A DNA stretch of 32,000 nt, taken from the NCBI GenBank assembly GCA_020160975.1, contig JAIUPJ010000001.1, positions 660,001 through 692,000 on the forward strand, in the 5' to 3' direction. The notes beneath the pieces were generated by a model that was not told where the DNA came from, ran no database searches, and worked only from the letters and a program-made list of their open reading frames with translations. The translations under genes and the position numbers were made by a program. Positions 1 to 32,000 of the stretch are shown here, piece by piece. The stretch is from Candidatus Saccharimonadota bacterium (GTDB taxonomy: Bacteria; Patescibacteriota; Saccharimonadia; Saccharimonadales; Saccharimonadaceae). Positions within the stretch are counted from its first letter, which is position 1; each line of letters starts with the position of its first letter.

Positions 1-286
1 GGACACTGAGATCTTTCCAGGCCCTTAGGCTGGGGTAATTATATCCAAGCGTGTTGCTACGCAGGCCAAATCGTGCGCCGTGACGGGCTTCGTCATAGAG
101 CTGTGCGGCATGCAGGAGAGCTTTTGTGGGAACGTCACTCCAGTTTGGTGACTCGCCGCCAAAGGTATCCGCTTCGACGATGGCGACTTTTTTGCCTTCG
201 CGTGCTGCAATCGTGGCCGCCGCAGAGCCGCCAGCGCCGCTGCCGATGACGATGAGGTCGTAGTCAAATGATGGTTTCTTTGCCAT
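1..286 (-). CDS. FAD-dependent pyridine nucleotide-disulfide oxidoreductase family protein (N-terminal part; gene runs off left edge)
   Basis: Absent from the ORF track because there is no stop in the window. Reverse translation from ATG 286-284 gives MAKKPSFDYDLIVIGSGAGGSAAATIAAREGKKVAIVEADTFGGESPNWSDVPTKALLHAAQLYDEA... This has a GxGxxG Rossmann FAD motif and a class-I disulfide-reductase-like layout. AAGGAG lies 6 nt upstream. Confidence 0.75.
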   Translation of the reverse strand, partial: MAKKPSFDYDLIVIGSGAGGSAAATIAAREGKKVAIVEADTFGGESPNWSDVPTKALLHAAQLYDEARHGARFGLRSNTLGYNYPSLRAWKDLSV

Positions 287-296
287 AGAGGTCTCC

Positions 297-584
297 TTAC
301 ATGATCACTTTGTGATGTTGGTAAATATAGGCAGCATCTGGGTGAAATCGCTTCAGTGTTCGACTTGCCTGGTGGCGGATATCCGCGCTAGTGATCTCGG
401 GCTTGTCGGTACACCAGATGATCACTGCGTCACAGACTTTCTGGGCAGTCTCGGCGGCCTGGCCTTCAGGAGAACGGACACTGAGACAGGCAGCGTGAAT
501 ACTGCGACGAAGTTTGTTGTGGTCGAAACGCTCCGGGGCACGCTTGCCATTTCGCTTGACGACATCGACGGCGAGTTGACTCAT
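297..584 (-). CDS. stand-alone ATP-cone domain protein
   Basis: 95-aa ORF. VVKRNGKRAPERFDHNKLRRSIHAA...ITSADIRHQASRTLKRFHPDAAYIY matches the ATP-cone pattern (KRdG..e.F...Ki..si...). The start overlaps the upstream gene stop (ATGA), and its own stop overlaps the next SD. Confidence 0.7.
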   Translation of the reverse strand: MSQLAVDVVKRNGKRAPERFDHNKLRRSIHAACLSVRSPEGQAAETAQKVCDAVIIWCTDKPEITSADIRHQASRTLKRFHPDAAYIYQHHKVIM

Positions 585-1306
585 TTGAGTGTCACATTTC
601 CTGCCACCGCCGCGAGGGCGACGACATTTGCGTAGATAAATGCTCCCAGCACGAGAAACCCGCTGCCTGCAATAAATTGGAGGAAGTGCTTGTTTTGCTC
701 GCGCCAGCGTTGAATATCGCTGATTTTGTGTCCGCTGCCGATGAGAACGACTACGATGCCTGCACCAAGAGATGCGATGAGGGTGTACAGAAACAGTGCG
801 GGGAGCTGCCAGCGGTGTGGCAAGTAGCTCAGCGAACAGGCAGCAGCAAGTGCTGGCGCGATCATAAAGATCAACTCGGCAATTACACTAGTGAGTCCGA
901 GACTGAAACTCTCGCTAGCAGAAGTAGCGCTCTTTGCACGGGTGCTAAGAAACCTCGCCATACTACGCGGTATCCAGAGTGCCGTACCGGCCTGACGGCG
1001 GTAGTAAAATACCCAGATTGCTATTCCGAGACCGATCAGCAGGCCACAGACGACCGCCCAGACGGCGAGGGGAATGTAGGCGCGGAACAATGAGCTCAAG
1101 ACTGCTGTCAAGAATGAGACGACCAACATCGTCATCGTTACCGTACCTCCGAGAAATCCAAGTGTCAGGCGGGTGGTCTGGGCACCTGAGTGTTTTTTGC
1201 CAATCGAATGACTACTCAGCAGTGTTACCATGCTGATGCTCAGCTGAAAGGTAGCATGCATCAGCCCGGCAAGGGCGATGATAGCAAGTGCAGTAACGGT
1301 ATCCAT
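581..1306 (-). CDS. hypothetical polytopic membrane protein (about 6 TM segments)
   Basis: 241-aa ORF with repeated hydrophobic stretches. It is translationally coupled to the ATP-cone gene. No family recognised. Confidence 0.6.
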   Translation of the reverse strand: MDTVTALAIIALAGLMHATFQLSISMVTLLSSHSIGKKHSGAQTTRLTLGFLGGTVTMTMLVVSFLTAVLSSLFRAYIPLAVWAVVCGLLIGLGIAIWVFYYRRQAGTALWIPRSMARFLSTRAKSATSASESFSLGLTSVIAELIFMIAPALAAACSLSYLPHRWQLPALFLYTLIASLGAGIVVVLIGSGHKISDIQRWREQNKHFLQFIAGSGFLVLGAFIYANVVALAAVAGNVTLK

Positions 1307-1469
1307 AATTGTTTGTCTTTTTATAGTCCTCTTGCTAATTTATACCATAAGCACTACTGTCAAGTCAAAGAAATAGATATATTCTTTTAAAAAGGTATTG
1401 CTTTTTTTGCAAGTCTATGCTATATTAAGTACATAAGTTAATCAAACAACAAAAAAGGCAAACACAACA

Positions 1470-1613
1470 ATGGAAAGCACCACCACAGAAGCAGTAACCC
1501 TCGGCGATATCATGAATCTTGCGACATGGAACCGCCCACGAACAAATGTCGAACTGCGTTCGTTCGTCAACGCCCATGATGATGCGTTGGATGTCGAAGA
1601 CTTTGACTTCTAG
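1470..1613 (+). CDS. possible small acidic protein (47 aa), hypothetical
   Basis: ATG..TAG ORF below the track cutoff: MESTTTEAVTLGDIMNLATWNRPRTNVELRSFVNAHDDALDVEDFDF. A possible promoter is TTGCTT(1398-1403)-17-TATATT(1421-1426). There is no clear SD. Confidence 0.25.
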   Translation: MESTTTEAVTLGDIMNLATWNRPRTNVELRSFVNAHDDALDVEDFDF

Positions 1614-1705
1614 ACAACAGCAAAATTGTGAAAAATATCCTACATGAAAGGCTCCCGCCTCGATACACTGCGAAGGTAATGTAATCGATAAAGGAGTCTT
1701 TTACT

Positions 1706-2089
1706 ATGGAACAAAAAACAACCTCCACAGTTGTACGTGATGAGCCGGTGGCGACATCAGTAACTGAGGCTGATCGTACGGTAGAAAAGACCAACAGTAG
1801 TGTTGTCGCGGCGCGCGTCGTTTGGTATATTGTTGGATTTATCCTGGTGCTGCTTGCCATTCGTGTGATTCTGTTCCTGCTCGGGGCAAATCAAGGCTCG
1901 GCCTTTGTCGACTTTATCTACGCCATCAGCGGAGTATTTGCCGCGCCATTTACGGGTATCTTCCCTGCGCCAACCTACGGCAAGTTCTTCTTTGATACGG
2001 CGAGCGTCGTGGCTATGGTAGTATACGCGCTTGTGGGGTGGGGTATTACCAAACTCTTCACCTTGACGCATCGTGACACGACAGTCTAG
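1706..2089 (+). CDS. YggT-family-like small membrane protein
   Basis: 127 aa. RVILFLLGANQGSAFVDFIYAISGVFAAPFTGIFP...ASVVAMVVYALVGW resembles the YGGT repeat. AAAGGAG lies upstream of the ATG. Confidence 0.55.
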   Translation: MEQKTTSTVVRDEPVATSVTEADRTVEKTNSSVVAARVVWYIVGFILVLLAIRVILFLLGANQGSAFVDFIYAISGVFAAPFTGIFPAPTYGKFFFDTASVVAMVVYALVGWGITKLFTLTHRDTTV

Positions 2090-2104
2090 AAGTGTTCAAA
2101 AATC

Positions 2105-2147
2105 ATAGCATACGCACTACGCGGTTTTTGCGTGGTGCGTATGCTAT
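2105..2147. terminator. long perfect hairpin between the yggT-like gene and the next gene (terminator-like, no U tract on + strand)
   Basis: ATAGCATACGCACTACGC-ggttttt-GCGTGGTGCGTATGCTAT is an 18-bp stem. Its 3' arm overlaps a TATACT -10 box (2145-2150). On the minus strand it is followed by GATTTTTG. Confidence 0.4.
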
Positions 2148-2176
2148 ACTGATCGAAGATAAGCAGGAGTTTTTTG

Positions 2177-3484
2177 ATGGACGAGCTGGACAAAAAACAA
2201 AGTGATAGCGAAGCGCAAGAGGTATCGGTGCGTAAAACGCCAACAAAGCCAATTGATAAAAGCGAAAAAATGCTAGAAGCGTCCGATGTAGAAGACTTTC
2301 TGCCTGAACATACTCAATCTGTGGCGTGGCAGCCAGAAAAAACCGAGCGAGTGAAAGAAGTGCCGCTACCGACGGCAACTGTTGTCCAACAGCCCGCTAC
2401 CGTCTCTGCCACATCACCAGTCCTTGCCAAGGAATCAGGGTCGGGAGGGCTGCTGGTACTCCAGTGGCTCAGCTATGCGTTTTGGTTATGGTTTGCAGTC
2501 TCAACCGCCTGGCTTGCTGGTGTGGTGATCAATTATTATGTATCGCATAGTCATGCGTACGAATGGGGCGGCCAGTTAGCCTACCCACTTGCTGCGGTAA
2601 TTATCATGCTGATTATTTCAGTGGTGACTGACTGGTTCTATGCCAAACATGAGCCAGCCAAGAAGACCGGTGGAGCGAATATCATTATGCTGCTACATGT
2701 CGTTCCGTTTGTACTTTTTGCAATCGGTTCGCTGATTACACTCGTATTCTCGCTGATCACTATGCTGCTCAATAGCGATCCTGTTAACAATGTCGACGGG
2801 CCGCTCCAGGTGATGCTGGTTGCGGCAGTGACGGCGGTGTTATTCGGCATCATCTCGGCGCGAGCATTTCTCGGTGAACGACGCCGGGCGCGTACGATTG
2901 TCTGGATTGTGGCAGGTGTGTTGGCGCTTGGATTTATCATTGCATCAATTGCTGGCCCAGCAGCAGAAGCTGGTCGTACGAAGCGAGATCGGCTGATCGA
3001 GACGGCATTGCCATCACTTTCGAGTGATATCCGTGAATATACCGTTAAATATAACAAACTTCCCGCGAAACTTAGTGATGTTACTCACAATGATACGTCT
3101 AGCGCAGCGGCCGTTCAGAAGTTGATTGACCAAAATCTCGTAACCTACAAGCCGAACTCGCTGCCCCCAGAAGATGGCAGTTCGTTTACGCCAGGTGACG
3201 ATCCTGTCGCTATGAATGGGAGCAGCAAAACTAGTTCGTCGACCGCATATCCCTATGACTACACGCAGGCAAAGCACTACTTTTACCAGCTTTGCACAAC
3301 GTACCAGTACGAAAAGAAGAGTCGATACAATTATTCTGACATTCGACCTACCTATACAACTGACCTGTCTTCAGGTGCGACGGCTGATTATCGGTATGAC
3401 TATGTGAGTAGTATCTCGGAGCATCCAGCAGGGCAGGTATGCTATAACCTCTATGCTGATGGCGCAGCAACGTATAAGTACTAA
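2177..3484 (+). CDS. hypothetical membrane protein with C-terminal extracytoplasmic Tyr/Thr-rich two-Cys domain
   Basis: The track ORF starts at TTG 2174. ATG 2177 sits 7 nt after AGGAG (2165-2169). There are several TM helices in the centre. The C-terminal part (LPSLSSDIREYTVKYNKLPAKLSDV...C...C) has a pilin-like flavour. No family assigned. Confidence 0.6.
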   Translation: MDELDKKQSDSEAQEVSVRKTPTKPIDKSEKMLEASDVEDFLPEHTQSVAWQPEKTERVKEVPLPTATVVQQPATVSATSPVLAKESGSGGLLVLQWLSYAFWLWFAVSTAWLAGVVINYYVSHSHAYEWGGQLAYPLAAVIIMLIISVVTDWFYAKHEPAKKTGGANIIMLLHVVPFVLFAIGSLITLVFSLITMLLNSDPVNNVDGPLQVMLVAAVTAVLFGIISARAFLGERRRARTIVWIVAGVLALGFIIASIAGPAAEAGRTKRDRLIETALPSLSSDIREYTVKYNKLPAKLSDVTHNDTSSAAAVQKLIDQNLVTYKPNSLPPEDGSSFTPGDDPVAMNGSSKTSSSTAYPYDYTQAKHYFYQLCTTYQYEKKSRYNYSDIRPTYTTDLSSGATADYRYDYVSSISEHPAGQVCYNLYADGAATYKY

Positions 3485-3555
3485 CGAGGATAAAAGCTTG
3501 GTGCGCACGCAGAGTAAACGTTGAGTCGCAGGATCATTCTACCATCCTACTAAAG

Positions 3556-3581
3556 AAAAACTCCCACATATAATGTGAGAG
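3556..3581 (-). terminator. intrinsic terminator downstream of tRNA(CAU)
   Basis: Minus-strand reading is CTCTCACAT-tat-ATGTGGGAG followed by TTTTTCTTT, directly after the tRNA 3' end. Confidence 0.6.
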
Positions 3582-3589
3582 TCTTTCCT

Positions 3590-3666
3590 TGGTAGCACCG
3601 ACAGGGTATGATCCTGTGACCTCAGGCTTATGAGTCCTGCGCTCTAACCAACTGAGCTACGGTGCC
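3590..3666 (-). tRNA. tRNA with CAU anticodon (elongator Met or lysidine-dependent Ile2; not initiator-like)
   Basis: Reverse complement is GGCACCG TA GCTC AGTTGGTTA GAGC G CAGGA CTCATAA GCCTG AGGTC ACAGG ATCATAC CCTGT CGGTGCT A CCA. The cloverleaf is complete, CCA is encoded, and the anticodon loop is CU-CAU-AA. The anticodon stem lacks the three G-C pairs of initiators. Confidence 0.85.
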
Positions 3667-3998
3667 TCGGAGATGAGACAAAACCGGATGGTTTTTCTCA
3701 TCGTTCATCAGCAAAGTTGAGTTTGCTAAAGCAAAACCAAGTTCACTGCTCTTTTTCCTTTCAGCTGCGAAAGGCAAGAACTCAGATGATTATAGCAGAG
3801 GTGGTGGGGGATTTCCAGAGCGGGCTTCGGAGGTGTATAATAGAAGTACTCCAGGTGATACTCACTACTCGCTGTACGGGCAAGCGTCCCTCACCCATGG
3901 ATTCATCGTATTCGTCTTCGGACTTTTCACTAAGAACGGGTGAATAGGACGGGCGAGCCACACGATATCGTTCTCTAATTAAGATTGGAGATACTTTT

Positions 3999-4151
3999 AT
4001 GAATGATGAATTCACTTCTATTGCACAACATTATATTGAAACTCCCCCTACCGCGCATCGCCCAGAGCGCATCGACACAATCCTCAAAAAACGTATGAAA
4101 GACTTTTTGCTCACACGCCAGCAGAAACTGTGGCAGGAGGGCAAGCTGTGA
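3999..4151 (+). CDS. possible small protein (50 aa), hypothetical
   Basis: ATG lies 8 nt after GGAG (3987-3990). Sequence is MNDEFTSIAQHYIETPPTAHRPERIDTILKKRMKDFLLTRQQKLWQEGKL. The stop overlaps the GTG of the next ORF (GTGA). Confidence 0.35.
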   Translation: MNDEFTSIAQHYIETPPTAHRPERIDTILKKRMKDFLLTRQQKLWQEGKL

Positions 4152-4411
4152 ATGATGGGCTGCTACTCAATGAACGGGTGGAGGTAATCGCTACGTTTGG
4201 CACCGGCCTTAACCTGTGTCGACCACGAAAGTTTCGTCGTGCCAATGGCAGGGAAATAGAAAACACTGAAATTGGGTTGGTGCATCCAGCGAGCCAAAGG
4301 CGGCGAACGGTTCATATGTTTGACGTGACCGACGGCGGAGCCGACTATAGGCTAGAATTTGACAGTTTTCAGCTGACCTGGCGGCTCGTGATGAAGGGTG
4401 ACCGTGTTTGA
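4148..4411 (+). CDS. possible small protein (87 aa), hypothetical
   Basis: In-frame GTG at 4148 is coupled to the upstream ORF (the track start is 4130). Sequence is VNDGLLLNERVEVIATFG...RPRKFRRANGREIENTEIGLVH...HMFDVTDGGADYRLEFDSFQLTWRLV. It reads like a small beta-rich domain. Family not assigned. Confidence 0.4.
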   Translation: MNDGLLLNERVEVIATFGTGLNLCRPRKFRRANGREIENTEIGLVHPASQRRRTVHMFDVTDGGADYRLEFDSFQLTWRLVMKGDRV

Positions 4412-4419
4412 AAGGCAGA

Positions 4420-4683
4420 ATGACTGCATTCCAGGGGGTTTGGGGGGATCTGCGGACACCGAAAAAGCGAAAGCTTTTTGTCCTGGTATATCGAGCACGA
4501 GTTTTGCTCCACGCGCAGATAGCCAAGACAAAACGATTGAGTATGAGGCAATTGCTAGTGGGTCAAAATGGGGATGTGTGGCTCAAGGAAGCCAAGCAAC
4601 CATGTCTTGACCTAGTGGGGCTAGAACGATGGCAGAGCCCCAAGCGATTTTTAAGAAAGGCTCCGTATACTTTTGCAAGGTAA
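4420..4683 (+). CDS. possible small basic protein (87 aa), hypothetical; may instead be non-coding
   Basis: ATG lies 9 nt after the previous stop. The product is Arg/Lys-rich. The same DNA folds into several strong hairpins, so coding status is uncertain. Confidence 0.25.
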   Translation: MTAFQGVWGDLRTPKKRKLFVLVYRARVLLHAQIAKTKRLSMRQLLVGQNGDVWLKEAKQPCLDLVGLERWQSPKRFLRKAPYTFAR

Positions 4684-4706
4684 TAACCTAACAAAAGGAG
4701 TAATGC

Positions 4707-5279
4707 ATGAAGAAACAATTAGTAATCGCAAGTACGGTCGCGACACTAGGTCTGGCGGGGCTGGCTGGCGGGGCAGCCTATGCTACGACGCAATCAGGCT
4801 CGACAACTGACCCAATGGGCAGTCTCGTTAGCGCCATCGCCACAAAATTTAACCTGAAGACAGCAGATGTACAGGCGGTCTTTGACGCTAATCGCACGCA
4901 AATGGAAGCGCAGCGCGAACAGGCGGTGAAAGATCAGGTAGCGCAGCTCGTCAAGGACGGCAAGCTGACGCAGGCCCAGGCGGATAAGATCAACGCCAAG
5001 CGTGCGGAGCTCGAAAAAGAGCGAGAAGCAGAGCGAACTGCTGATCAGAATTTGAGCGAATCTGAGCGTCAGGCCAAAATGGAGGCGCGACGCACCGAAA
5101 TGGATGCCAAGAAGACCGCGCTGGATACCTGGCTGAAAGATAACGATATCGATACGCAGTACAGCTACCTTTTGATGGGTGGTGGTCGCGGCCATGGACA
5201 CGGTGGCCCTCATGGTGAGAATGCAGACTCGACAACGTCAAGCACGACGAATACGACCTCAACTAGTTCATCGAACTAA
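4707..5279 (+). CDS. secreted coiled-coil protein with Gly/His-rich and Ser/Thr-rich tail, hypothetical
   Basis: AAGGAG (4695-4700) is upstream. Signal peptide is MKKQLVIASTVATLGLAGLAGGAAYA. A charged heptad-like region follows (QREQAVKDQVAQLVKDGKLTQAQADKINAKRAELEKERE), then GGGRGHGHGGPHGE and TTSSTTNTTSTSSSN. Confidence 0.7.
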   Translation: MKKQLVIASTVATLGLAGLAGGAAYATTQSGSTTDPMGSLVSAIATKFNLKTADVQAVFDANRTQMEAQREQAVKDQVAQLVKDGKLTQAQADKINAKRAELEKEREAERTADQNLSESERQAKMEARRTEMDAKKTALDTWLKDNDIDTQYSYLLMGGGRGHGHGGPHGENADSTTSSTTNTTSTSSSN

Positions 5280-5304
5280 TTACTTACATCGTCCTCACGC
5301 AGTA

Positions 5305-5331
5305 AAGCCGCCCACAATACGTGGGCGGCTT
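5305..5331 (+). terminator. strong GC hairpin after the secreted-protein gene
   Basis: AAGCCGCCCAC-aatac-GTGGGCGGCTT is an 11-bp stem. The U tract is weak (TGCTATAC follows). Confidence 0.5.
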
Positions 5332-5345
5332 GCTATACTAGAAGT

Positions 5346-5519
5346 ATGAACAAGCTATTGATCACAATCGGAGCGACCATCGGATCGACAGTCGGCGCAT
5401 TGCTGCCGCAATTATGGGGAGACCATGACTTTTTGAGTCTTGCCTCTCTCTCGTTCGGATTTATCGGCGGTGTTGTCGGTATTTGGCTTGGCGTAAAGGC
5501 AGCACGACAGCTGAGCTGA
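5346..5519 (+). CDS. small two-TM membrane protein (57 aa), hypothetical
   Basis: Below the track cutoff. Sequence is MNKLLITIGATIGSTVGALLPQLWGDHDFLSLASLSFGFIGGVVGIWLGVKAARQLS. TATACT (5334-5339) lies 6 nt before the ATG. The stop overlaps the tilS ATG (TGATG). Confidence 0.5.
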   Translation: MNKLLITIGATIGSTVGALLPQLWGDHDFLSLASLSFGFIGGVVGIWLGVKAARQLS

Positions 5520-6403
5520 TGACGTACATTGTGGCTGTCAGTGGAGGTGTAGACTCAGTGTGCTTGCTCGATATGCTAGCACGTACAAACAGCAGCCAGC
5601 AAAGCAGTGATGGCATGCGTCAATATCAGGGAGCAACCTTTTCTCGTGTCATCGTTGCTCATGTTAACCATGGGATTCGTGATGATGCGGCGGCAGATGC
5701 AAGATTTGTGGCAGGTCTAGCTAGACAATACCAAAAACCTTTTGTCTCAGTCGAGCTGAAATTGGGCAAAGGAGCAAGTGAAGAACGAGCACGGACGGCA
5801 CGATACGATTTTTTGTTTGAACTTGCCAAAAAACACAGTGCCACGCTGATAACGGCGCATCATGCTGATGACATGGTTGAGACGATTGCGATTAACACTG
5901 AGAGAGGTACGGGATGGCGTGGCCTGGCAGTGCTCGCGCGGCCTGGTGTGGTTCGTCCCCTTTTGGGACTGACTAAGCAGCAGTTGTATGACTATGCGCT
6001 CGAACATCGCCTTGAGTGGGTGGAAGACAGTACAAACCAGACCGACGCCTACTTACGCAACCGGTTGCGACGAGTTATCTCTGATCGGTCTGTTGACTAT
6101 ACAGTGATGGCGCAGTTGCGCGCAGAGCAACTACAGCTGAGGAGTGCAATTGACTATGAAGTGGCACGTATCAACGCGCGCCATAGAAGCTCGCGGCATT
6201 TTCTCACGCTGATTGATGAACAAGTGGCAATGGAGCTTCTCGGCGCAGAATTACAACTACTCATGGGGCGACGACCAACCAGGCCGCAGCTACAACGTGC
6301 ATTGCTCGCGGTAAAAACAGGGAAGGCGGGCTCTCGACATCATATTGGCGAAAAGATCGTACTGCAGCTAACCGCTCGAAAATACCAGATGTCAGTGCTA
6401 TAA
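5519..6403 (+). CDS. tilS: tRNA(Ile)-lysidine synthetase
   Basis: MTYIVAVSGGVDSVCLLDML carries the PP-loop SGGxDS motif. AHHADDMVETIAIN and DSTNQ motifs are typical of TilS. The track start at 5483 is an upstream non-ATG extension, so ATG 5519 is preferred. Confidence 0.9.
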   Translation: MTYIVAVSGGVDSVCLLDMLARTNSSQQSSDGMRQYQGATFSRVIVAHVNHGIRDDAAADARFVAGLARQYQKPFVSVELKLGKGASEERARTARYDFLFELAKKHSATLITAHHADDMVETIAINTERGTGWRGLAVLARPGVVRPLLGLTKQQLYDYALEHRLEWVEDSTNQTDAYLRNRLRRVISDRSVDYTVMAQLRAEQLQLRSAIDYEVARINARHRSSRHFLTLIDEQVAMELLGAELQLLMGRRPTRPQLQRALLAVKTGKAGSRHHIGEKIVLQLTARKYQMSVL

Positions 6404-6459
6404 TTAACAAGAGTTATTAGCGATACCTAGCAGACAGAATACGAAAGGACCCACTATTC

Positions 6460-8322
6460 ATGGGCAAGAAACCAACGGGAAAATTTAGTAATGTGATTCG
6501 CCTCAGTCTTTTTTGGGCGATTTTGATTGTGTCGACACTCGCGGTCTGGGCAATTACCATGCCGCACACTTCGCTCAAGGACGTACCAATCTCGCAGGTG
6601 ATTAGTGATGCAAATGCCGGCAAGCTGTCAAAGATCGAAGGTCAAGGAAGTGACCTGACTGTCACGGTGAAAGGCGAAGACAAGCCATCGCAAAAGACCT
6701 ATATTCAGGGGGGTGTCTCGGCGTTGCTCAAGGAAGGCATTCTCAATGATGCCGGCAAGAAGATTGTGGCTGACGGCCCGCCGTCTGAAGCCGGAACGAC
6801 ATTTTGGAATCTGGCGACGATTATCGTGCCAGTGGTGCTAATTGTCGGATTTTTCATGTTTATGATGCGCCAAGCGCAGGGGCAGAACAACCAAGCTATG
6901 AGCTTCGGTAAGAGCAAGGCAAAACTATATGGCCTCGACAAAGAGCGCGTGACATTTGAGGATATCGCCGGCAACGATAGCGCCAAACAAGATCTCGAAG
7001 AAGTCGTGGATTTCCTCAAGCATCCCAAGAAGTACGAAAGTCTCGGTGCGAAAATTCCAAAAGGCGTGCTGCTGGTCGGCAATCCTGGTACCGGTAAGAC
7101 GATGTTGGCGCGCGCAGTAGCTGGCGAGGCAAATGTACCGTTCTTCAGCATCTCCGGTTCAGAATTTGTCGAGATGTTTGTCGGTGTTGGCGCATCACGC
7201 GTGCGCGATCTTTTCACCAAGGCCAAGAAAAATGCTCCAGCGATTATTTTTATCGATGAGATCGATGCCGTAGGTCGCAAGCGCGGTAGCGGTATGGGCG
7301 GAGGTCACGATGAACGCGAACAAACGCTCAACCAGATTTTGGTTGAAATGGACGGATTTGAGTCTGGCACAAATGTGATTGTGCTTGCAGCCACAAACCG
7401 CGCCGATGTACTTGACCCTGCCTTACTACGTCCTGGCCGTTTTGATCGCCACACAAACATTACTTTGCCTGAGCGCAAAGACCGTGAAGCGATTTTGAAG
7501 GTGCACTTCAAGAACAAGCCAACCGACAATACGGTCAACCTCGACAAGCTTGCGGCCAAAACGGCGGGAAGTAGCGGTGCGGATCTTGCAAACATTGCCA
7601 ATGAGGCGGCTATCATTGCGGCACGACGTAATAGTAAGCACATCACGGGCAAGGATTTGACCGAGGCGTTTGAAAAAGTAGCGATCGGGCCTGAGCGCAA
7701 AGCCAAGGTTATGAATGATCGCGAAAAAGAAATGACAGCTTACCACGAGGCTGGGCACGCGATTGTTGGTCATGTTCTACCAGATAGTGACCCTGTTCAC
7801 AAAGTCACTATCATCCCGCGCGGTGGTACTGGCGGCGTGACCTGGTTCTTGCCACCAGAGGACAAGAGTTATACTAACGTCTACGAATTTAAAGACATCC
7901 TGGCTCGTGCCATGGGTGGACGTGTGGCGGAGAAGATTGTCTATGGTCCCGACGGCATCACGACCGGTGCGGGGAGTGACCTGCGCAAAGCAACTGAGAT
8001 CGCGCGCGATATGATTATCGAGCAAGGGATGGGCACAAAGCTTCGTGACCAGGTATTCCACGAAGACAATGGCGGCATGGTGTTTGATAAGATTACCCAC
8101 GAGCGGCCGTATAGTGACGCAACCGCCAAAGAGATTGATGCTGAAGTTGAGGCATTGATCAAGGAAGCGGGCCGTCGTGCTGAAGAAGTGATTGAAGCTA
8201 ACCGAGAGGTGCTCGATCGCATTAAGGACGCATTGTTGAAAGAAGAAACACTTGAAGAGGAAGATGCCTCGAAATTAATGGAGGATGCAGTGCTGCCGAA
8301 GGAGGCAATGCTTCACGCCTGA
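6460..8322 (+). CDS. ftsH: ATP-dependent zinc metalloprotease FtsH
   Basis: N-terminal TM segments are present. Walker A is GNPGTGKT and Walker B is IIFIDEID. An SRH region ([20 protein letters not shown]) and the HEAGHA zinc motif are also present. Confidence 0.97.
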
Positions 8323-8341
8323 GTGAGGCACCGAGGCTATT

Positions 8342-9973
8342 ATGGCAGAAAGTCGAGTTCGATCGGTCGTCTCCATGGCAAACCAGAAACTTACGGTGCA
8401 GTGGGCAGCGATTCTGCTTTCGGGCTCGATGTTTATTTCGTCACTGCTCGGCATCTACCGCGACCGTTTGCTCAACGGGCTGTATCTCGATAGCTATCCA
8501 GTAGGGATTGATGCCTACACTGTTGCTTTCACGATTCCTGACTTCATGTTTTTCATTCTTGTGTCAGGTGCATTGAGCGTGACATTCGTGCCAGTATTTA
8601 ATCAGCGTCTCGCCAGCGGCAACAAACATTCTGCATGGGAGTTGAGCTCGAGTTTACTGAATTTTATGGCATTGATCACCCTGGTGGCGAGTGTGTTGAT
8701 TATGATTTTTGCTGATCCGCTTGTGCGCTATGTTGTTGGCCCTGGCCTCGACGAATCAGGCCGGGCGCTGGCAGTTAGCATGATGCGGATTATCGCTGTT
8801 AACCCATTCTTGTTTGCCGTCGCAACGGTGATCGCCAGCATGCAGCAGGCAATTGGGCGATTCACGTTCTATGCGCTTGCCCCAACGATTTATAACATCG
8901 GGATTATTATCGGTGCGCAGTTCTTTACGAGTGGTATCAATATTTTTGGCTGGCAAGTGTTTGATGGCGGCATCATGGGTGTGGCGCTTGGCGTTGTGCT
9001 TGGGTCGGTGATGCAGCTCCTGGTTAGCTCGATCGGGCTGCTTGGTATTGGGTTTGACTATAGAGCAAAAATTAGCTGGAAAAACAAAGGCTTTCGGCGC
9101 GTTTTGCGTCTGCTGCCAGCGCGTTCACTCGATCAAGGCATTGATTATTTTAATGGGCTAGTCGAGACCAATCTTGCCTCCCACATGGCGGATGGTACAA
9201 TTCGCGCCTACCAGCAGGCATCATCTCTCAGCTTGATGCCAGTTAATTTGATCGGTGTTGCTATCAGTAACGCTGCTTTTCCACGCATGACCGAGCGGTT
9301 AGCCGAGGGCAGAAGCGAACTGTTTCGTAAGGAGCTTCGAGGTGTCCTTCGCTGGATTATTTGGCTCGCCTTGCCAGTGTCGGTAATCACATTCTTTGGA
9401 CGAGGGTTTATCGTGGCATTCATCAAAAACGGTGGTAATCAACTCATCGCTGGGCTGCTCGGTGCACTGGTGATCGCAATATTATTCCGTACGATTTATC
9501 ACATCGCGGCCAGGGTGTTCTATGCCCAGCAGGATACCAAGACGCCGCTCTATATTTCGATTTTCTCGATTGCACTTAATATTATTCTTGCGGTTACATT
9601 TACCAATATTTTTGGTCTTGGCGTATATGGACTAGCATGGGCACAGTCAATCGTGGCGTTCATTGAAGTGGTTATTTTGTTTGTAATCCTGGCAGTCAGG
9701 ATACCAAAGCTATTTACTCGTACATTTCGTCGGGCTGTCGGACGGATGGTGATTGCTAGTGCATTGATGGGTGTCGTGACTTATGTCAGTGTGCAGTTGT
9801 TTCAATTTCAAAACAACGACCAGAGCTTCCTTGCTACGTTTCCAAAGTTCGGGTTGATTAGCGTAATCAGCTTTGTAACCTATGTCGCGATATCGAAGTG
9901 GATGCGCCTTACTGAGGCTGATCCTGTAATTGCTCGGGTTGGTGCAGTACTGTTTGGAAAACGTCGCTCATGA
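8342..9973 (+). CDS. murJ: lipid II flippase MurJ (MviN family)
   Basis: 543-aa polytopic protein. The N-terminal ...SSLLGIYRDRLL... motif and overall pattern are typical of MurJ. GAGG lies 5 nt upstream. The stop overlaps the lepA start. Confidence 0.85.
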   Translation: MAESRVRSVVSMANQKLTVQWAAILLSGSMFISSLLGIYRDRLLNGLYLDSYPVGIDAYTVAFTIPDFMFFILVSGALSVTFVPVFNQRLASGNKHSAWELSSSLLNFMALITLVASVLIMIFADPLVRYVVGPGLDESGRALAVSMMRIIAVNPFLFAVATVIASMQQAIGRFTFYALAPTIYNIGIIIGAQFFTSGINIFGWQVFDGGIMGVALGVVLGSVMQLLVSSIGLLGIGFDYRAKISWKNKGFRRVLRLLPARSLDQGIDYFNGLVETNLASHMADGTIRAYQQASSLSLMPVNLIGVAISNAAFPRMTERLAEGRSELFRKELRGVLRWIIWLALPVSVITFFGRGFIVAFIKNGGNQLIAGLLGALVIAILFRTIYHIAARVFYAQQDTKTPLYISIFSIALNIILAVTFTNIFGLGVYGLAWAQSIVAFIEVVILFVILAVRIPKLFTRTFRRAVGRMVIASALMGVVTYVSVQLFQFQNNDQSFLATFPKFGLISVISFVTYVAISKWMRLTEADPVIARVGAVLFGKRRS

Positions 9974-11814
9974 ACCAATCAAACATTAGAAACTTTTGTA
10001 TTATAGCGCATATCGATCACGGCAAGTCGACGTTGGCCGATCGTATGATGGAGATGACGAGAACGGTTGAAAAGCGCGACATGAAGTCGCAGTTGCTCGA
10101 TAGTATGGATCTCGAGCGCGAAAAAGGAATCACCATCAAACTCGCGCCTGTGAGGATGAAGTATAAAGACTGCGATCTCAACTTGATCGACACTCCGGGG
10201 CATGTCGACTTCAGTTACGAGGTATCGCGCAGCTTGCAGGCTTGTGAGGGCGCGGTATTGGTAGTTGACGCCAGTCAAGGAATTCAGGCGCAGACTCTCG
10301 CCAATGTATATTTGGCGCTGGAGCAGGATCTTGTGATTATTCCCGTGCTCAACAAAGTCGACTTGCCAGCAGCTGATGTTCCAAGAGTGAGTAAAGAAGT
10401 GATCAATCTACTCGGTTGTGATGAGTCGGATATTTTTCAAATTAGCGCCAAGACAGGAGAAAATGTCGATCAGGTACTGGAGGCTATTATTGAACGAGTC
10501 CCACCACCCGTTTCTCCCCTCGCCTCATCATTATTGCAAGATAATTTATCTGTTAAGGGTTTATCCTTTAACAAAGAGAGCGCCTTGCGAGTGCCGACGC
10601 GTGCGTTGATTTTTGATTCGTATTACGATGATTATCGAGGGGTGATTTTGTACTTGCGCGTCATCGACGGTACGATCAAGAAATCTGATGCGATTAAGAT
10701 GCTGGCGACAAGTGCAAATGGCATTGCACTCGAAGTAGGGCATTTGGCACCCACTATGTCACCCGACCCCGAACTTTCGACTGGAGAAATTGGCTATATG
10801 GTCACAAATCTCAAGACAACTCGTGACGCGCGGGTGGGCGACACGGTGACGGTAGCGCGCGCGATGGCTGTCGAACCGCTGCCAGGATATAAAGACGTGA
10901 AACCATTTGTCTACGCTGGGTTTTTCCCGGTTAGCAATGAAGACTATCAGGATCTCAAAGATGCGATTGAAAAATTGAGCCTGAGCGACAGCGCCTTGCA
11001 ATTTGAACCAGAGAATTCACCCGTTCTCGGCTTTGGTGTGCGGATTGGATTCCTGGGGCTTCTTCACATGGATATCGTGCGGGAGCGACTGGAGCGTGAA
11101 TATAGCCTTGACCTTGTGGTGACAAATCCTTCGACTGACTATCATATTTCTATGACAAATGGTGACGAGCTGGATATCAAAAGTGCCAGTGAACTTCCGG
11201 ATCGTGCGCAGGTAGAAGAGATCAGAGAGCCATGGATCAAGGGTGAGATTGTGGTACCGCAAGAGTACATCGGTGCGGTAATTCAGCTGATCGTCGGCAA
11301 GCGTGGACGCCAGAACAACCTCAGTTACATTGATGAGCGCGCCTTGATTAGCTTTGAAGCGCCACTGGCAAATTTGCTGACTGATTTTTATGACCAGCTA
11401 AAGAGTGTGACGAGCGGCTATGGCTCGTTTAACTACGAGCTAGCCGATTATCGAGCAGAAGATCTTGTGCGTGTTGATTTCTATGTCGGTGGCGAGATGG
11501 TGGATGCGCTTTCAGTCATGTGTCATCGCAGCGAGGCCGATGCGTTAGGCCGCGATGTCACAAAGAAACTGAAAGAAGTTGTGCCGCGCCAAAGTTTTGA
11601 GGTCGCACTGCAAGCAGCAATCGGAGGGCGATACATTGCTCGTGAAACTATCGGCGCCTACCGCAAAGACGTGACGGGATATTTGTATGGCGGTGACGTC
11701 TCTCGTAAGAAAAAACTTCTCGCCAAGCAAGCGAAGGGCAAGAAGCGCATGAAACGGTTCGGTAAAGTCGATATCCCGTCCGAGGCATTTACGGTGATGC
11801 TGAAAAGAGACTAG
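9970..11814 (+). CDS. lepA: translation elongation factor 4 (LepA)
   Basis: G motifs are AHIDHGKST, DTPGH and NKVD. The LepA-specific C-terminus is ...YGGDVSRKKKLLAKQAKGKKRMKRFGKVDIPSEAFTVMLK. ATGA overlaps the murJ stop. Confidence 0.97.
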   Translation: MNQSNIRNFCIIAHIDHGKSTLADRMMEMTRTVEKRDMKSQLLDSMDLEREKGITIKLAPVRMKYKDCDLNLIDTPGHVDFSYEVSRSLQACEGAVLVVDASQGIQAQTLANVYLALEQDLVIIPVLNKVDLPAADVPRVSKEVINLLGCDESDIFQISAKTGENVDQVLEAIIERVPPPVSPLASSLLQDNLSVKGLSFNKESALRVPTRALIFDSYYDDYRGVILYLRVIDGTIKKSDAIKMLATSANGIALEVGHLAPTMSPDPELSTGEIGYMVTNLKTTRDARVGDTVTVARAMAVEPLPGYKDVKPFVYAGFFPVSNEDYQDLKDAIEKLSLSDSALQFEPENSPVLGFGVRIGFLGLLHMDIVRERLEREYSLDLVVTNPSTDYHISMTNGDELDIKSASELPDRAQVEEIREPWIKGEIVVPQEYIGAVIQLIVGKRGRQNNLSYIDERALISFEAPLANLLTDFYDQLKSVTSGYGSFNYELADYRAEDLVRVDFYVGGEMVDALSVMCHRSEADALGRDVTKKLKEVVPRQSFEVALQAAIGGRYIARETIGAYRKDVTGYLYGGDVSRKKKLLAKQAKGKKRMKRFGKVDIPSEAFTVMLKRD

Positions 11815-11930
11815 TGTGGTAGCACTCCGCCGTTTCATCATCGTGCGCCCGCACGATGCTTTAGGGGGAGGAGAGCTGCTTTTGGATTTATTCCAAAACA
11901 GCGAGGAGGGGTGTGCCCCTCCTAAAGATG

Positions 11931-11984
11931 GGTAAAGTCGACATCCCGTCTGAGGCATTTACTGTGATGCTGAAAAGAGACTAA
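11931..11984 (+). repeat. displaced duplicate of the last 54 nt of lepA (last 17 codons plus stop)
   Basis: Copy 11931-11984 versus 11761-11814 differs at 4 positions: gat/gac, tcc/tct, acg/act and tag/taa. All four are synonymous. Confidence 0.9.
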
Positions 11985-12000
11985 GGTGTTAGAATAAAGT

Positions 12001-12573
12001 ATGGAAAAGAAGCATATTATTACAATCGGCGGGCTGCTTGGATCGGGCAAGTCTTCGGCCGCCAAGCTTGTCGCTGAGAAGCTAGCGTACACGCATTATT
12101 CTGCAGGTGACTTGATGCGTCAGCTTGCCAAAGAGAACGGCTATGACGATATCCGTGATTTTAATCTTGCAAGTGAGGGCACAACATCTGCTGACGATCA
12201 GGTAGATGAGCGTACACGGCAGATTGGTGAAACAGGGAGTAACATCGTGTTCGACGGGCATATGTCTTGGCGGTTTATTCCCGGTTCGTTTAAAGTATTT
12301 TTGACGCTTGATTCACGGATGGCAGCAGAGCGTATTCTTGGTAGTATGACACCAGAGCGCAAGGCGTCAGAGCATGTAACTGATGATGCCAGCGCATACG
12401 CGAAACTCCTCGATGAGAGGAAAAGCAGCAACGTTCGTAGATACGAGGCATTATATGGAGTTGACCCGTACCGCCCTGATTACTATGACTGTATTATTGA
12501 TACGCGCGATTCGAATCTCGAGCAGGTAGCTGAGAAGATTATCAATGCATACGAATTATGGCTCAAAGACTAG
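12001..12573 (+). CDS. cytidylate kinase-like P-loop NMP kinase (archaeal-type Cmk family)
   Basis: ITIGGLLGSGKSSAAKLVAEKL is a P-loop. The pattern SAGDLMR...VFDGHMSW...FKVFLTLDSRMAAERI...YDCIIDT matches the cytidylate_kin2-type family. Confidence 0.7.
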   Translation: MEKKHIITIGGLLGSGKSSAAKLVAEKLAYTHYSAGDLMRQLAKENGYDDIRDFNLASEGTTSADDQVDERTRQIGETGSNIVFDGHMSWRFIPGSFKVFLTLDSRMAAERILGSMTPERKASEHVTDDASAYAKLLDERKSSNVRRYEALYGVDPYRPDYYDCIIDTRDSNLEQVAEKIINAYELWLKD

Positions 12574-12596
12574 CACTCTACTTGTCTGAGTGCTAG
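12570..12596. promoter_or_regulatory. CIRCE operator (HrcA binding site) with embedded hrcA promoter -35
   Basis: CTAGCACTC-tacttgtct-GAGTGCTAG is a perfect 9-N9-9 inverted repeat. TTGTCT (12582-12587) is followed by 17 nt, TACAAT (12605-12610), 7 nt and then ATG 12618. The operator overlaps the cmk-like stop codon. Confidence 0.9.
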
Positions 12597-12617
12597 ATTT
12601 TTGCTACAATATATCGT

Positions 12618-13334
12618 ATGAACATCACCGATCGTCAAAGAGCAATTCTCGCAACAATCATCGAGCAGTATGCAGAGATCGCTGCACCAGTTGGTAGTGT
12701 GACATTGGCGAAATTATTCGGCGTATCGAGTGCGACGATTCGCAGTGAAATGGCAAAGCTAGAGGATATCGGATTGATCGAAGCGCCGCATACCAGCGCT
12801 GGTCGTATCCCGACTGACAAAGGGTATCGATTGTATGTCAATGGAATTACTGATGCGCAGATGACCGAACTTCCCAGCGGCGTTGATCGCAGTGCGAGAG
12901 CGATTGAAGCACACTTGAACTCACATGTTGACAAAGCTGATCGAGCAATTCGTAGTGCCGTCGACAGTCTCGCTCAATTGACTGGTAACATGGGATTCGC
13001 AACGATTGGTAGCGAGTTATACACAAATGGCATCGGTACATTGTTTAGCCAGCCGGAGTTCATCGAAGGTAGGCACGTGCAAGCAGTGGCGCGGTTGATC
13101 GACAATATCGAGCCGTGGTTACGAGAGGCTGCACCGAACCAACCGCTCAACGTGTTTATCGGCAGTGAGAATCCGATCGGCAAAACGAGCGGCGCAACAT
13201 TGATTATCAGTAAATTTCGTTCACCATTTAGTGACAACAGTTACATTGGCGTGATTGGCCCGACTCGCCAGAACTATGTCCGTACCATGATGTTGGTGCG
13301 CAAAACAGGAACGATGCTTGAGGAGGCATTATAG
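12618..13334 (+). CDS. hrcA: heat-inducible transcription repressor HrcA (short form, 238 aa)
   Basis: The N-terminal winged helix is RQRAILATIIEQYAEIAAPVGSVTLAKLFGVSSATIRSEMAKLEDIGLIEAPHTSAGRIPTDKGYRLYV. The C-terminal motif is YIGVIGPTRQNYVRTMMLV. A CIRCE lies upstream and grpE downstream. Confidence 0.92.
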   Translation: MNITDRQRAILATIIEQYAEIAAPVGSVTLAKLFGVSSATIRSEMAKLEDIGLIEAPHTSAGRIPTDKGYRLYVNGITDAQMTELPSGVDRSARAIEAHLNSHVDKADRAIRSAVDSLAQLTGNMGFATIGSELYTNGIGTLFSQPEFIEGRHVQAVARLIDNIEPWLREAAPNQPLNVFIGSENPIGKTSGATLIISKFRSPFSDNSYIGVIGPTRQNYVRTMMLVRKTGTMLEEAL

Positions 13335-13336
13335 AT

Positions 13337-13795
13337 ATGGCAAAGAAAGACGACAAACGAGATGCGCAAATTGCTGAGCTAACCGCTGATTTACAGCGGA
13401 TGCGAGCGGATTTTGAGAATTATCGAAAGCGTGTCGACGGTGAGAAATCACAAGCCAAAGAGCAGGGCGCAGCCTCTACTGCGCTAAAGCTCCTTCCTGT
13501 TATCGACACCATTGAACGTGCAATTCTGCATATTCCACCGGACATTGCAGAACATCCATGGGTACAGGGCGTGGCGGGGCTCATCAAGCAGCTTGATAAA
13601 GCACTCGCTGATATGGATATCGCCCGGATTGATGCGACACCAGGTGTAAAGTTCAATCCCGAACAACACCAGGCCATTCAAATGGACGAGGAGGCAAAAG
13701 GGGATCACGAGGTGGTGGCTGAGGAATTACAGGCAGGATATCTTCTCCGCGGCCAGCCAATTCGCCATGCCATGGTAAAAGTCACTCGTGCATAG
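13337..13795 (+). CDS. grpE: nucleotide exchange factor GrpE
   Basis: GAGGAGG SD is upstream. A coiled N-terminus (LQRMRADFENYRKRV) is followed by LLPVIDTIERA and a C-terminal GYLLRGQPIRHAMVKV beta domain. Confidence 0.93.
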   Translation: MAKKDDKRDAQIAELTADLQRMRADFENYRKRVDGEKSQAKEQGAASTALKLLPVIDTIERAILHIPPDIAEHPWVQGVAGLIKQLDKALADMDIARIDATPGVKFNPEQHQAIQMDEEAKGDHEVVAEELQAGYLLRGQPIRHAMVKVTRA

Positions 13796-13809
13796 TGAAA
13801 AATTTCTAT

Positions 13810-13842
13810 AAAAATCGGACAAGTTGTCCGATTTTTTATTTT
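13810..13842 (+). terminator. intrinsic terminator of hrcA-grpE
   Basis: AAAAATCGGAC-aagtt-GTCCGATTTTT is followed by TATTTTTG. Confidence 0.85.
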
Positions 13843-13864
13843 TGCACCCCTGTCACTAAGCGAA

Positions 13865-13891
13865 CTAGCACTCTTGACAGTAGAGTGCTAG
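13865..13891. promoter_or_regulatory. CIRCE operator with embedded dnaK promoter -35
   Basis: CTAGCACTC-ttgacagta-GAGTGCTAG. TTGACA (13874-13879) is followed by 17 nt and TATCAT (13897-13902). Confidence 0.9.
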
Positions 13892-13912
13892 TTCGCTATC
13901 ATAGGAGCAGAA

Positions 13913-13939
13913 TTGGCACTATCCTGCGAGGAGTGCCAA
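13913..13939. promoter_or_regulatory. second, variant CIRCE-like inverted repeat in the dnaK leader
   Basis: TTGGCACTA-tcctgcgag-GAGTGCCAA keeps the 9-N9-9 geometry. The A-to-G change is mirrored in both arms. It lies just downstream of the predicted dnaK -10. Confidence 0.6.
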
Positions 13940-14092
13940 TCAATTACCTGAAAATCTAATGCAATAACAAGAGAAAGGGGAAGCGCGAAGGGAAAAACAC
14001 AGCCGGATCGACGAATCTACTTCGTCGTCCGCGCGATAGGAAAAGCCGTAGGTTTGTCCTATACAGTGAACCCTTTGGGCGAACGAAGAATT

Positions 14093-15988
14093 ATGGGAAA
14101 AATTATCGGAATCGACCTCGGAACAACCAACAGTGCTTTTGCATACCTTGTGGCAGGCAAGCCAGAAGTGATCGCAAACGCCGAGGGTAACCGCACGACG
14201 CCAAGCGTCGTGGCGGTTAATAAAGGTGGCGAACGTCTTGTCGGTCAGGTGGCTCAGCGCCAGCGCGTGACGAACGCCAAAAATACCATTTATGGTATCA
14301 AGCGGTTAATTGGCCGTAAGTTTGACGACAAAGAAGTCCAGAAAGATATTGACATCATGCCATTCAAAATCGTCAAGCACGCCAATGGTGTTGGTGTAGA
14401 GATGGGCGGCAAAGAATATACACCAGAAGAAGTATCGGCTATGATCTTGAGCAAGATCAAGGCAGACGCTGAGGCATTCTTGGGGGAAAAAGTGACCGAA
14501 GCAGTTATCACAGTGCCAGCATACTTTGATGACTCTCAGCGCCAAGCGACCAAAGACGCTGGCAAGATTGCCGGGCTAGAAGTCAAGCGTATCATCAATG
14601 AACCAACGGCAGCAGCGCTCGCCTATGGTCTCGAAAAAGGCAAAGAAGAAAAGATCGTGGTGTTTGACCTCGGTGGCGGTACGTTCGACGTATCAGTTCT
14701 TGAGCTTGGCGATGGGGTATTTGAAGTCAAGAGCACCAATGGTGACACGCACCTCGGTGGCGAAGACTTTGACAATGCGATCGTGAATTACTTCATCGAT
14801 GAATTTAAAAAGACCGATGGTATTGATCTCAAGAAAGACAATGCTGCCATGCAGCGACTCAAGGACGAGGCTGAAAAGGCTAAGAAAGAACTATCGACGA
14901 CGACCGAGTACGAAGTTAATATCCCGTTCATCACGGCTGATGCCGATGGACCTAAGCACTTTGAGCTCAAGCTCACCCGTGCCAAACTTGAAGAACTGGT
15001 CGCGCCATTGCTCAACCGACTTGATGATCCTGTCGAAAAAGCTCTCAAGGACGCCAAGCTTAACAAAAACGATATCGACAACATCGTATTGGTTGGTGGC
15101 ATGACGCGCATGCCCTCAGTCGTCGAGCGTGTCAAGAAGTTGTTTGGCAAAGACCCGATGCAGGGAGTGAATCCAGATGAGGTCGTGGCAATCGGTGCCG
15201 CGATTCAGGGCGGTGTTTTGGCAGGAGATGTGAAAGACGTGTTGCTCCTCGACGTGACGCCACTGAGCCTTGGCATCGAAACCATGGGCGGTGTCTCGAC
15301 CAAGTTGATTGAGCGCAACACTACAATTCCTACTAGCAAAAGCGAGGTCTTTTCGACCGCCAGTGATAATCAGCCACAGGTTGAGATCCATGTGCTGCAA
15401 GGTGAGCGCGAGTTCGCGGCCGATAACAAGAGTTTGGGCAAGTTTGTCCTTGATGGTATTGCGCCAGCGCCGCGTGGTGTACCACAAATCGAAGTCACGT
15501 TTAACCTCGACGCCAACGGTCTGTTGAATGTAACTGCCAAGGATAAAGGTACAGGTAAAGAGCAGTCGATTACTATTCAAGAATCTGGCAACATGAGCAA
15601 GGAAGATATTGAGAAGGCTCAAAAGGAGGCTGAGCTCCACGCTGAAGACGATAAGAAAAAACGTGAGTCGGTTGATCTCAAGAACCAGCTCGAAAATGCC
15701 ATCTATCAGGCAAAGAAAATGCCCGATGAATACAAGGATAAGATTTCCGATGAGGACAAGAAGGCAATTGAATCAGCCGTTGAAGAAGCCGAAAAGCACA
15801 AGGAATCGACCGATAAGGACGAGCTTGAGGCGGCAATCAAAGCGCTCAATGACGTGCTGATGCCAATCGGTGCCAAGATGTACCAGCAAGCGGCAGAAGA
15901 TGCCAAAGCTGATGAGTCGGAATCTGATGACAAAAAGTCAGGCAAAGACGAAGCGGTTGAAGGCGAGGTCGTTGACGACAAAAAATAG
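14093..15988 (+). CDS. dnaK: molecular chaperone DnaK (Hsp70)
   Basis: Motifs [24 protein letters not shown] and [10 protein letters not shown] are present, with an acidic C-terminal tail. The track start at 14054 is an upstream extension, so ATG 14093 gives the canonical N-terminus. Confidence 0.97.
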
Positions 15989-16005
15989 TTTTCTTGATGG
16001 AACGT

Positions 16006-16037
16006 AAAAAAACCGACCCATTCGTTGGGTCGGTTTT
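16006..16037. terminator. bidirectional intrinsic terminator between convergent dnaK and pilin genes
   Basis: AAAAAAACCGACCCA-ttcgt-TGGGTCGGTTTT has an A run on one side and a T run on the other. Confidence 0.85.
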
Positions 16038-16051
16038 GCTGGGGCATGATG

Positions 16052-16573
16052 CTATGAGGTTTGAGTGCAAGTTCCGGAGGTAACGCCAAGTGACAGCGGT
16101 GTCGATGCAGGAGCTTTTGTGCTGTAGTCGTATTTTGTCAGCCGCACGCCTGCACCGGGGGTATTTGTTACGGGAGCAGTGCAGAGCTCAACTTTTAGTG
16201 AAGTTTTGCCATTGGCTGCACTAGGAGTATTCGGTGTTGCGGTCGAAGGAATAGCGGTAAATGTTGCAGTGCCTACGCGAGATTCGCTATAGGTATTGAG
16301 GCTATTCACTAGCGCACCTGCCGCAGTGTTCGAAGGATACGCGCCAGCTAACGTATAGTATGCATGCATTTTCTTGGCAACATTATTGACCAACGTGTCT
16401 GCTGCCGAGTTATTTGCCCGAGCCTGCAATCCGGTATAACCGATAATGGTAATCGCTGCGAGAATGGCGATAATCACAACGACGATCAAGAGCTCGACGA
16501 TAGTAAAACCTTTTGTTCGAAACGGGAATTTCACAATCAATAGATGCCCCTTATTTGATATGCTGATAGGCAT
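16052..16573 (-). CDS. type IV pilin (prepilin-type N-terminal cleavage/methylation domain)
   Basis: ...RTKG|FTIVELLIVVVIIAILAAITIIGYTGLQARANN is the class III signal and pilin helix, with Glu at +5. There are two C-terminal Cys. The real start is probably TTG 16540 (AAGGGG 6 nt upstream), because a TGgTATACT extended -10 lies 1 nt from ATG 16573. Confidence 0.85.
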   Translation of the reverse strand: MPISISNKGHLLIVKFPFRTKGFTIVELLIVVVIIAILAAITIIGYTGLQARANNSAADTLVNNVAKKMHAYYTLAGAYPSNTAAGALVNSLNTYSESRVGTATFTAIPSTATPNTPSAANGKTSLKVELCTAPVTNTPGAGVRLTKYDYSTKAPASTPLSLGVTSGTCTQTS

Positions 16574-16692
16574 CAGTATACCATATGCATTTTTTCATTC
16601 AGAAATAGCTTATGGCAACGAATGGGCAGCTGCTCCGTTCCGAGTGTTGCACTTTGCTTGTGCTTTTCTGTCGAAACAGCTACCATGATGAC

Positions 16693-18339
16693 ATGGATCT
16701 GCAGAGTGAGCTCTCGAAGATTATTGAAGGCGATGTCGATACGAGCGATGAAACACGTGCATTTTATAGTCACGATGCGAGTCTTTTTGAATTGGTGCCG
16801 CAAGCAGTGGTGTTTCCTAGGTCGGCAGAGGATATCAAGGCACTGGTTTCATTTGTTACTACCCACAAGAAAGATCTCCCTAACCTGAGTCTGACCGCAC
16901 GCTCTCGAGGTACCGATATGTCCGGCGCAGCCATCAACGACTCGATTATTGTCGATACGAGTAAATACATGACCGCAATTCGAGAAGTTTCGGCAAAATC
17001 TGCAACGGCCGAACCGGGATTGATGTACAGAGATTTCGAAGCGAAAACATTGAAATTTGGGAGCATCTTGCCGAGCTACCCTGCAAGTCGCGAGTTGGCG
17101 GGGATCGGCGGTATTGTCAACAATAATTCAGGCGGTGAGAAATCGCTACAATACGGTAAGACAGACCGTTATACGAAACAGATGAAAATGGTACTCGCCG
17201 ACGGTAAAGAGTATGTCGTCAAGCCACTTACGCGCGCTGCTCTCAACAAAAAAATGAGCCAGGATGGTTTTGAAGGCCAACTCTACCGCCAGACATTCGA
17301 GCTTCTTGACATGAATTATGATGAAATCAAGCAAGCTGCCCCAAAAGTCAGCAAAGATTCGACAGGTTATCATTTGTGGAATGTCTGGGATCGAGAAAAG
17401 GGGATATTTGATTTGACACAACTGTTTGTGGGTGCGCAAGGTACGCTCGGTATCATGACCGAGGCAACACTCGGTCTCGTACCAAAAGCAAAATATTCGG
17501 GAACGCTGGTTTGCTACATGCCAAAAATTGACAACTTAGGTGAAGTAATTCCAGCGGTGTTGCGTGAACACCCAGCGACCTTCGAGTGTTTCGATGACAA
17601 TACACTGTGGCTTAGTTTTAAGTTTATCTTTTCATTTATCAAGCGGCTCGGTTTCATGACATGGTTCATTATGTGCATGCAGCTAATTCCCGATGGACTT
17701 GCCCTGCTTCGAGGTATCCCAAAGCTCATTTTGTTGATTGAGTTCACTGGTGATTCGGAAGAAGAAGTGCGCACTAAAGTTCGCACTGCAAGAAACAATT
17801 TGCGTGGCTTTGGGTTTAGTTATATCGAAGAAGACTCAACCGAAGCAGAAGCAAGAAAGTTCTGGCTGATGCGACGCGAAAGTTTTAACTTGCTTCGTAG
17901 TAAGGTGAAAGATAAGCACACCGCACCATTTATCGATGACCTAATTGTCCCCCCCGCCCGACTAGCCGAATTTTTGCCAAAACTTCGCAAAATAATCAAA
18001 AAATATAAATTGCTCGCCACAATTGCAGGGCATTTAGGTGACGGTAATTTTCATGTGATTCCGCTGATGAACATCGAAGACCCGAAAGAGCGCGCAAAGT
18101 TTGCGCCCGCAATGAAAGAAGTGAATAGCCTGGTTATTCGCTATGGTGGGAGTGTGAGTGGAGAGCACAATGATGGTATGATTCGCGGGCCATGGCTCAA
18201 AGAAATGTATAGCCCTAACGTGCTGGGATATATGAAAGAAATTAAAGCGCTTTATGACCCGATGAATATCTTTAACCCCCATAAAAAGACCGATGCAACC
18301 TGGGAATACAGCTTCAAACATATTCGTAAGAATTTTTAA
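16693..18339 (+). CDS. FAD-binding oxidoreductase (GlcD / D-lactate dehydrogenase-like)
   Basis: AVVFPRSAEDIKALVSFV and ARSRGTDMSGAAIN indicate a PCMH-type FAD domain. GHLGDGNFHV and YGGSVSGEHNDG are C-terminal motifs. ATG 16693 is preferred over the track start 16612, whose N-terminus looks non-protein-like. The start is uncertain. Confidence 0.8.
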   Translation: MDLQSELSKIIEGDVDTSDETRAFYSHDASLFELVPQAVVFPRSAEDIKALVSFVTTHKKDLPNLSLTARSRGTDMSGAAINDSIIVDTSKYMTAIREVSAKSATAEPGLMYRDFEAKTLKFGSILPSYPASRELAGIGGIVNNNSGGEKSLQYGKTDRYTKQMKMVLADGKEYVVKPLTRAALNKKMSQDGFEGQLYRQTFELLDMNYDEIKQAAPKVSKDSTGYHLWNVWDREKGIFDLTQLFVGAQGTLGIMTEATLGLVPKAKYSGTLVCYMPKIDNLGEVIPAVLREHPATFECFDDNTLWLSFKFIFSFIKRLGFMTWFIMCMQLIPDGLALLRGIPKLILLIEFTGDSEEEVRTKVRTARNNLRGFGFSYIEEDSTEAEARKFWLMRRESFNLLRSKVKDKHTAPFIDDLIVPPARLAEFLPKLRKIIKKYKLLATIAGHLGDGNFHVIPLMNIEDPKERAKFAPAMKEVNSLVIRYGGSVSGEHNDGMIRGPWLKEMYSPNVLGYMKEIKALYDPMNIFNPHKKTDATWEYSFKHIRKNF

Positions 18340-18351
18340 AATAATTCACTA

Positions 18352-18923
18352 ATGTCTCATTTGTTAAACTATCAAATTCGCCTGCTTCTCACAGTTGATT
18401 TTTTGGTGCTTGTTGCAGGAGCGCTCGTAATTCCCTTTTATTCAGTCTATGTAGAAAAAATCGGGGGAGTATTTTGGATGCAGGGCTGGCGGCGAGCGTT
18501 TTTGCGGTAGTTGCAGGACTGACATCTATTATTGCGGGTATGTAGAGTGACCGAATAAAGGCTAAGCCAATGGCGGTGGTTGCAGGGTACGCCCTAATCG
18601 GCATTGGGTTCCTTGCATACCTCGCAGTAACTGATGTATGGAGTTTGATGATTGTACAGGGATTTATCGGGCTATCAACCGCATTTTACCAGCCCGCATA
18701 CGATGTCATATACACGCACTTTGTCGGAAACGGGCGACGGGCAACGACGCGATGGGCATTGTGGGAGTCTGCAAATTATTTTTCTCTTGCAGTTGGTGCG
18801 GTGATTGGTGGGGGTATCGTGCAATATTTGGGATTTACGACATTGTTTATTGTCATGGCGGGACTGTCATGGCTGGCAGCAATCTTTTTGTATATTCACC
18901 TAAAGTCGTTGATATTTGAATAG
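18352..18923 (+). pseudogene. MFS transporter remnant (N-terminal half only; one frameshift and one in-frame TAG)
   Basis: Frame 1 reads MSHLLNYQIRLLLTVDFLVLVAGALVIPFYSVYVEKIGG. About 18465-18475 the sense shifts to frame 0: LDAGLAASVFAVVAGLTSIIAGM-TAG(18543-18545)-SDRIKAKPMAVVAGYALIGIGFLAY... It ends after about 6 TM segments at 18923. Confidence 0.7.
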
Positions 18924-18932
18924 ATCAAGTCG

Positions 18933-18959
18933 CTAGCACTCTTGCATGTCGAGTGCTAG
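18933..18959. promoter_or_regulatory. CIRCE operator with embedded dnaJ promoter -35
   Basis: CTAGCACTC-ttgcatgtc-GAGTGCTAG. TTGCAT (18942-18947) is followed by 17 nt, TATACT (18965-18970), 7 nt and then ATG 18978. Confidence 0.9.
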
Positions 18960-18977
18960 TTGTCTATACTAAGAGAG

Positions 18978-20090
18978 ATGAGTGAAAAACGTGACTATTA
19001 TGAAGTGCTCGGTGTTGGCAAGACCGCCAGCGATGATGAGATAAAAAAAGCTTTTCGAAAAGCTGCTGTCAAGCATCACCCCGACAAAGAGGGTGGAGAC
19101 GAAGCCAAGTTTAAAGAAGTAAATGAAGCGTACGAAGTTTTAAAAGATAAGCAAAAGCGTCAACGCTATGACCAGTTTGGTCATGCCGGTGTTGGTGGCG
19201 CTTCTGGTGGTGGTGCGAGCGGCAATCCGTTCGAGGGTTTCAACTTCAATGGCCAAGACATTCATTTTGATTTTGGCGGTGGCGCCGGTGGTTTTGGTGA
19301 TTTGTTTGGACAATTTTTTGGTGGTGCAGCAGGTGGCCAGCGTGGGCCAAAGCGCGGACGCGACGTCGAGACCCGTCTGACGCTATCGTTCGAAGAAGCA
19401 ATTTTTGGCAAAGATGAAACGATTCACCTCAGTCTTGACGACGAGTGTTCACACTGTCATGGCACGACTGTTGAGCCGGGTCATGAGCTCAAGACTTGTC
19501 CAGACTGTAAGGGCGCAGGACAACAAGTTCGCCTCATGAATACAATGTTTGGCCAGATTCAACAAGCGGTGACATGCGAAACATGTCGTGGGCAAGGCAA
19601 GGTGCCAGAAGTAGTCTGTACGGTATGTAAAGGCAGGGGGACCGAGCGCCGTGAGCAAGCGATCAAAGTCAAGATTCCGGCAGGTATTGACGAAGGTGCC
19701 ACGATTCGCCTGCAAGGACATGGCGAAGCAATTGCTGGTGGCAAAAAGGGCGATCTCTATGTACATATACGAGTAAAAGCACACAAAAAATTCACCCGCG
19801 AAGGAGACCTAGTGCTCAGCGAAGAGCATATTGGCATGGTAGACGCGGCACTTGGATGTGAGGTAAATGTTGATACGGTCGACGGCAAGGTAACGATGAA
19901 AGTACCCGCCGGTACACAGAGCGGCACTGACTTCAAGTTATCTGGGCACGGCGTGCCGCATCTGCGCAGTGAAACCCGCGGTGCGCATATCGTCAGCATT
20001 GTTGTTGATACACCGACAAAGCTCAGCAAAAAGCAGCGGGAACTCCTCGAAGAATTTCAGGGAGCCAAAAAACGTTCAATTTTTGGCTAG
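18978..20090 (+). CDS. dnaJ: molecular chaperone DnaJ (type I Hsp40)
   Basis: The J domain is DYYEVLGV...KHHPDK. A Gly/Phe-rich region follows. There are four CxxCxGxG zinc motifs ([32 protein letters not shown]). The track start at 18960 is a TTG extension. Confidence 0.95.
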
Positions 20091-20922
20091 TTTAGTGGAA
20101 CTGCAACGAGAGTTTTGGCTAGTGCGATTTCGAACGCCTCACGTAGGTTGTTGATGGCGCTTTGTTTTGTTGCTAAGGTCTCTTGGTCGTGAGTGATTGA
20201 AGTATTGTACTCGACCTGGAGGGACTGTACAGGGTGGGAAATGCCATGAACGCGTAAGAGCGTTGCGTTGCGCCGTGAGGAATAGTGGCGTGTGAGGTAC
20301 CCACCACGGTAGACAAGAATGAGATGGATATCAGTGGGTTGGTTGCGTATCGCGAGCTCGTGCTCAAATAATATTTTAGTGTGGTGGGCAGCTCGGCAGA
20401 GCAGCTGGTTGGTTCGCCGTCTGCTTCAGCCGTTTCTTCTCCGCCGCGATTTGATAGCACGAATGAGGGCATTGTGACTTCTTCATTTGATTTGTTTTTG
20501 CCTATCACATAATGTGCCGTGTTGTCCCAAGCGACGACAAGCACCGGTTTGTCGGCAGCACGTAGTTGAGTGACTATCTCGCCATGAAAGGGCTTATAAA
20601 ATCGTGCATGTAGCTCGTTTTTCTCCGCTTCACTCAATTATTTGCCTTTCTTCCGAATTCTGTGCCGAAGCGGCTTTGCGTAGTCTTAATCCTGGAATCT
20701 GCCTAGATCATCAGGATTTCTGTTGAGATCACCCAGCGCGCGACTGTGCTTGGCGATAATTGTCGCGATGCCGATCTGCGGCACTGTCTCAGCGGTGTCA
20801 TAGTCTGAAGATCGAATCTTTTCATCTTCTGATAACGCGCAGCGTTCAGCCAGTTCATGGAAAACATGGCTCGCATGATGTGCAGCGTAGATACTATGAC
20901 GCAGACACGCGTCATTATACAT
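20087..20922 (-). pseudogene. N-formylglutamate amidohydrolase (FGase)-family gene, disrupted by two in-frame TAA codons and one frameshift
   Basis: The N-terminal part ends ...IIAKHSRALGDLNRNPDD (SRlviDlNR-like). TAA codons sit at 20688-20686 and 20640-20638 in the same frame as the next segment (LHARFYKPFHGEIV). The C-terminal family motif VYRGGYLTRHY...VQSLQVEYN is readable only in another frame, open from 20425 to TAG 20089-20087. TATAAT lies 6 nt upstream of ATG 20922. Confidence 0.55.
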
Positions 20923-20968
20923 GAGAGAATTATAGCATGATAGGTTAGAGTAAGAAGCAAAGATTATA

Positions 20969-20997
20969 TTGACTAAAAACAATGCATGTGATATAAT
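20969..20997 (+). promoter_or_regulatory. near-consensus sigma70-type promoter of the DUF1704-like gene (leaderless arrangement)
   Basis: TTGACT is followed by 17 nt and TGaTATAAT, which is an extended -10. The ATG at 21004 lies 6 nt after the -10. Confidence 0.65.
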
Positions 20998-21003
20998 ATA
21001 AAC

Positions 21004-22421
21004 ATGAAAATAGACCACTCATCTCTAGATAGCAAGCTGATTAACCACTTGAATGCGCCGTCATCTTTTATTGACTATGCTCGTTTTGAAGACAGTAATA
21101 CCGCGCGTAAAACTGCTCAGAACGATTTTGTAAATGGCGAGGTATACACCCCTGATTATCGTTATCCAAAACTCACACATCTCTACGATACTGACGATAA
21201 AGGTAGTTCGATTTCAGAAAAAAATCGAAGACATACGAAGCGATTCTTGAGCTTGAAGCCCACAAAAATACGGGATATCTGCCAGAAAGTGTATTTGAGC
21301 TATATGCCTCATATCACGAAGCTCGACTCAAGAAGATGATGCTTGTTGAAGCAGCAAAACGTCTACATGAGCCTGGAACATCTTCGCAACAGATGGTAGC
21401 ACGTGAAGAGTATACTTTTTTGAATAAAGAGCTCTATGGGGAGATGAACGTTGAGGCATTTTCTGCGATTATGGCCACCGAGTCTCGTCGAGTTGAGGAG
21501 TTTATTCCGTCAAACGGCCCAGCCACCCAAATTAAGTCAGAGCTGCTGGACTATTTCAGGCAACATAAATTTAGCGGTGTCGAAAAGTGCCATCTTTCAG
21601 ATGAAGAGATGAGTAGAATGAAGGAGTCAATTGATAAGAGGTATACTCATTGCCTTGAACCTATTCCCGATACCCAAGACGATGTTTATTACGATGCGCA
21701 GGAGTGCGTGGCTATAATGAATAGCTGCCTTTTGGCGAGCGGTCTAGCTAAAGCTGGTTGGATATGCGAAGTAAATCCTACAAAAGCAAACCCTGCAACA
21801 AATGAAGGTGCAAAAAAGATATTTCTTCCTGCTACAACTTGTCGTAATGCTGCAGAGCTACGCCGACTGTACCTACACGAGGGTGAAGTTCATGCACGCC
21901 GAGCATATAACGGCAGCTTGACCGACATCGTCCCTCTTGAAAAAGGTACGGCAAACTATGCCGATGTTGAGGAGGGGCTGGGTGTTGTTTTGGAGGCAAT
22001 AGACTCAGGCGATATGACATCAAGTGCTGCATATAATCGTGCGCGCGATCGCTACATCCTTGCAGGCTTGGCGCTTGGCACTGATGGCCATCCAAAAGAT
22101 GGACGATCTTCGTACGAAATAATGTGGCGACTAGTAGCACTTAGAGGTAGTAAAGACGGTACTATTTCTGAACAAGATATCATCAGTGCTAAGCAGCAGG
22201 CGACAGCCCATAGCGATAACGCTTTTCGTGGAACAAATTTTGCGATGCCCGGCGTTATCTACTCTAAATTAAAAGTCTACTATGAAGGACTGGCAAAGAA
22301 TGTCACCTATCTTCGAGATCATATAGACACTCTCGATGAAGCACTAGATATTGCAATGACAGGCAAGTATGATCATACTGATCAGCACGAAAGAAGTCAT
22401 GTACGAAACTTAGTCATGTAG
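21004..22421 (+). CDS. DUF1704 / MATCAP-like metallocarboxypeptidase (QEGLA-motif family), frame interrupted by a -1 shift at an A7 tract
   Basis: HEGEVHARRAYNG is an HExxxH motif followed by NG. GTANYADVEEGLGVVLE is the QEGLA-like motif. The two track ORFs (21004-21339 and 21336-22421) join into one sensible sequence, ...ISEK(K)SKTYEAILELEAHKNTGYLPESVFELYASYHEARLKKMMLVEAAKRL..., if the frame shifts by -1 at A_AAA_AAT (21219-21225). Confidence 0.65.
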
Positions 22422-22443
22422 GTGATATGAAGTTCTGTATATC

Positions 22444-23235
22444 ATGAAAATACTTTTAGTAACAACTGGTCGAGATTTATCAGTTAGCTTTTTTAAGTCG
22501 ATCGCAAACGTGCATTGTGATGTGGCTGAATTTGGTAAAGACCTGCCCCTTAGTTTGCTCGACACCTACGACATTGTTTATTTTCGGGACCCGTTTGTAG
22601 TAAGTGACTATAGTCTATCTGCAATTGAACGGACGATTTCTGATACTCATGCGCGCTACCCGCATAGCTACTATGTTGATCGCGTTGAAAGTCTGTCGGA
22701 TGTACTCTTCGAAGATAAGTGGCTGCAGTATCAGCACTATCGGCAGTATATGCCGCTCACGGCGCAGGTTGATGAGGGGAAATTGGATCAAGGCATGATA
22801 GCGAAAAAGAGAATATCATCACGCGCACGTGACATAGTATTCTCTGAAGACGACGTTAGTTTTAGTGAGTCCGATGCAGATTTATTTATCATGCAAGAAA
22901 AAATTGACATTATTCGAGAATACCGAGTATATGTTGTTTGTGGTGATGTTTTGCCACTTGTTTCTACTAAACAAAGTAAAACTGTAAGTCAGAAAGCAAA
23001 AGTCACCGATATCTTGGCGGCACCTATTGAGCTACTAGAATTTGTGAAGTTGGTACTGCTAGAAGGTCCACAGTTCGATTTTATCGGTTTGGATGTCGCC
23101 GAGACTAATAATGGATATGTGTTGATTGAGGTAAATCGAGCTCCGCAGTTCGTCCGATACAATCAGATTTTAGGTGTTAATCTCGCAGCGCAACTAGTAG
23201 AAAAAATTACATCACACTCTTTACTATTTAAGTAG
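22444..23235 (+). CDS. divergent ATP-grasp ligase (RimK-like paralog)
   Basis: 263 aa. MKILLVTTG is a pre-ATP-grasp start like RimK. KKRISSRARDIVF sits in place of KP.GS.G.GV. LFIMQEKIDIIREYRVYVVCGDVL and FIGLDVAETNNGYVLIEVNRAPQF (E..N Mg ligands) fit the family. The gene is visibly AT-rich. Confidence 0.6.
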   Translation: MKILLVTTGRDLSVSFFKSIANVHCDVAEFGKDLPLSLLDTYDIVYFRDPFVVSDYSLSAIERTISDTHARYPHSYYVDRVESLSDVLFEDKWLQYQHYRQYMPLTAQVDEGKLDQGMIAKKRISSRARDIVFSEDDVSFSESDADLFIMQEKIDIIREYRVYVVCGDVLPLVSTKQSKTVSQKAKVTDILAAPIELLEFVKLVLLEGPQFDFIGLDVAETNNGYVLIEVNRAPQFVRYNQILGVNLAAQLVEKITSHSLLFK

Positions 23236-23257
23236 AAAGTAGTATAGTATACAAGTT

Positions 23258-23788
23258 ATGGTAGTACAAAAGACAACCATTGGCCGCACTGCCTCCGCTG
23301 CGTTTCCTGCGGAAGGAATTCATGATGTACCGGTAAAGATTGATACCGGTGCCGATAGCTCGTCGATATGGGCGAGTGAGCTCCATATGTCGAAAAGTGG
23401 GGTTTTGAGCTTTACTCTGTTTGGTATAGGCTCTCCGTACTATTCAGGCAAACGACATACAGCCAAAAATTATACCGCTAGCCTGATACGCAGCTCAAAT
23501 GGTAATGCGCAGATTCGCTACAAGGTACCGTTATCTATTGAGCTGGAAGGCCGTAAGATTCGTGGCACCTTTACCCTTGCGGATCGCTCGAAAAACACCT
23601 ATCCTGTGCTAGTGGGCTGTGCGTTGCTCAATAAGAAATTTGTAGTAGATGTATCGAAGCGATCAAAGATAAGGCCACCCGCACAGCACGAAAAGATCGG
23701 GGCCTTGACCGAAGAACTCAAGCAAGATCCACTCGGATTTTTTGAGAAATATCATATTGATAACCAGCGTGGAGATATAGAATTATGA
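23258..23788 (+). CDS. retropepsin-like protease of the RimK-associated 'ATP-dependent zinc protease' family (RimB-like)
   Basis: GRTASAAFPAEGIHDVPVKIDTGADSSSIWA carries a DTGA aspartic-protease signature. YPVLVGCALLNKKFVVD is also present. The stop overlaps the rimK start (ATGA). Confidence 0.75.
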   Translation: MVVQKTTIGRTASAAFPAEGIHDVPVKIDTGADSSSIWASELHMSKSGVLSFTLFGIGSPYYSGKRHTAKNYTASLIRSSNGNAQIRYKVPLSIELEGRKIRGTFTLADRSKNTYPVLVGCALLNKKFVVDVSKRSKIRPPAQHEKIGALTEELKQDPLGFFEKYHIDNQRGDIEL

Positions 23789-24696
23789 AAATTGCCATTC
23801 TCAGTAACGGAACAGGAAACTACTCTACCAAGCGACTCAAAGAAGTCGCCATTGCGCGTGGGCATGAAGTTAAGGTTATAAAGTACCGAGAGTGCTATGC
23901 CAGTATTGAGAAAAACAATCCAACAGTAAGTTACCGTGGTGAAGATCTGTCTGGATATGATGCTATTATCCCGCGTATCGCTAGTTATATGACTCGCTAT
24001 GGCACGGCCATTGTGCGTCAGCTTGAAATGCAGGGCGTGTATACTATTTCGAGTTCGATTGCGATCACGAGGAGTCGAGATAAACTTCGCAGTATGCAGC
24101 TACTCGCAAAAGCAGGAGCGGGCGTGCCAAAGACGGTATTTAGTCGCAATTCAACTGATATTGATGACCTCATCGAAAAACTTGGTGGTACACCAGTTAT
24201 CATCAAGCTGGCGCGTGGTACGCACGGTAATGGCGTGGTGCTTGCGGAGAGCAAGAAAGCTGCAAAATCTGTACTGCAGGCGTTCTACTTGAGCAATGAT
24301 GATGGTACGAACATTTTAATTCAAGAGTTTATCAAAGAATCAGCCGGTACCGATATCCGCGCCTTTGTGGTGGGAGGACGAGTCGTCGCGAGCATGAAGC
24401 GACAAAGTCTCGACGACGATTTTCGTAGTAATCTGCACAAGGGTGGAGAAGGCACTATCATTAAGCTCACTGAAGAGGAGCGCAAAATGGCGATCAAAGC
24501 GGCAAAAGCGATGGGACTTAATGTTGCCGGTGTTGATATGATGCGCAGTGATCGTGGCCCGCTGATTCTTGAAGTCAATGCCAGTCCAGGGTTTGGTATA
24601 GAAAAAGTCACAGGTCGAGATGTCGCGACACCAATCATTGAGTATATCGAGCGTAATGCTAAGCGTGGACACAAAAAGGACAAAGTAGGAGCATAG
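23785..24696 (+). CDS. rimK: RimK-family alpha-L-glutamate ligase (ribosomal protein S6 glutamate ligase type)
   Basis: MKIAILS...STKRLKEVAIARGHEVKVI is the N-terminus. VIIKLARGTHGNGVVLAE, LIQEFIKESAGTDIRAFVVGGRVVASMKR and GVDMMRSDRGPLILEVNASPG are ATP-grasp motifs. Confidence 0.9.
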   Translation: MKIAILSNGTGNYSTKRLKEVAIARGHEVKVIKYRECYASIEKNNPTVSYRGEDLSGYDAIIPRIASYMTRYGTAIVRQLEMQGVYTISSSIAITRSRDKLRSMQLLAKAGAGVPKTVFSRNSTDIDDLIEKLGGTPVIIKLARGTHGNGVVLAESKKAAKSVLQAFYLSNDDGTNILIQEFIKESAGTDIRAFVVGGRVVASMKRQSLDDDFRSNLHKGGEGTIIKLTEEERKMAIKAAKAMGLNVAGVDMMRSDRGPLILEVNASPGFGIEKVTGRDVATPIIEYIERNAKRGHKKDKVGA

Positions 24697-24938
24697 GCGC
24701 AAATAGGACAGACCCTAGGGCTTTTTCCTATCGCGCCGAGAACGAAAGAATTCATTTGTGGGGCTGGTTACCCCTTTAGTTATAAATAAGAAACCCCAGT
24801 AAATTCGGATTTTTTATCCGATATCGTAGCGAGATAGCCGTACTCATGGAGCTCAACGGATTTTTCTTTATAGCTGTTTATCCTAAAATCTAACTTCTAG
24901 AATCTAATATCTTTTTCCCATAGCGTATAATCTAAAGC

Positions 24939-25418
24939 ATGACCTTTTTGATCGTTCTCGGCATTTACTTTGCAGCACTGTTTCTCGTTGGCTGGATGTC
25001 GCGACGGAGCATGGGGTTTCCGGCCCTCACTCTTGCAGCCGGTGCGCTGATTGCAGATTTGTGGACAGACAGCCTGACACCGGTGGTTGCGCAATCGGGG
25101 TTGGTGATCGTCAAACCGCCACTTGAGAGTCTGGTGGCAATTGTATTGACATTGCTACCGGCGTTTGTCGTGATGATGCGTGCGCCAAAGATGGCGAGCA
25201 AACACCATGGATGGTTTGGTTCGCTCGTGTTTGCAACGCTAGGTGTCATGCTAACCTATGCGGCATTTAGCAATGCGGTTGTGCTCGATGAAGGAAGCAA
25301 GGATATTGTGCGACAGATTTTTAGCCGCGAGGCGATTATTACGACTGCTGCAATTTTGCTCGCTGTACTCGAAGTGTTACTGTACCGCAAACCGCATACG
25401 CATGACAAGCATAAATAG
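24939..25418 (+). CDS. hypothetical membrane protein (about 4-5 TM segments)
   Basis: 159-aa hydrophobic ORF. TATAAT (24926-24931) lies 7 nt before the ATG. No family recognised. Confidence 0.55.
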   Translation: MTFLIVLGIYFAALFLVGWMSRRSMGFPALTLAAGALIADLWTDSLTPVVAQSGLVIVKPPLESLVAIVLTLLPAFVVMMRAPKMASKHHGWFGSLVFATLGVMLTYAAFSNAVVLDEGSKDIVRQIFSREAIITTAAILLAVLEVLLYRKPHTHDKHK

Positions 25419-25479
25419 TAGAAACAATGAGATTGACAGGGGTGATGTCTCAGTGGTATAGTCATAAAGTTACCTTTAC

Positions 25480-25556
25480 GGGTCCGTAGCTCAGCTGGTT
25501 AGAGCACCTGCCTTTTAAGCAGGGTGTCATGGGTTCAAGCCCCATCGGACCCTCCA
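25480..25556 (+). tRNA. tRNA-Lys (UUU)
   Basis: GGGTCCG TA GCTC AGCTGGTTA GAGC A CCTGC CTTTTAA GCAGG GTGTC ATGGG TTCAAGC CCCAT CGGACCC T CCA is a perfect cloverleaf with CCA encoded. An extended -10 TGgTATAGT sits at 25454-25462. Confidence 0.95.
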
Positions 25557-25558
25557 AG

Positions 25559-25592
25559 AAAATACACTCGCCTTGTGCGGGTGTATTTTCTT
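25559..25592 (+). terminator. intrinsic terminator of tRNA-Lys
   Basis: AAAATACACTCGC-cttgt-GCGGGTGTATTTT is a 13-bp stem with one G-U pair, followed by CTT. Confidence 0.8.
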
Positions 25593-25730
25593 GGAAAGAT
25601 TTATGAACCTGAACACCGTTGGCACCCTGCAAGGGTGGAATGGGTGAGGATTGCCCGTCGGCAATCCGCAAGGCAATGTCACAAATGGGCTACGCACATT
25701 TGACTGACTTGCGGGGTTGCGGAACGTGAC

Positions 25731-25787
25731 CAAGCCCCATCGGACCCTCCAAGAAAAACACTCACGTTTGTGAGTGTTTTTCTTTGG
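25731..25787 (+). repeat. duplicate of the tRNA-Lys 3' end (27 nt identical) plus its own terminator hairpin
   Basis: CAAGCCCCATCGGACCCTCCAAGAAAA at 25731-25757 equals 25536-25562. It is followed by AAAAACACTCAC-gttt-GTGAGTGTTTTT (25754-25785). Confidence 0.9.
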
Positions 25788-25805
25788 TGCTACCATACCC
25801 GTAGT

Positions 25806-27251
25806 ATGTATTGGTTGCGAGCAAGAGTTCACCCGATGTGGCAGGTGACTGCGGCGTGTTTGGGCGTGTTGGTTGGCGTGGGGTGCGCTCAATGGGCAAA
25901 TCGATTTGATGCCGCGTGGTGGCTGGTGTTGGCTATGGGCATCGCTGTAGCCTGTATTGTCGTTGGCCAGCGCTGGATGCTGGTTGGCATGGTGATTGCA
26001 GGCGGGCTGTTGGGCTTGTGGCGGGGGAGTGTTGCGCAACACGACATTACGATGTACAGCAATCAATTTGGCCAGCATGTCCGCTTGACGGGCAAAGTTA
26101 CCGAAGATCCTGAAACAAACAAACGAGGGGAATTGGTGCTGCGGTTAGGTGCGATCTCGGATCATGGGCGAAGTCTTGGTGGTGAGTTGTGGGTGACGAC
26201 GAGCAACCATCCTGGGCTCCAGCGGAGTGACCGCGTAGTGATCGATGGCAAGCTGACGGAAGGATTTGGTAGTTTTGCTGCATCGATCAAGAAAGCAACT
26301 ATTATTTCAGTGCAACGAGAACAACCTGGCGATATCGCGCTAGTTATTCGCAATGACTTCTCGGCGCATGTCGAACAGGCGGTACATGGAGCGGCAGCAA
26401 GCCTCGGTATCGGTTATTTGCTGGGAGAGAAGCAGGGACTGCCCGAAGAGCTTGTGACTGCGCTCAAAGTCGCAGGTCTGACGCACATTGTGGTGGCGAG
26501 TGGATATAATTTGACAGTGTTGGTGCGACTCGCACGTCGATTGTTTGAAAAAGTTTCAAAATTTCTCTCGATGTTTACCAGTGCGCTGCTGATTGGCGGG
26601 TTCATGGCAGTGACGGGTCTCAGCCCGAGCATGACACGGGCCGGGTTAGTTTCACTTCTGGCGCTATGGGCGTGGTACTATGGCCGTCGGTTTCACCCGG
26701 TTTGTTTACTGGGACTTGCGGGTGCTATCACGGTGCTGGTAAATCCAAGCTATGAATGGGGCAATCTCGGCTGGCAGCTAAGCTTCGCTGCTTTTGCTGG
26801 GGTGATGATAGTGGCACCGCTCGTGCATGCTTACTTTTTTGGTGAGGACAAACCGCACTTTGTAGCACAAATATTGATCGAGACAATTGCTGCACAGATT
26901 GCAACGCTGCCGATCATCTTGTTTGCGTTTGGCCAGCTCAGTAACGTCGCCCCTCTCGCGAACTTGCTGATTGTACCGGCTGTCCCCTACGCGATGCTAC
27001 TGGTATTTGTAGCCGGCCTTGGGGCGTATGTGTTGCCACAATTTGCCACGATCATCGCCTGGCCCGCGCAGATTGTGCTTGATGCCATGATTGCGATTGT
27101 AAATTGGTGTGCAAACCTCAGTTGGGCGCAATCTACCCTCCAGCTGCAATGGTGGGGCGTCCTGCTATGGTATGCCACACTGATGGGCCTTTGCTGGTAT
27201 ATGTGGCGCGTGACTAAGTATCGGTTCCACAACTCTTCCATCGTCGAGTAG
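25806..27251 (+). CDS. comEC: ComEC/Rec2-family DNA internalization channel (DUF4131 OB-fold plus competence domain; no C-terminal metallo-beta-lactamase domain)
   Basis: N-terminal TM segments are followed by an OB-like region (VRLTGKVTEDPE...VVIDGKLTEG). The competence domain reads LLGEKQGLPEELVTALKVAGLTHIVVASGYNLTVLV. The protein ends after the last TM segments at 481 aa. ATG 25806 is preferred because the track start 25770 lies inside the terminator hairpin. Confidence 0.85.
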   Translation: MYWLRARVHPMWQVTAACLGVLVGVGCAQWANRFDAAWWLVLAMGIAVACIVVGQRWMLVGMVIAGGLLGLWRGSVAQHDITMYSNQFGQHVRLTGKVTEDPETNKRGELVLRLGAISDHGRSLGGELWVTTSNHPGLQRSDRVVIDGKLTEGFGSFAASIKKATIISVQREQPGDIALVIRNDFSAHVEQAVHGAAASLGIGYLLGEKQGLPEELVTALKVAGLTHIVVASGYNLTVLVRLARRLFEKVSKFLSMFTSALLIGGFMAVTGLSPSMTRAGLVSLLALWAWYYGRRFHPVCLLGLAGAITVLVNPSYEWGNLGWQLSFAAFAGVMIVAPLVHAYFFGEDKPHFVAQILIETIAAQIATLPIILFAFGQLSNVAPLANLLIVPAVPYAMLLVFVAGLGAYVLPQFATIIAWPAQIVLDAMIAIVNWCANLSWAQSTLQLQWWGVLLWYATLMGLCWYMWRVTKYRFHNSSIVE

Positions 27252-27260
27252 CCCGATATC

Positions 27261-27269
27261 TGGTATAAT
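27261..27269 (+). promoter_or_regulatory. extended -10 promoter element upstream of yebC
   Basis: TGgTATAAT lies about 41 nt upstream of ATG 27311. Confidence 0.4.
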
Positions 27270-27310
27270 AACTCTATAACGACGGAATAATTAAACGAGA
27301 AAACAACGGT

Positions 27311-28033
27311 ATGGCAGGTCATAATAAATGGTCAAAAATTAAACGTGACAAAGGTGTCAATGACGCGAAACGCGGGGCGGTCTTTACAAGAATTGGTAAT
27401 ATGATTGCAATGGCTGCACGCGGGGGAACTGACCCAAATATGAATCCTGCACTGGCGCTTGCTATCGAAAAAGCACGCCAGGCCAACATGCCAAAAGACA
27501 ATATTCAGCGTTCGATCGACCGCGTGGCTGACAAAAATGCTGCGCAACTCGAAGAAGCAACCTATGAAGGCTATGGGCCAGGCGGTATCGGTATCATCGT
27601 TGAGACGGCGACAGACAACAAAAACCGCACCTTCCCCGAAGTACGCACCGCCCTCACTAAAAATGGGGCAACTATGGCCGATGCTGGCAGTGTGATGTTT
27701 CAGTTCACTCGTAAGGGCGTGATACGAGTGGCCGATACTGGTGAGGATGCGCTGCTGAGGGTGCTCGATGCGGGCGCGGAAGACGCGGCCGAAGAAGACG
27801 ATGGTCTAACAGTCTATACCGACATGAAAGATCTCGCAAAAGTTCGCACCGCGATTGTGGATGCCGGCCTAACGGTAGATGACGCTGAATTGCAATACGT
27901 GCCAAATAACCACATTGAAATTGCCGACGAAGAAACCGCTCGCAAGATTATGAAAATTCTCGATGCACTCGATGAGATTGATGACGTGGTGAATGTGCAT
28001 ACGAACGCTGATATCATTGTCGAACTAGTGTAA
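27311..28033 (+). CDS. yebC: YebC/PmpR-family DNA-binding regulator / translation factor
   Basis: MAGHNKWSKIKRDKGVNDAKRGAVFTRIGNMIAMAARGG.DPNMNPALALAIEKARQANMPKDNIQRSI is the hallmark N-terminus. Confidence 0.95.
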   Translation: MAGHNKWSKIKRDKGVNDAKRGAVFTRIGNMIAMAARGGTDPNMNPALALAIEKARQANMPKDNIQRSIDRVADKNAAQLEEATYEGYGPGGIGIIVETATDNKNRTFPEVRTALTKNGATMADAGSVMFQFTRKGVIRVADTGEDALLRVLDAGAEDAAEEDDGLTVYTDMKDLAKVRTAIVDAGLTVDDAELQYVPNNHIEIADEETARKIMKILDALDEIDDVVNVHTNADIIVELV

Positions 28034-28132
28034 CTTGTTGTAATTTTCTCAAAAACTTCTTGCTCATGTTTGCGTTTGGTTTCGGAGGGGCGTATACCAG
28101 AAGAAATAAGTTTTTTACTGGAGGGAGCGACG

Positions 28133-29893
28133 ATGAAGCGGCGTATTGCTGGTGGGGTTTTGACGGGAGCGTGCGCAGGAGTCATGCTTGCCATGATGGC
28201 TACCGTGCCACCTGCTCGCGCGGTCTCGCAATCGGTCGTGATTCGTAGTATTCTTGCGGCCGATAGTATCGATACAAACGACGAATTAATTGAGCTAGAA
28301 AACCTGTCGGCACAGCCCGTCGATATGACGGATTGGTCGCTGGTCTATATATCATCGACAAACTCTATGACGTCGTTTCATACATTTCGCACTGATAGTG
28401 CAACGACACGCCTCATCCTGCCGGGGCATACGCGCGAGACTGTCTTTTCTACAAAATACATTGCCAATCACCCCACAGCAAATGGTTATAATGGCGCAGA
28501 GTCTTTTTCGGGCCGAATGGGCCTTGCGACAGCCGGAGTCGAACTGCGTGACGATACGGACACTGCTGTTGATACAGTACGATGGGGCACCTGGCCATCG
28601 AGTGTAGATGCCTCCCCAGCACCATCACTACTAGCTACAACCTTACTTCAGCGTCGTGGAATCGATACCGATAGCAACCGGGCTGACTTTGAGTTGCTGC
28701 CTCAGGCTGACAAACAATTTAGTTATGGTAACCTGTTTGAGGTTGAGGATGTGTGTATAAATATCGAGGGATTGCAGCTTGGTGTGCCAGATGCGATGCG
28801 ACTTGACGAGAGTGGGTCTTGTGTATCAGCAGACGTATGTCCAAATATTACAGGTGTTCAGCTTGAAGTACCGGTCGGGCAAGAGCTGTACCGTGGTCAG
28901 TGTGAACTTGAGTTTATACCTGAGTCGATTTTTATTACAGAGTTGATGCCTAATCCAAGCGGAGTTGACACGGGTAATGAGTTTATCGAATTGTATAACG
29001 ATAGTGACCATGAGGTACAGTTGGATGACTATTACCTGGAGAGTGCTGGCAAGCACATTGGCTTTCCAATGGGCAGTGTACTACTGGCGAAACAATACCT
29101 GAGCTTTAGTGATACTGAGCTAGGTATCGTTCTCGGGAATACACAAGGATCTGTGCTGACACTGAAGTCTCGCAACAATAAAGTTGTCGATGAAGTGCCG
29201 CTCTATCTCAATGCACCAATTGACTCATCGTGGGCGTGGGTGAATGATGCGTGGCAGTACACAAACCAGTCAACACCAAATGCTGCCAATAAGCCGTCGT
29301 TGATTGAGGATGGGGAAGTGCTGACACCCGACACAAGTTTGGTGGTATGCCGCGATGGGTATTATCGAAATCCGGAAACCAATCGCTGCAACAAAATCAA
29401 AACAGAAGAGGTGGCAACTGCTTGCAAGCCAACGCAATATCGCAGTGAAGAGACCGGACGGTGTCGGAACTACGCCGTAGCAGCGACACCTGCTGCCTGC
29501 AAAGAAGGGCAATACCGCAGTGAGGAGACAGGGAGATGTCGCTCAATCGCATTGGCAGCCGCTGTAACACTGAAGCCATGCGATGATGATCAGTTTCGTA
29601 ATCCTGCGACTGGTCGTTGCAAGCAAATTGCCAGCACCGATGATCTGCCAAAACCATGTGCCGAAGGGTACGAGCGCAACCCTGAGACAAATCGCTGTCG
29701 AAAACTACAGGTCTCGAGCATGCCACTAGCGGCATTTCCGGTTGAGCCGGTGCAACCTGGTGCTTCTACCATTGGCGTGTGGGCAACGGCAGGTGCAGTT
29801 GTCACGGCAGGGCTAGGGTATGCGGCGTGGGAATGGCGACGTGAACTGGTGGGTGCCGCCCAGCGTTTGCGCGCATTTATGACAAGCAAGTAG
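28133..29893 (+). CDS. membrane-anchored surface protein with two lamin-tail domains (LTD) and Cys-bracketed repeats
   Basis: GGAGGGAG SD is upstream. Signal peptide is MKRRIAGGVLTGACAGVMLAMMATVPPARA. LTD 1 is VVIRSILAAD...DELIELENLSAQPVDMTDWSL. LTD 2 is IFITELMPNPSGVDTGNEFIELYNDSDHEVQLDDYYL. There are 2 DVCxNIxGxQLxVP repeats and 5 CxxxxYRNPETNRC-type repeats. A C-terminal TM anchor is followed by WEWRREL. The track start at 28070 is an upstream extension. Confidence 0.8.
   Translation: MKRRIAGGVLTGACAGVMLAMMATVPPARAVSQSVVIRSILAADSIDTNDELIELENLSAQPVDMTDWSLVYISSTNSMTSFHTFRTDSATTRLILPGHTRETVFSTKYIANHPTANGYNGAESFSGRMGLATAGVELRDDTDTAVDTVRWGTWPSSVDASPAPSLLATTLLQRRGIDTDSNRADFELLPQADKQFSYGNLFEVEDVCINIEGLQLGVPDAMRLDESGSCVSADVCPNITGVQLEVPVGQELYRGQCELEFIPESIFITELMPNPSGVDTGNEFIELYNDSDHEVQLDDYYLESAGKHIGFPMGSVLLAKQYLSFSDTELGIVLGNTQGSVLTLKSRNNKVVDEVPLYLNAPIDSSWAWVNDAWQYTNQSTPNAANKPSLIEDGEVLTPDTSLVVCRDGYYRNPETNRCNKIKTEEVATACKPTQYRSEETGRCRNYAVAATPAACKEGQYRSEETGRCRSIALAAAVTLKPCDDDQFRNPATGRCKQIASTDDLPKPCAEGYERNPETNRCRKLQVSSMPLAAFPVEPVQPGASTIGVWATAGAVVTAGLGYAAWEWRRELVGAAQRLRAFMTSK
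29348..29698 (+). repeat. five tandem coding repeats of a two-Cys motif within the LTD protein gene
   Basis: The repeats are CRDGYYRNPETNRC, CKPTQYRSEETGRC, CKEGQYRSEETGRC, CDDDQFRNPATGRC and CAEGYERNPETNRC, spaced about 23-26 codons apart. Confidence 0.8.
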
Positions 29894-29908
29894 GCTATAC
29901 TAGAACAC

Positions 29909-30391
29909 ATGAGAATTATCGGTATCGATCCGGGGACAGGGATCCTTGGGTTTGGGGTCATTGACGTCAAGAAGGGCAGGGTAGCACTGGTGACTGCCGG
30001 TGTTATCACTACCCCACCCCATACTCCCCTGCCCGATCGACTCGAAGAAATCTACGATGGCCTCAGTGGTATTATTGCCGAGACCAAACCAACAGTCATG
30101 GCAATCGAAAAGCTGTATTTTGCGCGCAATGTCACGACGGCGATCTCTGTCTCGCACGCGCGCGGTGTGGCAATGCTAACCGGGCGGCAGGCAAGGCTGC
30201 AGATCGAGGAATACACACCGCTGCAAATTAAACAGTCGCTGACAGGCTATGGCAAGGCTGACAAAAAGCAGGTGCAGGAAATGGTGCGAATTCACCTAGG
30301 CCTCAAGGAAGTGCCAAAACCAGACGATTGTGCTGATGCTCTGGCGACGGCGATTATGTGCGCCTTCATGTTGCGCGGGCAGGACAAGTAG
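29909..30391 (+). CDS. ruvC: crossover junction endodeoxyribonuclease RuvC
   Basis: MRIIGIDPGTGILGFGVID...VMAIEKLYFARNVTTAISVSHARG...ADKKQVQEMV...PKPDDCADALATAI matches RuvC. TATACT (29896-29901) lies 7 nt before the ATG. Confidence 0.93.
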   Translation: MRIIGIDPGTGILGFGVIDVKKGRVALVTAGVITTPPHTPLPDRLEEIYDGLSGIIAETKPTVMAIEKLYFARNVTTAISVSHARGVAMLTGRQARLQIEEYTPLQIKQSLTGYGKADKKQVQEMVRIHLGLKEVPKPDDCADALATAIMCAFMLRGQDK

Positions 30392-30406
30392 TATAATGGG
30401 TGGAGC

Positions 30407-32000
30407 ATGAATCGAAAGAAGCAACCAGCTCATCTTGGACAGTATGCAAACCTCGCTAAGCGCAAGCGAGTAGCACGCGTGCGGGCGAGACGAACGGGAC
30501 GATTTGCCTGGTTTTGGAATCTTAGTCGCAAGAAAAAATTGTTGCTACTAGCAGCACCTATCGTTATTTTTTTGATTGCCACGCCGTTGGTGACCTATCT
30601 CATGTTGGTAAATGACATTCGCGACCCTGAGCGTTTGATGAACCGCAACAATACCGGCATTGTGCTCGAGGATGCCAGCGGTGCTCCGTTCTTTACTGTG
30701 GGCCGCGCTGAACATCGCAATCAAGTGCCGCTTGACCAAATATCGGACCCGATGAAAAAGGCACTGATCGCGAGTGAAGATAAAGATTTTTATAAGCACG
30801 GAGGCTTCAGCGCCTTTAGTATTGCGCGCGCGCTGGTGACACGGACGGGCGGTGGTTCAACCCTGACTCAGCAATTGGTGAAGAACACATTACTAACCGA
30901 CGAGCATAGTTTTTTGCGCAAGTACCAAGAATTATTTATGGCGGTTGCCGTTGAGCAAAATTACACCAAAGACGAGATCCTAGATATGTATCTCAACTCA
31001 GTGTATTTTGGTGAAAATGCTTTTGGTATCGACGATGCTGCGCGGGTGTATTTCAATAAATCGCCAAATGAGCTGACAGTCGCGGAAAGCGCCATGCTCG
31101 TAGGCCTCTTGCCTGCCCCAAGCGCTTACTCGCCGATTAGCGGCACTATGGAGTATGCAAAATCGCGCCAAAATCGTGTACTATCTCGCATGGTGACCGA
31201 GGGGTATATCACCGAAGCAGAAAAAACCGCGGCCTACAATCAGGAATTGGCATACGGCAAAGGTGCGTCAACAGACAATACTACTGCACCGCATTTCGTC
31301 GAGATGGTGATCAACCAGCTGAGTGAGAAATACGGGTATGAAACGGTGATGCGTTCGGGTTACCAAGTTAAGACGACGCTTGATTTGGATGCGCAAAAGA
31401 AGCTTGAGGACAGTGTCGCGGCGGGCATGCCGCATATCAATGCAATGGGAGGCAGCAATGCAAGCGGCATCGTGATCGACCCAAAGAGTGGCGCAATTCG
31501 TGCGCTCGTGGGAAGCGCGGACTATAACAATGATAAGTGGGGCAAAGTAAACATGGTGACAACGGCACGCCAGCCGGGCTCCAGCTTCAAGCCGATTTAT
31601 TATGCGGCAGCTCTTGCCGATGGTGTGATTACACCTGCGACGATTCTGCATGATGTGCGCACTGATTTCGGTGGCGGCTATGTGCCGCTCGATGCCGACA
31701 AAAAATTCCGCGGCGATATCTCGGTTCGGCGTGCAATTAGCCAGTCGCTCAACATTCCAAGCGTTGAGGTGATGCAAAAATACACCATCGACAAATCAGT
31801 CGCTGCGGCTAACAATCTCGGCATCTCGACAGTGAAAAAAGACGGGAATTATGGTCTGGCGCTGGCGCTCGGCGCAGCAGAGGTTCCGCTGGAGCAAATG
31901 ACAAATGCCTATGCAGCGTTTGCCAATCAAGGAGTGCAGCATACGCCAATTCTTGTCACGGGCATCAACAATAAATTTGGTAAGAGTATTTTCACGGCTC
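30407..32000 (+). CDS. class A penicillin-binding protein (PBP1A-type transglycosylase/transpeptidase), 3' end beyond the window
   Basis: Absent from the ORF track because there is no stop in the window. ATG 30407 follows GGTGGAG. A basic N-terminus and TM segment are followed by GT51 motifs (EDKDFYKHGG, GGSTLTQQLVKN, RKYQELFMAVAVEQNYTKDEILDMYLN). The transpeptidase SxxK motif is present (RQPGSSFKP). Confidence 0.9.
   Translation, partial: MNRKKQPAHLGQYANLAKRKRVARVRARRTGRFAWFWNLSRKKKLLLLAAPIVIFLIATPLVTYLMLVNDIRDPERLMNRNNTGIVLEDASGAPFFTVGRAEHRNQVPLDQISDPMKKALIASEDKDFYKHGGFSAFSIARALVTRTGGGSTLTQQLVKNTLLTDEHSFLRKYQELFMAVAVEQNYTKDEILDMYLNSVYFGENAFGIDDAARVYFNKSPNELTVAESAMLVGLLPAPSAYSPISGTMEYAKSRQNRVLSRMVTEGYITEAEKTAAYNQELAYGKGASTDNTTAPHFVEMVINQLSEKYGYETVMRSGYQVKTTLDLDAQKKLEDSVAAGMPHINAMGGSNASGIVIDPKSGAIRALVGSADYNNDKWGKVNMVTTARQPGSSFKPIYYAAALADGVITPATILHDVRTDFGGGYVPLDADKKFRGDISVRRAISQSLNIPSVEVMQKYTIDKSVAAANNLGISTVKKDGNYGLALALGAAEVPLEQMTNAYAAFANQGVQHTPILVTGINNKFGKSIFTA

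Follow-up and report, generated by a model that had tools for sequence, protein, structure and literature searches.

On balance we lean towards reading the locus described here, which lies in a 32,000-nucleotide stretch of Candidatus Saccharimonadota DNA ("the window"), as a saccharibacterial RimK C-terminal polyglutamylation system that has been enlarged by accessory tail-editing enzymes. Pairs of RimK and RimB, which lengthen and shorten the glutamate tail of a ribosomal protein, are already known; what is added here is a MATCAP-type carboxypeptidase and a second ATP-grasp ligase, GRASP2. The features on which this reading depends are the following:

18960..20090, plus strand: dnaJ, the conserved left neighbour (Pfam DnaJ and DnaJ_C, CXXCXGXG)
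19957..23285, no strand: recombinant or imported tract with the dnaJ 3' end, ψFGase, the MATCAP-like gene, GRASP2 and the first rimB codons (identity profile, alignments)
~20087-20922, minus strand: FGase-fold (N-formylglutamate amidohydrolase family) pseudogene (Pfam FGase, tblastn)
20969..20997, plus strand: sigma-70-like promoter, TTGACT, 17-nt spacer, TG-n-TATAAT (11/12 positions match)
21004..22421, plus strand: MATCAP/DUF1704-like gluzincin carboxypeptidase gene, frameshifted (Pfam MATCAP, motifs, AF2 fold)
22444..23235, plus strand: GRASP2, divergent RimK/LysX-like ATP-grasp ligase (Pfam, catalytic set, AF2 fold)
23258-23788, plus strand: rimB, RimB-like retropepsin-type aspartic peptidase (PF05618, DTG motif)
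23785-24696, plus strand: rimK, canonical RimK, alpha-L-glutamate ligase (Pfam, NCBIfam and PDB matches; overlaps rimB)
24939..25418, plus strand: 159-aa predicted membrane protein, directly 3' of rimK and conserved

Profile searches place all five enzyme products in the families that the original prediction had proposed for them. The RimK product is indeed canonical: it matches Pfam RimK and Rimk_N (205.8 and 121.3 bits), exceeds the cutoff of 331 for NCBIfam NF007764, "30S ribosomal protein S6--L-glutamate ligase", with a score of 352.3, and finds Pseudomonas and E. coli RimK at E = 1e-91 to 1e-100 (8e-100 for P. aeruginosa RimK, 7QYR). The collection index lists 74 blocks with an identical protein, from which 22 carrier contigs were examined. 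The upstream product has the expected retropepsin-like character, with PF05618 at 50.9 bits (cutoff 27) and the DTG motif within KIDTGADSS, and scores 54.9 bits with the RimB model NF052261, below its equivalog cutoff of 200. The two genes are translationally coupled, as had been proposed, by an ATGA overlap at 23785-23788 that recurs in L007, L012, L013 and L030-34, and the pair is present in all examined strains of the window species. The small membrane protein that follows has no Pfam or NCBIfam match, and its tblastn matches sit after rimK in most loci.

The product of the MATCAP-like gene scores 44.1 bits with PF08014 (cutoff 27) and contains both HEGEVH and EEGLG (HExxxH…EEG), which bears out its assignment as a DUF1704/MATCAP-like HExxxH carboxypeptidase; in 56 sequences of the family H292, E293, H297, E324 and G325 are invariant and E323 is at least 90% conserved. 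Its AF2 model (pLDDT 94.7) has human MATCAP (7z5g) as its only significant PDB fold match, with E = 3e-5 and probability 1.0 at 14% identity and TM 0.38-0.52, and an HMM comparison of the family to PDB sequences gave no match. Since the family is so distant from human MATCAP and lies far under the TIGR02421 cutoff (52 versus 339), the specificity of known MATCAP enzymes should not be transferred to it. The region had been taken for a single gene frame and in fact consists of two, 21004-21339 and 21336-22421, because the poly-A run at 21218-21224 has lost one nucleotide (A7 versus A8), a −1 frameshift. In two relatives with 93.5% identity (L010 and L011) the run is A8 and the 472-aa gene is intact, and P0045 is an intact 472-aa orthologue with 97% protein identity to that of the window. 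If the deletion is not a sequencing error, it is an inactivation of very recent date. The near-consensus promoter claimed for this gene holds up: with its TG upstream of the −10 box it is joint best in the region, and it ends 6 nt before the ATG, so the mRNA would be leaderless or nearly so; in L010, L015, L019, L020, L023 and L025 a comparable −10 box is found 5-9 nt before the ATG.

GRASP2 is likewise confirmed as a divergent ATP-grasp ligase. It scores above the Pfam cutoffs for R2K_3 (29.6, cutoff 26.3) and RimK (26.7, cutoff 21), its catalytic set is complete (K121, E159, D217 and E229-x-N231), and the top folds for its AF2 model (pLDDT 88.3) are ArgX 3vpb (E = 6e-14, TM 0.71), LysX/ArgX 5k2m and RimK 4iwx. 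Structure comparison as well as profile search places both this product and the MATCAP-like one in the proposed families. The GRASP2 family is small, with 122 representatives at E ≤ 1e-30 among 1.84 billion.

The neighbourhood recurs in related genomes. In 16/16 assessable Saccharibacteria loci MATCAP–RimB–RimK forms a conserved core, located each time between dnaJ and comEC, which is more than chance juxtaposition would give; internal order shifts and contiguity is kept, as in GRASP2–MATCAP–RimB–RimK (L007), MATCAP–GRASP2–RimB–RimK (the window and L023) and RimB–GRASP2–RimK (L002). Most loci with MATCAP and RimB–RimK have no GRASP2; about one third of lineages have a second ligase, either a stand-alone GRASP2 or an ATP-grasp fused to RimB (L014, L016, L017, L019 and L029). 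In L001, L005 and L006, however, GRASP2 is found by itself and far from any rim gene, which speaks against the proposed system. The original division into a "DUF1704 + ATP-grasp" and a "RimB + RimK" module must be abandoned: GRASP2 goes with RimB, which it adjoins in four of five arrangements and to which it is fused in P0015 and P0027, and MATCAP goes with RimB–RimK. RimB–RimK occurs without MATCAP (L002, L030-34) and MATCAP without RimK was not seen in any locus examined, a pattern that fits an accessory role for MATCAP. Extra MATCAP paralogues come with extra ATP-grasp genes.

The FGase-fold gene had been described as disrupted and divergently transcribed, and it is both: it lies on the minus strand with two in-frame TAA codons and a frameshift, its fragments score 28.7 and 16.5 bits with Pfam FGase, and tblastn with the intact L012 FGase matches it in two frames (66% and 55% identity, E = 4e-88). 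The window and L010 pseudogenes have both TAA stops in common and differ in their frameshifts. Its proposed membership in the system was rejected, because genes for MATCAP, ATP-grasp, RimB and RimK are missing from the surroundings of all 24 other loci of its subfamily, and none of the 17 MATCAP loci that the genome scan yielded includes an FGase gene.

The ψFGase–MATCAP–GRASP2 block, 3.2 kb long, is a cassette that homologous recombination has recently brought in between dnaJ and rimB. Positions 20091-23275 (3,185 bp) are missing from conspecific strains L030-L034, which have 81 bp instead and run directly from dnaJ to rimB with flanks 97.8% (97.6-98.7%) identical to the window. The imported tract is 94-99% (mostly 97–99%) identical to L010, which belongs to another species, against only about 70-86% for the backbone and a dS of 1.2 for dnaJ as a whole. 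The dN/dS ratio against L010 is 0.32-0.36, a value that derives from only ~20 substitutions per gene. In a three-way alignment the window follows conspecific L033 to ~19957 and is then of the L010 type, which puts the left breakpoint at ~19906-19957 and makes the last ~135-185 nt of dnaJ imported; the junction alignment puts the right edge at ~23276-23290, inside rimB. MATCAP and GRASP2 thus travel jointly. Of the five-gene island originally proposed, the resident rimB–rimK pair and the non-random neighbourhood stand, and the other half is a strain-variable import. With MATCAP frameshifted and FGase dead, the cassette may be non-functional in the window; conspecific strains manage without it.

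Several known systems resemble this locus in part. Pseudomonas RimABK/RimBK (PMC4741518, PMC7343187, PMC11957791) likewise has a canonical RimK (E = 8e-100) with a PF05618/DTG protease that is encoded upstream and translationally coupled to it; further likenesses are hybrids of protease and ATP-grasp (here in related loci; active RimBK hybrids are known, PMC11957791) and lateral exchange in rim gene evolution. In contrast, the present locus has no RimA (EAL) gene, its RimB-like product scores 55 against an equivalog score of 200, its host is a reduced CPR epibiont, and it adds a MATCAP-type metallocarboxypeptidase and a non-RimK ATP-grasp, neither of which is in those three papers. LysX and ArgX, the ligases of the LysW amino-group carrier protein and the best structural matches of GRASP2, are ATP-grasp enzymes that extend a small protein by ligating an amino acid to its C-terminal Glu; however, the locus has neither a LysW-like carrier nor genes for lysine/arginine biosynthesis, and the two are only weakly similar to GRASP2 in sequence (profile E about 1e-6, confined to the C-terminal half). 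In proteobacteria a "QEGLA motif protein" gene (TIGR02421) is paired with an alpha-L-glutamate ligase-like gene (TIGR02291); the likenesses are the DUF1704/MATCAP family, an xEGLx motif (EEGLG here) and, in L014, a MATCAP paralogue that overlaps an ATP-grasp gene by 4 nt, and the MATCAP-like product falls outside TIGR02421 itself by its score. Landskron et al. reportedly described the MATCAP carboxypeptidase of the tubulin tail cycle in 2022. That cycle (TTL/TTLL with MATCAP/TMCP1-2; PMC10499314) also pairs a carboxypeptidase of MATCAP fold and HExxxH…EEG type with ATP-grasp ligases that attach Glu, or else a terminal residue, to an acidic C-terminal tail: human MATCAP/TMCP enzymes both detyrosinate and deglutamylate, and TMCP1/2, with HExxxH and EEG, take Tyr and then Glu off acidic tails and deglutamylate tubulin (PMC10499314). 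The saccharibacterial family, by contrast, is known from sequence and model at the low similarity given above, its companion ligases are of RimK/LysX rather than TTL type, and its presumed target is a ribosomal protein, not tubulin. The R2K clade (CDC123, R2K.2, R2K.3) consists of predicted protein-modifying peptide ligases, at times paired with a second ligase (PMC4431377); GRASP2 matches Pfam R2K_3 and R2K_2 marginally, but it has ExN instead of the R2K.3 ExGD signature, its best folds are RimK/LysX, and it has no GNAT, ARG or phage association.

In the system that we propose, RimK and GRASP2 would be the writers, and a RimB endopeptidase and a MATCAP-type exopeptidase the erasers, which is reasonable because characterised relatives of these ligases and peptidases act on acidic C-terminal tails. 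RimK would add alpha-linked glutamates to a C-terminal Glu, by analogy that of ribosomal protein S6, and may additionally produce free poly-alpha-Glu; the RimB-like retropepsin would trim the glutamate runs, RimB being an endopeptidase that requires at least 5-6 contiguous Glu and stimulates RimK (PMC11957791). The MATCAP/TMCP-type zinc carboxypeptidase, encoded directly upstream in most Saccharibacteria, would be the exopeptidase arm and strip residues singly from the acidic C-terminus, whether short Glu stubs beyond RimB, a non-Glu cap or the native terminal residue, and the second ligase may add a different residue or prime a different acceptor. Against this reading, the S6 gene is absent from the window, as the original prediction had it for any substrate gene, and from every other locus examined. 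The writer/eraser idea thus survives in its conserved ligase/peptidase neighbourhood and its acidic-tail relatives, and not in its two-module form or in a role for FGase.

Instead of editing a protein tail, these enzymes might build and recycle a free polymer or peptide, with poly-alpha-glutamate and a short acidic peptide as candidates: RimK and GRASP2 would polymerise or cap it, and its depolymerisation would fall to RimB together with the MATCAP-like enzyme. We regard this as unlikely, though the most serious of the alternatives. RimK produces free poly-alpha-L-glutamate with RimB stimulating (PMC11957791), the title of PDB 5zct is "poly-alpha-L-glutamate peptides synthetase RimK", stepwise peptide building is common for linked ATP-grasp ligases (PMC4431377), and both the missing substrate gene and the conserved membrane protein after rimK would suit it. 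However, this RimK scores as an S6-ligase equivalog in NCBIfam, the nearest folds to GRASP2 (ArgX/LysX, RimK, graspetide ligases) use protein or peptide substrates, and protein tails are the targets of characterised MATCAP enzymes (PMC10499314). A role in conflict or defence, as proposed for R2K.2/R2K.3 in phage–host conflict (PMC4431377), with phage or host-bacterium proteins and not the cell's own ribosome as targets, is very improbable: GRASP2 lies marginally above the R2K_3 cutoff, the cassette varies between strains and moves by horizontal exchange, and Saccharibacteria are epibionts, but the cluster proteins have no PADLOC matches and no homologues among 50,697 phage records and 72,556 plasmids, GRASP2 has the canonical ExN where ExGD is diagnostic of R2K.3 (PMC4431377), and the linkage is to a housekeeping-type RimK.

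The clustering itself could be inherited synteny, with the MATCAP-like gene merely lying between dnaJ and rimB in an ancestral order. Much of it could be shared ancestry, since the entire dnaK…dnaJ…comEC–yebC–ruvC backbone is collinear across loci and syntenic across the phylum, and FGase shows that unrelated genes can enter the site. Against an absence of common function, which we think rather improbable, stand the retention of contiguity through the order changes described above, the ligase–protease fusions, the MATCAP paralogues that accompany extra ATP-grasp genes, and the biochemical complementarity of the families. Marginally less probable still is that the junctions and frameshifts are artefacts, of a chimeric metagenome contig that joins two co-occurring Saccharibacteria at short identical dnaJ/rimB stretches and of homopolymer miscalls: the left breakpoint does fall in a ~50-bp stretch nearly identical across all three sequences, and both frame-breaking 1-nt deletions, that in the MATCAP-like gene and a second at 18462 (G5 versus G6), are in homopolymers. 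But L010 and L011, which come from other samples, independently show the order dnaJ–ψFGase–MATCAP–GRASP2–rimB; MATCAP at the dnaJ–rimB site is the phylum norm; the cassette is 1-3% off L010 and so no copy of that population; and the same homology arms would serve natural recombination. Such artefacts would in any case bear only on the structure of this strain and not on the reality of the system.

Our literature search found no description of this combination of ligases and peptidases, in agreement with the claim that the arrangement is uncharacterised. The set, RimB–RimK plus a carboxypeptidase of MATCAP type and a second ligase, is conserved throughout the phylum, unstudied, and resembles the eukaryotic editors of tubulin tails.

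The original prediction of a protein-tail add-and-trim island at 20087-24696 assigned its five genes to the FGase, DUF1704/MATCAP-like, ATP-grasp, RimB-type and RimK families, and profile searches upheld all five assignments (PF05013, PF08014, R2K_3/RimK, PF05618 and NF007764, respectively). The features of this region of the window are as follows:

about 20087-20922, minus strand: FGase-family pseudogene (PF05013 fragments scoring 28.7 and 16.5, cutoff 28.9)
20969-20997, plus strand: promoter, TTGACT-17-TG-n-TATAAT (11/12 consensus matches, joint best in the region)
21004-22421, plus strand: MATCAP/DUF1704-like carboxypeptidase gene (PF08014, 44.1 bits against 27 for a 361-aa fragment)
22444-23235, plus strand: GRASP2, a 263-aa divergent ATP-grasp protein (R2K_3, 29.6 against 26.3; Pfam RimK, 26.7 against 21)
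23258-23788, plus strand: RimB-like protein of 176 aa (PF05618, 50.9 bits against 27; KIDTGADSS)
23785-24696, plus strand: canonical RimK (NF007764, score 352.3, cutoff 331; also Pfam Rimk_N and RimK)

To our knowledge, RimK and RimB constitute the only well-studied bacterial system for reversible C-terminal tail editing, one investigated almost exclusively in Pseudomonas and E. coli. The RimK of the window matches the equivalog model (30S ribosomal protein S6--L-glutamate ligase) over its full length and has both the pre-ATP-grasp and the ATP-grasp domain; it also matches P. aeruginosa RimK (7QYR) at E = 8e-100 with residues 1-292 covered. The protein encoded just upstream contains the DTGA motif that is kept in RimB-like homologues and fusions, and it scores 54.9 against the RimB equivalog model NF052261, which does not reach the cutoff of 200, so it is RimB-like and not a demonstrated orthologue. 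The translational coupling predicted for these last two genes is present as an ATGA overlap at 23785-23788, and the same coupling is found in related loci L007, L012, L013 and L030-L034. RimK is known to add alpha-linked Glu to the S6 C-terminus and is also able to synthesise poly-alpha-Glu. The endopeptidase RimB acts on stretches of no fewer than 5-6 consecutive Glu, depends on the catalytic Asp of its DTG motif and stimulates RimK; RimB–RimK hybrids with protease activity have already been described (PMC11957791). The core of the cluster belongs to this known RimB–RimK kind. No rpsF (S6) gene was found by tblastn in the window or in 58 loci with approximate E. coli, B. subtilis and T. thermophilus S6 queries. 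RimK is unusually conserved, at 67–94% identity across the loci (DnaJ there is 61–88% identical), and the identical 303-aa RimK is indexed in 74 blocks of a public collection. Directly 3' of rimK lies a gene for a 159-aa predicted membrane protein (24939-25418) that has equivalents in most loci at 27–85% identity, and profile searches found no family match for it.

The product of the MATCAP-like gene contains both HEGEVH (the HExxxH zinc site) and EEGLG (the EEG motif, which includes the third ligand). Across 56 MATCAP-like sequences H292, E293, H297, E324 and G325 do not vary and E323 is present in at least 90%; Arg/Lys residues that include R281, R346 and R350 are invariant too, and PF08014 was found in 120/120 homologues listed (221 found). 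An AlphaFold2 model built from the 56-sequence alignment for P0045, an intact 472-aa orthologue with 97% identity to the window product after frame repair, has a pLDDT of 94.7 and a pTM of 0.92; human apo MATCAP is the sole PDB match that it gives at E ≤ 0.001 (7z5g_D; Foldseek E = 3.1e-5, probability 1.00, TM 0.52 by target, 14% identity). Since the match is one of structure only, and the MATCAP-like sequence profile gave no meaningful PDB match even at E = 10, the kinship of this family to human MATCAP is real but distant. HExxxH and EEG motifs have been reported for human TMCP1/MATCAP, which strips terminal Tyr and then Glu off tubulin tails; the family also deglutamylates tubulin, and its members are exopeptidases on acidic tails that take off Tyr and Glu (PMC10499314). 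Membership in TIGR02421 ("QEGLA motif protein") was rejected, as the MATCAP-like protein gives a partial match only and scores 51.9 against 338.65. Our literature searches found no report that combines Saccharibacteria with RimK and none that discusses bacterial DUF1704 or QEGLA. Second, divergent MATCAP paralogues of 437–440 aa were seen in L014 (1077-3325) and L020 (11422-14527); the one in L020 precedes a gene for a 616-aa protein that contains an HELSH motif and matches no Pfam family. In L029 (10001-10527) an internal deletion has left only the two ends of the MATCAP-like gene (residues 15-133 and 410-471 of the query), though a RimB::ATP-grasp fusion and RimK remain.

The MATCAP-like gene had been taken as a single open reading frame at 21004-22421, and this required correction, since in the window it is two ORFs (21004-21339 and 21336-22421) that can be joined into one frame at an A7 run (21218-21224), where one nucleotide has been lost (a -1 frameshift). 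L010 and L011, related loci whose DNA is 93.5% identical to the window across the 4.4 kb aligned, have A8 at this site and encode the intact 472-aa P0045, and 400 codons are still open beyond the lesion in the window. A second frame-breaking 1-nt deletion affects a G run at 18462, which is G5 in the window and G6 in three conspecific contigs (L032 and L033 among them). Since both deletions lie in homopolymers, they suggest either sequencing error or replication slippage, and the cassette in this strain is either partly decayed or mis-sequenced. The gene hit by the second deletion (18352-18923) encodes a small MFS-type transporter that is broken into ORFs of 52 and 117 aa in the window and is intact (187–190 aa) in conspecific contigs. 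The near-consensus promoter predicted before the DUF1704-like gene was confirmed (11/12 positions match), and it ends 6 nt 5' of the ATG. Strong -35/-10 promoters also precede the MATCAP-like start in L010, L015, L019, L020, L023 and L025, as in the window (20969-21006); because their -10 boxes end 5–9 nt before the ATG and a Shine-Dalgarno sequence is absent, their layout suggests leaderless transcripts for the MATCAP-like genes of several Saccharibacteria.

The MATCAP-like alignment found 17 loci when used to scan 185,579 species genomes; each of them appears to come from a Saccharibacteria-type MAG, although several of the records bear generic or different labels. By tblastn the order dnaJ – MATCAP – RimB-like – RimK – 159-aa membrane protein – comEC is present in essentially all 17, and RimK lies downstream of MATCAP in 16/16 loci with enough downstream sequence. 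The cluster in the window is likewise bounded by dnaJ (18960-20090) and the tRNA-Lys/comEC region. MATCAP was never seen without RimK and RimB–RimK does occur without MATCAP, a pattern that fits an accessory modulator role for the carboxypeptidase. A near-consensus promoter of its own (TTGACA-18-TATAGT; window 25433-25556) precedes the tRNA-Lys (UUU) gene at 25480-25556, and in the conspecific L030 (11634-18903) a segment of about 7 kb with a resolvase, a PIN-domain protein and several unknown genes is inserted between the 159-aa gene and comEC; as the other strains lack this segment, a mobile element next to the tRNA gene is the probable explanation.

The AlphaFold2 model of GRASP2 (pLDDT 88.3) has a three-domain ATP-grasp fold that is closest to ArgX and LysX (E = 6e-14, TM ~0.71), then to RimK and graspetide ligases (TM to ArgX/LysX/RimK 0.70–0.72), all of them ATP-grasp enzymes that act on protein or peptide carboxylates. 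Its catalytic set (K121, R123, E159, D217 and E229-x-N231) is invariant. GRASP2 scores 30.8 against rimK_fam, far under the cutoff of 143, so by the curated definition it falls outside the RimK family. Membership in R2K.3, which is marked by ExGD replacing ExN in the last strand (PMC4431377), was rejected in spite of the marginal R2K_3 Pfam match, since GRASP2 has a family-invariant LIEVN (the canonical ExN). A word search gave 44 clusters for this small family, and of 1.84 billion representatives 122 match it at E ≤ 1e-30. GRASP2 tracks RimB and its position is variable: the gene is 3' of MATCAP in the window, L010/L011 and L023, 5' of MATCAP in L007 and L008, between RimB and RimK in L002 and L003 (both without MATCAP), next to RimB in L009, fused as the N-terminal part to a RimB domain in proteins P0015 and P0027 (GRASP2::RimB), and an orphan in L001, L005 and L006. 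Five MATCAP loci (L014, L016, L017, L019 and L029) have a RimB::ATP-grasp fusion of about 450 aa together with a separate canonical RimK. The Saccharibacteria-type locus L004 (7001-10454) has three ATP-grasp genes in about 3.5 kb (two of the GRASP2 family and one RimK-like, ~295 aa), and neither MATCAP nor RimB is on that contig. Searches for phage, plasmid and defence links gave no match (50,697 phage records, 72,556 plasmids, PADLOC).

DUF1704 and ATP-grasp genes are associated in proteobacteria according to database annotations. The pairing of DUF1704 with the adjacent ATP-grasp gene in the original prediction was rejected for GRASP2 on the grounds of its association with RimB; a true pair exists in L014, where a MATCAP paralogue and a gene for a 309-aa ATP-grasp protein share 4 nt. 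The proposed division of the island into two back-to-back modules is likewise abandoned, as GRASP2 goes with RimB and MATCAP accompanies RimB–RimK. The recurrence of the neighbourhood holds for MATCAP–RimB–RimK (16/16 loci) and fails for GRASP2, which is variable, and for FGase, which is not conserved; a conserved tail-editing cluster is plausible, and the modular split and the inclusion of FGase were wrong.

The reading frame of the FGase gene is interrupted by two TAA codons and by one or more frameshifts, and what is left is 55–66% identical to the intact 280-aa FGase of L012 (P0297; PF05013, annotated by NCBI as N-formylglutamate amidohydrolase). Both TAA stops are common to the window and L010 and the frameshifts differ; the gene is a genuine old pseudogene. 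The only places where FGase adjoins MATCAP are L012, with an intact gene, and the window/L010 lineage, with a dead one; FGase is absent from 17/17 MATCAP loci of the genome scan, and 24/24 further loci of the FGase subfamily, which take in a cyanobacterium and a Peregrinibacterium, have no MATCAP, RimB, RimK, GRASP2 or dnaJ nearby. FGase was rejected as a member of the system on this lack of association. A dN/dS value for the pseudogene was discarded because it was implausible for two near-identical sequences, stop characters having probably upset the codon alignment. In Dulcicalothrix desertica (L035, 5511-10478) the FGase gene lies between PGA_cap (CapA-like, poly-gamma-glutamate synthesis) and M3 peptidase genes, neighbours which hint that the subfamily may act on glutamyl peptides.

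Five conspecific contigs (L030-L034) are 97.6–98.7% identical to the window on both flanks and have the order dnaJ – 63 nt – rimB – rimK, so that window positions 20091-23275 (3,185 bp, comprising the FGase pseudogene, the MATCAP-like gene, GRASP2 and the start of rimB) correspond to 81 bp in them. Against L010, a locus of a different species, the window backbone (dnaK, an FAD oxidase gene and most of dnaJ) is only about 70–86% identical, and from about 20004 to the end of the L010 contig the two are 94–99% identical; dS between them is 1.2 for dnaJ, 0.03 for MATCAP and 0.05 for GRASP2. Three-way alignment places the left breakpoint in the 3' end of dnaJ (about 19906-19957) and the right one in the first rimB codons (about 23276-23290), and GC drops to 0.42–0.44 over 21–24 kb. 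These values point to a recent exchange of the accessory half of the cluster between species, probably by homologous recombination with dnaJ and rimB as arms. The alternative is a chimeric window contig; we rate this explanation lower, since L010 and L011 independently show the same arrangement and MATCAP at the dnaJ–rimB site is the norm in the phylum.

Relative to the known RimB–RimK pairs, a MATCAP-fold carboxypeptidase and a second ligase are systematically added here, a combination not described in the RimK literature searched. The analysis shows what the parts are, how they fold and which catalytic motifs they have, as well as the operon coupling, the fusions, the conserved clustering and the mobility of the cassette; we infer that in Saccharibacteria the MATCAP-like enzyme could supply the exopeptidase activity that RimB does not have, trimming short Glu stubs or taking off a terminal non-Glu residue, and that GRASP2, or the fused ATP-grasp domain, may be a second writer that works with RimB. 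A still wider scheme, which we think possible but rather unlikely, is a "tail code" on a ribosomal protein with two writers (RimK and the second ligase) and two erasers (the retropepsin endopeptidase and the MATCAP-type exopeptidase), in which a mobile accessory cassette swapped among strains would tune translation, the ancestral job of MATCAP/DUF1704 would be to erase tails written by ATP-grasp enzymes, and the tubulin detyrosinase/deglutamylase would have descended from such a bacterial system.

Ultra-small CPR genomes keep few dispensable genes, and here a putative tail-editing system is kept in such genomes, yet half of it varies among strains and is laterally exchanged, so natural presence/absence strains are available for comparison. 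Through the conserved link of RimB–RimK to a carboxypeptidase of MATCAP fold, the large uncharacterised bacterial DUF1704 family gains its first concrete hypothesis of a substrate that can be tested, namely tails that are poly-Glu or acidic and capped. An ATP-grasp writer is paired with a MATCAP eraser in the tubulin tail cycle of eukaryotes, as in this cluster, which suggests that the logic of that cycle is of prokaryotic origin.
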